64,000 nucleotides of DNA from a virus. Of the stretch, positions 1 through 64,000 are shown piece by piece. Positions within the stretch are counted from its first letter, which is position 1. Each line of letters begins with the position of its first letter. The notes beneath the pieces are model-generated. The model searched no databases and was not told the origin of the DNA. It saw only the letters and a program-made list of their open reading frames with translations. The stretch is taken from IMG/VR virus record IMGVR_UViG_3300050014_000619; one strand, written 5' to 3'. The position numbers and the translations under genes are program-made.

Positions 1-102
1 TTCCATCAACGCTTTTTTTTGCAATAAACTCTTTAACTCCGTAAAGATATTCATGTTCTATTATTCTGTATTTCATAATTTTATTTTTAATTTTCGTATA
101 AT

Positions 103-762
103 TTATCCTATATATCTATTACCTTTACTTAAATTTTTTGTTGCTTCCAATGGTTGTAAATTTGAAAGTGCCCATGCGTCCTTAAATTCAGTTTCTAAAT
201 TAAACCAGCTTAATGGTTTAATGTGATCAATGTGCCAATAAATTCCATAATTCTCCCAAGTCATTTCAGTGGTGAATTTATTTTCAAGATGTTTTATTAA
301 ATCATCAATCGAAAACTCTACAAAACTCAACCAAGTTGTATTGTTTTTATTCTTTTTTAAACATTCCCAAATTGCTTTACTCATATTCATACTAACTCTT
401 TTATATGGGTCTTTTCTTTGTTTATTTTGATAATCACGAGCTTGTTTTAAATTTTGTTCTTTATGATTAACTTTCCAATTATTTTTATATTGATTCGATT
501 TTTCTCTATTATTTTCAACCCACGTTTTACTTCTTTTTAAAATTTTTGTTTTATTTTTATTATAATTGGATTTCGTGTTCCTTTTTTGTCTTTCTGGATT
601 TCTTTTATTACATTGTTTATTAAGATTTCTTTTACATTCATAACAAATTCCAGTGTTCACATATCTTTTATTAATGTGTCCATTTTTACAAGGTATTCCA
701 GAATAGTACCATTTTTGATTTAAATTGATTGCTTCTTCTTTGGATATAACTAATTTCTCCAT
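103..762 (-). mobile_element. HNH-type homing endonuclease-like protein
   Basis: N-terminal PCKNGH..R..C..C zinc module; C-terminal WHIDHIKP...NLQPL...N.SKGN HNH-like motif. Confidence 0.75.
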
Positions 763-849
763 AAATATATTTTAATATAAATACATTCATACCACAGAAA
801 ATCTCCAGTAATGTTTGTTTTGGTGATATTTTTTGGTATATTCTCATAT

Positions 850-1230
850 TTAACGATTATCTCCACTTCCGTGTAATACACCCCTGTCTCTACGAGATTT
901 TAATTTTTCAATATTATATGTAGCAACATCTTCCATTTTTATTCCAAGTGTATCGCACATTGAAGAGATATACCATAAAATATCCGATAATTCACCTTTT
1001 ATTGCCTCAATATGTTCAGGCGTTATATTTCCACCATCATCCCTGATGATTTTTTTGATTTTGCCCTGTACTTCACCTGCTTCACCCAGACCCAGACCAT
1101 CATATGTGATTCTCATTAATAAGATCACGTCTTCAGGTAAATCAGGATGTTTTTCAAGAAATCTATCTAAAGATATTTTCAAGAAATTTGCCTCTTTTTG
1201 ATATTCGTTAAATGTTTGTATTTCCGTCAT
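850..1230 (-). CDS. mazG: MazG-like nucleotide pyrophosphohydrolase
   Basis: GLGEAGEVQGKIKK...ELSDILWYIS...NIEKL..R. Confidence 0.88.
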   Translation of the reverse strand: MTEIQTFNEYQKEANFLKISLDRFLEKHPDLPEDVILLMRITYDGLGLGEAGEVQGKIKKIIRDDGGNITPEHIEAIKGELSDILWYISSMCDTLGIKMEDVATYNIEKLKSRRDRGVLHGSGDNR

Positions 1231-1561
1231 TACCCATTAATTTAAAAATTTCTTTTAATTTTTCCACATCTGCAATATCTCCTGATGCTTGAAGCTGGTC
1301 ATATCCCGACATTATTTTATCGTATTCATTTTGCATTTCCTGATTGAGCTTCTGCAGTTCTTCTGCTTTTTGTATTATGAAACGTGCCTGTGCACCACAA
1401 TCTTTATCAATTAATGATGGCGGTGCAACACGAAATTCTGGTCTGACACAGTACATCATGGCATCCATAGGTGGACGCACGTAATTATCTGTTTCAGCAT
1501 AAAACTTCAGAGTTTGCTTGAACAATTCAATGAGGTTTTGATATTCTTCAATACTATTCAT
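1208..1561 (-). CDS. hypothetical protein
   Basis: ORF in tightly packed minus-strand operon. Confidence 0.6.
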   Translation of the reverse strand: MNSIEEYQNLIELFKQTLKFYAETDNYVRPPMDAMMYCVRPEFRVAPPSLIDKDCGAQARFIIQKAEELQKLNQEMQNEYDKIMSGYDQLQASGDIADVEKLKEIFKLMGNDGNTNI

Positions 1562-1881
1562 TTTATTTGAGTGTTAAAAAATTCTTTAACTTTCAGATAA
1601 ATCTCTTTATCGTCTTCAACTAATTTACCTTTCCAGAAAAATCCATCTGGGCTGATTCTCATCATTTCATTACCCTGTCCTGCGTAGAAAATAATACTAT
1701 TTGTTTCAGGAAAATCAGTTTTAAGTGTAAGTACTGGATGTGCTTTTTCAAATTGCATCGATGTAATACCCGTACCACCCAAATATTCTTGACCTTTGGG
1801 AATTGTTACCCTTTGTTCGGGTGTGCCATTTAAATGTTCTAAATTTTCATTCATCTTCTTCGTCCTCCAATTGTTCTTCAA
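1558..1881 (-). CDS. hypothetical protein (true start may be MNENLEH near 1854)
   Basis: ORF in operon; overlaps neighbours. Confidence 0.55.
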   Translation of the reverse strand: MKNNWRTKKMNENLEHLNGTPEQRVTIPKGQEYLGGTGITSMQFEKAHPVLTLKTDFPETNSIIFYAGQGNEMMRISPDGFFWKGKLVEDDKEIYLKVKEFFNTQIK

Positions 1882-2206
1882 TTACTGGTAAATTTTTACT
1901 GACAATCTCCTTAAGGTCTTTTACCTCATTAGGATAGAGTGTAAATTCTTTGCGTGCTGGATGCTTTGCACTTTTATTGATATTCTTAAAGAACCATTTG
2001 CCCTGAGAATCAGCTTTTTCAAATTCCCTGTACATTTCTGCTGTAACATTAGGATATGAATAGGTATCACCTCTGCTGAATGCAATATAAAGTCTTTGGC
2101 TTTTAGGAAAGTATGTGGTTTTTAATACATTATCAGATTTAAATACTGATTCGCAATAACCCACACTACCATCTTTGTCTTGAAATTCCTTGTGTTCTGC
2201 TAACAT
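1847..2206 (-). CDS. KTSC domain protein
   Basis: S..LK..Y.PKSQRLYIAF..G..Y.Y..V....Y..F..A.S.GKWF..NI pattern. Confidence 0.8.
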   Translation of the reverse strand: MLAEHKEFQDKDGSVGYCESVFKSDNVLKTTYFPKSQRLYIAFSRGDTYSYPNVTAEMYREFEKADSQGKWFFKNINKSAKHPARKEFTLYPNEVKDLKEIVSKNLPVIEEQLEDEEDE

Positions 2207-2278
2207 AATTATATTTTAAGTACGCAAATGTAATCAATTAAATATTAAAAAGCAAGAGTATTTATATAAAAAGTTTAT

Positions 2279-3043
2279 ATGTCACTTCCAAAAAAGGTAA
2301 AACTCACGTTTGATGTCAATCCACCAAAAATCGGTACTGAATTCTTGAAATATGGTATGGATAGGATTGAAGAGCTTATGCGTGCAACGGATACTAAAAC
2401 AAAATATCTACCACGAACTATATTGCTTGAAGACTTAGATCAGGCAGTCTTTGATTATGTCAATATTCATGGCATGCAAGCTACTATTGAAAACAAGATT
2501 GTTCCTGCATTTTATCTTGATAATGATCGTTGGGGAGAATTCTCAAAGACTTGGAAGTTCGTAGATAATGATAAAAACGTACCAACACCTTATATTACCG
2601 TCAGACGTATTGATAAACAGGCTGGTACAAGACTTGGTACTAAATATCGTATACCACAGCCACGTAAATTCAGATATTTCGAAGTTCCAATACTCGATGA
2701 TGGTGAAATAGTATATCTCTTATTTAAGATTCCTGAACCAGTAAACGTTGATATGACCTATGAGGTAGCATTGTTTACAAAGTACAGGGTTGATGTGAAT
2801 CTTTATGATGAACAAGTTCTTAAAAACTTTGCCAGTCGTCAGGAATATATTACAATTAAAGGCAACCCACTTCCATTGCTTTTCGAAGGTTTTGCAGAAA
2901 GCAATCCAATTGAAAATATTGATGGTGACAGGTTTTTTGTCAGTAAATACGCTTTAAAGGTTCAAGGTTTTATACAAGACGAAAAAGAATTTCAAATTGT
3001 TAAAACAACAAGAAGACCAAGAATCAGTTACGTTGTTAAATAA
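2279..3043 (+). CDS. putative neck/tail-completion structural protein
   Basis: Lies in structural region, preceded by the GTATTTAT motif; beta-rich tail-terminator-like pattern. Confidence 0.45.
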   Translation: MSLPKKVKLTFDVNPPKIGTEFLKYGMDRIEELMRATDTKTKYLPRTILLEDLDQAVFDYVNIHGMQATIENKIVPAFYLDNDRWGEFSKTWKFVDNDKNVPTPYITVRRIDKQAGTRLGTKYRIPQPRKFRYFEVPILDDGEIVYLLFKIPEPVNVDMTYEVALFTKYRVDVNLYDEQVLKNFASRQEYITIKGNPLPLLFEGFAESNPIENIDGDRFFVSKYALKVQGFIQDEKEFQIVKTTRRPRISYVVK

Positions 3044-3879
3044 GTTGCTGCTCCAGTTGTATATGTAAATGTATTGCCACTTGGTGGATTTTGTTGTAAA
3101 TCATCAATCGTATTAACTGTTCCGTTAGCTTTATCAACAAATGATACACTACTAATAAATTCTTTTGCTTTAATTGTTGGGTATGACGGGGTAATAAACT
3201 TCCAAGTTTTATTATTGAGATTTAATTCAGCCTTAAAGAACATTCTTTGTGGTGTATCTCTTATTATAGGAACGTTATTATCCTCATTATAAAATAATAC
3301 AAGTTTACCAGTTTTAGCATTATAAAAACTCAATTTAACATAACCAGTTGCTGTTGAACCAGTTTGTGCATTTATAAATGAAAGCGGAACATACCAGTAA
3401 TATAATTGATTGACTGAACCAATGGTATATGTTGGTACAGTGCCTTTCTTTGTTAAATATGTTGTGAATATTTTAGTCTGATTATTAATGTCAAATGAAT
3501 CGAAAAAATCCAAAATAAAAAAACTATTAAGGAAGTTATCTGAATTGCCACTAACCTCAGTAGGGGTGAACATATTTGACCCGATTACAAATGTTGGTGG
3601 AACAAAGTATTGACTGAAATTACTAAGACCTATAATAAGTATTGAATAAAAGCTGAATTTAATTACAGGTGCAAGATTTACGCCATCAAAAAATCTGAAT
3701 CTCCTAACTTCAACATCATTTACAGGATTTACCAAATCCAAACTAACAACCTGTGTAAGATTGTCGATTTCTTCCTGATAGCCAATAAAGTTTTCTGTAG
3801 CACCAAGAGAAAACTTGAGGTTTGTCGTACCACCACTGATAAGACTGTTAAATCGTACTTGTTCTCTGATTATTTGCAT
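3028..3879 (-). CDS. putative virion structural protein
   Basis: T/S/G/F-rich ORF co-transcribed with neighbouring structural ORFs. Confidence 0.5.
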   Translation of the reverse strand: MQIIREQVRFNSLISGGTTNLKFSLGATENFIGYQEEIDNLTQVVSLDLVNPVNDVEVRRFRFFDGVNLAPVIKFSFYSILIIGLSNFSQYFVPPTFVIGSNMFTPTEVSGNSDNFLNSFFILDFFDSFDINNQTKIFTTYLTKKGTVPTYTIGSVNQLYYWYVPLSFINAQTGSTATGYVKLSFYNAKTGKLVLFYNEDNNVPIIRDTPQRMFFKAELNLNNKTWKFITPSYPTIKAKEFISSVSFVDKANGTVNTIDDLQQNPPSGNTFTYTTGAATYLTT

Positions 3880-5081
3880 GGCTTTCCAATATCATTAATA
3901 TCGCCTATTGGCGTGGTAGTAATTTTTGTTGCATTTATACCATATGCAGCATCTTTAAATGCATTGTATGTCTGTGGGTCACGTAAATCTGGTATTATAT
4001 CCAAAATGACGTTTGAAAATAAATACCTGCACTTATTTACAAAAGGATAATCAACACCCAGATTACTTATTGGGTCAGTAAATCCTTGTGCAAGAATATA
4101 TCTCCAGACACGATTGCCTCTGTTATCAATTGGTGTAGCATAATATGGTATTGAAGAAACAAGTTCATATGATGTGCCACTAACATTTCCTCTATTCAAA
4201 TCATTACTAAAATATCTTAATTGAAATGGAATAAAAGGATTATATTTCCAAATCAAGCGTCCACCAGCATATGGTGTGAGTATTTTGAATGTTTGCGGTG
4301 CTAATTGTGTTTCATAGAATTCTGGTTTACTATATCCCAGAAGATCGCTAATGTTTACCCCAAAGAATGACTGTACAGTATCACCAATGTTCAGAACTTT
4401 TGTTGCAAATGAAAACGGTACAGGTAATCCTGTGGTTGGCGACCATGTAACACCAGAAAGTATTTCTACTGGATATGGAAGTGTGCTTGGCTTGTATTGA
4501 GCATAGAGAAATAATTGTGTCAAAGGAATACCAAAATTATCAAGGTATGGGCTTACATCAAAATCTTTACTGAAGCTAAAAGCATAGGCTTGTTCACCAT
4601 AGACATTATTAGAAAAACCAACTGGATATAATTCGAAGTCTGCAGGTGTTGCAATTACCTGAAAATTTCTTATAAATGAAGTAGTACCTTCAACAAATGA
4701 AGTAGTGCCAGTTAAGCCAGTGTAATATATTGTTGTGTTTCCAATAATGTTTGTATATCCACTAACAGCAGGTTTAACAAGATAAAAATCAAATGAATTC
4801 AAGAGGGTTTTAGTACTACCAGTAAGCTGGGGAGTAAAAAAATCTGCAAATATGCTATAAGAAGTCTTTAGATTGTTCAATAATGACATATATTCAATTT
4901 TGCCGTAAATTCTATATACTTGACTTGCTTCTCTTTCTGCATCAAATATTTCAGTAACACTCAAGACATTACGAATGTCATATTCATTATTTTCTGTTGG
5001 CTTATTTGATAACTCGATTATATCGAAACTATCGACATTAACACTTGCTATATTTTTAACGCTATTGAGTAGTATCTCCAC
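3870..5081 (-). CDS. putative virion structural protein
   Basis: 403 aa, T/S/G-rich, upstream GTATTTAT motif. Confidence 0.5.
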   Translation of the reverse strand: MEILLNSVKNIASVNVDSFDIIELSNKPTENNEYDIRNVLSVTEIFDAEREASQVYRIYGKIEYMSLLNNLKTSYSIFADFFTPQLTGSTKTLLNSFDFYLVKPAVSGYTNIIGNTTIYYTGLTGTTSFVEGTTSFIRNFQVIATPADFELYPVGFSNNVYGEQAYAFSFSKDFDVSPYLDNFGIPLTQLFLYAQYKPSTLPYPVEILSGVTWSPTTGLPVPFSFATKVLNIGDTVQSFFGVNISDLLGYSKPEFYETQLAPQTFKILTPYAGGRLIWKYNPFIPFQLRYFSNDLNRGNVSGTSYELVSSIPYYATPIDNRGNRVWRYILAQGFTDPISNLGVDYPFVNKCRYLFSNVILDIIPDLRDPQTYNAFKDAAYGINATKITTTPIGDINDIGKPCK

Positions 5082-5191
5082 TGCTTTTGTTATTTACTAT
5101 AAATACCGTGAAAAATTTTTATGATTTTTTGTAACCTTTTTATTTTGTATTCGTATAACACGTATGTTTAACAATTAAAAACTCAAAAGCA

Positions 5192-5617
5192 ATGAAAAAA
5201 TCGATTTATTTTTTAACAGTTATTTTTGCACTGATACTTATGAATACCAGTTGCACGAAACCCGCTAACGATGATGGTTCTGACGGAATTAAAAGTTCTG
5301 GTGAACTTTATCCCACCTATGTTGGCACATGGAAAAATGATTCTACTTACAAGGATGGTGTAAAAACTTCCAGTGTTTTTCAACTTAATTTCAAGATTGA
5401 AAATGTAATAACTACGGTAACAGCAAAAAATAATAGTGTTACCAATAGAATTTATGGGTCATGGAATGTATCTGGTACTACTTTAAATTTAATTGGTGAT
5501 AAAAATATTGCTCCTTATGAGGCAATTACTAATGAAGCATATATTATAACAACTGCGCCTACTGCACATAAAATGGTATTATCACAAGGAACAAATAAAT
5601 ATTTTTTAAGTAAATAA
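5192..5617 (+). CDS. lipoprotein, lipocalin-like beta-barrel
   Basis: Signal peptide MKKSIYFLTVIFALILMNTS|C; VGTWK and GSWNVSG motifs. Confidence 0.75.
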   Translation: MKKSIYFLTVIFALILMNTSCTKPANDDGSDGIKSSGELYPTYVGTWKNDSTYKDGVKTSSVFQLNFKIENVITTVTAKNNSVTNRIYGSWNVSGTTLNLIGDKNIAPYEAITNEAYIITTAPTAHKMVLSQGTNKYFLSK

Positions 5618-5618
5618 A

Positions 5619-5648
5619 AGAAACCCCCGAAATTCGGGGGTTTCTTGT
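5619..5648. terminator. bidirectional intrinsic terminator
   Basis: aagaaacccccgaa-a-ttcgggggtttctt hairpin between convergent genes. Confidence 0.85.
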
Positions 5649-5649
5649 T

Positions 5650-7893
5650 TTATATTACATTGAAGTCAGCAAGCATTTGTACACAGTCATTATTATATAT
5701 TCCTTTAAATATGTACGCTGTTGCTGGTTCACCTGCAGGGATGCTACCATATGTTGCAAAATAAGTATCCCATCCAGAATAAGTATATGAGGTGGGTGGT
5801 ATTGGTGCTGGTTGTGGCTTTAAATATTTTAAACCTTTCGCACTTATAATAAGACTATCAGGATTGGAGATTATTTCATTTTTATTGTTCCATTTTCTGA
5901 TATTCAGACCTTTTAATGGTATCTTACTAAGTTTGGTTAAATCATTCTTTGATATATTTACAAAGTCTGTGCTGAAAGCATCACCCCTGAATACATTTTT
6001 ACTGTTTCTAACACCGCCAAATAATTTTTGCTGATTATCTGCCCTAAAAGTATTTGCTATTGGTGCAGGATAGTATTGAGTGAATACGTCAGCAACACCA
6101 AAACTTCTATCGGTTTCTTCACTGGCAGTAACAGTAAATGTAAATTGTGGAAATAAAAGACAGAAGTTCAACCACTGACCACCAAAATAATAATTGGTCA
6201 CACCATCGCCATTAATAAATGATGCATTTGGCGAAAAATCATATCTATAGGTTGTTATTGTCTCTGTAGGTGGCGTGCCAATATAATTTTCCTGATCATA
6301 TTTACTTTCAGTTACACCGTCCTTACCACCGACTTTTATTAATGCTCCACCCATATTATATCTGTTTGCCAGTAATTCAGCATCAATTAAATAATTAATA
6401 GTATTATTAAATGCTGATGATGATGCTATAGCACCAAGATTATTTATACTTTTTGTATTTCTTACGGGGAAAAGCTGTGCAACACTATAAACCTGACCAC
6501 CAACAAATGTAGTGTACTTTAATCTCCATTTGGTTGTATTTACGGTTGGACTATTAACATCGGCTTCATATTCAAATGGTGTGCTTTGTGGAATTTTAAA
6601 CCAACTACAACGAGCAGTGTGACCCGGGTGATTATCTTTGAATTTATCTGAGAATGTTTTAGTTATAGGGATTAAACTGTCATTATCATCATATCGTACC
6701 AAAGCCATGCCATAAAATTTAGTAAATACACCAAATAAATTATTGTCTGAAACGGGAATTTCTGTACCGAACTCATCTGTAATTATTTTATTCCTGTTAC
6801 ATGGAACAGTGAGTAAAAAATTACCGTTCTCATTAAAAACAAAATATTCTGAAGGGTCTAATTCACGAATATCAACATCTGCATTGACAGGAATTGCACC
6901 GCCAGCAGCAAGAAAATGATCGACCTTTGCCATATCGACATTTGTTCCATATGTAAATATTTTAAAATCAATTGGTGTACGTCTATTTACTCTAATATCA
7001 AAGTTATTCTCTTGTTCTGTACTCATTGTATAATATGCCTTATCGTCTTCACTGAGATCAGGATCGCCAAATACTGCATTTGTACCCATTGTCATTGAAG
7101 TACCGAAGATCGTAAATGTTCCTTCAAGTACTGCACGAATTCTGAAATCCTGACGTGTTATGCCAATTGTAAAGTTTGTGGTATCACCCCAGAAAGGTAT
7201 TATATCAACTGCAATTTCTTGTGTTTCAATATTAGGTAAATCACTTAAATCCGTGCTGGGTTTTATTGATTTTCCACCAACGAACAGATTTGCTGGATAT
7301 CCAGCAGTTATCATGCTGGCAGGTGTCATCGAATATTTACCAATGTCGGTGATGTCAACGCTTAAATGAACTGTCTGCGTACCAGTGGGCACACCAAAGA
7401 TCATATAGTCACCAGCAGAATTTGTTAATGCTGTATATTTATAGTATTTTTTATAAACGTTCAGGAATGATTCATTTGATATAAGTTCGGGTTTAATGGG
7501 GAAACTTCCAAATGGTTGTTTTGGTTTAATTTCACCTGTTGATAGTTCAGTTTGTGCCACACGTGGTAGTAAATTATAGCGTTTGCCATCGTTGTTCTTG
7601 TCTGTTGGTGAATTATATGGGTATAAGCTGCTAATAACGCTGTCTGAGGCATCATCACTGTTTAATGGTATGAATATACTAATTTTAGCGTTAGGAATTC
7701 CTACGCCACCATTTGCGATAACTCTGCCAATTAATACACCGTAATCTGAATTAAAATCTCTATAAATATCCTTGGTATCTATGCTCATTGAAAGAAATTC
7801 GAGTGTATTGACTTCTTGTTCGAGTTGAGCAGTTATAAAATTATCGCTTGCTGTACTTCCAGTTCCAATATAAATTCGCTGAGATTTGTTCAT
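5650..7893 (-). CDS. baseplate/tail structural protein with N-terminal carboxypeptidase-regulatory-like beta domain
   Basis: GVLIGRV..NGGVGIPNAKISIF and TNSAGDYMIFGVP motifs; adjacent to sheath. Confidence 0.55.
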   Translation of the reverse strand: MNKSQRIYIGTGSTASDNFITAQLEQEVNTLEFLSMSIDTKDIYRDFNSDYGVLIGRVIANGGVGIPNAKISIFIPLNSDDASDSVISSLYPYNSPTDKNNDGKRYNLLPRVAQTELSTGEIKPKQPFGSFPIKPELISNESFLNVYKKYYKYTALTNSAGDYMIFGVPTGTQTVHLSVDITDIGKYSMTPASMITAGYPANLFVGGKSIKPSTDLSDLPNIETQEIAVDIIPFWGDTTNFTIGITRQDFRIRAVLEGTFTIFGTSMTMGTNAVFGDPDLSEDDKAYYTMSTEQENNFDIRVNRRTPIDFKIFTYGTNVDMAKVDHFLAAGGAIPVNADVDIRELDPSEYFVFNENGNFLLTVPCNRNKIITDEFGTEIPVSDNNLFGVFTKFYGMALVRYDDNDSLIPITKTFSDKFKDNHPGHTARCSWFKIPQSTPFEYEADVNSPTVNTTKWRLKYTTFVGGQVYSVAQLFPVRNTKSINNLGAIASSSAFNNTINYLIDAELLANRYNMGGALIKVGGKDGVTESKYDQENYIGTPPTETITTYRYDFSPNASFINGDGVTNYYFGGQWLNFCLLFPQFTFTVTASEETDRSFGVADVFTQYYPAPIANTFRADNQQKLFGGVRNSKNVFRGDAFSTDFVNISKNDLTKLSKIPLKGLNIRKWNNKNEIISNPDSLIISAKGLKYLKPQPAPIPPTSYTYSGWDTYFATYGSIPAGEPATAYIFKGIYNNDCVQMLADFNVI

Positions 7894-7965
7894 ATATTAT
7901 GTGTTTCACATAAATACTTACAGTAAAAAATCAGAATTTCAGAATTATTTTTAAAAAAAATGCAT

Positions 7966-8006
7966 TTTTTTTGCATGAATTTTTCAGGAAATTTCATGCA
8001 AAAAAA
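7966..8006. repeat. 14-bp inverted repeat in divergent intergenic region
   Basis: tttttttgcatgaa ... ttcatgcaaaaaaa. Confidence 0.75.
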
Positions 8007-8193
8007 TCTGAATTTCTGGAAATCCGACCCAAAAAAGTAAAAAAAGTTCGAAATTTGATTTTATGAGCAAGAACAACAGGGTGATAATAATTTAATCAGA
8101 ATACCTTTTGCGTTATTTTTTAGTATTTATTTGAAAAGTAAGACAAAACTTATACTATAAAATAATAATAGAAAAAATTAATAATTAATAAAC

Positions 8194-10956
8194 ATGGCAG
8201 ATTTTGTATTTACCTCTCCGGGCGTAAAATTTAAAGAACGTGACATATCATTTGTAACACGTAACGTAAGCATCACCACATTAGGCTTAGTTGGTGAAAC
8301 ACTCAAAGGACCTGCATTTGAACCTGTATTTATTCAGGATAAAATACAATTCCAGACAAGATTTGGCTCACAAAGCACAAAGAGATTTCCAGCAAATAAC
8401 TTGCTTCAATATCAATTGCCTTATGTAGCAAATTCATATTTGGATGAAACAAACCAATTATGGGTAACAAGAGTATTAGGTTTATCTGGCTATCAGGCAG
8501 GTAACGCATGGGCAATAACTTTAAGTGCTGGTGTTGATCCTTCAACCGAAGGTGCAACTGGCGCATCAACTACAGGTACTTCATCATTTACTGGTGGAAT
8601 GTATTTAGGTGTTCCTTTAAATGCAAGTGGTGACACTGGTACAGCATTTACAGGATATACTAAAAACTTATCAAATAATACATTTAAAGGATTTTCTCAT
8701 TCATTTAGAGTATTATCATATAGTGGTATTAGTGGTGGTACTGGTACTGTTCGAGATATTGTAACTACATTAACTGGTCAGTCATATACTCAGTATGAAA
8801 ATATGGTATTAGCTGTCGTTAGAAGCAGGGGTAGTGTTGCAGATGTTGTAAATGCACCATCCGTTACTACTTTTGTTACAACTACATTGACATTACCAAC
8901 ATCTGGAAACACAACATTATCGGGCATTGGCGATATGTTTGGACAATTTCAATTAATCGCATCAAGTGGCACAAGTGTAGCTGTTTATTCAGCATCATTA
9001 AACCCAACAGCAAGTAATTTCTTGCCAAATGTAATTGGTTCAGATGCTAAAGATAAAAACACCAAGATTTGGGTTGAGGCAACTTTTCCAGATTTAATCG
9101 GTTTATTGGATGCTGCAGGTTATGGTTACGGTATTAATAGTACATTAATTAAAACAACAACCAATGTTTTCACAAATTATAAATCTCAATTTCAAACACC
9201 AGAAACTCCTTGGGTTGTATCACAATTAAAAGGTAGTGAAGTTGACAGATTATTTAAATTCGTAAGTATTTCTGATGGTAATGCAGCTAACCAAGAAATT
9301 AAGATTAGTATTGCAAATATAAATCCAGCAACTCTGGAATTTGACGTAGTTGTTCGTGATTTCTACGATACAGATGCAAATCCAAACGTATTGGAAACAT
9401 TCTCAAGATGTACATTAATTGAAGGTAACACAAACTTCATTGCACAGGTTATCGGTACAACTGATGGTCAGTATGATCTTCAGAGTAAATATATAATGGT
9501 TGAACTTGCAGATAATCTTTCTGTAGATTTATTCCCTGCTGGTTTTGAAGGTTATAACTTCAACAATTTTAGTAGTGGAGTAACTGGTTCAGCAGTTCAA
9601 GGTGTAGCTCCTAAGATTTTCTATAAAACAAGTTATCTTCAAACCGAAAAGGTTAGAAAAGTATATTTGGGTTTATCAGAAAATGGATATAGCACAGCAA
9701 CATCTATTGGAACAGGTATTAACCAGAATTTCTTTAACTTTAATAATTTCAGAAATAACGGAAGTAACGCAGTATCTGGTTTTACAAACAGTTTTGGCTT
9801 CCATATGGATAGTGGCGCAACTGGCACATATAATGGTTTCCAATTCGAAGTTGGTGCAGGTAGCTTTAAGTCAGTTAATGATGTTGTCGATCCTTCACAG
9901 ACATATTTCGATGCTAACACAAGAAAATTCACATTTGCACCTGCTGGTGGTTTTGATGGCTGGGATGTAAACAGAACATTACGTACATACGGTGGTAATT
10001 ATCGTCAGGGTGGCATTTTTGATGGTGTTGGTGTTGGTGTAACTCCAGTAAATGACTATCAGGCATGGGAAACAGCAATTAACACATTTGCTAATCCTGA
10101 AGAAGTTACAATTAACTTGTTCGCAACCCCGGGTATTAACTGGTCAGATCAAACAAACATTATTCAGGATACAATCGACATGATTGAACAACAAAGAGCA
10201 GATACGCTTTACGTTATCGAGTCTCCAGACAGTAGTCTTACACAAGTTGTAGGTCAACCTAAAGTTGATGTTGAAGCAGCAACAGATATCGCTAATTTAC
10301 TTGGTGATGCAAATATTGACAGTAGTTATTCATGTACATACTTCCCTTGGATTCAAATGAGGGATACTCAGAACAACGTTAACGTTTATCTTCCACCAAC
10401 AGGTGAGGTAGTTAAAGCAATGGCATTCACTGATAATACTTCATTCCCTTGGTTTGCACCTGCTGGTTTACAACGTGGTGTTACTGATGCAAGAAAATCT
10501 AAGTATAAAATGTCACAGGAAGCTCGTGATACCTTATATAAAGGCAGAATTAACCCAATGGCTGACTTTGCAGATGCTGGTACAGCAATATTCGGACAGA
10601 AAACTCTTCAGGTTGCATCAAGTGCACTTGACAGAATCAACGTAAGAAGATTGTTACTTCAGATCAAGGTATTAATCTCAAACATCGCAATCCGTTTGGT
10701 ATTCGAACAGAACGATCAGGCAACTATCGATCAGTTCATGCAACAGACAACTCCAATACTTGATACAATCAAGAGAGAAAGAGGTCTCACAGACTTCAGA
10801 ATCAAAATGGATGACTCAAATAATACTCCTGAAACAATGGACAGGAATGAATTATATGGTGAATTATTCCTGAAACCAACACGTGCTGTTGAATTCATTG
10901 GTATTACTTTCACAATTACTCCTTCTGGAGCATCATTCGCTGACCTTGGAGCATAA
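8194..10956 (+). CDS. contractile tail sheath protein
   Basis: SPGVKFKERD N-terminus; C-terminal WFAPAG..RG, INP, FGQKTL, DRINVRRLL, FEQND, LKPTRAVEFI motifs. Confidence 0.95.
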   Translation: MADFVFTSPGVKFKERDISFVTRNVSITTLGLVGETLKGPAFEPVFIQDKIQFQTRFGSQSTKRFPANNLLQYQLPYVANSYLDETNQLWVTRVLGLSGYQAGNAWAITLSAGVDPSTEGATGASTTGTSSFTGGMYLGVPLNASGDTGTAFTGYTKNLSNNTFKGFSHSFRVLSYSGISGGTGTVRDIVTTLTGQSYTQYENMVLAVVRSRGSVADVVNAPSVTTFVTTTLTLPTSGNTTLSGIGDMFGQFQLIASSGTSVAVYSASLNPTASNFLPNVIGSDAKDKNTKIWVEATFPDLIGLLDAAGYGYGINSTLIKTTTNVFTNYKSQFQTPETPWVVSQLKGSEVDRLFKFVSISDGNAANQEIKISIANINPATLEFDVVVRDFYDTDANPNVLETFSRCTLIEGNTNFIAQVIGTTDGQYDLQSKYIMVELADNLSVDLFPAGFEGYNFNNFSSGVTGSAVQGVAPKIFYKTSYLQTEKVRKVYLGLSENGYSTATSIGTGINQNFFNFNNFRNNGSNAVSGFTNSFGFHMDSGATGTYNGFQFEVGAGSFKSVNDVVDPSQTYFDANTRKFTFAPAGGFDGWDVNRTLRTYGGNYRQGGIFDGVGVGVTPVNDYQAWETAINTFANPEEVTINLFATPGINWSDQTNIIQDTIDMIEQQRADTLYVIESPDSSLTQVVGQPKVDVEAATDIANLLGDANIDSSYSCTYFPWIQMRDTQNNVNVYLPPTGEVVKAMAFTDNTSFPWFAPAGLQRGVTDARKSKYKMSQEARDTLYKGRINPMADFADAGTAIFGQKTLQVASSALDRINVRRLLLQIKVLISNIAIRLVFEQNDQATIDQFMQQTTPILDTIKRERGLTDFRIKMDDSNNTPETMDRNELYGELFLKPTRAVEFIGITFTITPSGASFADLGA

Positions 10957-10975
10957 TAAATAATAGCTTTAAATA

Positions 10976-11008
10976 AGAAGACCTACTGTATTGTAGGTCT
11001 TTTTTTTA
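10976..11008 (+). terminator. intrinsic terminator
   Basis: aagacctac-tgtatt-gtaggtctt followed by T-run. Confidence 0.85.
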
Positions 11009-11053
11009 TGTGTGAGTATTTATAATAAAATAATATTATAAAATTTTATAAAA

Positions 11054-11674
11054 ATGGCAAAAGGTACAAAGAAAACTGCAGTTAAAGCAGTGAATGAAGA
11101 ATCATTAGTTGAAGAACCAATAATTGAAGCACAGGTAGAAGAAATAACTGAAGCAAGACCAGTTGACCCAGAGGTATTCGAAACAAAATTGTTTGTTGAA
11201 GAAGAACCAGAGGATGAAGCACAATTATTTGGTGAGGATGTAGTTCCACCAAATGGTGAACCACTCGAAGAAGTTACTGAGTTAACTGAAAAGCTCGAAG
11301 ATATTCAAACAAGGATTGAAGAGTTTCAAACAATTCAGGTAGAACCAGTAGTTGAAGAAGTTCCACCAGTTGCAGAAGATGGTGTTACAATGGGCGGTCT
11401 TGAATACGCTGAAGATTATCATCCAGACCCAAATGTTGAAAGAACACTGGTCGATAAAAGTTTTGAAGAACCAGAATCAATGTATACACTTACTCCTGAA
11501 CAGGAAGAAGAAGGTGCACAAGTAATAGCAGATATGGTAAATGAACAAATTTTAAATGATGTAAGAGAAATGCAAAAATTGCCAGATGTTTTTCCAGTTG
11601 TTGAAAGAGCAAAAGAAAGTTATAGTAATAAAGATTTCAGACATTTTCAAAGAACTGGACAAATGCCAAAATAA
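11054..11674 (+). CDS. acidic hypothetical protein
   Basis: E/V/P-rich 206-aa ORF with upstream GTATTTAT motif. Confidence 0.6.
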   Translation: MAKGTKKTAVKAVNEESLVEEPIIEAQVEEITEARPVDPEVFETKLFVEEEPEDEAQLFGEDVVPPNGEPLEEVTELTEKLEDIQTRIEEFQTIQVEPVVEEVPPVAEDGVTMGGLEYAEDYHPDPNVERTLVDKSFEEPESMYTLTPEQEEEGAQVIADMVNEQILNDVREMQKLPDVFPVVERAKESYSNKDFRHFQRTGQMPK

Positions 11675-11741
11675 TCTTGAAAGTTTTCGATTATGTTAGT
11701 ATTTATTAGAAAATAAGTATTACAATTTTAAATTAAGAAAT

Positions 11742-12233
11742 ATGGCAGAAAAAATGATAAGGGGCATCCCAATCGATTACGAACCTAAAAGGGTAAACCG
11801 ATTCTTTGCCCAATTCCCAACAGCATTAGGAATTGAAGTATGGTCAATTCAGAAGTTCAAAAGACCTTCTATGAAAATAAACAGTGTTCCAATTGATTTC
11901 ATGAACGAACGTAACTACGTTTCTGGACGTTACAATTGGGAAGAAATGACCCTGACATTCCTTGACCCAATCGGTCCGTCAACGTCACAGGTATTGATGG
12001 AGTGGGTACGTTTACATGCAGAATCACTCACAGGTCGTATGGGTTATGCAGCAGGTTATAAGAAAAACATTTATCTTAAATCCTTAGACCCAACGGGTGT
12101 TGAAGTTGAACAATGGTTCTTGGAACAATGTATGATCACAGGTATTGACTTCGGTGAAAACAGCTACGAAGAAGATGCATTAACAAACATTGTTCTTACT
12201 ATACAGCCTTGGCGTTGCATCTTAAATATGTAG
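11742..12233 (+). CDS. tail tube protein (T4 gp19-like)
   Basis: PKRVNRF, GRYNWEEMTLTFLDP, GRMGYAAGYKK, LDPTGVEVEQW; downstream of sheath. Confidence 0.9.
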   Translation: MAEKMIRGIPIDYEPKRVNRFFAQFPTALGIEVWSIQKFKRPSMKINSVPIDFMNERNYVSGRYNWEEMTLTFLDPIGPSTSQVLMEWVRLHAESLTGRMGYAAGYKKNIYLKSLDPTGVEVEQWFLEQCMITGIDFGENSYEEDALTNIVLTIQPWRCILNM

Positions 12234-12288
12234 TATTCAATAAATTACAATTTAATAAAAATGAGATATATAATTATGTATCTCATTT

Positions 12289-12918
12289 TTATTTAATATT
12301 AATCCAGATTTTATTATTAATTATTTGATTTATTGTTGTGCAACAGACATTATATTTTATAGCTATTTTGGGTTGTGAAATTTTTTCTTCATTATACATT
12401 TTTCGTATAATAATAATGTCCTCTGGTGTTAATTTAGAATGTGGTCGTCTATTGGTTGGTATACCCTTCTTCTTTGAAGACATTTGATTTCTCATGCTTA
12501 TTGAAAGAGTTACATTGAATTTTGGGTGCTCTGCACCATGTTTGCCATACATCGGATTGTTTATTCCCAACATACGTTTTGATTGTTTGCTTTTGGTTTC
12601 TTCAGAGCATTTTTTACCTAAACATATTTTTTGTGGGTCATTGATATTGTAACCGTGATTATTGTTTAATGTATTATATATTTTAACACACTCATTTTCT
12701 TTTATTAATAATTCATTTGCAGAGCACACTAAAATTATTGAAAATTCAAAATTATCTCTACCATATTTATTCCAAGCTGATTGTAGGTGTGGATTGTGAT
12801 GTATATTATGATTTAAGTGCCACTTATGGTCACGCCAGCGTTTTTTAATATCAGTGGCACTTCCGATATAAATTTTGTTGTTAATCTTATTTAATATTTT
12901 ATATATTCCTGTTATCAT
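12289..12918 (-). mobile_element. GIY-YIG homing endonuclease (NUMOD3/HTH tail)
   Basis: GIYKI.NKIN.KIYIGSA...R...H...L....H.N..LQ.AWNKYG..NF.F. Confidence 0.88.
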
Positions 12919-12982
12919 TTGTATGAGATATCAGTCGTTATACCCTATTTTTGCCAATATTGAGTGATTCATGACGCATATA

Positions 12983-13774
12983 TCATGCAATAAGTTCTGC
13001 TAATCTATTATTTACAATTAGTTCCGCATAATATGATCTGTCTTTAGTTTCAATTATTTTATATGTTGGGTTGTTATGAGAAAACCAAACGATATATGAT
13101 TTTCCAAGTTTAATACCAGTTGCTTTTTCTATAATATATTTATATAGGCTGAGTTGTAATGAATATATTTCCATATCACAATCTTCCAGTAAATATAAGT
13201 CTTTAAGTAAATGTCTGGATTTCATTTCATGTGTGAAGTCTTTGTTTGTCTTCCAATCATATATCTGGAAGACACCCCATTTAACATTATAAAAGAGCAT
13301 ATCAAGCATTCCACCGATTAATGACTCCCTGTCAAAAATCACAAACTCAGTGCGTATTGGTATTAATTTACCTTGAACATCATCATAAAATTGATCAACG
13401 TGTTTCTTTGTGGTATTATATTCATTAATTACGGGGTCAAAGCCGAATTCATCTAAGATTAGTCTCTTAGGATATTCAAATTTTTTATTTTGAAATAGAT
13501 TTTCGGCATAATCGTGAATTGCCGAACCTTTAATTGTGCCTTTTTTGTTTATGTACTTCCATGCACGAAGAATTTCTTTTGGTGGAAGATTATATTGATT
13601 ACCTTTATATTCTGACCAGTACTTTTCATCAAAATCTTCCTGATACTCATGTATTAGTGTCGTAACACTAATTAATTGTTTGTTATCTACATAGTATTTG
13701 TGAGGTTCATTGAAGAACGTCACATCGTTAAATGCAGTAAACAATTCTCTGGGTATAGGAATTTCAATATTCAT
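12983..13774 (-). CDS. PD-(D/E)XK Cas4/YqaJ-like exonuclease
   Basis: SVTT, GSAIH, E...GGMLD...DWKTN, YSLQLSLY motifs. Confidence 0.8.
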   Translation of the reverse strand: MNIEIPIPRELFTAFNDVTFFNEPHKYYVDNKQLISVTTLIHEYQEDFDEKYWSEYKGNQYNLPPKEILRAWKYINKKGTIKGSAIHDYAENLFQNKKFEYPKRLILDEFGFDPVINEYNTTKKHVDQFYDDVQGKLIPIRTEFVIFDRESLIGGMLDMLFYNVKWGVFQIYDWKTNKDFTHEMKSRHLLKDLYLLEDCDMEIYSLQLSLYKYIIEKATGIKLGKSYIVWFSHNNPTYKIIETKDRSYYAELIVNNRLAELIA

Positions 13775-13797
13775 AAGGACAGCAAATGTAGTTAAAA

Positions 13798-14700
13798 TTA
13801 ATTAATAACGATATTGTTTTGTAAAATTTTTGCAAAATCAATAGCTTCCAAATCCTTTATGAGTAAATTTTTATCGGGTGGTAGACCATTATATCCATGA
13901 ATATGATTAACTAATACATTCCTTATGATATTCAATGCTTGAACTAATACATCGCCTCTTACCATTGGATGACCTTCGGCAAATATTCTATCACGATCTT
14001 CAGATGTAAAGTTTGTGGCTTTAAATTGAGGATTACCACTATGAGATATTATTGCAATTTTATCTGCTGTTACAACTGTTCTGCTTTGATAATTAGCTGA
14101 TGTTTGTACAAGATTTACTGGTTCAAAAACCATGCTGATCTCTGCGGGGTTCTTTGTGTTTAATTTCAGCACATTACCATTTTCGTGTTTACCTGCTCTT
14201 ATGTGAACTTCATTAACACGTAATATCACATCGGTATTAACTCTACCAACGATTGCAATATCTTCGCTAAGAGGATATACACCTTTAGCATCAGGATACG
14301 TATTAGGTGCGGGTTCTGGATTGGTCAGTGGTACATTTGTTGTTGAAAGTGCAGTAAAACGGGTATCTAAGCCAATTTTATGAGGTTGGCTGATAATACT
14401 ACCAAGCCAGAATCTACTTCTCTGTGGATATTTAGTATCTTCGATGAATACTCTTACCATTTCACCAACCTTTGGAAGATTGAAGAAGTATTTTGGTAAT
14501 AAAGGATAACACCAAGGCAGTTCATTAGTATTTGTAGTTCTGTTGTCAAACTCATATATTTTTACTTTGATTCTCCCACCCATTGTAGCATCATCAATTG
14601 ATATTACTTCAGCATAGTATATAGTTCTGGTAATAACAGCAGTTTGTCCAACCTTTTTGGGGTCGCTCGTTTGTAATACAGGTTTATCAAATGCACTCAT
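13798..14700 (-). CDS. baseplate central spike (gp5/gpV-like OB fold)
   Basis: GRIKVKI, LPWCYP, PKVGEMVRV OB-fold motifs; C-terminal HIH metal-binding motif. Confidence 0.75.
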   Translation of the reverse strand: MSAFDKPVLQTSDPKKVGQTAVITRTIYYAEVISIDDATMGGRIKVKIYEFDNRTTNTNELPWCYPLLPKYFFNLPKVGEMVRVFIEDTKYPQRSRFWLGSIISQPHKIGLDTRFTALSTTNVPLTNPEPAPNTYPDAKGVYPLSEDIAIVGRVNTDVILRVNEVHIRAGKHENGNVLKLNTKNPAEISMVFEPVNLVQTSANYQSRTVVTADKIAIISHSGNPQFKATNFTSEDRDRIFAEGHPMVRGDVLVQALNIIRNVLVNHIHGYNGLPPDKNLLIKDLEAIDFAKILQNNIVIN

Positions 14701-14906
14701 TATCTTTTCTCCATTTCCTCAATTAATTCAACATAATATTTCTCTGTTTCAGATAATATACTGAGCTTACTATTAATCAGTTTAGCCAGTTCATCTGCTT
14801 CAAAGGTGTGATTAATAATTTCTTGCTTAAGTCTATCATGTTTTGTTTTGGTATCATTGATGAGCTTAAGCAATTCTGTTGGTGTGTATTTACTTAAATC
14901 TTCCAT
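14700..14906 (-). CDS. small coiled-coil hypothetical protein
   Basis: Translationally coupled (TAATG) ORF. Confidence 0.6.
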   Translation of the reverse strand: MEDLSKYTPTELLKLINDTKTKHDRLKQEIINHTFEADELAKLINSKLSILSETEKYYVELIEEMEKR

Positions 14907-15319
14907 TATTGTATAACTCCATATCCTTTACTAAATGTAGTGGTAAGACCGACCACGGTAACGGGTCCTGCTGCTGATATACCTGCAGCCGAAAGTGTAA
15001 TCCCGGGTGGTATTGCCACTGTTATAACTGCTTGCTGTTGAAATGCTTTAATTATCTCTTCTACAGCGATTCTCCACATGATTTCATCGGGACTAATTGC
15101 GCCCGAAGGTAGCGGTCCGACTGGCAGTCCAGCTTCAGATTTTCTACTGATGATCGCATTACTGATTTTAATTGGTGACAGTCCAGTACGATGTGGCACG
15201 CCCAATAAAATAATTGGTGTGGGTATCGGAGGCGGACCGCCCAACGATGAGAGATTCAATATCTTATTGAATGCCCCAAGAATAAAATCCATGTTATTTA
15301 CATATTGTGTTGCTGCCAT
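14906..15319 (-). CDS. putative baseplate/spike-associated protein
   Basis: P/G-rich, coupled to spike operon. Confidence 0.5.
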   Translation of the reverse strand: MAATQYVNNMDFILGAFNKILNLSSLGGPPPIPTPIILLGVPHRTGLSPIKISNAIISRKSEAGLPVGPLPSGAISPDEIMWRIAVEEIIKAFQQQAVITVAIPPGITLSAAGISAAGPVTVVGLTTTFSKGYGVIQ

Positions 15320-15329
15320 TGTGTTTAAA

Positions 15330-16646
15330 TTATGTGCTTGTTCCAGTCAGACTTTTAATTATGCCTGAATATTGTGTTATTTTTTCTACTATAATTTTTC
15401 TTATAACTGGATTTAATAATGCAATTAAAAATCTTACAACCATATTAAATATAAATTCTCCAACTATTGTCATTATTGCATTTATATTGCAATTTATAAT
15501 CGTTTTAAACTTTTTTAAATCATCTTTTATACTACCGATTTTCGGTACACCACCATTTTGAAATGCACTAGTAATTGCCAGTAATGCACGAATTTGTGGT
15601 GTGGTAGTAAGAGCATTTGCAAATTCATTTGTAATTAAGTTTATTAATCTCTGGAAGAAACCGTCCTTAATTGATTGTTTATTCTCATCATTAACTGCAG
15701 GGTCGTTTACACTATCAGCAATTGTGTTATTAATTTGATTACCGATAAAGGTTGGGTCTGTAGAACCACTGATGCTGTTTATTAAGCTCGTTAAGCCACT
15801 TAAAGGCAGACTTGCTCCCATTACACCACAACCCAAATCATAATAAACTATACCATTAATAACTTCTTCTGCACGTTGAAGTAACGCAGCGTTATCTTCA
15901 GGAGTTATTAAAAAGGTCTGGTTGTCATTTACCAGTTGTTCAATTAGCTTGTCTGCGTATAAACCATTATATGCTTCAGTAACACTTTTGCCCTGAACCT
16001 TACTAACTGTACCGTATATTTTATCCATTACATTTGTCAAGAATTGCTTTTTATCAATAATTGCCATATCATTAATGAAAGCATTTGCCCATGTACCAAC
16101 TGTTGTACCAAGTGTGGGATTTTCTCTGAAAATCATTTCATCAGTTATTTCGTCATATTTCATCATTAATGACATACCATATGGAATTTCAGTGCCAGCA
16201 TTTTGAATTGCATCATATGCTGTCTTATTAAAGTTCAAAGGTGCGCTGGGATATTTTAAATCACCAATTGCTGAACTTGGATTAATTTTCAAATCACCCT
16301 TAATATCAATATCTTTTATCTTTACTCTTATGCCCGTACCGCCTGACGTAAAAATTGACGGAAGATTATCTCCTGCATTATATTGATTAGCTTGTTTCTT
16401 TACAGCATCTTTTAATTTAGGTTCGACATTATCGATTAGGCTTGTAAATAGTTCACCTGTTAACATCTGCAAAGCATCTGTTCCAACTACTACTTTTAGA
16501 ATGTCAAGTAAAAATGGTACTACTTCCTTTTTATTGTTAACTGAAGGAAATACATTAGTGGTATCAGGTATTTGTCCTGATTGCGCTACTGATGTAAATG
16601 TACCAATAGTAGTAAAAATATTTTTTTTATCACCAGCTAAACTCAT
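15330..16646 (-). CDS. putative virion structural protein
   Basis: 438-aa ORF in spike operon. Confidence 0.5.
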   Translation of the reverse strand: MSLAGDKKNIFTTIGTFTSVAQSGQIPDTTNVFPSVNNKKEVVPFLLDILKVVVGTDALQMLTGELFTSLIDNVEPKLKDAVKKQANQYNAGDNLPSIFTSGGTGIRVKIKDIDIKGDLKINPSSAIGDLKYPSAPLNFNKTAYDAIQNAGTEIPYGMSLMMKYDEITDEMIFRENPTLGTTVGTWANAFINDMAIIDKKQFLTNVMDKIYGTVSKVQGKSVTEAYNGLYADKLIEQLVNDNQTFLITPEDNAALLQRAEEVINGIVYYDLGCGVMGASLPLSGLTSLINSISGSTDPTFIGNQINNTIADSVNDPAVNDENKQSIKDGFFQRLINLITNEFANALTTTPQIRALLAITSAFQNGGVPKIGSIKDDLKKFKTIINCNINAIMTIVGEFIFNMVVRFLIALLNPVIRKIIVEKITQYSGIIKSLTGTST

Positions 16647-17044
16647 TACCTATTTTCTTTATCTCTTTGTTGCTTCTTTTCAATTTCTCTCTGAACCATA
16701 TCAAGAAGTTCGTTTCTTTTGTCCGTTGTAATTTCACCAGACTCACTATCTTGTGGTTGATTTTTATTAGTGCTTCCACCATCCTTGTTTTCGAATACGA
16801 CTTCTTTTAGATATTTTAATAACATGATTTTTTGATCTTGGTTCTTAGCTTCAGCAGCGATCAATTTTACAATTTGATCGCCAATTGCTTGAATTTCACC
16901 ACCTTCTTTTACTTTCAGTTCCCATTTAGTAAAAAGTCTGGTAATTTTTGCTTTTAAGTTGTGAGAATCATCGTAGATTTCTTGTAAGAGTTTATTGACA
17001 CTATCTTCGTCAAAGCTCAATTTTTTTCTGGTTGGGCGTGGCAT
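16646..17044 (-). CDS. hypothetical protein
   Basis: Helical ORF, upstream GTATTTAT motif. Confidence 0.6.
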   Translation of the reverse strand: MPRPTRKKLSFDEDSVNKLLQEIYDDSHNLKAKITRLFTKWELKVKEGGEIQAIGDQIVKLIAAEAKNQDQKIMLLKYLKEVVFENKDGGSTNKNQPQDSESGEITTDKRNELLDMVQREIEKKQQRDKENR

Positions 17045-17102
17045 TGCTTTATGGTTTTAGTACATATAAATACAGTTATTTTGATTTTAATTAAAAAAGA
17101 TT

Positions 17103-17127
17103 GGCAACTGTAATTGCTACAGTTGCC
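17103..17127 (-). terminator. intrinsic terminator
   Basis: ggcaactgta-attgc-tacagttgcc with A-run at 17093-17098 (T-run on minus strand). Confidence 0.75.
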
Positions 17128-17157
17128 ATATCCAACATAAAAATGGTATAATTATGC

Positions 17158-18036
17158 TTATTCGTCCATGTAATCCATTTTTTCCAAGAAATAAATTTCC
17201 TTAAACGGTTTGATTGCTATCCTGATTTCCTTTGTGGATAAGTTTGTCTGCTCTTTCAGGAATAACAATATTTTATTTTTTGCAAATTTATTGGTTACAC
17301 GTTTATTATATTTTCCTTCTGGTGTGTCTTCCATGAATAATATATGCCAGTTCTTCAATACATTTATAATTGCATCACCGACAATAATTTCATTTCTTTT
17401 CATGCAAGGATCGCTGTTGATTTTATCATCAATCTTTTTCACTACAGTATTAATTAATTTCTCAAATTGATGTTCGGTTTCGGTTTCGAGTTCATAAGAG
17501 TATTCAATATTCTCATTAATCTCATCAATATGATCATCAAAAGATAAATTAGTTTTCTTCTCAATATAGCTTTTTCTGCTATGATCTTTGTAGTAGTTTC
17601 GAATAATTGTCTGACAATAACTATATGCCTTTGAATTAAATATTCTATAATTATATCCGCTATCCTTTTCTTTAAGTAATTCTTGTAATTTTTCAGTAGC
17701 TTCTTCGGGAAGCCAATACTTATAAATATTTGATTTAGTCCATTTTGGAGTGCCACATATATTAAATTCAATAATAAATGGTCTGTATTTAATCATGTGT
17801 TCAATTAAATGACTTCTGGCATTGGATTCAACCTCTTCAATATCATAGTTTCCAATATGTATGGGATAGCGTCTTAATATTGATTCAATCATTTTGCGAA
17901 AAGGTATTAACAAGATTTCATTATAAATTTTGTTTTTTCCTTCTGCTGTAGTTCCAGTAATATAATCTATAACTGCTTGTTCTTCTTTCTCCGCAAAATA
18001 TGGTACGTTCACTTCATAATCAACTTTTTTCTTCAT
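17158..18036 (-). CDS. putative phage late sigma factor (gp55-like)
   Basis: YF...EEQAV..Y...NKIYNE.L..PF.KM.E, KAYSYCQTI.RNY region-2-like pattern. Confidence 0.55.
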   Translation of the reverse strand: MKKKVDYEVNVPYFAEKEEQAVIDYITGTTAEGKNKIYNEILLIPFRKMIESILRRYPIHIGNYDIEEVESNARSHLIEHMIKYRPFIIEFNICGTPKWTKSNIYKYWLPEEATEKLQELLKEKDSGYNYRIFNSKAYSYCQTIIRNYYKDHSRKSYIEKKTNLSFDDHIDEINENIEYSYELETETEHQFEKLINTVVKKIDDKINSDPCMKRNEIIVGDAIINVLKNWHILFMEDTPEGKYNKRVTNKFAKNKILLFLKEQTNLSTKEIRIAIKPFKEIYFLEKMDYMDE

Positions 18037-18061
18037 TTAGTTATAAATTGATACTCTAATA

Positions 18062-18874
18062 TTATTTTTGAAGTCTTGACATATCGATAGGTCTGTCACC
18101 CATGATGTTAGCTTCTTTTGTTGCAGTTTCGAACCAAAATTTACGTTCTTCGACTGGCATCGTTTTTAAATAAGAGTCAAATAAACTACCCTCACGTGTG
18201 GCAAAATGTTTGTAACCGATTTTTGGAATACTGAAGATTTTACAAGCATTATTTAACGCTCTGAGTAAGAACTCATACATGAAGGTTAACTTAATGTTTG
18301 ATTTATATCCACCGAGATTCTTAAATTCGGATTTTTTAATTACTGCGCCACTGAGTTTGAAGTCTGTATACTGTTTCAATGCTGGAGCGTTCAAATAACC
18401 CATTTCGCCATTTTCACCAACGAATTGTTGTGCCCAAACGGTCTCATTTGTTATTTTTATGCCCTGATTCAGATGATTCACCTCAATCATCATAGTTAAG
18501 AAAACATCTATTTCTGGATAGCTTTCAACATATTTAACTGCATTTTTAAAGTATGTCGTACTGTATTCATCATCGAATTCAAGCACCGAGAAATAATCAG
18601 TAGGTATTGATTCAACCGCAAAATTAACCTGTGATTGATAGTCTGTTTTACCCATATTCGAAAGAAAAATGATATTAATCCCTTCAGGATATTTAGCCAA
18701 TAGGCTTACTTCATATTTCAAAATGTCATCTGCAATTGCAAATGCACATACTACCACAATCTGTGGTTTTACTTCAACGTTTTCTTGCTTAAGTACTGAT
18801 TCAATTGCCTTGTCTAATAGGCTTGAAACCTGATCGTTAAATTCGTGTATTGGAATTATTACTGTTATATTCAT
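18062..18874 (-). CDS. glycosyltransferase family 2
   Basis: ITVIIPIH, VN.AVE...DYFSVLEFDDEY, YEFLLR. Confidence 0.8.
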   Translation of the reverse strand: MNITVIIPIHEFNDQVSSLLDKAIESVLKQENVEVKPQIVVVCAFAIADDILKYEVSLLAKYPEGINIIFLSNMGKTDYQSQVNFAVESIPTDYFSVLEFDDEYSTTYFKNAVKYVESYPEIDVFLTMMIEVNHLNQGIKITNETVWAQQFVGENGEMGYLNAPALKQYTDFKLSGAVIKKSEFKNLGGYKSNIKLTFMYEFLLRALNNACKIFSIPKIGYKHFATREGSLFDSYLKTMPVEERKFWFETATKEANIMGDRPIDMSRLQK

Positions 18875-18900
18875 TTTATATATTTATTATGTTAAAATTA

Positions 18901-20142
18901 TTATTCTGTTACTGGTGGACTAAATGTGTCTACCTGCTGTTGAGGTTCAGTTGGTATTAATGTACCTTCGGCTGATACAATATTACCATTTTCATCTACT
19001 TTCTGAGGATGCATTGGAAATGCTGCGTTGAATAATGCGATTCTTGCATCGATAATACCTTGATAAATGTCAACCAGTTGTTTTGCGCTGTCTTCCTGAT
19101 TGTATTTACTTGCAACCTTTGCCATTGTTTCATAAAGTTCGGGTTGAATACTGTCATCGAGAAATTTTATCAGGACTTCGCCTGTTAGTACAGGAAGATC
19201 ATAATAGTTCTCAGTCCAGACTCCAGCACCTTCAACTACTTTAACTGCCTTACCAGTTTCATCCCTTTCGATCATATATTCTGGCATAATATCGGGTTTT
19301 AAGCAAATTGGAACTACACCAGACTTCATACATTCAAGTGGAAATGTACCTAATGATGAAATTCTGTCAATCCAAATAGCTGCAAAGTTACCCTGAAGTC
19401 TTTTTGCAAAGTCAATCCTACGCATTGCCTGTGGCGGTTTTGATTTTGTTAACATTGGGTCAAAAGTTATCCAGCTATACTGTGGGTATTTGCTGAAGAA
19501 CAGCTTAACGAGCTTGCTAATCTCATTAGCATTTCTACCAATGACCGAAATTATTGGTTTCTGTGGTAATTTTGATGGTGCAAAATAATCAGGAATACCT
19601 ACATTGTAAGTTCTAATATTGAATTTGCCCTGACCATAAAATGTTTCAAGCCATTCTTTTAATGTCGGTGAAGTTGTAATAACGTCATGAATATTAAAAG
19701 CTGACCAATCGGTGCCCGGGATCAGTGCATTTATCATATAGTCAGCAGATTGTAATAAACCGACTCTTACACATGGTAAGTTTTTAGTCTGCTCCATAAT
19801 ATTTGAATATATTTCTGGAATTACCATCACGTCTTCAGGACCGACTGTAAGTTTAGGGTCTGCCATCGGTATGTGTTTGTGATTTGTCAGTTCTTTTTCA
19901 ATCCAGTTAGGTACGACATAATCACCTTTTTCTACCATGATATAAACATCGAAGCCCATGCTTTTTACAACTGTTGCATGAAAATAAATTTCATATACAC
20001 TTGCTGTTGGACTTTGTGATTCAGGAACACAGAATAAGAATTTTGATTTCTTATTTGTTATTTTAGCTAAAGCTGTTTTAATTTTTTCTATTTTTTCTAA
20101 TTCAGCCAATTGTGCTTCATTATTTAATAATTGTTCACTCAT
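18901..20142 (-). CDS. GT-B (GT4-like) glycosyltransferase
   Basis: DVMVIPE, SSLGTFPLECMKSG motif. Confidence 0.7.
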   Translation of the reverse strand: MSEQLLNNEAQLAELEKIEKIKTALAKITNKKSKFLFCVPESQSPTASVYEIYFHATVVKSMGFDVYIMVEKGDYVVPNWIEKELTNHKHIPMADPKLTVGPEDVMVIPEIYSNIMEQTKNLPCVRVGLLQSADYMINALIPGTDWSAFNIHDVITTSPTLKEWLETFYGQGKFNIRTYNVGIPDYFAPSKLPQKPIISVIGRNANEISKLVKLFFSKYPQYSWITFDPMLTKSKPPQAMRRIDFAKRLQGNFAAIWIDRISSLGTFPLECMKSGVVPICLKPDIMPEYMIERDETGKAVKVVEGAGVWTENYYDLPVLTGEVLIKFLDDSIQPELYETMAKVASKYNQEDSAKQLVDIYQGIIDARIALFNAAFPMHPQKVDENGNIVSAEGTLIPTEPQQQVDTFSPPVTE

Positions 20143-20145
20143 TTT

Positions 20146-20889
20146 TTACTTATTTTTAAATTTAATTATTTTTTCAAACTTTTTATTGTCGATTAAATCG
20201 GCAATTTGTAAAACTTCCAGAGAACCTACATTAATGTTTTCATTATATGGTCTCTTTAGTTTTATTAATTTTTTACCCCAAGGTGCTCCACCCTTAAGAA
20301 TTTCTGGGTCGGTTGTTATCAGTACATCAACATAATTCCACATATCAAATGGTTGTTCAACAAAACGATAGTTCTGAAATCTCATTGATATCTTACTTAA
20401 AAAGAACATCGTTGGTGGTATACTGAATTTATTTTCAACTGATACTACTGTAAAGTCCGCAGAATCTTGATACTTTTCCAAGAAATTATTTACGTGAGTA
20501 TCAAGGTTCATATACATTTTAGGTGCTGCACCGAAGATTTCAAAAAGATAGTCTTGATATACGAAACGATTATAAACTTCTTTTGCAGTCAGCTTAATCT
20601 CTTCAGGTGCTTTGAATAAGAATATGTCTGCTGGTGCTTCACCGAGTTTTTCATCATGTTGATAATCCAAAGGATTAATATCTGCTGGCATGTCTTCAGG
20701 CTCTTTTAATACCTTAACTGTTTCTGTAGTATCAACGAATTTATAATTACCAAAATAATCATAAACATACGGCTGTTTTTCTGGTACGCCTTCTTCACCA
20801 AATTCTTGAACATAATATCTGTCAAACTGAAGCCACTTTGCTCTCAGGACTTCATTTACATCAATACCAATTTTTAATTTTTTACTCAT
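20146..20889 (-). CDS. HAD-family 5'(3')-deoxyribonucleotidase-like protein
   Basis: KIGIDVNEVLR motif I; DVLITTDP; IKLKRPYN. Confidence 0.65.
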   Translation of the reverse strand: MSKKLKIGIDVNEVLRAKWLQFDRYYVQEFGEEGVPEKQPYVYDYFGNYKFVDTTETVKVLKEPEDMPADINPLDYQHDEKLGEAPADIFLFKAPEEIKLTAKEVYNRFVYQDYLFEIFGAAPKMYMNLDTHVNNFLEKYQDSADFTVVSVENKFSIPPTMFFLSKISMRFQNYRFVEQPFDMWNYVDVLITTDPEILKGGAPWGKKLIKLKRPYNENINVGSLEVLQIADLIDNKKFEKIIKFKNK

Positions 20890-21172
20890 TATTTTTTTCT
20901 TTTATTAATTCGAGTTGTATCTTCAACTCTTCTTGTAATTTTTTCATTTTTTCTGTATGTTGCTGAATTAATTCAGGTTCGGTAATATAGCTGGGATTAA
21001 TACAATCAACTCGTGTTTCCAGCATTGGTAGTGATTGTGTAGGAAGAACAATTACTTCTCCTTCAAATGTTGTAGGAGTAATTTTTGCTGCTACCTTATA
21101 CACGTATTCTTGAACGTCTTCACTGCGCATTCCAGCAATACCAACATATATAACTAAAATCTTTGTTTTCAT
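20882..21172 (-). CDS. hypothetical protein
   Basis: ORF in operon. Confidence 0.6.
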   Translation of the reverse strand: MKTKILVIYVGIAGMRSEDVQEYVYKVAAKITPTTFEGEVIVLPTQSLPMLETRVDCINPSYITEPELIQQHTEKMKKLQEELKIQLELIKEKNNE

Positions 21173-21177
21173 AATTA

Positions 21178-22089
21178 TTAAATTAAACCATGACCTCCTA
21201 AACTTATTGAACTTTTTATTTCTTTATCTTCACCATTAAATTTTATGCCAGTTAAATCATTCGCCTCAACATATCGATTTTCTACCATTAATGTAGTTGG
21301 ATTTACCGTTGTTATTCTTTTTTTCTTTGGTTGCTTAAGATATTCCAGATATTTTTCTTCTATGATATCAATAAGAGGATTTCTGACATTCTTATCCTGT
21401 GTTGACATCTCTATAACACCAATACCCGCAACGTCCCTAAACATATTAAGAATTATTTGTAGTGAACTATCGGTCTTATCTTTCATGTCAACCTGATTAA
21501 CATCACCTAAGAGTATTAATTTACAATTACTACCAATACGTGTAAGTAAGGTCAATGAATTATCCAAATTAACATTCTGCATTTCATCAGCAATAATAAT
21601 ACAGTCATCCAGTGTTACTCCACGCATATATGTAAGAGGAAATGGTCTTACTATATCGTTGTCAACCAGTTGTTTTAGTGCTGATTCAAGAACTAATTTT
21701 TCCATACTTATATAAAAACTCCACATAAATGGGTCGATCTTTTCTTTTAAATCACCTTTTAAAAATCCCAATTCTTCACCCTTTAATGTCGTAACAGACT
21801 TTACAAGGTATAATTTTTTAAATCGATTACTTGGTTTACGCAATAAACTAAGTGCCATTGCTATTGCAGCATAAGTTTTACCTGTACCTGCACGACCAGC
21901 ACAAATAGTAATCTCATTATTTTTTATTGAATTGATTAATTTTATCTGGCTGTCGTTTTTTGCAATTATTTTTATGTCACTTGTTATTAATTTTCCTATC
22001 TCTTCTTTGGTTCTATTGATTGCCAGTGAGTTATTCACTGAGGTCAATTCTTTAAAATCCTTCTCTTCTTTGTCTCGATCTTTTCGCAT
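21178..22089 (-). CDS. phoH: PhoH family ATPase
   Basis: GRAGTGKT, ELGFLKGDL.EK, YMRGVTLD, ADEMQN, TRIG, GDVNQVD. Confidence 0.95.
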   Translation of the reverse strand: MRKDRDKEEKDFKELTSVNNSLAINRTKEEIGKLITSDIKIIAKNDSQIKLINSIKNNEITICAGRAGTGKTYAAIAMALSLLRKPSNRFKKLYLVKSVTTLKGEELGFLKGDLKEKIDPFMWSFYISMEKLVLESALKQLVDNDIVRPFPLTYMRGVTLDDCIIIADEMQNVNLDNSLTLLTRIGSNCKLILLGDVNQVDMKDKTDSSLQIILNMFRDVAGIGVIEMSTQDKNVRNPLIDIIEEKYLEYLKQPKKKRITTVNPTTLMVENRYVEANDLTGIKFNGEDKEIKSSISLGGHGLI

Positions 22090-22267
22090 ATTTCTACTTA
22101 ATGTTTTACTTTAAATGACATTCTTTAATTTTTTGTTTTATTTGTACTTATAATTTATGTTCTTATATATGCTTATACGCAAAAAAAAATATTATCTTGA
22201 ATTTCTGCAAAAATTTTTTTCTTAGTATTTATTTATAAAATAATAATAAAATATAAATTTTTATAAA

Positions 22268-23191
22268 ATGGCAGAAGACACAAATGTTCCTCAAAGGGAA
22301 AGTATACGAGACATAGTAGGTAAGTATAAAGAATCACAGGCACACGCAGATGAATTTGCAAAATTAACTGGCGCAATTCCTTCACCTAATAAGCCAGCAC
22401 CAGTATTTAACGCTGCTGCTGAACTTGATAATCCAATGAATAGGGAAACAGACCCTGATCTTATGACTTCATATGAAATCGTTCAATTACCGTCAAGGGG
22501 TATGTTTTATCCAAGTCGTCTTGATAGGGTTGATGTTGAATATATGACCAGTAAAGATGAAGATTTATTAACCACACCTTCATTAATTGAAAGCGGAAAC
22601 GTAATAAATATTCTCTTAAAAAGAAAAATTAAGACCAGAGGTGTTGTTGTTGAAGACCTTCTTGAAGGTGACAGAAACGCAATTATCTTATACTTACGTA
22701 CTTCAAGTTATGGTTCAGATTATACCGTACAAGTTGCTGACCCAAGATCAGGTATACCTTTTAAAACTACAATTGATTTACTTCAGTTAAAATATAAAGA
22801 GCCTGTTGAAATGCCAGACGAAAATGGTCATTTTATTGTTGCTTTGCCAATGCGTAAGAAAAAAGTTGTATTCAGATTACTTACCTCTGGTGAAGATAAT
22901 CTTTTATTTAAGAAAGCCGAAGCACTTAAAGATGCATTTAATCTTGAATTTAGTGAATATAGTACAATGAAAATTAAATCACATATTATCTCAATTGATG
23001 GTAATACTGATAGGTCGTACATTGACAGATTTGTTGATGCAATGCCAGCACTGGATTCATATACAATTCGTAGAAAAATTCAAACAGTTAGTCCTGATGT
23101 TGATATGTCTTATGAATTTATAACTAAAGACGGATATAAATTTTTTGCTACTTTAAGCGTGGGCACAGATTTTTTTTTCCCAAACACTTAG
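22268..23191 (+). CDS. tail assembly chaperone / baseplate hub assembly protein (gp26-like, G form)
   Basis: LPSRG.FY, YMTSKDEDLL, GDRNAI..YLR..SYG; directly upstream of tape measure gene. Confidence 0.75.
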   Translation: MAEDTNVPQRESIRDIVGKYKESQAHADEFAKLTGAIPSPNKPAPVFNAAAELDNPMNRETDPDLMTSYEIVQLPSRGMFYPSRLDRVDVEYMTSKDEDLLTTPSLIESGNVINILLKRKIKTRGVVVEDLLEGDRNAIILYLRTSSYGSDYTVQVADPRSGIPFKTTIDLLQLKYKEPVEMPDENGHFIVALPMRKKKVVFRLLTSGEDNLLFKKAEALKDAFNLEFSEYSTMKIKSHIISIDGNTDRSYIDRFVDAMPALDSYTIRRKIQTVSPDVDMSYEFITKDGYKFFATLSVGTDFFFPNT

Positions 23192-23388
23192 CAGGTGAGT
23201 ATAAGAAGATGGTCAATGAAGAGATATATGTCTTGACCAAACATGCTAAGTTTCAAGCAGAATATATCGAAAACCTACCAATATATCGTAGACGACATTT
23301 TCTGCATTTACTTCAAAAGGAAAACGAAGAAATCGAAAAAGCACAAGAAAATGCAAAAATTAAAGGTAATACAAGACCAAGGCGATAA
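23170..23388 (+). CDS. -1 frame extension (T domain) of tail chaperone, absent from the ORF track
   Basis: Slippery T TTT TTC at 23173-23179; open -1 frame FFFPKHLAGEYKKMVNEEIYVLTKHAKFQAEYIENLPIYRRRHFLHLLQKENEEIEKAQ...RPRR*. Confidence 0.75.
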   Translation, partial: FFFPKHLAGEYKKMVNEEIYVLTKHAKFQAEYIENLPIYRRRHFLHLLQKENEEIEKAQENAKIKGNTRPRR

Positions 23389-23402
23389 AAACCTTGGTCT
23401 TT
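23373..23402 (+). terminator. intrinsic terminator after the -1 frame ORF
   Basis: aagaccaagg-cgataaaa-ccttggtctt-tt. Confidence 0.75.
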
Positions 23403-23431
23403 TGTATTTATGTATATAAATAAAAATTTAA

Positions 23432-25954
23432 ATGGCAGCAGACCCTAAAAAAAGTGTTAAAGATTTATTAGCCGATTATCAATTAACCGAAAAGACTCTT
23501 AATAAATTAACCTCTCTTGATTCTGAGCGTGCAAAGAATCAACAGATCATGGCAGAGAGGCAAAGAACTATTAATGAGCTTCTTTCAAGGGCAAATGAAT
23601 TACAGGATGAGGATATAAAAAAATTAGATCAGCTTGTTGTAAAACAAAATGAAGCAGTTGCTGCTGAAAAGAAAATTAATGATCAGTTAGATAAGCAGAG
23701 AAAAAACAGACAAGAAGTTGTCAGTTTAGCCAAAGCACTTGCTGATTCAATTAAAGAGGGTTGGAAATATTTACAAGAATCTGATAAAGTAATTCGTAGT
23801 ACCATTTTAAATCTTGGTATGTCTGGTGCAAAAGCGGAAGCTATGCGTAGGTCTTTTGAAGGCAGTGCAAAAATTGTAACAAGACTTGGTGGTAGTATTG
23901 CAGATATTCAAACAATTCAACAAGGTTTTGCTGATGAAACAGGTCGTGCACGTGCATTAACCGCAGGTATGGTTGAAGATATTACAATGATCGGTAAAGG
24001 TACTGGTCTGGGTATTGAACAAGCAACTAAACTCGGTGCACAATTTGAATTTATGGGTTTGGATGCTAAAAGAAGCATGGACTATGTACAGGGCATTGTT
24101 GATACCAGTGAAAGAATGGGTGTTAATACTACAAAAGTATTAAAAAATGTTGGTGATAATTTTAAAGAATTAAATACATATAGTTTTACATCAGGTGTTA
24201 AAGGCATGGCTAAAATGGCTGAAGATGCTGAGAAATTTCAGGTTAGTATGGATACTGCTCTTAGTGCAGCCGATGCAGCTAAAGGACTTGAAAAAGCTAT
24301 TGATCTTGCTGCAAATTTGCAGGTTATGGGTGGCGAATTTGCAAAGACTGACCCATTTGAATGGATGTATTTAGCTCGTAATGAACCAGAAAAACTTACA
24401 CAGAAAATTTCTGAAATGACCAGAGGTCTGGTTACATTTAAAAAAAACAGTGAAGGCGTATTTGAAAAGTTTATAAGTCCTGCTGATCGTGATAGACTTT
24501 CTGCTGTTGCAAAATCTCTGGGTATATCAAATGAAGAAATGATAAAAATTACCCAAAGACGTGCCGACTTGGATAAAATGAATAAAGAGTTGGGTGGTAC
24601 TGGTTTAACTGCAAGAGAAAAAGAATTGGTTGAAGGTGCTGCTGTTTTTAATAGTAAATCTGGAAAATTTCAGGTTGAACTTGCTGGAAGTATGAAAGAT
24701 ATTAGTAGTTTAACTGCAGAACAGGCAAAATCATTTGTAAAAGAACAGGCAAGTCTTAAAAGTCGTGCTGAACAAGCATTGACCTTTGATCAAACATTTA
24801 AAGCAACAATAGAAACACTTAAAGCATCATTATTGCCTTTATTAAAGGGTGTAAATATGGCACTTAAACCACTTGCAGCACTTGCAGACCTTGCAAGTAA
24901 AGGTGGTTGGGGTGTAGCTGGTGCAGCAGGAATTTTAATAACTGCTGGTTTACTTTGGAAGGGTGTTACAAATAAATTAAGTAATGTTGTATCAGAATGG
25001 GTTCAAAAAAGTGGTGGAAAAGGTATATCAGGTTTTATAGGAAGAACAGGTGCAGGTACTGCTGCAGGTCAAGCAGAATCAACTATTGCTGAAAAAGGTA
25101 CAAAAGGTCTTAGTGGTTTAGCTGAACAACGTAGAGGTATTGGTCAAGGTGCTGCAATGGCAGGTAAAGGTTCTATGATGATGAAAGGTGGTGCTGGTAT
25201 TGGTGCTGCTGCTCTGGGTATCGGTGCAGGTATTGGATTGGCTGCAATTGGTATTAGTAAACTTGCTGACTCAATGAGTAAATTAGATAAAACACAAATA
25301 TGGGCATTACCTGTAACTGTATTGGCTTTAGCTGGTGCATTTGCTGTATTTGCTCCTGCAATTATTGCTGTTGGTACTGCTGGTACTGTTAGTGCTGTTG
25401 GCTTATTAGCTTTAGGCGGTGCTGTTCTGGGTATAGGTGCAGGTATTGGACTTGCTGCTGCTGGTATTGGTTACATGGCTAAAGGTATTGGTGAAATGGC
25501 TACATCAGCTAAAGGTGCAGGTGCTGACATGTTACAATTAGGTGAAGGTATTGCAGTTATGGCTGCTGGTATGGCTTTATTTTCTGCTGGTGGTCTGGGC
25601 TTAGTAGTATTTGCAACAACACTCAATAGAATTGCAAAACATGCTGATGATCTTGGTAAGGTTGGTGATGCATTCAGAGAAATTAATGCAGTTATGCGTG
25701 GAAGTAAGGATGATTTCAAAGCAGTTGAAGATGCAGTCAATGCTATTTCAACAATGAATACTAAAGGTGGTTCAACTTTTGCTCAATTAGCTAATTTGCT
25801 CAGTAAACCTCTTAAGGTTGAATTCGATAATAAAGGCGCAGTACAGCTTAGAGCAGATATTACATTAGATATTGATAGTAATACATTTATGCGTAAAGTA
25901 TTTAAAGAAAAAGTTGCTGTAGTAATGACTGAGGATGCACGTATTAATAAATAA
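23432..25954 (+). CDS. tape measure protein
   Basis: 840 aa helical A/G-rich protein with hydrophobic GAG repeats; follows chaperone. Confidence 0.85.
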   Translation: MAADPKKSVKDLLADYQLTEKTLNKLTSLDSERAKNQQIMAERQRTINELLSRANELQDEDIKKLDQLVVKQNEAVAAEKKINDQLDKQRKNRQEVVSLAKALADSIKEGWKYLQESDKVIRSTILNLGMSGAKAEAMRRSFEGSAKIVTRLGGSIADIQTIQQGFADETGRARALTAGMVEDITMIGKGTGLGIEQATKLGAQFEFMGLDAKRSMDYVQGIVDTSERMGVNTTKVLKNVGDNFKELNTYSFTSGVKGMAKMAEDAEKFQVSMDTALSAADAAKGLEKAIDLAANLQVMGGEFAKTDPFEWMYLARNEPEKLTQKISEMTRGLVTFKKNSEGVFEKFISPADRDRLSAVAKSLGISNEEMIKITQRRADLDKMNKELGGTGLTAREKELVEGAAVFNSKSGKFQVELAGSMKDISSLTAEQAKSFVKEQASLKSRAEQALTFDQTFKATIETLKASLLPLLKGVNMALKPLAALADLASKGGWGVAGAAGILITAGLLWKGVTNKLSNVVSEWVQKSGGKGISGFIGRTGAGTAAGQAESTIAEKGTKGLSGLAEQRRGIGQGAAMAGKGSMMMKGGAGIGAAALGIGAGIGLAAIGISKLADSMSKLDKTQIWALPVTVLALAGAFAVFAPAIIAVGTAGTVSAVGLLALGGAVLGIGAGIGLAAAGIGYMAKGIGEMATSAKGAGADMLQLGEGIAVMAAGMALFSAGGLGLVVFATTLNRIAKHADDLGKVGDAFREINAVMRGSKDDFKAVEDAVNAISTMNTKGGSTFAQLANLLSKPLKVEFDNKGAVQLRADITLDIDSNTFMRKVFKEKVAVVMTEDARINK

Positions 25955-25956
25955 TT

Positions 25957-26628
25957 TCAATATCTATTTCCTTTAGATATATTGTCTTTTGCCCATATTG
26001 GTCGTAAATTGCAAAGCATATTAATAATTCTTGGACTTGTATTATTGTTAAATCGAGATATTGGTTTTTTATGATCAATATGCCATTCTCTACGATTATT
26101 CCACGACATACCTTCTTGAAATTGACATTCAATTCTATTAATTAATTGTCTTGGGGTATATCCAAATTCAGTAATTGTATTTAATTTTGTTTTTAAAAAT
26201 CCTTGTTGTTCTGTTCTATATAAAAAATTTCTCATCCATTTAATAGCAGATAATTCAAGATTTTTATGATTGCGATTTCTTGCATAGGCTCTACATTTAT
26301 CTTTATTATTATTTCGCCATATTTTATTATTCTCATTACACTTAATTCTATGTTCTTTATAATAAATTGTTCCATATTCATGATAATATTTTTTATTATC
26401 TATATAATATTTTTTAGTGGAATTATTAATTTTTTCTTTATTATTTATATAATATTTTTTATTATAATTATCAATATAATCAGGATGTTCTAATTGCCAT
26501 TTTTTAATTATTTTATTTGCACATGCTTTGCAATTACCACGTCTTCCTAAATAACCATTTTTTTGTTTATAAAATTCTTCAAGTAATTTTACTTCATTAC
26601 ATATACTACACTTCTTACTCTTTATCAT
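25957..26628 (-). mobile_element. HNH-type homing endonuclease-like protein
   Basis: KKCSIC..K...EF...CKAC N-terminus; WHIDHKKP...NLRPIWAKDNISKGN. Confidence 0.75.
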
Positions 26629-26799
26629 AATTTAAATTTATTATAAATACTTACCAAAAAATTTATTTAATAAACAATTTATAATTTTTAAATTAAATTC
26701 ATAGGATATATTAAAATTTTCTTGTAACTTTGTCAAGTTTTTATTAAACTTTAAAAGGTCTATTTTAACAAATAGGAAAAAGTATTTAATAATAAAAAT

Positions 26800-26860
26800 T
26801 TCACTTCTTCGAATTGAAAACAAAGATTACAACGTTTGTAATTCACTTCTTCGAATTGAA
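26800..26860. repeat. 19-bp direct repeat pair
   Basis: ttcacttcttcgaattgaa at 26800-26818 and 26842-26860. Confidence 0.8.
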
Positions 26861-27124
26861 CCAAAACTTGTATCACGGGGGTATTATATTCAAATTTCTG
26901 CGAAATTTTATTCATAAGTCAAATATACTATTTAATAGTCTGATTTCAAAGGACTTTTCAAAATATTTATTCAATAAATTCACTTAATTTCTCAATCTGA
27001 TTGAAACCCAAATATATTTTGATAAAAAGATTATATAATAATTTCTGAAAAAAGTGTAGTTTTTGGCAAGGTAAAAGTACAGTATAGAAAATTATTATGC
27101 AAGTATTTATTAAAAAAAGTATTA

Positions 27125-30100
27125 ATGGGAGCTAATAGTAGTATAAACCAACCACCATCAGTTATTGCTGCATCATCAAATAATCTTGATACAGGTATTA
27201 ATGATCCTTCAAGATTATTAGCGAGTTCTGCTAATATTAGAAATTCATTATATACTCGAAATCTTTATACTCCAAATAAAGAGTATCCTCTTGATTTATC
27301 TGCAACAGCAAAGGTTGTGGGCGCAATTAGTGGAATACTTTCACTTGTAGCACCATTTCAAACAATTAATTTAAAAGATAGCTTAATTGGTAGAGCAATT
27401 GCTGACCCTACACCATTAACAGAAATTGGTCTGGTAATGTTAGGCAAACAATTTGCCTTGACCTCAATGGCACATACTGAACAACAGACATTTCCACAAA
27501 TAAATCTGAACATAGCAAGTATAGTGAAGGGTGGTAAGCTGTTTACTCCAAATGTTAATTATAAAATCACTAAAGATCAGTCACAAAGTGGTTTTCAGAA
27601 TTTTCTTGAAACTATTACTTTTCAGAATGTTCAGGATAAAAATCCATTTAGTTTGCACTCACAAAACTCAGATTTTCTGGCAAATACTGGTGCTGGACAG
27701 CTTGGTTTTTATTATGATCAAATAAATTACAACCTCTATAAATCAAATGAAAACAGCGTTTATCAGAATGCCACACGTGTTGATAAGAAAATCTTTGACA
27801 GACCAAACATAACATCCAATCGTGTATATTTTGATGGTAATGAAAAATCTTTAATTAATTTTGAACCTTACGTAGAAATAAAATCAGATGATGCTGCTGT
27901 TCGTGATGCAAACGTAGCAATGCGTAATGCATATGACCTAACTTCTACTCAGAATGCCAAACAAGAGTATGCACCAAATAAAGATTTTGTTGATAAAAAT
28001 CTCGGTAGAACTGAAAATCCACAAAAAATAAAAATAAGTCAGACCGCAAATGATTGGGTTGATCCAAATGATGAATTTGGTAATCCAAGTATTGATAATA
28101 CTCTTATTTGGGGTAAGGATGGAATTTCACCAAAGGCAAATAATAATATCAACCAATTACGTGGTACGTCAAATAATGCTGATCAAACGGTTGTTTCGAC
28201 AATTAATTTACCTAACGGCAATTTTGACGCACGTGTGGGCTTGCTTGAATATACACGAAATTTATTAAATACAAAAAATGGTGCAATAGTTGATCAAACA
28301 AAAAAAGTATTTACACAAGGTAATGAAAAATATGTAAATGGTTTCAATGGTTCGGGATTATGGGTTGCAAACAACAGTAAATACATTGGTGAAAATGCTG
28401 GTATAACAGGTTTACGTCAGCATAATGTTTTGGATAAATATGATAAATTTGCAAAAGCAATAAGGTTTAATGGCAATAAATTATATAGTGGAAACGAAAA
28501 TTCCGTAGTTTATAATTCAGTATTACCACGTATTCATCCTGTTTTTAATGGTGAAACTGGTAAGATTGATAATAAAAACATGATGTTCAGTATTGAAAAT
28601 CTTGCTGTTAATGTAATTGCTAATGACAAATACGGAATAATTGATGACGAATTTGGTTCACCAATACCATTGTGTGAGGTGGGTCCGTTTAACGGTAGAA
28701 TTATGTGGTTTCCACCATATAATCTCGAATTTAATGAAACAACTGTAGCAAAATATGAGTCAACAGTAATGATTGGCAGAAGTGAACCTATGTATAACTA
28801 TCAAAATTCCGAAAGGTCTGCACAGTTTAACTTCACATTGCTTGTAGATTATCCACCACATGTTAGAAATTATAAAAATGACAGAGAAATGGCAGAGTTT
28901 TTTGCCTTTGGTGGTGATGATTATATTGATCAATTTATTTCAGATGATGGCTTTCAAATAAGAATAAATATTCTCGAAGGTAAAATAGCTGCTCTGGCAG
29001 GACCGCCCAATCTGACTTATACTCCTGAGACTCTTAACCCAAGATTTGTAAGAATGGTATTTCCAAATGATGAGCCAAATGATTCTCAAATAACTTATTA
29101 TATTGATAGATTATATGCGCATTGTCAATATGAAATAAAAGAAGGTTGTCCTTCAGGTTCTGATAACACAAGCTGGGGTTTAAATGGTGATATTTTCTTT
29201 GTATCTGGACTTACTTCTGGCAGTACTTTTGGTACTTATAGCGCACTTGAATTACCTTCAGTACAATTTTCACAATATTCAGTAGATTTACCCGCAGATC
29301 AGTTTGGAAATATTCCATTGATTGATAAAATACTTCAATATGTATATAATGATGAAACCAATATTAATTTATATGATATTGTGGTTTATGGCGGTGCATC
29401 AAAATTATATCAACATCCAGAACTTGAAGCAACATATAATCTTGCACTCGGACAAAGACGTGCAGATGCATTGAAAGATTATATCGATGCAAGACTTACT
29501 GTACTTTATGGTAATGATGCTGAAGGTCTTGGCATTACAATAAATGCAATTAGTAAAGGAAGCACAGAAGCTGACCCAGCTAATGCAACACCCGAAGCAA
29601 TTCCTTTACAGGCAACCAAAGAAGAACGTTATGCTGAAATGCGAATTGTAAAAAACGGTAATCCAATTAAAGCACAACAACGCACACTGACTGCTGCTGA
29701 AAGACAACAAATCCTTGATTGGCAATCTGAAATCGAAGCAATTAAAGTAAAAATGCGTGCTGCAAAGAGTAATGTAGCTTGTGTTATGAATGAAAGAGGT
29801 TCAACTGGTGCAAACGGCACAAAAGATTCTGGAATTCTTGGTGGTTATAAATCAATCACTGGTAATTATTTCTATCCAGTATTTCATAGTCAGACTCCAG
29901 AAGATTTTCATAAGAGATTAACTTTTTTACATCAATGTACAAGACAAGGTGCTGCAAAACGTTGGAACAATCCAAACGATAATGATAGTAACAGTAGTAA
30001 TTTACGTGCAAGAAACTCAGTTTTTGGTCGTCAGCCAATTTGTATATTGAGACTTGGTGACTTTTTCTATACAAAGGTTATTATTGAAAGTGTAACTGTT

Positions 30101-30400
30101 GATTATACTGATACAACATGGGACATGAATCCCGAAGGTTTTGGTATGCAACCAATGTTGGCAAAAGTATCATTACAGATGAAACTCATAGGTGGTCAGT
30201 CATTGAAAGGACCTATCGATGCTCTGCAGAATGCCGTTAGTTTTAACTACTATGCAAATAGTACTTATACTAATACTGGATTATATAAATTACCTTCAGA
30301 TCAAGCAGTTAATCAGGAAACATATAATAAGGGAATTACTGCTGAAGCTCTGAATAAAAAAGGACAACCTACCACAACCTCAACAAATGGTAGTAAATAA
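27125..30400 (+). CDS. large baseplate/hub protein with internal OmpA-like domain
   Basis: Tube-like segments (WFPPY.L.F.E, IGRSEP.Y.Y.NSER; LRLGDF.YTK.II.S); YNLALGQRRADALK OmpA-C motif. Confidence 0.65.
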   Translation: MGANSSINQPPSVIAASSNNLDTGINDPSRLLASSANIRNSLYTRNLYTPNKEYPLDLSATAKVVGAISGILSLVAPFQTINLKDSLIGRAIADPTPLTEIGLVMLGKQFALTSMAHTEQQTFPQINLNIASIVKGGKLFTPNVNYKITKDQSQSGFQNFLETITFQNVQDKNPFSLHSQNSDFLANTGAGQLGFYYDQINYNLYKSNENSVYQNATRVDKKIFDRPNITSNRVYFDGNEKSLINFEPYVEIKSDDAAVRDANVAMRNAYDLTSTQNAKQEYAPNKDFVDKNLGRTENPQKIKISQTANDWVDPNDEFGNPSIDNTLIWGKDGISPKANNNINQLRGTSNNADQTVVSTINLPNGNFDARVGLLEYTRNLLNTKNGAIVDQTKKVFTQGNEKYVNGFNGSGLWVANNSKYIGENAGITGLRQHNVLDKYDKFAKAIRFNGNKLYSGNENSVVYNSVLPRIHPVFNGETGKIDNKNMMFSIENLAVNVIANDKYGIIDDEFGSPIPLCEVGPFNGRIMWFPPYNLEFNETTVAKYESTVMIGRSEPMYNYQNSERSAQFNFTLLVDYPPHVRNYKNDREMAEFFAFGGDDYIDQFISDDGFQIRINILEGKIAALAGPPNLTYTPETLNPRFVRMVFPNDEPNDSQITYYIDRLYAHCQYEIKEGCPSGSDNTSWGLNGDIFFVSGLTSGSTFGTYSALELPSVQFSQYSVDLPADQFGNIPLIDKILQYVYNDETNINLYDIVVYGGASKLYQHPELEATYNLALGQRRADALKDYIDARLTVLYGNDAEGLGITINAISKGSTEADPANATPEAIPLQATKEERYAEMRIVKNGNPIKAQQRTLTAAERQQILDWQSEIEAIKVKMRAAKSNVACVMNERGSTGANGTKDSGILGGYKSITGNYFYPVFHSQTPEDFHKRLTFLHQCTRQGAAKRWNNPNDNDSNSSNLRARNSVFGRQPICILRLGDFFYTKVIIESVTVDYTDTTWDMNPEGFGMQPMLAKVSLQMKLIGGQSLKGPIDALQNAVSFNYYANSTYTNTGLYKLPSDQAVNQETYNKGITAEALNKKGQPTTTSTNGSK

Positions 30401-30411
30401 AATTTAAAACT

Positions 30412-30726
30412 ATGCCATACGTAGATTATAGTCGATATTCAATATTAAAAAATGGTGATGGAACAACAGATTCCATGCCATTTGTTAAACTACCTGTAAA
30501 TTCCAGCGATAAGTATGAAAATTGGAATGCAGAATTTAGTAGAATGGATAAACTCAGTCAAAAGTACTATGGAAATCCATTTTATGATTTTCTGATTATG
30601 TATGCAAACAGTCAGTTTGTTAATGAATTTGATATACCTGATGGTACGTTAATACGTATACCATTTCCTCTTACTAAGGTTAAAGCAGACTATGAAGCAT
30701 TTTTAACTTCATTTAAAAATCAATAA
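30412..30726 (+). CDS. baseplate wedge protein (gp53/LysM-like)
   Basis: RMDKLSQKYYGNP....LIMYAN...IPDGTLIRIP. Confidence 0.7.
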   Translation: MPYVDYSRYSILKNGDGTTDSMPFVKLPVNSSDKYENWNAEFSRMDKLSQKYYGNPFYDFLIMYANSQFVNEFDIPDGTLIRIPFPLTKVKADYEAFLTSFKNQ

Positions 30727-30728
30727 TT

Positions 30729-31019
30729 ATGGCTGAAATGCTGGCTGTTATAAAACAAGATGCTTATCCAGATGAATTAGTCAGGGGTGAATGTATTGTT
30801 TATGTCAGAAAAGAAGATAAAAACGACCCCGAAAAAATAACATCATGGGGTCTGATCATTTGCTGCCCCAGATGTGGTAAGACAGCAACAGGCACACACA
30901 CGTACAATCCCAACACTAAAACATTACACCCGTCAATTGTTTGCAACTCAATAACAGACAGTGGAATTAAGTGTGATTTTCATGGTTGGTTAATAAATGG
31001 AATATTTACCAATGTTTAA
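30729..31019 (+). CDS. DUF6527-like zinc-binding protein
   Basis: CPRCG...TLHPSI.C...CDFHGWL.NG pattern. Confidence 0.55.
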   Translation: MAEMLAVIKQDAYPDELVRGECIVYVRKEDKNDPEKITSWGLIICCPRCGKTATGTHTYNPNTKTLHPSIVCNSITDSGIKCDFHGWLINGIFTNV

Positions 31020-31047
31020 ATAAAATATCTTGACAATCTAAATTAAA

Positions 31048-32097
31048 ATGAGTATGTTTGCAGTTGCTAAAATTGTAAACATGAATTGGAGTGATAATGA
31101 AATTCAAAATTTAATTAATGACTTTTCAACTAAAGGTACTAATTATTGTGTAAATCAATTAAATAGAACGAAATCTGCTATTTTAAATAAAGCAAATGTT
31201 TTAAAACTAACTGCTCAAAGACCCAATTTATATACAAATGAAGAAATTTTATTTTTAAAGAATAACTATTCTATTTATGGTGTAGAATATTGTGCAGAAT
31301 ACATGAAAAGAAATAAAAATGGTGTTTGTAATAAAGCACGTGAATTAAATTTATTTGTTGATGATAGTATAAAATCAAATCTTATAATAAATGGATTTAA
31401 AAAAAAGAATTATAATAAATATGATGTAGACAATATATTATTGTTAAATAATTTATACATAATATATTTTTTAGGATATTTTTGGGCAGACGGTCATTTA
31501 GATAAAAACAGAACATTATCGTCAATTAGTTTAATTAAAGAAGACTCCGAATTTTTATATAATATTTTAATAAAATTTTCAAATTGTTGGAAAATCGGCT
31601 CTGATTTAAAAAAATATTGGAAAAATAGTTTGGGTGAAATTAAGCAAGGGAAACTTCAAAGAATAATATGGTCTTCTTCACAAGAACTTTTTTATTTTTT
31701 AGAGGAAAATGATTATAAAAACAAATCAAGGGTCAATTTTAATAAAATATTTAATAAAATACCTGAAAATTTAAAATCTTTTTTTATTTTAGGGTTATAT
31801 GATGGCGATGGTCATTTTAATTATCAAAAAAGATATAAAAATTCCCATCAAGGCGAATTTATAATTACATCATCTTATGATTACGATTGGAGTACGCTGG
31901 AGCAATTTTATAAAAAAAATAATATTGACTATAGTATATATAGACAAATATGTAAATTAGGAAAAAATTCGGATATAAAAGTAAGAAAAAAAGAATCATT
32001 AATTAAATTATATGAATTATTATATAAAGATGAATTTAAAGGACTTGAAAGAAAGCATATAAAATATTTAAATTATTATGAAGCCGTTAAAAAATAA
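31048..32097 (+). mobile_element. LAGLIDADG homing endonuclease (likely start 31081)
   Basis: Two motifs, YFLGYFWADG and FILGLYDGDG; N-terminal W(S/T)..E...L repeats. Confidence 0.85.
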
Positions 32098-32779
32098 AAT
32101 AGTTGTTGTTTTTTCCTCACATTTGGGTGATGAAAAAAATAATAAATTTATAGAGCATATTGATAACACAATTGGCGTAAACCATGAAGTTGTGTGTTAT
32201 ACTAATTATAATCAGTTCAGTCTTACTGAATTATACAATAAAGCAATTAAAGAACATAACAGTCCTGATGCAATTTTTGTATTTTGCCACCCGGATATTT
32301 TTATTAAAACTCGTACATGGGGCAGATTATTATTAAGTAAATTTAATGCGTTCTCATATTCTATAATTGGCGTTGCTGGTTCTAAAATTCTAACAGATAA
32401 TGCAATTTGGTGGACCAATCGGGCAGCCATGACAGGAATAGTTGAACATACAGATAATATTAGTACATGGGTGAGTGAATATTCTCATGAACGTAAAGGT
32501 CAGGTTACACCAGTAGTTTTGGTTGATGGAGTATTTATGGCTGTTGATTGTAATAATATTGAGCATCAGTTTGATGAAGAATTTAAAGGATTTCATTTTT
32601 ATGATTTGAGTTTCTGCGTGCCTAATTATTTGGATGGTTGTGAAATTGGTGTTACTACCGATATTAGAGTTTTACATCAGTCAGTCGGAATGACCAATCA
32701 GGTCTGGGAAGATAATAGATTACAATTCGTTGAAAAGTATAAAGACGAATTACCATTAACATATACAAGCGAAATATGA
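32078..32779 (+). CDS. GT2-like glycosyltransferase
   Basis: YNKAI, FVFCHPDI, VDGVFMAV, FDEEF.GFHFYD. Confidence 0.8.
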   Translation: MKPLKNKIVVVFSSHLGDEKNNKFIEHIDNTIGVNHEVVCYTNYNQFSLTELYNKAIKEHNSPDAIFVFCHPDIFIKTRTWGRLLLSKFNAFSYSIIGVAGSKILTDNAIWWTNRAAMTGIVEHTDNISTWVSEYSHERKGQVTPVVLVDGVFMAVDCNNIEHQFDEEFKGFHFYDLSFCVPNYLDGCEIGVTTDIRVLHQSVGMTNQVWEDNRLQFVEKYKDELPLTYTSEI

Positions 32780-33342
32780 TTAACGTAGACAATAAATATT
32801 ATAATTCAATTGGAATTTATTTTATTCAAAATAAGATAAATAATAATATTTATGTTGGAAGTGCTATTTCTTTAGGTAATAGAATGAAGAATCATAGAAA
32901 TTCTCTTATAAAAAATAATCATCGAAACATACATTTACAAAATGCATTTAATAAGTATGGAGAAGAAAATTTTGATGTACAGATTGTTGAAATTATCTTT
33001 AATAAAGAAATGCTTCTCGAAAGAGAACAGCATTACATTGACATACAAAAAAACATTTTTAATCATGTATATAATATAAATCCTGTTGCTGGTAGTTCTC
33101 TTGGCTACCATCATTCAGAAGAAACAAAAGAACATCTAAGCAAGAAAAAACAAGGAAAAAATAATCCACAATACGGAAATACTGGAGAAAAGAATCCTAA
33201 TCATAAATTAACTACTGAAAACGTATTATTTATACGAAACAATATAAATAATTATAATTTTGCAGAGTTAGGTAGAATGTTTGGTGTTGCATATCCAACT
33301 ATATCACGTATTATTAAAAGAAAAAATTGGATAAATATATGA
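32776..33342 (+). mobile_element. GIY-YIG homing endonuclease
   Basis: GIYFI.NKIN.NIYVGSA; NUMOD3-like HSEETK.HLS. Confidence 0.88.
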
Positions 33343-33977
33343 TAAATGTTACAAAATTCGATGATGATGGTATTTTACCAGTATCTATAATTGTACCACT
33401 TGCAAAAAAAAGACGTGAGTTTTTTAACAATCTGGTTCTTCCATTGCTTGAAGCAAATATGACTGCAGAGATTATAATTAATGATGATGAAGGTTCTGCA
33501 CCAAAAAAAAGAAATGATGGATTTAAAAAATCAACACAACCATTTTTATTTTTCTGTGATGATGATATAATACTTCCTGCAAATTATATAAGTAGTTTAT
33601 ATGATGTATTAAAGAAAAATCCTGATGTGGGATTTGCATATACGGGTTATCATGGAATAGTACTTCATCCTGAAACACACCCAATGCACGGAAATTTTGA
33701 GATTCCTGCAATTGAATTCAACGCTAAAGCGTTAGAATATGGAAATTACATATCAACAATGACGTTAGTTCGCAGAGAATTATTTCCAATGTTTGATGAA
33801 AATCTTAAAAGACTTCAAGATTATGATCTCTGGCTTACAGTTATAGAAAGAGGTAGCAAGGGTATTTTAGTGCCTTCTGTGACATTTTATGCATATTACC
33901 TTGATTCTGGTATTACATCAAATACTAACAGTGAAATTGACGCTATGAATGCGATCAGAGTAAAACATAAATTTTAA
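33327..33977 (+). CDS. glycosyltransferase family 2
   Basis: VSIIVP, KRNDG, FFCDDD, FDENLKRLQDYDLWL. Confidence 0.88.
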   Translation: MDKYMINVTKFDDDGILPVSIIVPLAKKRREFFNNLVLPLLEANMTAEIIINDDEGSAPKKRNDGFKKSTQPFLFFCDDDIILPANYISSLYDVLKKNPDVGFAYTGYHGIVLHPETHPMHGNFEIPAIEFNAKALEYGNYISTMTLVRRELFPMFDENLKRLQDYDLWLTVIERGSKGILVPSVTFYAYYLDSGITSNTNSEIDAMNAIRVKHKF

Positions 33978-34711
33978 TGGCAAGAGTAAATATTATAATT
34001 AGAGCATTTAATCGTTTGGAATACACTTCGCTGACGCTTCGTGAAATTGATCGTCTCGCAGGATATGATAATTATAAAATAATTATTATTGATAATAATA
34101 GTAGTGATGGCACAGGTCAGTGGCTTAAATCACTCGAAAAAGAAGGTTATTATAAAATCAAACCAATTTATTCTAAAGAAAATCTTGGAGATTTTGGCGG
34201 GACAAAGGTCGGTTATGATAATCTTGATGCTGATTGTGAGTACACCATGCAATGGGATAATGATTATCCACCAGTAACACCATATTTCTTATTAAACATG
34301 GTAAAAATTATGGATGCATTTCCGAAGATCGGTCAACTAATGCTCAAAAGGAACGGTGTTGGAGGAATCTTACCAATTACAAATAAGATTGATTTTGAAG
34401 GTATTATATTTGGTGATGTGCCTGTGATAACGTGTGTAAATATGCATAGAAGAAAAATGGTAGAAGAAATTAATTCATGGATTGTAGATGAATCTCAATA
34501 TTGGGATTTTAATTTAAATCTTGAAATGCGTAAACGTGGTTATGAATTAAAAAAGATTGAAAACATCAGAGTGGTTCATATAGATATTTTTCCTGATCTT
34601 AAAATAAATTTACAAACGAAAAAATATCCATTATATACTAAAAATAGACAAGATAAGGATAATGCTGGTGGAAATAAGATAAATTTTAATACTGTAAATT
34701 ATAATGATTAG
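33977..34711 (+). CDS. glycosyltransferase family 2
   Basis: IIIRAFNR, IIDNNSSDGT, NLG, WDND. Confidence 0.85.
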   Translation: MARVNIIIRAFNRLEYTSLTLREIDRLAGYDNYKIIIIDNNSSDGTGQWLKSLEKEGYYKIKPIYSKENLGDFGGTKVGYDNLDADCEYTMQWDNDYPPVTPYFLLNMVKIMDAFPKIGQLMLKRNGVGGILPITNKIDFEGIIFGDVPVITCVNMHRRKMVEEINSWIVDESQYWDFNLNLEMRKRGYELKKIENIRVVHIDIFPDLKINLQTKKYPLYTKNRQDKDNAGGNKINFNTVNYND

Positions 34712-35438
34712 TGTTATATTAAATGTATATAATCGTGCTTATATGCTTGAAAAACAAATTGAAGCAATTAAAAATCAGTCAATTCCGATTAAGTCTGAGA
34801 ATATACATATTTGGTATAATAGGGGTGATATGCCACAATATCTACCAAAAGATAAAGAGATTAAAACATATATTTGTAATTGGAATACTAAATTTTTTGG
34901 TAGATTTACGACACCACTCTTAATTAAAACTCCTTTTGTTTCGATGTTTGATGATGATACTTTACCTGAAAAGGACTGGCATAAGAATTGTCTGGAAACA
35001 ATTGAGAAACCAGAGAGTAACGGTATTCTTGGCGGTAGTGGTGTTATAATACAAGCCAAAGCATATAATCCATTTATTAAGGTTGGTTGGAATGGCATTC
35101 ACTCTAATAAAGTTGAACGAGTTGATTTAGTGGGTCACGCATGGTTTTTCAGACAGGAATGGGCAAAATATCTTTGGTATGAAAAACCATTTGATTGGAA
35201 TAATGGTGAAGACATAATGTTTTCATATTTAGCACAAAAGTACGGTAATATTAATACATTTGTTCCACCGCATCCAGAAAATAATAAAGACCTATGGAGT
35301 TCAAACGTTGCAGTTGGTAATCAGGTTGGAAATGATGCCAATGCTTCGTGGTTAAAAGGTAGTCATTACGGTGAAAGAGATAAAATTTGTGTTCATTGTA
35401 TAAACAATGGATGGAAGACAGTAAATAATATAATTTAA
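34704..35438 (+). CDS. GT-A fold glycosyltransferase
   Basis: ISVILNVYNR, FDDD.LP, VDLVGHAWFF, GEDI.FS. Confidence 0.75.
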   Translation: MISVILNVYNRAYMLEKQIEAIKNQSIPIKSENIHIWYNRGDMPQYLPKDKEIKTYICNWNTKFFGRFTTPLLIKTPFVSMFDDDTLPEKDWHKNCLETIEKPESNGILGGSGVIIQAKAYNPFIKVGWNGIHSNKVERVDLVGHAWFFRQEWAKYLWYEKPFDWNNGEDIMFSYLAQKYGNINTFVPPHPENNKDLWSSNVAVGNQVGNDANASWLKGSHYGERDKICVHCINNGWKTVNNII

Positions 35439-35439
35439 A

Positions 35440-36090
35440 ATGTTAAATAACCCATATAAAATTGTAAAATTATTTGAAGAAGAAATAGCTGCATACACTG
35501 GTGCGCCATTTGCCGTATCTGTGGATAATTGCACCAACGCATTATTTTTATGTTTAGAATATTTTAAATACATTGGACAGGGTGCATTTAATAATGAAGT
35601 TATAATACCATCAAAAACGTATTTATCAGTGCCACAGTCAATAATTCATGCTGGTTTTGAACCAGTATTTGATATGAGCGAAGAAGCTAATAAGTGGTCA
35701 GGAATTTATCAATTAAAACCATTTCCAATATATGATTCAGCAAAAAGATTAACTTCAAATATGTATATGTGGAATAGTTTTATGTGTTTATCTTTTCATA
35801 TAAAAAAACAAATAAGTATTGGTAAAGGTGGAATGATTTTAACTGATAACGCAAATGCTGTTGAATGGTTCAAAACAGCACGATATGAAGGTAGGAGCGA
35901 AAAACTTTATCATGAAGATGATATAAAAATGCTCGGCTGGAATATGTATATGACACCACAACAAGCAGCACATGGTCTTGCATTAATGCAAAATTATGTT
36001 AGTGATGTACCAGATTTGGGTGAAAATAATGGATATAGAAATTTAACAGAATTTACAATATTCAAAAATTATAAAAAAATAAATCAATAA
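35440..36090 (+). CDS. DegT/DnrJ/EryC1/StrS-like aminotransferase (short form)
   Basis: FEE..A.Y.GAP.AV.V.N.T.AL, EVI.PS.T, YDSA, SF..KK...G.GGM. Confidence 0.75.
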   Translation: MLNNPYKIVKLFEEEIAAYTGAPFAVSVDNCTNALFLCLEYFKYIGQGAFNNEVIIPSKTYLSVPQSIIHAGFEPVFDMSEEANKWSGIYQLKPFPIYDSAKRLTSNMYMWNSFMCLSFHIKKQISIGKGGMILTDNANAVEWFKTARYEGRSEKLYHEDDIKMLGWNMYMTPQQAAHGLALMQNYVSDVPDLGENNGYRNLTEFTIFKNYKKINQ

Positions 36091-36863
36091 TGGAAGATTT
36101 TATAAAAAAATTTTGGGATACACAAGGAAATATTTATGGTAGTTCACACATGGCATCATGGGGTGATGAATATGCAATTGAACTTGAAATTGATATTGTT
36201 GCAAAATATTTAAAAAACAACGATTTTGTTTTGGATGTTGGCTGTGCTAATGGATTTTCAACATTTAAACAACTGGAAAAAAATTCAACACTGAATTTAA
36301 TGGGTGTTGATTTTTCAGAATCAATGATTGATAATGCTAAAAAAAGATTAAAAACAATTTCAAATTCGAATAATATATCATTTGAGATTGGAAATATACT
36401 TAATTTAAATTTTAGCGATAATCAGTTTGATAAAGTTTATACAACAAGAGTATTAATTAATTTACCAACATGGGAACAACAAATTATTGGATTGAATGAA
36501 TTACTTAGAGTAACCAAAACAGGTGGACAGGTAATAATTTCTGAAGGTTTTTATGAGCCACTTGTGAAATTAAATTCAATAAGATTAATAGCGGGATTAT
36601 CACCATTAGTTGAACATGACTTTAATAGATATTTAAAAATTTCAAATTTAAATAAATTTTTATTAGAAAAAAAACTGTCATTCGAAAAGATTGATTTTTC
36701 GTCAGTATATTATCTTGGGTCAAGATTTATTAGAGAATTTGTGACAGATGCAAATCAATATGAAGGATATTCTAATCCAATAAATGAAATTTTTTATAAT
36801 TTAGAAAAAAATTTTTCTGGTGGCGATTTTGGTATTCAGCAAGCATATATAATAACAAAATGA
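36090..36863 (+). CDS. class I SAM-dependent methyltransferase
   Basis: VLDVGCANG, GVDFSESMI, FSDNQFD. Confidence 0.88.
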   Translation: MEDFIKKFWDTQGNIYGSSHMASWGDEYAIELEIDIVAKYLKNNDFVLDVGCANGFSTFKQLEKNSTLNLMGVDFSESMIDNAKKRLKTISNSNNISFEIGNILNLNFSDNQFDKVYTTRVLINLPTWEQQIIGLNELLRVTKTGGQVIISEGFYEPLVKLNSIRLIAGLSPLVEHDFNRYLKISNLNKFLLEKKLSFEKIDFSSVYYLGSRFIREFVTDANQYEGYSNPINEIFYNLEKNFSGGDFGIQQAYIITK

Positions 36864-37585
36864 AAACATTTGGTGGTGATTTTGACAAGTTTTTAAATAA
36901 GATCAAATCTGGTGAACATTTTTCATTGTCTCGCTGGGGTGATGGAGAATTAACCATACTTGAAAATAAATTTATTGATATACGTTCCAAAGGTAATGGA
37001 GAATTCAGGTATGACCCAGATAATAAGGATTATGCTGATGCCAGACATAAATTAATTTTATCTTACACTAATCAGGACGACAATTATTATATTGGTATTG
37101 CATGTCCGTGTTGTGTTGGTCAGGAAAAATATGAATATATGAAAATGAAATCTTGTCAAGATGAAGAACATCTTACTTGGGCAAATATATTTGTAAATGC
37201 AAATTACAGGAGAAGCATTAATGAATTAATACCTGAACTAAAAAATCATGTGGTGAATCTTGTAATTAATGAAAACTCTAAACTTGAAAAATTACCGCTC
37301 ATTCCAAAAAATGTTTGGGATATCGGCACTGACGCATGGAATGAAGACTTAAGTGTTATTCAAGAAATTCTGGAATATATTGAGAATGAAAAAGTTGAAA
37401 ATGAAATCTTCCTTTTTGCTGCAGGTCCTTTAGCCAACATACTTACATATGAATTATGGATACATGGTAGTAAAAATAATACATATATTGATATTGGTTC
37501 TATATTAGACCCGTATTTAGAATTAAAACTAACAAGGGGTTATCATTTAGGTGCTCCAACATTAAATAAAATTTGTATATGGTAA
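36860..37585 (+). CDS. GT-D fold (DUF1792-like) glycosyltransferase
   Basis: FSLSRWGDGE; LFAAGP; YIDIGS. Confidence 0.7.
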   Translation: MKTFGGDFDKFLNKIKSGEHFSLSRWGDGELTILENKFIDIRSKGNGEFRYDPDNKDYADARHKLILSYTNQDDNYYIGIACPCCVGQEKYEYMKMKSCQDEEHLTWANIFVNANYRRSINELIPELKNHVVNLVINENSKLEKLPLIPKNVWDIGTDAWNEDLSVIQEILEYIENEKVENEIFLFAAGPLANILTYELWIHGSKNNTYIDIGSILDPYLELKLTRGYHLGAPTLNKICIW

Positions 37586-38211
37586 ATCTGGAAAAATATA
37601 AAAATGATGGTTGGGGTCTTTCAAGAAAATGTTTTGAAAACATGATCTCGATATTTAAGACTTTTTCACACTCAATAAATGTGGTTGAATTTGGTTCAGG
37701 TGTTTCCACAGAATTTCTCGTTGATATGCTTGAAGAACATTACGCTTTAAACATTATATCATATGACGATGATGCCAAATATGCAACAAAAGCCAGACAT
37801 GCACAGTTAAAATTATATCTCACTGGTCTTGTTGAATGTCATGATAGTGATTTTGAAAATCAGTTCAGAGAAAAACAATATAACCCCAATGTGTTTTTTA
37901 AAAAGATTACAGCAGTTCATACCAGACAAAGAAATACATTTTATGAAATAAAAGAAGGGGAACTGCCTGATGTTATTGATGTTATGATTGTGGATGGTCC
38001 GCATGGCAATGGTAGAAGTATTGCATTTCTGCATGGTATTGGACGATTAAGAAAAGGTTCGTTTGTAGTTATTGACGATTACAATCATTATGATTTTATT
38101 GAGAGATTTCAAATGTTATTTCCTGAATCAGAATTAGTAGCAATATCGAACACTGGCAGTATTAATCAATGGGAATTGGGTGGAAATTATCAAATTTTTA
38201 AAATAAAATGA
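37573..38211 (+). CDS. SAM-dependent methyltransferase-like protein
   Basis: VVEFGSGVST; IVDGP; VIDD. Confidence 0.7.
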   Translation: MYMVNLEKYKNDGWGLSRKCFENMISIFKTFSHSINVVEFGSGVSTEFLVDMLEEHYALNIISYDDDAKYATKARHAQLKLYLTGLVECHDSDFENQFREKQYNPNVFFKKITAVHTRQRNTFYEIKEGELPDVIDVMIVDGPHGNGRSIAFLHGIGRLRKGSFVVIDDYNHYDFIERFQMLFPESELVAISNTGSINQWELGGNYQIFKIK

Positions 38212-38858
38212 AAATTGCATTTGCACATAACGTACAAAATAGGTTTAAAACATTAAGGGAAACTATTGAAACAGAAAGAAATTATTTTCCTGATGCTTTA
38301 ATTTATGTTGCATATAATGATCACACATTTAATTTAAATTATTTTAAAGACTTAACAAACATAAAATTTATTTCATATAATGGAGAAGGTCATAAAATTG
38401 GTTGTACGAACGGTTTTATAGTATCAATAAGAGAAACACTTGATGATGATAGTGATATTGTTGTATTTTCGCATGATGATGTCAGAATAAATCCAGAATT
38501 TATTGATGTGTTTAACAAAAATATTAATAAATTAATTGAAGAAAATATTGATGTTATTTGTAGAAAACCAAACAGTTACGGAAATAATTATTATATGATG
38601 GAAGGTGTTTTTATGCGTAAAGATGCAATAAAAAAAATCATTTTAAATCAAAATTTAATTGATTTTGAAGTAAATTTACCTAAAGATATACGTGGGTCTT
38701 ATTCACCTGAAGTTTGGCTATATAACGTAATTAATAATTGTAATATTAACATCAATTGTATTACTTATGAACATTCAACCAATAATTATAATATAATTTT
38801 AGGAAAAAATTTTGGTTTATTTCATAAAAATGCTGGCTTAAGAGGTTGGAAAGATTAA
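38208..38858 (+). CDS. putative GT-A glycosyltransferase
   Basis: VVFSHDD motif; cluster context. Confidence 0.5.
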   Translation: MKIAFAHNVQNRFKTLRETIETERNYFPDALIYVAYNDHTFNLNYFKDLTNIKFISYNGEGHKIGCTNGFIVSIRETLDDDSDIVVFSHDDVRINPEFIDVFNKNINKLIEENIDVICRKPNSYGNNYYMMEGVFMRKDAIKKIILNQNLIDFEVNLPKDIRGSYSPEVWLYNVINNCNININCITYEHSTNNYNIILGKNFGLFHKNAGLRGWKD

Positions 38859-39496
38859 AAATTAAAAACATGGATAAAAGAGAAGATTTTAAAAAAACAT
38901 ATTATGATGGATTTTTCAAATTAACTGGTGTTGGTTTGGAAGAATTTATGAGATATTATGATGAATCTAAGTATGGTGGCTATCCTGAAGAACCGAGTGG
39001 AAGTGTTTGGGAAAGCGAAGGAAAATCAATATTTGTTTTAACGAGAATACTTAAGCCAAAACATGTTTTGGAAATTGGTAATTATTTGGGTAGAAGTTCA
39101 AATCACATATTACAAGCCGTGGACATGAACGGAGTTGGTGATGTAACACTTGTTGATATTACAGAATATCTTGAATATAAAAAATTACATTCACAAAATT
39201 TTACAAGAATTCTTAATAATTCATTAAATGTATTATCACAACCATTCACCTATGATATAATTGTACAAGATGGCAATCATACCCGTGAACACGTAAAAAA
39301 AGAAATTGAATTAATTTTAAAAAATAATTTATTAAACAATTATTACGTTTGGGGACATGATTATTGGCAAAGAAGTAAACCCACGGAATGTGGTGTTTGG
39401 CTTGCTTGGGATGAAATGAAGGTTAAATTTAATGAATTTCAAGGATTTAAAGATTCTGTAAGTAATTGTGGTTGTCTAATTGCCAAAAAAATGTAA
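38846..39496 (+). CDS. class I SAM methyltransferase (Methyltransf_24-like)
   Basis: VLEIG.YLG.S; DG.H..E.VK; HD. Confidence 0.75.
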   Translation: MERLKIKNMDKREDFKKTYYDGFFKLTGVGLEEFMRYYDESKYGGYPEEPSGSVWESEGKSIFVLTRILKPKHVLEIGNYLGRSSNHILQAVDMNGVGDVTLVDITEYLEYKKLHSQNFTRILNNSLNVLSQPFTYDIIVQDGNHTREHVKKEIELILKNNLLNNYYVWGHDYWQRSKPTECGVWLAWDEMKVKFNEFQGFKDSVSNCGCLIAKKM

Positions 39497-40199
39497 AATG
39501 AAAAAAGACTATAAAGAAGAACTATATAAATTTGTTAATTTTATAAAAGACGGTAAAAACTTTGCATTTGTTCGATTATCTGAGCACGAGCGATATATTT
39601 TAGATGGCACATATCCCGAATGGCAATATAAGGAATGGTCTTGGAAACCAGATAAAAAACATTTTGATGCAAGAAATTTAATGTTAAATGCTACATTGTG
39701 TGATCAAGATAATTTTTATATTGGATTGCCTACACATGGCGGTAAATCATTTTTTGACGAAATGAAAGGATATACAAAACAAAAGGAAGAATACTTAACA
39801 TATACTTGTTTATTCATGGATTCAAATTATAAATATTTTATTTCTGATATGTATCCCGAATTAAAAAAACATGATATTATTGGTGTTTTTTCTGAAAAAA
39901 GTAATGTTAAAAATTCTGGATTAAATATAAATAAAATATTTTATATTACTAATTCAGCATATGTTAATAGCTTACATGTTATTGATGAAATAAAAAAATA
40001 TGTAGTGGATAATAAAATTAAAAACAAGATATTTTTAATTACAGGTGGGTGCTTTGCAAATATTTCAATATATGAATTATTTAAACTGGAAAAAGAAAAT
40101 ACATATATTGACGTGGGTTCTGCACTTGATATTTATTTGGGATTAGGTCAAACGAGAGCATATAACACTTATAATAATTCTAATCCCATCCTTGTGTAA
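39480..40199 (+). CDS. second GT-D fold-like protein
   Basis: FAFVRLSEHE; YIGLP; LITGG; YIDVGSALD, paralogous to 36860-37585. Confidence 0.6.
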   Translation: MPKKCKMKKDYKEELYKFVNFIKDGKNFAFVRLSEHERYILDGTYPEWQYKEWSWKPDKKHFDARNLMLNATLCDQDNFYIGLPTHGGKSFFDEMKGYTKQKEEYLTYTCLFMDSNYKYFISDMYPELKKHDIIGVFSEKSNVKNSGLNINKIFYITNSAYVNSLHVIDEIKKYVVDNKIKNKIFLITGGCFANISIYELFKLEKENTYIDVGSALDIYLGLGQTRAYNTYNNSNPILV

Positions 40200-41010
40200 A
40201 TCAATATCATATATGGTCTGGGGGAACATATTTTTTAAAATGAAATTAGCTACACATATAGTATTATTTGGTCAAGATAAATGGATAATGAAATGCATTG
40301 AGAATGCATATTCACATGTTGATAGAATTTATATTGCATATGCTGAAAAACCTTGGGGCTATAATCCAAATGCAAGAAATGTATATAAAAATTCTTTTGA
40401 TTTAAATATAATCAGGCAATCAAAATATATTAATAAAATTACAATCATTGAGGGTGACTGGCTTACCGAAGAGGCACAAAGAAATGCTTGTGTATCTAAG
40501 GCAAATGAAGACGGTATGGACTATCTTATGATTCATGATGCAGATGAGTTTTATTTTCATAATGATTTTGAAAAATTAAAAGACTTTATTATTCAGAATC
40601 CTAATTATGACTACTATACTTGTGGTTGGATTAGTTTCTGGAAGACATTCAAGTATATTACAGTATCAAATTTTTCTACAAAAATCGTAGGATTTCCACA
40701 AATTGTTATTAATTTAAAAAGAGGTGTGAGATTTCAACGTAAAAGAGGACCGACAGGCGCATCAACAATCAGTATCCCTGACATTATATGTTATCATGCA
40801 TCATACGTATTAACGAATGCAGAACTTCAAGAGAAGTTGAAAACTTGGGGTCATCATAATGATTTTAACGTAGATGCTTGGTATAATAATATTTGGTTAA
40901 AATGGACACCCGATATGGTAAATATGCATCCCGTTAATCCACCTGCTTGGTGTAAAGCAATTGAATTTAAAGAAGAATTACCTGAAGTATTAAAAGATAT
41001 AAAATTATGA
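40192..41010 (+). CDS. GT2-like glycosyltransferase
   Basis: QRNAC, DYLMIHDADEFY. Confidence 0.7.
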   Translation: MCKSISYMVWGNIFFKMKLATHIVLFGQDKWIMKCIENAYSHVDRIYIAYAEKPWGYNPNARNVYKNSFDLNIIRQSKYINKITIIEGDWLTEEAQRNACVSKANEDGMDYLMIHDADEFYFHNDFEKLKDFIIQNPNYDYYTCGWISFWKTFKYITVSNFSTKIVGFPQIVINLKRGVRFQRKRGPTGASTISIPDIICYHASYVLTNAELQEKLKTWGHHNDFNVDAWYNNIWLKWTPDMVNMHPVNPPAWCKAIEFKEELPEVLKDIKL

Positions 41011-42020
41011 TATTATTAGCTTATGGCACACGACCAGAATGGATTAAAATAAAGCCAATTATTGATGAACTGAGGAAAAATAATCTTCCTTATAAAACAT
41101 TATTTACTGGTCAACACGAAGATTTAGTAAAAGAAACATGTCCAGATTTTACCATTAAAACTGGCATGGGTGTTAATAGATTAGATACTATTGTTGCATC
41201 TATAATGAATCACGTATTTTCAATCAATACATTAGCTGTATCGCCAGAATTGAAATATATAATGGTTCAAGGAGATACAACTTCTGCTATGGCTGTTGCA
41301 TTATCAGCATTTCATCATGGTGTGAAAGTAATTCATTTGGAAGCTGGACTACGTACATATGACAAAAAGAATCCATATCCTGAAGAAATAAACAGAAGAA
41401 TTATATCTCAAATTGCTGATATTCACCTGTGCCCCACAGATTTTTCTGTATATAACTTATTTAAAGAAGGAATTGTCAACAATGTTTATTCTGTCGGTAA
41501 TACAGTAATTGATAATCTCTTACCATATAAAGATAAATGTAAATATACAAACAAAATATTGGTTACTTTACACAGGCGTGAGAATCATTATCTCATGAAA
41601 GAGTGGTTTATTGAATTGGAAAAACTGGCAACAATGTATCCAGAATATTCGTTTATATTACCAATGCATCCAAATCCAAGTGTACAAAAATGGAGATATT
41701 TATTAAATAATGTAGTTGTTATTGACCCATTACCATACGAGAAAATGCTTGATTTACTGGTACAAGCGAGACTTGTAATCACAGATAGTGGTGGACTTCA
41801 GGAAGAATCTTGCTTTTTCAATAAGAAATGTTTAACTTGCAGGGTTGTTACGGAGCGTCCTGAAGCAATTGGAAAGAGTACATTTATGGTACAATTCTCA
41901 ACAGATTTAATTCGAACATTTCAGATTCATCATTGTGAACCTGAAATAAATGTAGAATGCCCATTTGGTGATGGTCATGCTGCAGAAAAAATAATAAAGA
42001 TATTAAAAGATTTAAAGTGA
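41007..42020 (+). CDS. wecB: UDP-N-acetylglucosamine 2-epimerase
   Basis: GTRPE.IK, TGQH, VQGDT, HLEAGLR, PEE.NR, VTLHRREN, TDSGGLQEE, TERPE. Confidence 0.95.
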   Translation: MILLAYGTRPEWIKIKPIIDELRKNNLPYKTLFTGQHEDLVKETCPDFTIKTGMGVNRLDTIVASIMNHVFSINTLAVSPELKYIMVQGDTTSAMAVALSAFHHGVKVIHLEAGLRTYDKKNPYPEEINRRIISQIADIHLCPTDFSVYNLFKEGIVNNVYSVGNTVIDNLLPYKDKCKYTNKILVTLHRRENHYLMKEWFIELEKLATMYPEYSFILPMHPNPSVQKWRYLLNNVVVIDPLPYEKMLDLLVQARLVITDSGGLQEESCFFNKKCLTCRVVTERPEAIGKSTFMVQFSTDLIRTFQIHHCEPEINVECPFGDGHAAEKIIKILKDLK

Positions 42021-42787
42021 AAGTATTAGTAATAGGTGATGGTTGCAAGGATGTGTTTCAATACGGAAAGTGTGAGAGGTTGAGTCCAGAAGCTCCAGTA
42101 CCAGTATTCAAACCAATAAAAGTTAAGAATAATGGTGGTATGGCAATGAACGTTTATGCAAATCTCATGGCATTGGGTGTTAATTGCGATATTATTACTG
42201 ATAGTGGCATAACTAAAACTCGTTATGTTGATGAAACCAGTAATCAAATGTTACTTAGGGTAGATGAAAATGATGAGATTCAGCCAATGAGTTTTGAAGA
42301 CCTTAAAGCAATTGGTCTTAATGAATATGATGCCGTGGTAATTAGTGATTACAATAAAGGATTTCTTACCGAAGATATTATCGTGTATCTTGCTGAAAAT
42401 CATCATATGGTATTCATGGACACAAAAAAAGAACTACATACATGGTGTAAAGATATTTTCTGTATTAAAATCAATCAAAAGGAATATGATAAAAACATCC
42501 ATGCATTACAATGGTATTATAAATATAATTTGGTTGTAACTGCAGGTGCAAAGGGTGCAATGTATTCAAATAAAAGCCAGAGAATAGCACCGTATTTAAT
42601 TCCAATCACCGAAGATCATCCTGTAAGGGATTTAAGCGGTGCTGGTGACACTTTCTTAGCTGCATTAGCAGCGAAGTATCTGGAAACCCAAGACATGGTA
42701 AAAGCCGTGGAATTCGCTAATAAATGTAGTGCATGGGTAGTTACTCAAAGAGGCGTAGTTGTAGTTGACAGGTATAAAATACAATAA
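42017..42787 (+). CDS. hldA: heptose-7-phosphate kinase (RfaE domain I, PfkB family)
   Basis: RLSPEAPVPV, GGMA.NV..NL, ISDYNKG, DLSGAGDTF. Confidence 0.88.
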   Translation: MKVLVIGDGCKDVFQYGKCERLSPEAPVPVFKPIKVKNNGGMAMNVYANLMALGVNCDIITDSGITKTRYVDETSNQMLLRVDENDEIQPMSFEDLKAIGLNEYDAVVISDYNKGFLTEDIIVYLAENHHMVFMDTKKELHTWCKDIFCIKINQKEYDKNIHALQWYYKYNLVVTAGAKGAMYSNKSQRIAPYLIPITEDHPVRDLSGAGDTFLAALAAKYLETQDMVKAVEFANKCSAWVVTQRGVVVVDRYKIQ

Positions 42788-43925
42788 GATGAAAATAATT
42801 ACAAGGGAAGAAGCAAAAAAAATTGGTCAGAAATGGTATTTTACTGGCGAACCTTGTAAAAATGGACATGTTGATAAGAGATATGTGAACACTGATATTT
42901 GTTATACATGTAAACGAATTCAAAATAAAAAACAAACTAATGAAAATCGTAAATTAACTTTGATTTGTAAAAAATGCCAAAAAGAATTTAATGTACCGAC
43001 TTGGGAAAAAGACAGACAATATTGCTCAAAGAAATGTCAATTAGAAGCAATAGAGAAGGGTGATTCACGAACAACATCGAATTGTTTAGTTTGTGGTAAA
43101 GAGTTTAAGCATTATGGCGAAAGAATTGTGTGTTCCAGAAAATGTTTAAGCACATACATGAGTCAACAGAGGTTAAATGAAAATAATCCTGCGTGGATTG
43201 ACGATAAAGAAAATAGAATTTGTGAGGGTTGTGGTGAAAAGTTCGAATACACAAGAAGAAATCTACATAAAGGACAGGAAAGAGTGTTTTGTTCATTGGA
43301 TTGTTCGAGAAATAATGGTAATAATAAAGAATTTACTACTAATATTAATGGTGGTCATAAATATTCGTTTGGATTTAATAAGAAATTAAAAAATAAGATT
43401 AAAAAAAGAGATAATAATTGTTGTCAACTATGTGGTGCGACTGAAGATTTACACGTACATCATATTGATTATAATAAGAAAAATAAGGACGAAAATAATT
43501 TAATAACCTTATGTAGAAGATGCCACAACATCACCAATTATAATAGAGAGTTTTGGAGTATGGTTTTTATTGGGTTAAGTTCAAATTCCAAGATAGTTAA
43601 GAAGGGGTGGGGATTGGAAATACATTTAGTTAATAACGATAAGTATTGTTTGAAATACTTGGTTTTTTTTAAGGGAAAGAAGTTTAGCTGGCATAAACAC
43701 ATATTAAAGCAAGAACTATGGTTTTGTATGTGGGGTAGTTTTGAATGTGTGCTGAATACTGAAGACAATGAATTTTTCGATTACTTTAAATTCAAAGCAG
43801 GTGATAAGATTGAAATTAAACCGAATATGGAACATCAGTTAATGGCTTTATCAAATTCAATTATTGTTGAAGTTTCAACAACAGATTTTCCAGAAGATTC
43901 AATAAGAATAGAGAAAGGAGATTAA
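42765..43925 (+). CDS. HNH endonuclease fused in frame to a C-terminal cupin (likely start 42789)
   Basis: PCKNGH module, zinc-ribbon repeats, RD..CQLCG...VHHID...N...NL..LC..CH; then KKGWG.E...NN.KYC...FSWHKH..K.E cupin. Confidence 0.75.
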   Translation: MTGIKYNKMKIITREEAKKIGQKWYFTGEPCKNGHVDKRYVNTDICYTCKRIQNKKQTNENRKLTLICKKCQKEFNVPTWEKDRQYCSKKCQLEAIEKGDSRTTSNCLVCGKEFKHYGERIVCSRKCLSTYMSQQRLNENNPAWIDDKENRICEGCGEKFEYTRRNLHKGQERVFCSLDCSRNNGNNKEFTTNINGGHKYSFGFNKKLKNKIKKRDNNCCQLCGATEDLHVHHIDYNKKNKDENNLITLCRRCHNITNYNREFWSMVFIGLSSNSKIVKKGWGLEIHLVNNDKYCLKYLVFFKGKKFSWHKHILKQELWFCMWGSFECVLNTEDNEFFDYFKFKAGDKIEIKPNMEHQLMALSNSIIVEVSTTDFPEDSIRIEKGD

Positions 43926-43928
43926 ATA

Positions 43929-44216
43929 ATGATATATTTTGTTGATATTGATGGTACAATATGTACAACGGTTGGTGGTTATGCTAATGCAAAACCAATA
44001 CCTGAAAATATTATAAAAATAAATAAACTTTTCGATGAAGGTCATACAATTATTTATTGGACTGCAAGAGGTAAAGTGACTGGATTAAATTGGACAGAAC
44101 TTACAGCGCAACAATTAAATGATTGGGGTTGTCGTTATCATGATGTTGTGATGAATTCAAAACCCGCCTATGATTATATCATTGACGATAAAGCTAAAAG
44201 AATAGAAGAAATATGA
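43929..44216 (+). CDS. small HAD phosphatase (capsule-biosynthesis type)
   Basis: FVDIDGTIC, WTARG, KP.YD..IDDK. Confidence 0.75.
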   Translation: MIYFVDIDGTICTTVGGYANAKPIPENIIKINKLFDEGHTIIYWTARGKVTGLNWTELTAQQLNDWGCRYHDVVMNSKPAYDYIIDDKAKRIEEI

Positions 44217-44632
44217 ACATTTGGACTAATGGATGTTTTGACATCATACATACTGGACACATTGAATTACTGTGGTTTGCCAAGAATTATCTCAGTGGTA
44301 TTAAATCATATCAAATAAATAAATTATTTGTTGGTCTTGACAGTGATGAACGTGTAAGACGATTGAAGGGTGGTAATCGACCAATTAATGACATTAACAC
44401 CAGATTAACAATAATGAAGAATCTCAGAATGGTGAACGATGTATTTATATTTGATACTGATGATGAGTTACGTAACTTGGTTAAATATTGCAATATCGAC
44501 ATAATGATTGTCGGTGATCAATATAAAAACAAAGAAGTAATTGGACATGAAAATTCAAAGTACGGGGTGGTTTATTATCCTGTAGATATGAGGTCAACAA
44601 CAAATATTATTGAAAAAATAAAAAACTTATGA
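44213..44632 (+). CDS. hldC: heptose-1-phosphate adenylyltransferase / cytidylyltransferase family (RfaE domain II)
   Basis: TNGCFDIIHTGH, GLDSD..V.RLKG..RPI, STT.II. Confidence 0.82.
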   Translation: MNIWTNGCFDIIHTGHIELLWFAKNYLSGIKSYQINKLFVGLDSDERVRRLKGGNRPINDINTRLTIMKNLRMVNDVFIFDTDDELRNLVKYCNIDIMIVGDQYKNKEVIGHENSKYGVVYYPVDMRSTTNIIEKIKNL

Positions 44633-45537
44633 TAGTAGTAACAGGTGCAGAAGGATTTATAGGTAAAAATCTTGTAAAGAAATTACAAGCGGAAGGTAAT
44701 ATTGGTGTGGTCGGTCTTGACACAAAAAATGAATCACTGGAATCAATATATAGCTGGTTATTAATCAATATTAAAGAAATTGACTGTATATATCATCTGG
44801 GTGCAATTACTGATACAATGGAAATGGATAGGCAAAAGTTTGATACTTATAACGTTGAAAGTACAATATTTATTTGGAATTTATGCACTGAATATCAAAT
44901 ACCGTTAATTTATGCCAGTAGTGCAGCAACATATGGCGATGGTGAACAGGGTTTCGATGATGAAAAAGACATACTTAATTTAGAACCTCTGAATCCTTAT
45001 GGCTGGTCAAAACAGCAATTTGACGTTTGGGTAGAAGGTACTTTTAAACAACCACCATTTTGGTATGGACTGAAATTTTTTAATGTATATGGTCACGGTG
45101 AAGTACATAAGGGCAAAATGGCTTCAATGGTATATCATATGTTTAATCAGATTGATGACACAAAAAGAGTCAGATTATTTAAATCGCATCGTCCTGATTA
45201 TGGTCATGGCGAACAAAAACGAGATTTCGTTTACGTAGATGATATCGTAGACGTTTGTTTATTTTTATATAAGAAAAAACCCAATTCGGGAATATATAAT
45301 GTCGGCACAGGAAAAGCACGTAGTTTTAATGATCTTGCCACAGCAGTTTTCATGGCACTTGGATATGAGAAAAAGATTACGTATATTGACACGCCAATTA
45401 TTATCAGAGACAAATATCAGTATTTCACTGAGGCTAAGATAAATAAGTTAAGGCATGCTGGTTATGATAAACCATTTCATGAACTGGAAGAAGGTGTTTT
45501 TAAGTATATAAATAAATTAAAATATGAAAATCGCTAA
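44629..45537 (+). CDS. hldD: ADP-L-glycero-D-manno-heptose 6-epimerase
   Basis: VTGAEGFIG, YASSAATYG, PLNPYGWSK, LKFFNVYG..E.HKG.MAS, KYQYFT.A. Confidence 0.92.
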   Translation: MIVVTGAEGFIGKNLVKKLQAEGNIGVVGLDTKNESLESIYSWLLINIKEIDCIYHLGAITDTMEMDRQKFDTYNVESTIFIWNLCTEYQIPLIYASSAATYGDGEQGFDDEKDILNLEPLNPYGWSKQQFDVWVEGTFKQPPFWYGLKFFNVYGHGEVHKGKMASMVYHMFNQIDDTKRVRLFKSHRPDYGHGEQKRDFVYVDDIVDVCLFLYKKKPNSGIYNVGTGKARSFNDLATAVFMALGYEKKITYIDTPIIIRDKYQYFTEAKINKLRHAGYDKPFHELEEGVFKYINKLKYENR

Positions 45538-46204
45538 CATTATTTATGAAGAAGAACTGGTAAATCATACTAAATCTGACTACATTAATTATATTAATGC
45601 TAAAACTGAGTATAGTAAACTACAAGAACTCTGGGAAGCAGAAAACATTCATGAAGCAGCACCACCGTATCGTATAATGCCGACATTATATGTAGGTTGG
45701 TCATTCATGAAAGACTGTAATCCTGACAACCCAATCATTCAGAATGCTGATATTTTACGTAAGAAAATCATTGCCAATGAATTATATTGGGAATGTAGTT
45801 TTGCTGAAAGCAAGTCTTCACACGTCAAAGGTGTTGATAATTTTGTGAAGTTAGCACCACAATTTTATTTTCAACCAAAATTCACATACATAAATTTAGA
45901 CCCTGTTTTCTTTCAAATAGTTGATGTTCAAGGATTAATGGATGTACTTCCAAAAGAAATTAACATGATGTATAATTTCAAAAATGAAATGTTATACATT
46001 CTCCATGAAGATAAAATCACTGGTATTAACTTAAAAATGTATGAGTATTTTAAATTCGATACTAAGGAAATTATTGAAAGAATTATAGAAAGATCAGAAA
46101 CCTCATACGAAGACCCGCAAGGAATCTTCTATCAAGATCAATATAAAATATTTCCCAACTATCCTTATCTCAAAAGATATCTAATCGTAATATTGTCAAA
46201 TTGA
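45524..46204 (+). CDS. hypothetical protein
   Basis: ORF coupled to hldD. Confidence 0.6.
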   Translation: MKIANIIYEEELVNHTKSDYINYINAKTEYSKLQELWEAENIHEAAPPYRIMPTLYVGWSFMKDCNPDNPIIQNADILRKKIIANELYWECSFAESKSSHVKGVDNFVKLAPQFYFQPKFTYINLDPVFFQIVDVQGLMDVLPKEINMMYNFKNEMLYILHEDKITGINLKMYEYFKFDTKEIIERIIERSETSYEDPQGIFYQDQYKIFPNYPYLKRYLIVILSN

Positions 46205-46240
46205 ACATAACGTAGTATTTATATAAAAATTATAAATGCT

Positions 46241-46423
46241 ATGGAAGATAAACTAAAAAATGCGCTTGATAATTTTGTCGATCAACCAGAAGATCAGGTT
46301 GAAAAAACAAAAGTCGATAACGAGAAAAAAGTCATCTTAAATAAAAGAGAAGGCTTGATCGAACGTGTTGATAAAGTATTTGTTACCGAAGATGGTCGTC
46401 AATTATTGAGAGAACAATACTAA
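46241..46423 (+). CDS. small hypothetical protein
   Basis: Upstream GTATTTAT motif. Confidence 0.6.
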   Translation: MEDKLKNALDNFVDQPEDQVEKTKVDNEKKVILNKREGLIERVDKVFVTEDGRQLLREQY

Positions 46424-46431
46424 TAACTCAT

Positions 46432-47187
46432 TTGACAATGAAAGATGAAAAGAAGTCAAATCTTTTTGAGGAACATCTCAGGAAGATAAAGTTTCGTACT
46501 GACTATAAAATCAACGAAACCGCCAAATATAAGTATCAGCCTATGGGTGAGGAATTTGACAAAGTTCCAACTAATGAGGCTGGTGATCAAGAAGATGCTC
46601 CCAAACCAGAAGGTGAACAACCCCCTGCACCAACAAACGATCAACCACTTGGTGCTGAAGCACCTGTACCTGCTTTTGATAAAACAGGCGGTGAGAGTCA
46701 ATTACCACCTGAAGGCGCAGAAGGTGCTGCACCAGCAAATCCTATGGGTGATGATATGAATACAGACCCTAATACTCCACCAATGGGTGGTGGAATGGGT
46801 GCTCCAGACCCTTCACAGCAAGTCGATACACTTCAAAATGATATTATTAAACACAATATCGAAGCAATGAAGAGTATTCATGATAAGCTCGAAAGTCTTG
46901 ACAGTACTGTAGCTGGATTAAATGCGCAATTAAATACGCTTAATTCCACCGTTGAAGAAGTTCGTGAACCCACAAATAGTGAAAAACTCATGAGTAAAAA
47001 AAACGTTAGCTACCCTTTTTATTTTAATTTGAACGATTTTTGGACGGGTAATTGGTTCAATGAGAGTAGAACAAAGGAACATGAAAAAGGAATAAATGAA
47101 TTACCCGATGGTACATTTGTTGCAGATTTTGATGATTTACCTCAGAAATCCAAGATTGATGTACAAAATAGTTTTAATGACATTTAA
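46432..47187 (+). CDS. hypothetical protein with P/G-rich linker and coiled coil
   Basis: ORF composition. Confidence 0.6.
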   Translation: MTMKDEKKSNLFEEHLRKIKFRTDYKINETAKYKYQPMGEEFDKVPTNEAGDQEDAPKPEGEQPPAPTNDQPLGAEAPVPAFDKTGGESQLPPEGAEGAAPANPMGDDMNTDPNTPPMGGGMGAPDPSQQVDTLQNDIIKHNIEAMKSIHDKLESLDSTVAGLNAQLNTLNSTVEEVREPTNSEKLMSKKNVSYPFYFNLNDFWTGNWFNESRTKEHEKGINELPDGTFVADFDDLPQKSKIDVQNSFNDI

Positions 47188-47190
47188 ATT

Positions 47191-47634
47191 TTGAAAGTTT
47201 TTAACTCATATGGTACGCCTGAAAGACTCTTTGAAATGATGAGAAGAGTAAATAATCTCAATGAAGATATTCTTCCAGTAGAGAAGAAAAATGAGGTTAT
47301 CAAGCAATTTATTGAATTTCTTAAAGAGAAACTGGAATTCGATGATATGCCGAAGATCACGATATCATATGATGGTAAAGAAGCAGCATCAATGCATTCT
47401 TTTGGTAAATATACACCAGAGAATAATACATTAAGGGTTGTTGCAGCAAATAGGAATTTAGCAGACGTATTGAGAACATTAGCACATGAAATAATACATC
47501 ATAAACAAAATAAAGAGGGAAAATTAAACCCGAACTCAAGTGAAACAGGCAGTGATATGGAAAACGAAGCAAATGCACTGGCTGGAGTATTCATGAGAGA
47601 GTTTGGTGCTAAGAACCCAATAATTTTCGAATAA
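47191..47634 (+). CDS. HExxH zinc-metallopeptidase-like protein
   Basis: LRTLAHEIIHHKQ...ENEANALAG. Confidence 0.65.
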   Translation: MKVFNSYGTPERLFEMMRRVNNLNEDILPVEKKNEVIKQFIEFLKEKLEFDDMPKITISYDGKEAASMHSFGKYTPENNTLRVVAANRNLADVLRTLAHEIIHHKQNKEGKLNPNSSETGSDMENEANALAGVFMREFGAKNPIIFE

Positions 47635-47644
47635 TAATAAAGAT

Positions 47645-50176
47645 ATGAAGATACTTACACAAGTCGGTAGCAAAGAAAGATTCCTTGAAATGTTTCAAAG
47701 AGTCAATAAAATTAGTTTAAATGAGGACATGGTTGCTGGTACAGGCGAAGGTCTCAGTCTTGCTGAGAGAATGTTCGATGAATTAATGAATGGTAAACTT
47801 AATATAAAACAAACCAACAGTCAAGGTGAAGGCAACAATACTTTTGTAGAACTTGCTGGTACTGATGAAGCTGGTACTCAGATCGTATTTAGATTCAGAG
47901 TAACCGCAACACAAGGTGATCAGGATGGCGTATTAAACGTTGAAAGCGCAACACTTGAATCACTTAAGGTTGGTGACAATGAAATACCAGAAGAATCAAA
48001 TGAAATTAAGAAATTAAATGCTGAAAAAGGTCGTCAGATGATCGATATTGTTGGTAAAAGCGCAAGCGACAACAGCGAAGAAAATCCTGATTTATATGAA
48101 GAGGCAATAAAGAAAATTGATTCATATCCTTTCGGTGGAACTCCAGAAAGAATGCAGACCAATGCAGCATATGGTGATGAAAAACCAACAAATCCTGCAG
48201 TAAGAGTTAAAGCTCCTGTATTACAAAAGTTTGCTCCTGAAGGTATTATGGAAGAAGCAGGTGTTGATGAAATGTCAACAGTAAGAAAAGTAGGAAATAT
48301 TAATCCAGACACGCATAAAATAGTATTGGTTCATTTATGGTCAGGTGCAGCAAGTGGTGTTAAAGTTGCAATGTTTGTTAAAAAAGAAGAAAGTAATGCT
48401 GTCGCACCAGAAGGTACAGAAAGCATATGGACGTTATATTCAAAAAGACCAATGAGCTTTGTTAACCCTGAAATTCTTAAAAATCCAGAGGTTGCATTTC
48501 TTGAAGGACAAGCAGCAAAACAGTTTCTTACAGAACAAGGTTATAAAGTTAATCAAGTAAATAAAACAATTGTTAAAACTGGCGTTCAGGAAGAAACAAT
48601 GGGTGACGATGACATGCAAGGTCAAGAACTTCAACGTTTTAATCAAGAAATAAATACACCACAGAATCCAGAAGAAGTTGGTACTGAAGTCGAAGACGAA
48701 CCAATACCAGAAGCAACTGAAGAAGAAAAACAAAAAATATGGGCAGCATGTGATGCAGTTATACAAAAAAGTGGAAAACCTGATTATATGCCAACATCTG
48801 ATGAAGTTATGGCTGAACTTGGTGGCAAAAAAGCACCTACTCCAAAAAGTCGTACATATTCTGATGCTGAAGAATTTTTTACAGAAGGCGAACATTCACC
48901 AGAATTCTATCAGGCAATTGAGGTAGGTAGGCAAGCAGTTATAAGGCAAGCAGCAGATATTGTTGATCAGAAACTCGGTGCAAATAAAGATAATGTACCG
49001 CATGATAAATATATTATGCTTGTTCAGGATGAAATAAATAAGATCATGCAGGAACGTAGTCTTGCAGTACGTAATGAATGCATGAATGAAGAAGAGGCTA
49101 CAAAAAGCGATTATCCTGATCAATTAGGTAAGAAGTTCAAGCCCAAAGAACATTATCCAAAGAAAAAAAGAAAACCACAAAGCACTGTTAAGCTGAGTGA
49201 AAATGATGTTGAGGATGATTTCGAAATTCCTGATTTGGATGTTCCTGCTGATAAAAAAGCACATAAACAGGCAAATATTGATATGCGTCCTGAATTTGGA
49301 AAATCAATGGAAGATACTAAATTTCAACAAGTAGCTGAAAAAGAAGAAATTGAAGTACCAGCAGAGAATGTTGAAGTACAAACAGGTGATGATCAAATAT
49401 CACATCAACCAATGGATGACGAACCAGAAGGTAGTGAAGAATTAAATGTAAGTGTACCAGCAGGAGAAATGAATGGCGAAAATAATCCACATGAACCAGA
49501 AGCTGAAGAAATGGAAGATATTGCACAGGATAAAGAAGAAGCTGGTGAACAGATACCCGGTGGTAAAGGTGAAGGAAAATCACCATTGGATTTTGATTCA
49601 GAACAAGTATTAATGGGTATGAGAGTTGAAATGGAACATACTGATGACCCAATGATTGCATTGGAAATCACATTAGATCATCTTACTGAAGACCCAGAAT
49701 ATTATACAGTTGGTGACGAAAATCCAGAAGATTCTGCACAACAGAATGCAGCAATGGATGCTGAGAAGTACGGTGAAACTGGTGATGATGAAGAAAAAGA
49801 AAAAACCGATGTTCTACTTGGATTTAAACCTCATAATGTAGGTGATGAAGCTGATTCACAAGAAATACCTGAACCATCAGATTCAGATGCATCAGATGAG
49901 CCAGCAGGAGAAGAAACACCAGAGGAAACTCCCGAAGAACCTGAAGAAAAAGAAGAAGAACCTGAAGAAAGTCCAGAAGAAAAAGAAGAAAAGAAAAAAG
50001 ACGAACCTGACGAAAATGAAGGACTTTACGAAGAAAATAAAAAAATAAATAAATTAATTACTGAAGAGCAAGTTAAAATAGCAAAACAGACATTAAGTAA
50101 TAGGAATGTTCCAACTGGAATGACTAAAAAAGAAGCTGTACAGATTTTAATTAAGAGCAATATGAAAATTCTTTAA
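47645..50176 (+). CDS. large acidic protein with DUF5661-like module
   Basis: EQV.MG..VEMEHTDDP.IA.EI.LDHL.EDP.YY near 49594-49710. Confidence 0.55.
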   Translation: MKILTQVGSKERFLEMFQRVNKISLNEDMVAGTGEGLSLAERMFDELMNGKLNIKQTNSQGEGNNTFVELAGTDEAGTQIVFRFRVTATQGDQDGVLNVESATLESLKVGDNEIPEESNEIKKLNAEKGRQMIDIVGKSASDNSEENPDLYEEAIKKIDSYPFGGTPERMQTNAAYGDEKPTNPAVRVKAPVLQKFAPEGIMEEAGVDEMSTVRKVGNINPDTHKIVLVHLWSGAASGVKVAMFVKKEESNAVAPEGTESIWTLYSKRPMSFVNPEILKNPEVAFLEGQAAKQFLTEQGYKVNQVNKTIVKTGVQEETMGDDDMQGQELQRFNQEINTPQNPEEVGTEVEDEPIPEATEEEKQKIWAACDAVIQKSGKPDYMPTSDEVMAELGGKKAPTPKSRTYSDAEEFFTEGEHSPEFYQAIEVGRQAVIRQAADIVDQKLGANKDNVPHDKYIMLVQDEINKIMQERSLAVRNECMNEEEATKSDYPDQLGKKFKPKEHYPKKKRKPQSTVKLSENDVEDDFEIPDLDVPADKKAHKQANIDMRPEFGKSMEDTKFQQVAEKEEIEVPAENVEVQTGDDQISHQPMDDEPEGSEELNVSVPAGEMNGENNPHEPEAEEMEDIAQDKEEAGEQIPGGKGEGKSPLDFDSEQVLMGMRVEMEHTDDPMIALEITLDHLTEDPEYYTVGDENPEDSAQQNAAMDAEKYGETGDDEEKEKTDVLLGFKPHNVGDEADSQEIPEPSDSDASDEPAGEETPEETPEEPEEKEEEPEESPEEKEEKKKDEPDENEGLYEENKKINKLITEEQVKIAKQTLSNRNVPTGMTKKEAVQILIKSNMKIL

Positions 50177-50198
50177 TTAATTGTAAGAATTACCGAAT

Positions 50199-50226
50199 AA
50201 AAAGGCTGCCAAGTGTAGCCTTTTTT
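50199..50226 (+). terminator. intrinsic terminator
   Basis: aaaaggctgc-caagt-gtagcctttt. Confidence 0.75.
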
Positions 50227-50256
50227 GTTTCAGGGGTATTTATATAGAAAAACAGT

Positions 50257-51696
50257 ATGTCAATCTTTAGATCATATTTCTCAAAGAATAATACGTTGAT
50301 AGAAAATAATCTATCTAACAATTCACAGAACCCCGTTACTGAGATATCTTATGGCACAGCCAATAAGCAGGTAAGTAGGTTTATTTTTGACGTGGATTTA
50401 ACTGACATACAAAAAAGAATTTCTGAAGGGTTTATTAATCCCAATAGAATTACTAAGCATGTGTTACATATGACCAATACAATACAGCATGCACAGCAGT
50501 ATATTGGAAAGAAATCATATAGCTTGAACATTGACAGAGCAAGCAGTTTCAAATTGGAATTATTTAATGTTAATCAGTCTTGGGATGAAGGTAGTGGTTA
50601 CGTATTTGAATATAATCAAGGTGCGCTGGGTTTTCCATATGTCGATACAATCAATCCAACACTAATTCCTCAAGCATCCAACTGGTCAGCCAGAACAACT
50701 ACAAGTGGCTGGACAAAACAAGGTGCATATATAAGTGGTGTAACACAAATTATTGGTTCACAGGATTTCGATAAAGGTAGTGAAGATATTTTAATTGATC
50801 TTACTGATTATATAAATCAAAGATTATTTAGTGGATACACTGGTACAACAGCATATACTGGTAGTTCATTTGGTCTGGGAATTAAATTTCCTGATAATTT
50901 TGAAGCACTTTATACTGAATTCAGACAGGCAGTAGCATTTCATGCAAAGCATACCAATACATTCTACGAGCCATACATTGAAACAACAATTGACGATACT
51001 ATCACTGATGACAGAAATTATTTCTATCAGGATAAAGATAATGATTTGTTCCTTTATGTTAATATTGGTGGTTTTCCACAGAACATCGTGGTTAATAAGG
51101 TTGATATATATGACTACGAAGATAATCTTATCAGTACATTAAGCGGTAGCTCAATTACAAACGTTAATAAAGGCATATATAAAATCAAATATAATGTTGA
51201 TTCACAAACATATCCAGACGCAGTGCTATTCCGTGATATTTGGACTGTAACTATTAATAGTAAAACTTTTACATACGAAGGTGAATTTTATTTAATATCA
51301 CCAGAAAGGTATTATACTTTTAATCAATCAAATCAAATAAATTTCGATAATTACTATTTTTATTTCTGGGGTATTGGTGAGAAAGAAAATCTCAGACCGA
51401 ATATAGTTAAAAAAATCAAGCTAACCATTAAAGAACTCTATGCAAATCAAAATAATTTCTTACCTTTGGAGATTGAATATAGATTATTCACTACAATAGG
51501 AAGTAAATACGAATTAGATTTGATACCATTTACAGCAGTTAACAGAACCAATGCAGGTTATGAGTTTAATCTTGATACATCATGGTTGATTCCACAGGAT
51601 TATTATTTACAAATTAGGTTGAAGAACGGTGATTATTATGAGAACAAACAGACACTTGCTTTCACTGTTGTTTCAGATGGAATTCTGAATCAATAA
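50257..51696 (+). CDS. putative virion structural protein
   Basis: Beta-rich S/T/G/Y protein with upstream GTATTTAT motif. Confidence 0.5.
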   Translation: MSIFRSYFSKNNTLIENNLSNNSQNPVTEISYGTANKQVSRFIFDVDLTDIQKRISEGFINPNRITKHVLHMTNTIQHAQQYIGKKSYSLNIDRASSFKLELFNVNQSWDEGSGYVFEYNQGALGFPYVDTINPTLIPQASNWSARTTTSGWTKQGAYISGVTQIIGSQDFDKGSEDILIDLTDYINQRLFSGYTGTTAYTGSSFGLGIKFPDNFEALYTEFRQAVAFHAKHTNTFYEPYIETTIDDTITDDRNYFYQDKDNDLFLYVNIGGFPQNIVVNKVDIYDYEDNLISTLSGSSITNVNKGIYKIKYNVDSQTYPDAVLFRDIWTVTINSKTFTYEGEFYLISPERYYTFNQSNQINFDNYYFYFWGIGEKENLRPNIVKKIKLTIKELYANQNNFLPLEIEYRLFTTIGSKYELDLIPFTAVNRTNAGYEFNLDTSWLIPQDYYLQIRLKNGDYYENKQTLAFTVVSDGILNQ

Positions 51697-51831
51697 ATTT
51701 TGTAATATTTTATAAAATAGTCTGGCTTCCCTTGTTTATTTTTAAAATTTCTTGTATTTATAGTAAATGAAGGCTATATTTGTAGCACAATTTTACAATT
51801 GAAAAATAACTTTACTGTAAATTAAATTAAA

Positions 51832-53100
51832 ATGGAAAACAACAATGGAATGGCAAACCCACAAGGTGGTGATTTGTCAGATTTGAAAAAAATGTTCAAT
51901 GATTATCAGAACAAACAAAAGCAAACAAAACGCAAAACATCAGAGGAAATCTTAGCGAAGTATTTCGTTCCTCGTAAAAACAAAGAGATTTTCAGAATCC
52001 TCCCTCCTAAAGCTGGCAAAAAACACATCGAAGAAGCATTCTTCCATGTTATTCCTACCGTTGGTAGTGGTGGCAAGAAGAAACACGGAACTGTAGTTTA
52101 TTGTCCTGCTCACAATGACCCAAAGGTTAAGAAACTTGACAAGAACGGTAATCCTGTACTTGACAGCAATGGCGCACCAATAATGATTCCTGCACCATGT
52201 CCTTTATGCGAAAAAGCAAAAAGAATGCTTGCAAAACAGAATCCTGCATTAAAAGGTAGGAAAAAAGAAACCCTCAACGCAGACGAATTGGTTATCTACG
52301 AAGATAACAGAAAAATCTTTACCGAAGCTAACAAGTGGGATGCAAAGAAATTTTATATCGTTCGTGGTATTGACAAAGGCGCAGAAAAAGACGGTGTTAA
52401 ATTCTGGAGATTCAAACACAATTTCAAAAATCAAGGTACTCTTGATAAACTCCTTCCTATTCTTCAGGAATACATGGACATTAATCAGGCAGACTTTGCA
52501 GATGCAAAAAATGGTACTGATTTGAGCATCACAATGGCAGATAGCGAATTCAACGGTCACGTTTACAAGCAAATTTCTGCTATTAGCTTCCGTGGTAAAT
52601 CATTATTAAGCACCGATGCTGTTGTTATGCAACAGTGGCTTGAGGATGAAATTAACTGGAGAGAAGTATTTCAACCAAAGAAAGCACCGAACACCACACC
52701 TTATGAGTGGCTTCAAATGGCAGCATTGGAACAGAATCCTTATTGGGATGACAGTGATGCAAGTAACAAGCATTGGGTATTCCCGGGTCGTCCAGACTTG
52801 GAAGAACAAGCTAACACCCGTAACCGTAATCTCGATGCAGATGAGGATGCAGAATTCGAACAAGCATCTGACCTTGTAGATGACGAATTTCCAAGGGTTA
52901 CGATCAGTAACATCACCGCAGACAAAGTTGGAGAATTCCACGATGATTCAGTGAATGTTGGTGAAACTGCATTAAAATCAGCACCAGCAAGTGCACCAGT
53001 ACAACAGCAGACAACTGCTCCAGTACAGCCACCTGTTCAGCAAAAAACTGTTCAGCCTGAAATAAAACCTGAAGATGATTATTCAGATTTACCTTTCTAA
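51832..53100 (+). CDS. single-stranded DNA-binding protein (gp32-like)
   Basis: FRILP, CP.H...CPLC zinc site, GTDL.I, acidic C-terminus ending DLPF. Confidence 0.8.
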   Translation: MENNNGMANPQGGDLSDLKKMFNDYQNKQKQTKRKTSEEILAKYFVPRKNKEIFRILPPKAGKKHIEEAFFHVIPTVGSGGKKKHGTVVYCPAHNDPKVKKLDKNGNPVLDSNGAPIMIPAPCPLCEKAKRMLAKQNPALKGRKKETLNADELVIYEDNRKIFTEANKWDAKKFYIVRGIDKGAEKDGVKFWRFKHNFKNQGTLDKLLPILQEYMDINQADFADAKNGTDLSITMADSEFNGHVYKQISAISFRGKSLLSTDAVVMQQWLEDEINWREVFQPKKAPNTTPYEWLQMAALEQNPYWDDSDASNKHWVFPGRPDLEEQANTRNRNLDADEDAEFEQASDLVDDEFPRVTISNITADKVGEFHDDSVNVGETALKSAPASAPVQQQTTAPVQPPVQQKTVQPEIKPEDDYSDLPF

Positions 53101-53112
53101 AAATTACTAAAA

Positions 53113-53142
53113 TAAAGGGGAAATGATGAGTTTCCCCTTTAT
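53113..53142 (+). terminator. intrinsic terminator
   Basis: aataaaggggaaa-tgatgag-tttcccctttatt. Confidence 0.75.
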
Positions 53143-53163
53143 TATCTATTAACAATTTTAAAC

Positions 53164-54312
53164 ATGGCAGCAAAAGCAGCAGTGGAAGAAGTACCTTCAA
53201 ATGATAAGGTGCGTAAACCCATACCCAAAAAAAACTTTTCACTTGATAATTTTAAAAAGAAAGTAGGAGCAGAAAAAGTTGCATCCAAACCACTTGTTTG
53301 GATTCCAATTGATGAAGCACTACAGGAAGCAACAGGCATGCCCGGTGTGCCTAAAGGATATGTTACACTTTTTCGTGGATATTCCAACACTGGTAAGTCC
53401 ACAGCATTAATGCGTGGAATTGTTAACGCACAGAAAATGGGATTGTTACCAATTATTATTGACACCGAAAACAACATTGATGAAGGTAATGAAAGACTTA
53501 CCCTTATGGGTTTTGATTGGAATGGTGATTATATTCTCGTTAAAAACAAATTTATTCTCGATAATTTCGGAAAATTGCAGGACAAAGACAGAAAAGAAGC
53601 AAGTATCGAAGACATGGCAAAAGCTGTATATTATTTCATAGGTCAGCAAGAAGCAGGTAACTTACCTTTTGATTTGTATTTTGCAATTGATTCAATCGGA
53701 ACACTCAACTGTATCAAGACAATCAACGCACTTGAAAAGAACGATAGCGACAACAACATGTGGAATGCAGGTGCATACGAAAAAGCATTTATGTCAATTC
53801 TGAACAATACGATTCCAAACAGTCGAAGAATGGATAGTCCTTACACAAATACAATTACTGCAGTACAGAAAATCTGGTATGACAGTATGAATAAAGTCGT
53901 AAAACACAAAGGTGGTGAAACTTGGTTCTTCGGAGCAAGACTTATCTACAACTTTGGTGGTATTATTACTCACGGAACTGAAAGATTAACTGCAACAAGC
54001 AAAGGCAGAGACGTTAACTTTGGTTTCAGAAACAAGGTCAATGTTGCTAAAAACCACGTTGATGGCGAAAAGGGTGGTATTTCACTGGAAGGTAAAATAG
54101 GTTCAACTCCACATGGATTCATATATGGTGATGATGCAAGTGTTGCGGAATACAAGAAAAAATACATATTATATTTCCGTAATGTTCTTGAAGATGACAG
54201 TCTTAATGCCGATGATATCGAAACAAAAGCAAGACCAATGGATGCAGAAGGTAATGTAATTCAAGGTGAAGACCTTATTGCAAGACTCAAAGACACAACA
54301 ACTGAAGAATAA
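53164..54312 (+). CDS. uvsX: RecA/UvsX-like recombinase
   Basis: Walker A GYSNTGKST, IDTE, IDSIG, KGG. Confidence 0.8.
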   Translation: MAAKAAVEEVPSNDKVRKPIPKKNFSLDNFKKKVGAEKVASKPLVWIPIDEALQEATGMPGVPKGYVTLFRGYSNTGKSTALMRGIVNAQKMGLLPIIIDTENNIDEGNERLTLMGFDWNGDYILVKNKFILDNFGKLQDKDRKEASIEDMAKAVYYFIGQQEAGNLPFDLYFAIDSIGTLNCIKTINALEKNDSDNNMWNAGAYEKAFMSILNNTIPNSRRMDSPYTNTITAVQKIWYDSMNKVVKHKGGETWFFGARLIYNFGGIITHGTERLTATSKGRDVNFGFRNKVNVAKNHVDGEKGGISLEGKIGSTPHGFIYGDDASVAEYKKKYILYFRNVLEDDSLNADDIETKARPMDAEGNVIQGEDLIARLKDTTTEE

Positions 54313-55364
54313 TGAAAACAAGAACGCTATTAGTCGATAGTTCATATCTTTTACAGCGATCTTATCATGGTGCTAAGAACGTACATACCGCCAGTTTTGG
54401 ACATATTGGCGGTTTGTACCAGTTCTTTACTACCCTTCGTATGTTAATTAAAGAGCATATGATAAATAAAGTCGTTCTTATTTGGGATGGCGAAAACGGT
54501 GGTCTGGAACGTTATTATATCGATAATGAATATAAGTCCAATCGTAAAAACAAAGAATGGCATAAAAAAATTGAAATGTCCGACAGAGATATTAAAAGAG
54601 AAGAAGAAAAAGATATGTCTGTACTTAAACAACGTATGAGAATTCAAGCATATGCTGAAGAATTGTATTTAAGACAAATTGAAGTTCAGACCATTGAAGC
54701 TGACGATATAATTGCAGCATATTGTCTGAAGTATAACAATAAAGAAGAAATTTACCTGTATTCAAATGACAGGGACTTTGCACAACTACTGGATTTAAAT
54801 CTTACAATAATATTTCCGAATATCAAACAACCAGTAACCAAATCAAATTATATGATGCATTTCAATCATCATTATTCAAACGCATTAATTTTGAAGATAA
54901 TATGCGGTGATAAAGTTGATATGGTTCAAGGCATTAAAGGAATGGGAGAAGACACCTTATTAGAACATTTTCCTGAAATGAAATATAAGCATCTTTCCGT
55001 AAGAGAAATTTGTGCAAAAGCAGATCAAATAAATAAGGACAGGGTAGTAAATAAAATGAAACCCCTAAAAGTTCTTGAAAATCTCCTACATGGTATTGAA
55101 CGTCTGAGAACCAATTTTCAATTGGTTAATTTACGTGAACCAATGATCAATGATGAAGTACGAAAAGCACTCGATGAAATTGATTCACCATTAACATCTG
55201 ATGATAGAGGCAGTAAAAACCTTATTCCAATGATGCGTGATGATGAATTTCTATCGGTTTATGGTAGTTCATTTGTGCAGTACGTAGAGCCGTTTTATAC
55301 TGTAATTCAATGTGAAAGAGACTTATACTTGAAGCATACAGGAAGTAGAAAGAATAATTTATAA
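54312..55364 (+). CDS. 5'-3' exonuclease / RNase H (FEN family)
   Basis: LLVD, WDG, EADD.IA, SNDRDF.QL, GD..D...GI.G.G. Confidence 0.9.
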   Translation: MKTRTLLVDSSYLLQRSYHGAKNVHTASFGHIGGLYQFFTTLRMLIKEHMINKVVLIWDGENGGLERYYIDNEYKSNRKNKEWHKKIEMSDRDIKREEEKDMSVLKQRMRIQAYAEELYLRQIEVQTIEADDIIAAYCLKYNNKEEIYLYSNDRDFAQLLDLNLTIIFPNIKQPVTKSNYMMHFNHHYSNALILKIICGDKVDMVQGIKGMGEDTLLEHFPEMKYKHLSVREICAKADQINKDRVVNKMKPLKVLENLLHGIERLRTNFQLVNLREPMINDEVRKALDEIDSPLTSDDRGSKNLIPMMRDDEFLSVYGSSFVQYVEPFYTVIQCERDLYLKHTGSRKNNL

Positions 55365-55432
55365 AAGTCTTTCAAGTGTGAAAGATTGTAAATATATTTG
55401 TGTAGTTATTAACAATTAAAAAAAATAAAAAA

Positions 55433-56065
55433 ATGAACGAAAAAGAGCATAGTAACATGTTTAGATTTTCACTCACACAGCAAGATACTTTGTTATGTGA
55501 AAAAGTGTTTGACGCAGATCAATTTAACCCTTTTACAAGGTATTCGATTGATATCAGAGACATTCTTCCACGAGCAATTACCAAGCTGCAGAAGACATTA
55601 TCAAGAAGGAACTATGAAACGGGTATTGGTGTTGGCAACGGTAAGGGATATGATCTTTATGGTCATTATCAGACAATGACAAATCTTTATCCCAAGGAAT
55701 ATCGTGAGGGTATGCTGTACAATCCACCGTCAGTTAGTCAGCAAGTAGAAGATTTTGTGACCAAAGAAACAAAAACAATCAGAGGCGTTGAATGCAAAAT
55801 CGGATTTTACATCAACGACAAACCAATCGTTGAAAGAACGTTTTATGTTGATGGCTTCAACTCAATAGCCAGATGGTCAAATGAACTGACCGATGTTGTC
55901 GTAGAAATCGCAGATACGATTTTCAAACAGATCAAGAGAAACGACATAAAGAATATGTGGGATGACTATGATTTAATCAACATCAAAGGTCTGTCAATTA
56001 CCCAGATCAGAGAACTTTCTCCTTCGAAGAGGGATGAAATGTTGAGACGGCTAAGAAGAAACTAA
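55433..56065 (+). CDS. hypothetical protein
   Basis: ORF with own TAnnTTTG promoter. Confidence 0.65.
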   Translation: MNEKEHSNMFRFSLTQQDTLLCEKVFDADQFNPFTRYSIDIRDILPRAITKLQKTLSRRNYETGIGVGNGKGYDLYGHYQTMTNLYPKEYREGMLYNPPSVSQQVEDFVTKETKTIRGVECKIGFYINDKPIVERTFYVDGFNSIARWSNELTDVVVEIADTIFKQIKRNDIKNMWDDYDLINIKGLSITQIRELSPSKRDEMLRRLRRN

Positions 56066-56077
56066 GCCAAAAAATCA

Positions 56078-56118
56078 CATGGGCAGTTACATAGATTCAA
56101 GTAACTGCCCTCCTTTTT
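56078..56118 (+). terminator. intrinsic terminator
   Basis: gggcagttac ... gtaactgccc followed by T-run. Confidence 0.75.
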
Positions 56119-56134
56119 AAATACACATATCTTA

Positions 56135-58282
56135 ATGAGCGAAAATACTGACAATACACTATCAGCGTATCTCGGTCCTGAATTTCAGCAACGTTTAATG
56201 TGGCAATTATTGGTTGAGCCAGAATTTGCAGAAAAAACGTTACCAACTTTAGCAATCGAATACTTTGATGACCCAAATCTTAAAAGACTTTACATTATAA
56301 TTCTTGAGTATTTTAAGGAATTTGAGAAAGTTCCTAATTTACAGAATCAGAGTATATTTCAAGCAATTGGCAAATATAAGACTCCCAATAACAATATGGA
56401 AGAAGAGTCTTTACTTGCTGTAATTAAGCGTATTGAACTTTGGAACGAAAGAATTATAAACAAACAGTTACTGTATGATGGCGATGTCGTACAGAAACAA
56501 ACCAATTTATTTATTAAGCAACAGGAATACCGTAAAATAGCTGAAGGTATTATTGTCAAATGTAAAAATGGTGAGATAAAAAGTAAGCATACTGTTGCTA
56601 AAATTGAAGAAGACTTCCAGAAAGTCGCACATATTGGTGATGATGAAGATTATGGTATTGATGTATTCGATAATATCGACTATGCGTTAAGAAAGGAATT
56701 TCGTCAACCAATTGCAACAGGTGTGCGTGTTATTGATGCGGTTACTGGTGGTGGTTTGGGTAAAGGTGAAATTGCAGTTATTTTAACTCCTTCAGGTGTT
56801 GGTAAAACAACGCTATTAACTAAGGTTGCTAATACAGCATACGATGAAGGTAAAAATGTTTGCCAGATAATATTTGAGGACACCAAGGAACAAATTCAAC
56901 GTAAGCATTTTACTATTTGGGCAAAATCAGCTTTAAGTAAGATGGACGAAGAGGTTGAAAATCTTAGAGTTAATAGAATTGCTCATGAAAAAGCAATTGA
57001 AATGAAGGCTAAAGGTGGCAATCTAATTATCAAGAAATTCAGTCAGGAAAACACCACAATGATGGATGTCCGTAAATGGATGATTAACTATCAGAAAAAA
57101 TATGGAATTAAGTTTGATATATTGATTCTTGACTACCTCGATTGTCTTGAATCACATAAGAAATCTCCTGATAGAAATGAAGCTGAACTTGTGATTATTA
57201 AATCATTTGAAGCACTCGCATCAGACTTCGATATACCCGCATGGACTGCAATACAAACAAACCGTAGTGGTTTCAATGCAGAATATGTTGAAGCATATCA
57301 AACTGGTGGTAGTATTAAGAGAATACAAAAAGCACATCTTTTCATGAGTGTTGCTAAAACAAAAGATCAACAAGAAGCAAGTCTGGCTAATATCAGAATT
57401 ATTAAAGCAAGATTTGCAAAAGACGGTCAGGCATTTGATGACTGTATATTTAACAACGACACAATGCAAATTATTATTGAAGACAAACGTTACCCACTGC
57501 AAACCAAAGGACTGAAGCATCATGATACTGAAGACGTAAATAATATTGATGAAACTGCAAGAAAATTACTGGATAAATCTTCTGAGTTAGGCATGCATGC
57601 TGCAATTATGCAACATACTGAAGGAAGCCTAATGAGTAGGCTTAATGACCCAAGTATTAATGATGAACCTATTGATATTGGACAATTTGTGCCAAAGAAA
57701 GATTTAATTAATAAATTTGAAGCCGATACCAAAGTACATGGAGTTGATGCTGAAGCTGAATTAACTAAACGACTGGAAGCCGAAATGCAAGAATCTTATA
57801 GCGATGTGTTGGAGATTGAACCTGATAAACCTATTGAGAATATTGGTGGATTGTTATTAGCAGATCAATTAGTGTCAATTACACCACAGCAAGAGCCAAA
57901 CCCTAATTACCCTATAACATATGTTTACGGTAAGCCTGAACCAGATATTATTGGTTGGACTGGAGAAAGTACGACTGTAGGCGAGAATATTCAAGAGGTA
58001 AAATTGGAAGATATACCCAAAGAAAAGCCAATAACTGTTGAAACTGTGTTACAAAAATACAACGAAGTGAATAAAAATAATAGGACATTTACGCCACCAC
58101 CAGAGGAAAAAATTGTTGATGTTGGTGCAAAATTACTGCACTTAGCAGCAAATCCTATAAGAAATATCAAGGAAGTTGAAAAAACTTTTGATGACCCCGA
58201 TAGTCCATCAATTGCGGGTAATCCGATCTTTGATGCAATAAATAAAGCGATGAAACATCAAAATATTGTAAAAAAAGAGTAG
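56135..58282 (+). CDS. DnaB/gp41-like replicative helicase
   Basis: GGLGKGE, PSGVGKT, FED, LDYLD, WTA.Q.NR, K.RF; long C-terminal extension. Confidence 0.9.
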   Translation: MSENTDNTLSAYLGPEFQQRLMWQLLVEPEFAEKTLPTLAIEYFDDPNLKRLYIIILEYFKEFEKVPNLQNQSIFQAIGKYKTPNNNMEEESLLAVIKRIELWNERIINKQLLYDGDVVQKQTNLFIKQQEYRKIAEGIIVKCKNGEIKSKHTVAKIEEDFQKVAHIGDDEDYGIDVFDNIDYALRKEFRQPIATGVRVIDAVTGGGLGKGEIAVILTPSGVGKTTLLTKVANTAYDEGKNVCQIIFEDTKEQIQRKHFTIWAKSALSKMDEEVENLRVNRIAHEKAIEMKAKGGNLIIKKFSQENTTMMDVRKWMINYQKKYGIKFDILILDYLDCLESHKKSPDRNEAELVIIKSFEALASDFDIPAWTAIQTNRSGFNAEYVEAYQTGGSIKRIQKAHLFMSVAKTKDQQEASLANIRIIKARFAKDGQAFDDCIFNNDTMQIIIEDKRYPLQTKGLKHHDTEDVNNIDETARKLLDKSSELGMHAAIMQHTEGSLMSRLNDPSINDEPIDIGQFVPKKDLINKFEADTKVHGVDAEAELTKRLEAEMQESYSDVLEIEPDKPIENIGGLLLADQLVSITPQQEPNPNYPITYVYGKPEPDIIGWTGESTTVGENIQEVKLEDIPKEKPITVETVLQKYNEVNKNNRTFTPPPEEKIVDVGAKLLHLAANPIRNIKEVEKTFDDPDSPSIAGNPIFDAINKAMKHQNIVKKE

Positions 58283-58376
58283 TTTCTTTTGACTTTTTGA
58301 AAATCGCATGTATTTATAAATCCGAACACGTTTGCTAAACAATTTTAATTTTTTTTAAAAATATTTTTAAAAACTC

Positions 58377-58407
58377 TTGCAGGTTAAAAAAAAGTGTAGT
58401 ATGTTTG
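58377..58407 (+). promoter_or_regulatory. Bacteroidota sigmaA-type promoter upstream of the RNA cluster
   Basis: TTGC ... TATGTTTG (TAnnTTTG at 58400-58407); a GTATTTAT motif is also at 58310. Confidence 0.7.
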
Positions 58408-58450
58408 CATCGTCTTAGGACAAATGTTCTTTCAAATGATTTAAAATACA

Positions 58451-58578
58451 AAAGGAAACTGTGTGTTATTACAGTAAAAACAAAATTAGCTCAGTGTAGA
58501 GCGTCCGATTCAAAATCAGAAGGTCGGGGTGTCGAAACCCCATCATTGTAAACAAAAATAACAAACGAATTATCCTTT
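58451..58578 (+). ncRNA. RNA module A: conserved stem module enclosing a degenerate tRNA
   Basis: P1 AAAGGA/TCCTTT, AACT, P2 GTGTGTTATT/AATAACAAAC, ACAGTA, GAATTA; inside are D arm (GCTCAGTGTAGAGC), anticodon arm (loop TTCAAAA) and T-like arm. Confidence 0.7.
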
Positions 58579-58651
58579 TAACAATATAAAAAGTTCTTTG
58601 AAAACTATGGTTCGATTTAAAAGTCCGCAGTATTTATAATAAATATGTATT

Positions 58652-59413
58652 ATGAATAATTGTTTGAATTGTGGAAAATTGGTAAAAAATAAATTTTGTA
58701 ATGTTTCTTGTCAAAATGAGTTTCAAAATACTCAAAAAAATGATAAAAAATATGGTAAGTTTGTTGATTATTCGGTTAAATGTATTTCATGTGCTAAAAT
58801 TTTTATTGTAAATGAACGTGAAAAACTACACCCACAAAAGAAAAAATATTATTGTTCACGAAGTTGTGCTAATAAAAGAAAGCATTCACAAGGAACTAAA
58901 GATAAAATTTCATTAAAATTAAAAACCAAAAAAAGATTAACTGTTAATTGTGAATATTGTGGAAACAGTTTCGAGCAGAAAAGAGAAACACAAAGATTTT
59001 GCGGAAATTCATGTTCGACTAAATTTAGAATGCCGTTAAGGGGTTATGAAAGAATTGGTGGTTTATGTTCAGTAAAGTCACAAAACAAAAGAGGTAAAAA
59101 TGAAATATTTTTTGCAAAACTATGTTGTGATAAATTTAAATCAGTTCTTTGTAATGAACAAATTTTTAATGGATGGGATGCAGACGTAATTATTGAAGAT
59201 TATAAAATTGCAGTATTATGGAATGGTGTTTGGCATTATAAAAAAATATCGAAAAATCATTCATTATTACAAACAGAGAATAGAGATAAATTAAAAATTA
59301 AAGAAATTGTTAATTGTGGATATGAACCATATGTTATAAAAGATTTAGGAAAATTTAATAAAACCTTTGTTATTAAGGAATTTGAAAATTTTAAGAAATA
59401 TTGCGGGGTGTGA
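58652..59413 (+). mobile_element. Vsr/EDxHD-like putative homing endonuclease with zinc-ribbon repeats
   Basis: C..C...F...FC(S/N)..C repeats; D...EDYKIAV.WNG.WH. Confidence 0.6.
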
Positions 59414-59483
59414 GAAGTGGTATCTCAGTGGGCTCATAACCCACCGCTTAACAGCCTCGAAGGTTCAAATCCTTCTCCCGCTA
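59402..59483 (+). tRNA. tRNA-Met(CAT), initiator-like, with extended variable arm
   Basis: TGCGGGG/TCCCGCT acceptor with 1:72 mismatch, GTGGG-CTCATAA-CCCAC, GAAGG-TTCAAAT-CCTTC; no encoded CCA. Confidence 0.88.
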
Positions 59484-59564
59484 CAATGAAATTGAAAGGT
59501 CACGGCATACACTCCGTTGAAAGCAAGTCACAGGAAGACTGCGCCAGTCGATTTCGAGAAATAA

Positions 59565-59643
59565 TGAAGAACTGGTGGTTTTTACAGTATCAATTTGACG
59601 GTAAATCAAACTAAAAACGAAAACAAGACCAACGAATTTCTTC
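59565..59643 (+). ncRNA. RNA module B (short form with one internal stem-loop)
   Basis: TGAAG/CTTCA, AACT, GGTGGTTTT/AAGACCAAC, ACAGTA, GAATTT. Confidence 0.65.
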
Positions 59644-59674
59644 AAAACTTTTAACGTTCTTTAAAATAAAATAC

Positions 59675-59796
59675 GGGAAGATAGTAAAAAGAAATACTAT
59701 CTCAATATTCTCTTCAATGAGAAAACTAATAGTGTTTTCAGTAAATACAAATTGTTTTGAAAACAAAAATTTGAGGCTCGAAACCTCATCTTCCCG
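59675..59796 (+). ncRNA. RNA module C: tRNA-like acceptor and T arm with permuted module inside
   Basis: GGGAAGA/TCTTCCC, TGAGG-CTCGAAA-CCTCA; internal AAATACTAT/ATAGTGTTT, TTCTC/GAGAA, AACT, CAGTA. Confidence 0.65.
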
Positions 59797-59853
59797 CTAA
59801 CTTATACGCAGACAAGCCTCTTGCGAAAGCAAAGTAACTGCGTGATTGAATAC

Positions 59854-60006
59854 GGGAAAACTGAAAGTGTTTACAGTAATATACGGAGGTTCGAATCCTT
59901 CTATCCCCACAAATTAATAAAAATTTGGGGATATAGACAAGTGGTAAAGTCAATAGTCAGTTAAACTATGAACAAAAAAAGCAACAAATACTTTTGAATT
60001 ATTCCC
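59854..60006 (+). ncRNA. RNA module D: module enclosing a circularly permuted tRNA (YrlA-like topology)
   Basis: GGGAA/TTCCC, AACT, GAAAGTGTTT/AAATACTTTT, ACAGTA, GAATTA; T arm and TATCCCCA precede GGGGATA, D arm and anticodon arm. Confidence 0.75.
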
Positions 60007-60222
60007 TAAATTTATAAAACGGCATGGGTCGTGTCAACGCTAATCGGACAATATTAAACCCAACCCGTTTAAAGTTTTTGGTTGTTGGTATCAGAGTTTT
60101 TAAATAAAAACGGGGCATACCACCTAACATTTGACGATCTGCTCTTATGGATAAGCGTAGTGACAAGGTTAAGAATGGTTTTTCATCGTAGAAGTACGGT
60201 GTTTTTTCAAAAAAAGAAATAA

Positions 60223-60310
60223 AGAAGAACTTGTTGTGAATACAGTAATTGAAATTTGCCCTCCATGTGAGAGGGGGCACAAACTACCAAATTACAACTA
60301 AACTTCTTCT
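60223..60310 (+). ncRNA. RNA module E (with internal GC-rich hairpin)
   Basis: AGAAG/CTTCT, AACT, GTTGTGAAT/ATTACAAC, ACAGTA. Confidence 0.6.
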
Positions 60311-60338
60311 CTTATTTGAGAAGAGTAGTTATTCTTTA

Positions 60339-60389
60339 AAAAATGGGTGGAGACTTGATGTAGAAATATATCACCTCACCCATTTTTAT
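60339..60389 (+). terminator. terminator-like hairpin closing the RNA cluster
   Basis: aaaaatgggtg ... cacccattttt. Confidence 0.65.
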
Positions 60390-60468
60390 TTTTTATTCTA
60401 AATTATTTTTGTTTTTTTATTCTAATTTATTTTTTATATTGATTTATTATTATATATTTGCACATTAA

Positions 60469-61179
60469 ATGGAAAATGAAGTAAAAATATATACATTATC
60501 ACACCCAATAACTAATGAAGTTAGATATGTGGGTAAAACGGTTGAATCTTTGGAAGAAAGATTACGTAAACACATATCAAGAAGAGATAATACATATAAA
60601 AGTAATTGGATTATTTCTTTGAAAAAGGAAGGCTTAACTCCAAATATTGAGTTACTTGATGAATGTTCTTTGGTTGATTGGCATTGGCTTGAAAAATATT
60701 GGATTTTACAATTTAAATGTTGGAATTTTAAATTAACGAATATTTGTGAGGGTGGTAAAGGAAGTGATGGATTGAAACATTCTATTGAAAGTAAAGAAAA
60801 AATGAGTCAACGACAAAAAGGTAAACAATGGAGATTAGGTGCTGTTCTTACTGATGAAACCAAAGAAAAAATTAGATTAGGTAATTTAAATAAAAAAAGA
60901 AATCCTGATTCAGTAAAAAAAATGATAATAACAAAAACTGGCATGTCAACTGGCGTTGGAAGAAAACATACTATGACACATATAAACAATATTAGTAATG
61001 GTATGATTAAAATAAAAGGAAAATCAGTGTCACAATATGATTTAAATATGAATTTTATTAAAGATTGGGCATCAATATCAACTGCCTCAAAAACACTAAA
61101 AATACCTAATAGTAATATTGTTAATGTTTGTAAGGGTAATAGAAAAACGGCAAAAAATTTTATTTGGATATATAATTAA
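60469..61179 (+). mobile_element. GIY-YIG homing endonuclease (NUMOD3 + NUMOD1)
   Basis: IYTL..P...VRYVGKT; HS.E.KEKMS repeats; V.QYDL....IK.W.S...AS. Confidence 0.85.
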
Positions 61180-61192
61180 AAATTGTAAAATT

Positions 61193-62827
61193 ATGGAAAA
61201 TTTAGTACTAACAAAATCAAGTTTAGATTTAATTAAATCTTCAATTATTCAAGGACTTGAAACAGCGAGTGGAAGTCGTAGTTCTGCAACTTACTACCAC
61301 AGCAGAGACGAACAAATGAAAGCTATAAGGACTCAGGTTGGGAACTTATATAAACTTTCAAAAGAACTCCCATTGATCATAGCCTCACAAAAAGGTGCTA
61401 CAGGTCAATTCGTATCGGAAGTACTGTTCAATGAGTTGAAAAATACTCTAAGGGGTGGAGCATGTAATATTGTTAATCCAATTGACTGGTATGATAATGG
61501 TATCAGCGATAAGGCAGTTCTTACTGCATTGAATAACCTTGGTGAAAATGGTTTACCATATGTTCTGCGTTTATTCGTATCATTGAAAGACGCAAAAGTA
61601 AATAACGAAAGAACAAGAAAAATCATATTGGGTTACATTTGGGGTCAGCCTAACTTGGAATTTTATGCAATGAAATACAGAAACAAAATTGCTGAAATTC
61701 TGACTCATGTATATGGTCAGAAGAAAACCAGCATATTGCTTTCTATTGCACAGAAGCAAGTTGCAATCAACAACACTGTTCTTTTCAACAATGTTTACAG
61801 CGAAAAGGAAGCAAAGATTGTCAATGATTGTATTGTAAAGTACTTCAATGGCGATGCTACTAAAGCATTCAAATTACTGCTGTTCTTATTTAAAAAGGAT
61901 GCTGGTGTTGATTTCTTCGAATTTCCTCTTTTGGCTGAATACCAGAAGGCAAAGGTTGATATCAAAGGTATTAAGAATGTTCCAGAAGAAGTTCTGCTTG
62001 GCTTAATTTCATCTGTAAGACATCCACAGTACCACTCAATGTGGTCAAGTGATATTCAGAAGGAAGCAACTAAGGCTATGATCAGATCAACTGTTCAGGT
62101 AACTTCTGTGAACCAGCAGGTTCGTCAAACCAAATCAACCGCAAAGTTGGGTGTTGAAAAACACGTTGATCTTGAAAAAGCAACTGACTTCTTGGCACTT
62201 TACAAGACTGGTTATGAAACTACTTTCACTGATGGAATTTGGGACGCAATCAACAAACTTGCAGAGAAGAAGAAAATTCAAGGATTCTTCTACCAGAACA
62301 TCGGTATTATTCTTGATAATAGTGCATCAATGACTGGCGACAAGGCTGAGTCAAAGAACACACCAAGATCAATTGCTAATTTCACAGCAATGGTATTGGG
62401 TAAATCAGCAAGAATTTCAACATTGGTGACTTCAGATGAATTTGTAAGTGACATGGGTTCATTATTCATCAACTTACTTAAACTTGAAGGTACAAACAAG
62501 TATGATGCGATTTTCATCATAACTGATGGATACGAAAACGCATATGATGGTTTGACTAACGAAGTAATTCAAATCTGGAGAGCAGAAACTCAGAGTGTAA
62601 CACCTATCTTCCAGATTTCTCCAACTACTGGTGCTGAAATGGGTGGTAACGTAAGACCTTTGAGTCCAAATGTTGTAACTATGGCAATCAATAATCCAGT
62701 TGCAATTCAGCCACAGATTCAGGCAAGGCTGTTGGAAATCGACACTCCACGTTGGCTTGAAAATCAGGTTCGTGCTTTAGAAGCTGCTCCTGTTAAGAGA
62801 ACAAAAAAAATAAATGTAAACGCTTAA
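61193..62827 (+). CDS. TROVE/Ro60-like protein with C-terminal vWA domain (ORF-track start 61118; likely start 61193)
   Basis: SG....TYY...E N-terminal motif as in Ro60; helical body; vWA MIDAS LDNSASM and IFIITDG.EN. Confidence 0.65.
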   Translation: MENLVLTKSSLDLIKSSIIQGLETASGSRSSATYYHSRDEQMKAIRTQVGNLYKLSKELPLIIASQKGATGQFVSEVLFNELKNTLRGGACNIVNPIDWYDNGISDKAVLTALNNLGENGLPYVLRLFVSLKDAKVNNERTRKIILGYIWGQPNLEFYAMKYRNKIAEILTHVYGQKKTSILLSIAQKQVAINNTVLFNNVYSEKEAKIVNDCIVKYFNGDATKAFKLLLFLFKKDAGVDFFEFPLLAEYQKAKVDIKGIKNVPEEVLLGLISSVRHPQYHSMWSSDIQKEATKAMIRSTVQVTSVNQQVRQTKSTAKLGVEKHVDLEKATDFLALYKTGYETTFTDGIWDAINKLAEKKKIQGFFYQNIGIILDNSASMTGDKAESKNTPRSIANFTAMVLGKSARISTLVTSDEFVSDMGSLFINLLKLEGTNKYDAIFIITDGYENAYDGLTNEVIQIWRAETQSVTPIFQISPTTGAEMGGNVRPLSPNVVTMAINNPVAIQPQIQARLLEIDTPRWLENQVRALEAAPVKRTKKINVNA

Positions 62828-62838
62828 AATATCATACT

Positions 62839-63936
62839 ATGAACAAAAGAGAACTTACAGAAATGTTAAAAGGTTGCCGACCAGTCAAAGACAAGGACGG
62901 AAACATCGTAGTTCAGTCAATTATGAACATGCAGCTTGTTTGCTTAACTGCAGACGCTGAATTCTCATTGGATACTCGCTTTGCGAACCCCTTGACTTCA
63001 TTAGTATCAAGTAATAGCACTTATGGTGAGATCACTTTTACTAATAAGGAAAAGAAGGAAGTAATACTTCCTGTTCAAATGGCTGTATTGACTAAACAAA
63101 GTGCTCAGAACCACGGTATGGTTAAAGCAGGTTACGTTGAACCTAATTCAAGCACCACATATCATGATGCTGGTTGCGTACAGGGTGGACAAACTGGTTA
63201 CTTCCGTGGTACTCAGGAATTTCGTATGATTCCCGTATCTATGCGTGAAATGTTATTTGAAAAAGTAGGTTATACTTCTGGCTACCAGAACATTTATCCT
63301 GCAATTCAGAAGCTCGGCTTAGAAACTAAGTCTGGTACTGGTAACTATTTGAACATATACTTTGAAAAATTCGACAAGAAACTCGAACAGTTTATTGCAC
63401 ATTTCGAACGTCCAAAGAATCTTATTGGTATCATTGTATTGATTGATGGTGAAATTGTTGCAATAGACAAATTCCCTTCATTTACATACGCTGAACAGGT
63501 ATGGGAAATGATGATCAGAGACTGTTATGGTTCTTTGGCAATTATTAGTGAAGTGCAGAACAAAACTACTGGTCATCCATTTACTGAAACTTATACTGAG
63601 CTTAAAAAGACTCATCAGACTAATGTTATTGATTTGCTTGAAAAGGCAATGAAAAAGACTAAAAAGTCTATGACTGATGACGTTCAGGAAAGGATTCAGG
63701 AAGTTCTTGATTTACAGTTTGACGCAGTACTTGATACTGAAGGTCAGCCAATAGGAAAGTCTGCTCCAAAGAGTTATGTCTTGAGAGCCGAAGGTTATAT
63801 TGGACAGGTAATTACCGAAAATGATTTTAACCATTTGGTATCAATCATCAAAAGGGAGAGATTCAACCCTAATGCTTTCAGGGAAGTAAATGAACTAAGA
63901 AAGAAAGCAAAGAAACAAGAAAGATTCAGTCTTTAA
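62839..63936 (+). CDS. ARPP/DUF6569-like protein
   Basis: Y.....N......ILP......QNH......CV..G pattern; later GIIVLIDGE...ID.F; recognised tentatively by eye. Confidence 0.4.
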   Translation: MNKRELTEMLKGCRPVKDKDGNIVVQSIMNMQLVCLTADAEFSLDTRFANPLTSLVSSNSTYGEITFTNKEKKEVILPVQMAVLTKQSAQNHGMVKAGYVEPNSSTTYHDAGCVQGGQTGYFRGTQEFRMIPVSMREMLFEKVGYTSGYQNIYPAIQKLGLETKSGTGNYLNIYFEKFDKKLEQFIAHFERPKNLIGIIVLIDGEIVAIDKFPSFTYAEQVWEMMIRDCYGSLAIISEVQNKTTGHPFTETYTELKKTHQTNVIDLLEKAMKKTKKSMTDDVQERIQEVLDLQFDAVLDTEGQPIGKSAPKSYVLRAEGYIGQVITENDFNHLVSIIKRERFNPNAFREVNELRKKAKKQERFSL

Positions 63937-63971
63937 TCAGGCTTGGCAAGCAGTCGCTTATTTAAATAGTT

Positions 63972-64000
63972 AAAACCCCGCAGGAGAAATCTTGTGGGGT
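63972..64000 (+). terminator. terminator hairpin (truncated by window end)
   Basis: accccgcagga-gaaa-tcttgtggggt. Confidence 0.65.

What the first reader, a model, noticed from the sequence alone, without database searches (positions are those of the whole stretch)
59675..59796. Module C is the reciprocal permutation of module D
C opens at the acceptor stem like a normal tRNA: 7 bp GGGAAGA/TCTTCCC, TA at positions 8-9, a 5-bp T stem and a 7-nt loop. Its D/anticodon region is replaced by the module with strands swapped (3' strands first, closed by a TTCAAT loop). The circular order of parts matches D. Two permutations of one architecture side by side suggest a circular RNA intermediate or duplication-deletion origin. 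A competing hairpin, gatagta/tactatc, could act as a switch.
Basis: partly seen in the sequence, partly recalled or inferred. Interest (0 to 1): 0.75.

Follow-up and report, generated by a model that had tools for sequence, protein, structure and literature searches.

The report
Phage tRNA-shaped RNA with Ro60 handle
This 122-base stretch of a huge peat-soil phage is a real small-RNA gene: a tRNA-shaped RNA with normal free ends that carries, inside its D loop, the same conserved "handle" found on four neighbouring RNAs encoded just upstream of a Ro60-like ring protein. It is most likely a new form of the known Ro60/Y-RNA tRNA mimics and not a working tRNA.

Summary

The element belongs to a conserved family. 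A covariance model finds 77 copies of at least 84 bits in roughly 60 of 72 related huge-phage loci. Across 57 distinct sequences, 97.8% of cells pair and 22 of 30 pairs show compensatory change.

Two descriptive claims need correcting:
- **The anticodon region is not replaced.** The family keeps a short D stem, G18G19, an anticodon-like arm (5 bp, 7-nt loop) and a 5-nt variable loop. The handle is a roughly 68-nt insert in the D loop. Rfam's tRNA model matches a typical member end to end.
- **C is not a pure circular permutation of D.** In D the handle sits in the variable region.

The conserved 569-aa gene downstream folds like Ro60, which makes C a Y-RNA-like tRNA mimic with free tRNA ends. 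The window's copy is a reduced variant with no GG loop and a CUCGAAA T loop.

The competing hairpin shows a few compensatory changes but is thermodynamically minor in 55 of 58 copies. Nothing supports a circular RNA.

This scan has noted the same handle family on other phage DNA. I found no publication describing it.

The parts
59675..59681 (+). Acceptor stem, 5' strand (GGGAAGA)
   Evidence: Pairs 7 of 7 with 59789-59795. In the family, 6 of 7 acceptor pairs show changes on both sides.
59682..59683 (+). U8 A9 equivalents (TA)
   Evidence: Invariant in alignment A2. Aligned to tRNA model positions 8-9 in L041.
59684..59686 (+). Short D stem, 5' strand (GTA)
   Evidence: Pairs with TAC 59746-59748. 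The window's GUA/UAC, L044's GAUU/AAUC and L049:1918's GUUU/AAAC are compensated variants of the consensus GC/GC.
59687..59691 (+). A-rich linker, about 13 nt shorter than in typical family members
   Evidence: Alignments A2 and A3.
59692..59700 (+). Handle helix P2, 3'-type strand (AAATACTAT)
   Evidence: Pairs with 59729-59737. 94% of cells pair, and 5 of 9 pairs change on both sides. The same AAAUAC/GUGUUU helix occurs in modules B, D and E.
59701..59707 (+). Handle internal bulge, 3' side (CTCAATA)
   Evidence: Unpaired in the consensus fold. Its first bases (C59701 in the window's 7-bp version, up to 59703 in the 8-bp minimum-energy version) are part of the competing hairpin's partner strand.
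59708..59723 (+). Handle helix P1 (TTCTC / GAGAA) capped by loop TTCAAT
   Evidence: P1 pairs in 99-100% of cells, and 3 of 4 pairs are compensated. In D the same helix is formed by the RNA's two ends.
59724..59728 (+). Handle bulge, 5' side (AACTA) with the conserved AAC
   Evidence: A50 A51 C52 T53 are invariant in A2. The same AAC is seen in the B-, D- and E-type copies across loci.
59729..59745 (+). Handle helix P2 5'-type strand (ATAGTGTTT) plus conserved junction TCAGTAAA
   Evidence: GTGTTTnCAGTAA recurs 3-5 times per locus in 120 places. It is invariant in A2.
59746..59748 (+). D stem, 3' strand (TAC). The family's AGGUA (G18 G19 U A) segment just before it is deleted in this copy.
59751..59767 (+). 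Anticodon-arm-like hairpin: stem ATTGT/ACAA(A), 7-nt loop TTTGAAA, nominal anticodon TGA
   Evidence: The stem pairs in 100% of cells, and 3 of 5 pairs are compensated. The loop is 7 nt in 53 of 57 copies, with a purine at position 37 in 53 of 53 and U33 in 37 of 53. Aligned to the tRNA model's anticodon arm.
59767..59771 (+). Variable loop (AAATT). It shares A59767 with the mismatched last position of the anticodon stem.
   Evidence: The variable loop is 5 nt in 55 of 57 family members.
59772..59788 (+). T arm: TGAGG, CTCGAAA, CCTCA
   Evidence: All 5 stem pairs are compensated in the family. The CUCGAAA loop, with C in place of U54, is shared with the close relatives L014, L022 and L023.
59789..59796 (+). 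Acceptor stem 3' strand (TCTTCCC) and discriminator G; no encoded CCA
   Evidence: The discriminator is A in 44, G in 11 and U in 2 copies.
59680..59701 (+). Competing hairpin GATAGTA / TACTATC. It excludes acceptor pairs 6-7 (pairs 5-7 in the 8-bp version in the minimum-energy fold), the D stem and part of P2.
   Evidence: In the window's minimum-energy fold. 89.8% of cells pair, with 3 compensated pairs in the family. It is in the minimum-energy fold of only 3 of 58 copies.
59854..60009 (+). Module D (context): the same handle formed by the two ends, enclosing a tRNA-like body with a loop-closed acceptor stem
61193..62827 (+). Ro60-like gene (helical-repeat ring plus vWA domain with a DxSxS motif), the presumed protein partner
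   Evidence: The AlphaFold2 model's top 9 Foldseek matches are all Ro60/Rsr, full length, E = 2e-6. D375, S377 and S379 are invariant.

Best explanation
C is a genuine small-RNA gene of a conserved phage family. It is derived from a type-I tRNA and keeps these parts:
- a free 7-bp acceptor stem and U8-A9;
- a 2-4-bp D stem;
- in most members, G18G19;
- a 5-bp anticodon-like arm with a 7-nt loop;
- a 5-nt variable loop and a T arm.

Its D loop carries an insert of about 68 nt (about 59 nt in the window). The insert folds into the two-helix handle: P1, an AAC bulge, P2 (GUGUUU/AAAUAC) and the CAGUAA junction. Four neighbouring RNAs (modules A, B, D and E) carry the same handle.

**Shown here:** the fold, its covariation, the family, the tRNA homology, and constant placement upstream of a Ro60-like gene.

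**Inferred:**
- The cluster is transcribed as one precursor.
- C is released like a tRNA, with RNase P cutting at G59675 and the 3' end trimmed after G59796, possibly followed by CCA addition.
- The Ro60-like ring binds the handle.
- The particle then presents a tRNA acceptor end and an anticodon-like loop, while the tRNA elbow is occupied by the handle and the protein. It would act as a tether or decoy for tRNA-recognising proteins, as proposed for bacterial YrlA.
- The 5'-proximal competing hairpin is most likely a transient co-transcriptional or minor conformer.
For: **Real and conserved.**
- 77 model hits of at least 84 bits, with the next best at 39 bits.
- In A3, 97.8% of cells pair, 22 of 30 pairs are compensated, and 0 of 500 shuffles reach the covariation score or the share of paired cells.
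- The seed alignment A2, which is not fitted to the model, gives 98.3% paired and 16 of 30 pairs compensated.
- The consensus fold is the minimum-energy fold, or within a few kcal/mol of it, for most members; the full acceptor stem is kept in 54 of 58.

**tRNA body.**
- The Rfam tRNA model matches L041:613-748 end to end at 43.4 bits (gathering score 29), with the 68-nt insert in the D loop.
- After in-silico removal of the insert, ARAGORN of 57 members as 75-80-nt tRNAs, against 3 calls on the native sequences.

**Shared handle.** GTGTTTnCAGTAA preceded by AAC occurs at 120 places in the loci, with P1 and P2 partners in each module type.

**Protein partner.**
- The 569-aa gene is the anchor of all 72 loci.
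- Its model's top 9 PDB matches are Ro60/Rsr over the full length, and a DxSxS motif is invariant.
- No C-type copy turned up away from the cluster. In loci with no detectable Ro60-like gene, 10 of the 11 C hits lie within about 1.3 kb of the locus end on their downstream side, and one (L159) has about 2 kb. The Ro60 gene lies 0.4-4 kb downstream in intact loci, so a cut-off gene can explain these loci.

**Precedent.**
- YrlA tRNA mimics are encoded next to Ro60/Rsr, and M. smegmatis YrlA is cut by RNase P and receives CCA (PMC4201824).
- A phage Ro60 binds Y-like RNAs encoded upstream of its gene (PMC12135203).
Against: - No binding, expression or end-mapping data exist for C.
- Pfam and PDB sequence searches do not recognise the protein as TROVE. 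The link rests on a medium-confidence model (pLDDT 68, TM 0.37-0.45).
- No Rfam family other than tRNA (in particular no Y-RNA family) scores anywhere in the cluster at E up to 10. C's bulge lacks the published GNCGAA/CGAA motif.
- The window's copy is atypical, so this particular copy may work less well or differently. It has no GG segment, a short linker and C at T-loop position 54. It scores 106.8 bits against a typical 130-153, and the tRNA model gives only 17.2 bits.
- Related peat strains lack C at this position.
Confidence: 0.6

Rival explanations
1. C is a working tRNA gene whose D-loop insert is an intron. The handle would be cut out and the halves ligated, giving a 70-76-nt decoding tRNA (nominally Ser-UGA).
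For: Removing the insert in silico gives ARAGORN-recognisable tRNAs in 30 of 57 members. The anticodon-like loop has a purine at 37 in 53 of 53 and U33 in 37 of 53. The acceptor and T arm are canonical.
Against: - The same handle closes or flanks modules A, B, D and E, where it cannot be an intron.
- The D stem has only 2 Watson-Crick pairs in 30 of 56 members.
- One fixed acceptor sequence goes with many nominal anticodons: UGA, GUA, AUG, UUG, UUA, UUC.
- A Ser or Tyr anticodon on a body without a long variable arm would not fit bacterial SerRS or TyrRS rules (established knowledge).
- The window's copy is not called a tRNA even after the insert is removed.
- No splicing endonuclease is known in bacteria or seen here.
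Confidence: 0.06
2. The handle is real but is not a Ro60 site. It would be a signal for another factor, such as an RNase, the ARPP-like protein or a packaging or modification enzyme, and the nearness to the Ro60-like gene would be only operon context.
For: The handle lacks the published Ro60-binding motifs (PMC4201824, PMC12135203). An ARPP-like gene follows the Ro60-like gene in 50 of 50 loci long enough to show it. No binding was tested.
Against: The arrangement matches every described bacterial and phage Ro60 system: structured RNAs with a stem-bulge-stem next to tRNA-like bodies, immediately upstream of a Ro60-fold gene. No C-type copy turned up away from the cluster.
Confidence: 0.17
3. 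The window's own copy is a decaying paralogue that no longer functions, although the family as a whole is functional.
For: It has lost the GG segment and about 13 nt of linker. It has C at T-loop position 54 and an A-A mismatch in the anticodon-like stem. Its family score is among the lowest. Its minimum-energy fold prefers the competing hairpin by 1.9 kcal/mol. Related strains lack C at this site.
Against: - All five main helices are intact: acceptor 7 of 7, P2 9 of 9, P1 5 of 5, T stem 5 of 5.
- The D stem is repaired by a double change (GUA/UAC).
- The CUCGAAA T loop is shared with C-type copies in the closest relatives (L014, L022, L023), so it is a clade trait and not random decay.
- L049:1918 also lacks the GG segment.
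Confidence: 0.12
4. C and D interconvert at the RNA level. The handle ends of a D-type RNA would be ligated into a circle, and the acceptor then opened by RNase P, as for permuted tRNAs of red algae.
For: Only the exchange of open and closed ends between C and D, and a published speculation for YrlA (bioRxiv 10.1101/312249).
Against: Both topologies are encoded directly in the DNA. The handle sits at different sites of the tRNA body, so opening a circularised D would not give C. No ligase or splicing endonuclease was found among the 19 window proteins scanned. No RNA joints were seen, though C had no RNA cover.
Confidence: 0.03

Closest known systems
YrlA-type Y RNAs of bacterial and mycobacteriophage Ro60/Rsr (Chen et al. 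2014, PMC4201824; structure in bioRxiv 10.1101/312249)
   Same: A tRNA-derived structured RNA encoded next to a Ro60-type gene. A stem-bulge-stem module is joined to a tRNA-like body with a T arm and D-loop GG. M. smegmatis YrlA, which has a 7-bp acceptor, is cut by RNase P and gets CCA, so it ends with tRNA-like termini as C would.
   Different: - YrlA's own ends form the Ro60-binding stem, which continues the anticodon stem. Its acceptor is a closed loop and it has no anticodon loop.
- C has free acceptor ends, keeps an anticodon-like arm, and carries the handle as a capped arm inside the D loop.
- The handle sequence (AAC...GUGUUUnCAGUAA / ACAAnAAAUAC) is not the GNCGAAN0-1G motif.
- No Rfam family other than tRNA (in particular no Y-RNA family) matched here.
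Yrl1 and Yrl2 of Thermus phage phiLo with phage Ro60 (PMC12135203)
   Same: Phage-encoded Y-like RNAs lying directly upstream of a phage Ro60 gene, several per locus.
   Different: The phiLo RNAs are simple stem-bulge-stem RNAs whose 5' and 3' ends pair, with a CGAA bulge. They are not described as tRNA cloverleaves with free acceptor ends.
Canonical tRNA (Rfam RF00005)
   Same: Acceptor, U8, T arm, anticodon-like arm and 5-nt variable loop. A typical member matches the model end to end at 43.4 bits.
   Different: A 59-68-nt structured insert in the D loop, a 2-4-bp D stem, and nominal anticodons that are inconsistent across members on one acceptor sequence. The window's copy scores below threshold (17.2 bits).
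Module D of the same cluster (59854-60009)
   Same: The same handle and the same tRNA-derived parts, with sequence blocks that align.
   Different: D's ends are in the handle and its acceptor is loop-closed. Its handle is in the variable region. It has a full D arm.

Membership tests
YrlA / Y RNA (Ro60-associated) | Encoded next to a Ro60/Rsr (TROVE plus vWA) gene | tested here: met
   C lies 1.4 kb upstream of the 569-aa gene, with a homing-endonuclease ORF between them. The gene's model matches Ro60/Rsr structures first, and it anchors all 72 loci. Pfam itself gives no TROVE hit.
YrlA / Y RNA (Ro60-associated) | The 5' and 3' ends pair to form the Ro60-binding stem, and the acceptor-like stem is closed by a loop | tested here: not met
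   C's ends form the acceptor stem. The handle's distal helix is capped by TTCAAT.
YrlA / Y RNA (Ro60-associated) | Conserved GNCGAAN0-1G (CGAA) motif in the bulge on the 5' strand | tested here: not met
   The window has AACTAATAG. The family has AACU followed by 3-4 variable bases and then (A/G)G. Many D-type copies do carry ACGAAAAG.
YrlA / Y RNA (Ro60-associated) | Match to an Rfam Y-RNA covariance model | tested here: not met
   Apart from a borderline permuted-tmRNA hit on D (E = 0.011), only tRNA reached E below 0.1 at 57500-61000. Only tRNA was listed in L015, L041 and L039 at E up to 1.
YrlA / Y RNA (Ro60-associated) | Bound by Ro60 in vivo or in vitro | not testable with these tools
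   The complex predictor takes proteins only, and no RNA-protein assay is available.
tRNA (RF00005) | 7-bp acceptor, U8, and a T arm with a 7-nt loop | tested here: met
   The window's T loop has C in place of U54.
tRNA (RF00005) | Model score at or above the gathering threshold (29 bits) | tested here: not met
   The window scores 17.2 bits for a partial match, and ARAGORN finds nothing. The family member L041 does pass, at 43.4 bits with a 68-nt D-loop insert.
tRNA (RF00005) | Normal D arm and an anticodon consistent with the rest of the body | tested here: not met
   The D stem is 2-4 bp around a large insert. At least 12 nominal anticodons occur on near-identical acceptor stems.
Permuted or intron-containing tRNA genes processed by a splicing endonuclease | A bulge-helix-bulge motif at the junctions and a mature product that is a standard tRNA | tested here: inconclusive
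   I saw no bulge-helix-bulge geometry but did not search for it formally. Removing the insert gives ARAGORN-recognisable tRNAs in 30 of 57 members but not for the window. The handle occurs in non-intron contexts.
tmRNA (one- or two-piece) | G3:U70 alanine identity pair and a tag reading frame | tested here: not met
   Pair 3-70 is G-C in 52 of 57 and never the identity pair in the window. The only hits are weak acceptor/T-arm matches.

The most novel reading that the evidence does not exclude
C-type RNAs would be matured like tRNAs (RNase P cut, CCA added, perhaps even charged). They would then work as Ro60-tethered tRNA decoys or sensors. The free acceptor end and a fast-changing anticodon-like loop (UGA, GUA, UUA and others) would bait host tRNA-targeting defence nucleases or tRNA-repair enzymes, while the Ro60-like ring clamps the elbow through the D-loop handle. 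The conserved 5' hairpin would couple formation of the acceptor stem to correct folding or occupancy of the handle.
Probability: 0.13. Interest if true: 0.85.

Novelty: new variant of a known kind. Interest (0 to 1): 0.62.

Why it matters
Ro60 and its Y RNAs are conserved from bacteria to humans, yet what the tRNA-like part of bacterial Y RNAs does is still unknown.

This phage family places one portable handle at three different sites of a tRNA body: the acceptor ends in module A, the D loop in C and the variable region in D. The RNAs sit side by side next to a divergent Ro60-like gene.

Each version leaves a different face of the tRNA exposed. That makes a natural set of variants for asking which face the unknown partner reads. 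C is the version with a free acceptor end and an anticodon-like loop, so it makes questions about CCA addition, charging and decoy function directly testable.

It also shows that tRNA-finding programs miss a whole class of tRNA-derived genes in huge phages.

Tried and rejected
- **Rfam.** At gathering thresholds, and at E up to 10 around the cluster, only tRNA hits and noise-level snoRNA or tmRNA fragments appeared. No Y-RNA, GOLLD or ROOL family was listed.
- **tmRNA.** The weak permuted-tmRNA hit on D and the tmRNA hit on a C2 copy cover only the acceptor and T arm. There is no G3:U70 pair.
- **ARAGORN's tRNA-Leu(taa) calls** on L035 and L071 use handle bases (UUUAC AGUAAAG GUAAA) as the anticodon arm. 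I rejected them because those bases belong to the covarying P2 helix and the invariant CAGUAA junction, and the proposed stem shows no compensation.
- **Protein searches.** The Ro60-like protein has no Pfam or PHROG family. A profile search of PDB sequences with alignment A1 gave nothing.
- **Own genome.** No whole genome is held for this window.
- **Sequencing runs.** The stretch is held in peat metagenomes. The one RNA run's contig covers only 60143-60311 (module E), and nothing was laid on C, so there is no evidence either way on C's expression or ends.
- **Handle pattern scan of viral contigs.** In the 12 mid-locus matches without a Ro60-like gene that I read, the motif sits in sequence with no RNA-module features and no tRNA gene nearby; 7 of the 12 are one conserved sequence. 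They look like chance matches, probably inside protein-coding genes (frames not checked), and the other mid-locus matches were not read.
- **Second alternative pairing.** GUUUUCA with UGAAAAC appears in the window's minimum-energy fold, but by eye in alignment A2 members with GUUUAC do not have the matching change in the partner (GAAUAC, GAACAC); it was not counted formally, and I treat it as chance.
- **Promoters and terminators.** Promoter-like sites are no more frequent than in shuffled sequence, and no plus-strand terminator flanks C.
- **Neighbouring proteins.** Pfam scans of 19 window proteins found no RNA ligase, kinase-phosphatase or CCA enzyme.

Full report
**Setting.** The window is AT-rich phage DNA, about 30% GC. 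Genes for a gp32-like protein, a UvsX-like recombinase, a 5'-3' exonuclease and a DnaB-like helicase end at 58282. A 2-kb non-coding cluster follows (58.3-60.4 kb), interrupted by two homing-endonuclease ORFs at 58652-59413 and 60469-61179. After it come a conserved 569-aa ORF and an ARPP-1-domain ORF. ARAGORN and Rfam see only two tRNAs here, at 58480-58550 and 59402-59484. Searching viral contigs with the 569-aa protein returned 72 loci, from contigs of up to 364 kb. blastn showed that every piece of the non-coding cluster, C included, is conserved among them. The window's DNA is held in many peat metagenomes.

**The observation.** The 124-nt stretch folds far better than shuffled versions, with z = -4.79.

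**The family.** I collected 38 homologues (alignment A2). On these, the fold made of acceptor, P2, P1, a hairpin and the T arm pairs in 98.3% of cells. Sixteen of 30 pairs change on both sides, and no shuffle or slid register comes close.
- A covariance model built from A2 (R1) finds 77 copies of at least 84 bits in roughly 60 of the 72 loci. The next best hit scores 39 bits.
- The 57 distinct sequences aligned to the model give 97.8% paired cells and 22 of 30 compensated pairs. That alignment is fitted to the model, so it leans towards the structure; A2 does not have this bias.
- There are two subfamilies, C1 and C2 (the copies that start TATGCG after the acceptor). Many phages carry one of each.
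- C's position in the cluster varies. It is upstream of tRNA-Met in some loci. It lies 5-6 nt before D in 7 of 52 cases and within 100 nt in 13 of 52; in the window the gap is 57 nt.

C is therefore an independent, mobile gene unit.

**The shared handle.** The motif AAC, then 4-5 variable bases, then GTGTTTnCAGTAA occurs at 120 places in the loci, 3-5 per locus. In the B-, D- and E-type modules it is the 5' strand of a two-helix element. Its partner (ACAAnAAATAC, some variable bases, then a pyrimidine run) lies downstream, so the RNA's ends close the element. In C the partner strands come first and the distal helix is capped by a loop.

- Restricted to a typical member, Rfam's tRNA model aligns L041:613-748 end to end at 43.4 bits against a threshold of 29. 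A 68-nt insertion falls in the D loop. The hairpin before the T arm aligns as the anticodon arm, and the next five bases as the variable loop.
- Across the family, that hairpin has a 5-bp covarying stem and a 7-nt loop in 53 of 57 copies. Position 37 is a purine in 53 of 53, and position 33 is U in 37 of 53. The variable loop is 5 nt in 55 of 57.
- The bases just before the 3' D-stem strand read A-G-G-U-A, as in a tRNA D loop.
- The D stem has 2-4 pairs. It is compensated in the window (GUA/UAC), in L044 and L058 (GAUU/AAUC) and in L049:1918 (GUUU/AAAC).
- Deleting the insert in silico makes ARAGORN of 57 members as 75-80-nt tRNAs. It makes 3 calls on the native sequences.

C-type RNAs are therefore whole type-I tRNA cloverleaves with the handle inserted in the D loop.

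**Consequence for the permutation claim.** In D the handle lies between the anticodon arm and the T arm, and D has a full D arm. In module A the handle flanks the acceptor ends. C and D do exchange which helix is open and which is capped. A D-family HMM aligns to C in two blocks in swapped order, and aligns further to a rotated C. But they are not pure circular permutations of each other.

**The window's copy.**
- It scores 106.8 bits against a typical 130-153.
- It lacks about 13 nt of the A-rich linker and the AGGUA(A)AGC segment.
- Its T loop is CUCGAAA.
- The tRNA model gives it only 17.2 bits.
- All main helices are intact and its D stem is repaired by a double change.
- The CUCGAAA loop is shared with C-type copies of its closest relatives (L014, L022, L023), so that feature is a clade trait.
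- Contigs of related peat strains diverge at 59654, which suggests C is absent at this spot in them.

**The competing hairpin.**
- In subfamily C1 the pairing of positions 4-10 with CUAUCUC is kept, with compensatory changes at positions 5-7 in a few lineages such as L039, L050 and L077.
- In C2 a different pairing (UGCGA with UCGUA) takes its place. It does not touch the acceptor stem, and it rests on conserved sequence without clear compensation.
- The full acceptor stem is in the minimum-energy fold of 54 of 58 copies. The competing hairpin is there in only 3, including the window's (-30.7 against -28.8 kcal/mol).
- It is transcribed before the acceptor's 3' strand. My reading, which is inference, is that it forms as a transient or minor conformer. 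The alternative is a contact between the 5' region and the handle's bulge that could be linked to handle occupancy.

**The protein.** Pfam, PHROGs and a PDB sequence search do not recognise the 569-aa protein. An AlphaFold2 model from 16 homologues (pLDDT 68) shows an N-terminal helical-repeat region and a C-terminal alpha/beta domain. Its nine best Foldseek matches in the PDB are all Ro60 or Rsr, aligned over the full length, with E down to 2e-6. The Thermus phage Ro60 also appears among the matches. A DxSxS motif (D375, S377, S379), as in the vWA metal site of Ro60, is invariant. An ARPP-like gene follows in 50 of 50 loci long enough to show it.

**Link between C and the Ro60-like gene.** No C-type copy turned up away from the cluster. 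In loci with no detectable Ro60-like gene, 10 of the 11 C hits lie within about 1.3 kb of the locus end on their downstream side, and one (L159) has about 2 kb. The Ro60-like gene lies 0.4-4 kb downstream of C in intact loci, so a cut-off gene can explain these loci. The 12 mid-locus handle-pattern matches that I read look like chance matches, probably inside coding sequence.

**Comparison with what is known.**
- Bacterial and mycobacteriophage YrlA RNAs are tRNA mimics encoded next to Ro60/Rsr. Their ends form the Ro60-binding stem and their acceptor is a closed loop. M. smegmatis YrlA is cut by RNase P and receives CCA (PMC4201824; bioRxiv 10.1101/312249).
- Thermus phage phiLo Ro60 binds two Y-like RNAs encoded upstream of its gene (PMC12135203).
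- Jumbo phages are known to carry TROVE proteins (PMC7824862).

C fits this kind of system but fails several YrlA membership features: where the ends lie, the binding motif, and a model match. It adds a topology I did not find described in three literature searches: a tRNA with free ends and a protein handle in its D loop. Notes from this scan report the same handle family beside Ro60-like genes in many other phages. I treat those notes as leads, not as evidence.

**Verdict.** C is a real, conserved RNA gene. I did not test binding, processing or function.

Noticed in passing
window 58451-58578 (tRNA body 58480-58550); L016 4663-4738, L027 3088-3163, L050 4408-4479 and others: The tRNA-like gene about 40 nt upstream of tRNA-Met (module A, flanked by the handle) has a different anticodon in almost every relative: gtc, tca, taa, cgt, caa, ttt, ttc, tct, tga, tta, gtt, atc, tat, cgc, cct and gca. 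The flanks stay homologous. C-type RNAs also vary in their nominal anticodon.
   Followed up: partly
L016 5087-5231, L025 5422-5565, L041 1422-1578 and other D-type copies: In many D-type RNAs the loop that closes the acceptor stem begins with a discriminator followed by CCA (for example GCCAAAA or ACCAAU). An RNase P cut plus trimming would then expose a ready-made CCA end, as reported for M. smegmatis YrlA. The window's D has ACAAAUU, with no CCA.
   Followed up: no
window 60143-60311: A 205-nt contig from a peat metatranscriptome (depth 88.7, 3 differences) covers module E and the 80 nt before it, then diverges at 60311. It is the only RNA-library cover found in the cluster, and DNA carry-over is not excluded.
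   Followed up: no
window 58652-59413 and 60469-61179: Two homing-endonuclease-type ORFs interrupt the RNA cluster. The first is a zinc-finger ORF whose DNA is 75% identical to a stretch of Prevotella phage Lak-C1. The second is a GIY-YIG/NUMOD ORF. Relatives lack them or carry them elsewhere.
   Followed up: no
window 62839-63936: An ARPP-1-domain gene directly follows the Ro60-like gene in 50 of 50 loci with enough downstream sequence. ARPP has been described in ADP-ribose-related conflict systems (PMC9503650), not with Ro60.
   Followed up: partly
window 59402-59484: The tRNA-Met (CAU) carries about 12 extra bases in its variable region, making it 82-83 nt. Most relatives have 72-76 nt, and several others (for example L001, L027, L044) have 85-89 nt.
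   Followed up: no
window 59565-59662: Module B's outer 5' strand GAAGAAC has two possible 3' partners: TTTCTTC at 59637-59643 and GTTCTTT at 59656-59662. The GTTCTTTAAAAT motif recurs upstream of C or D in many loci.
   Followed up: no
window 59803-59845: A hairpin lies between C and D (ACGCAG...CTGCGT) and is conserved in some loci (L040, L045, L069). Other loci have a different hairpin (AATTCCCGG...CCGGGTAA) at the same place.
   Followed up: no
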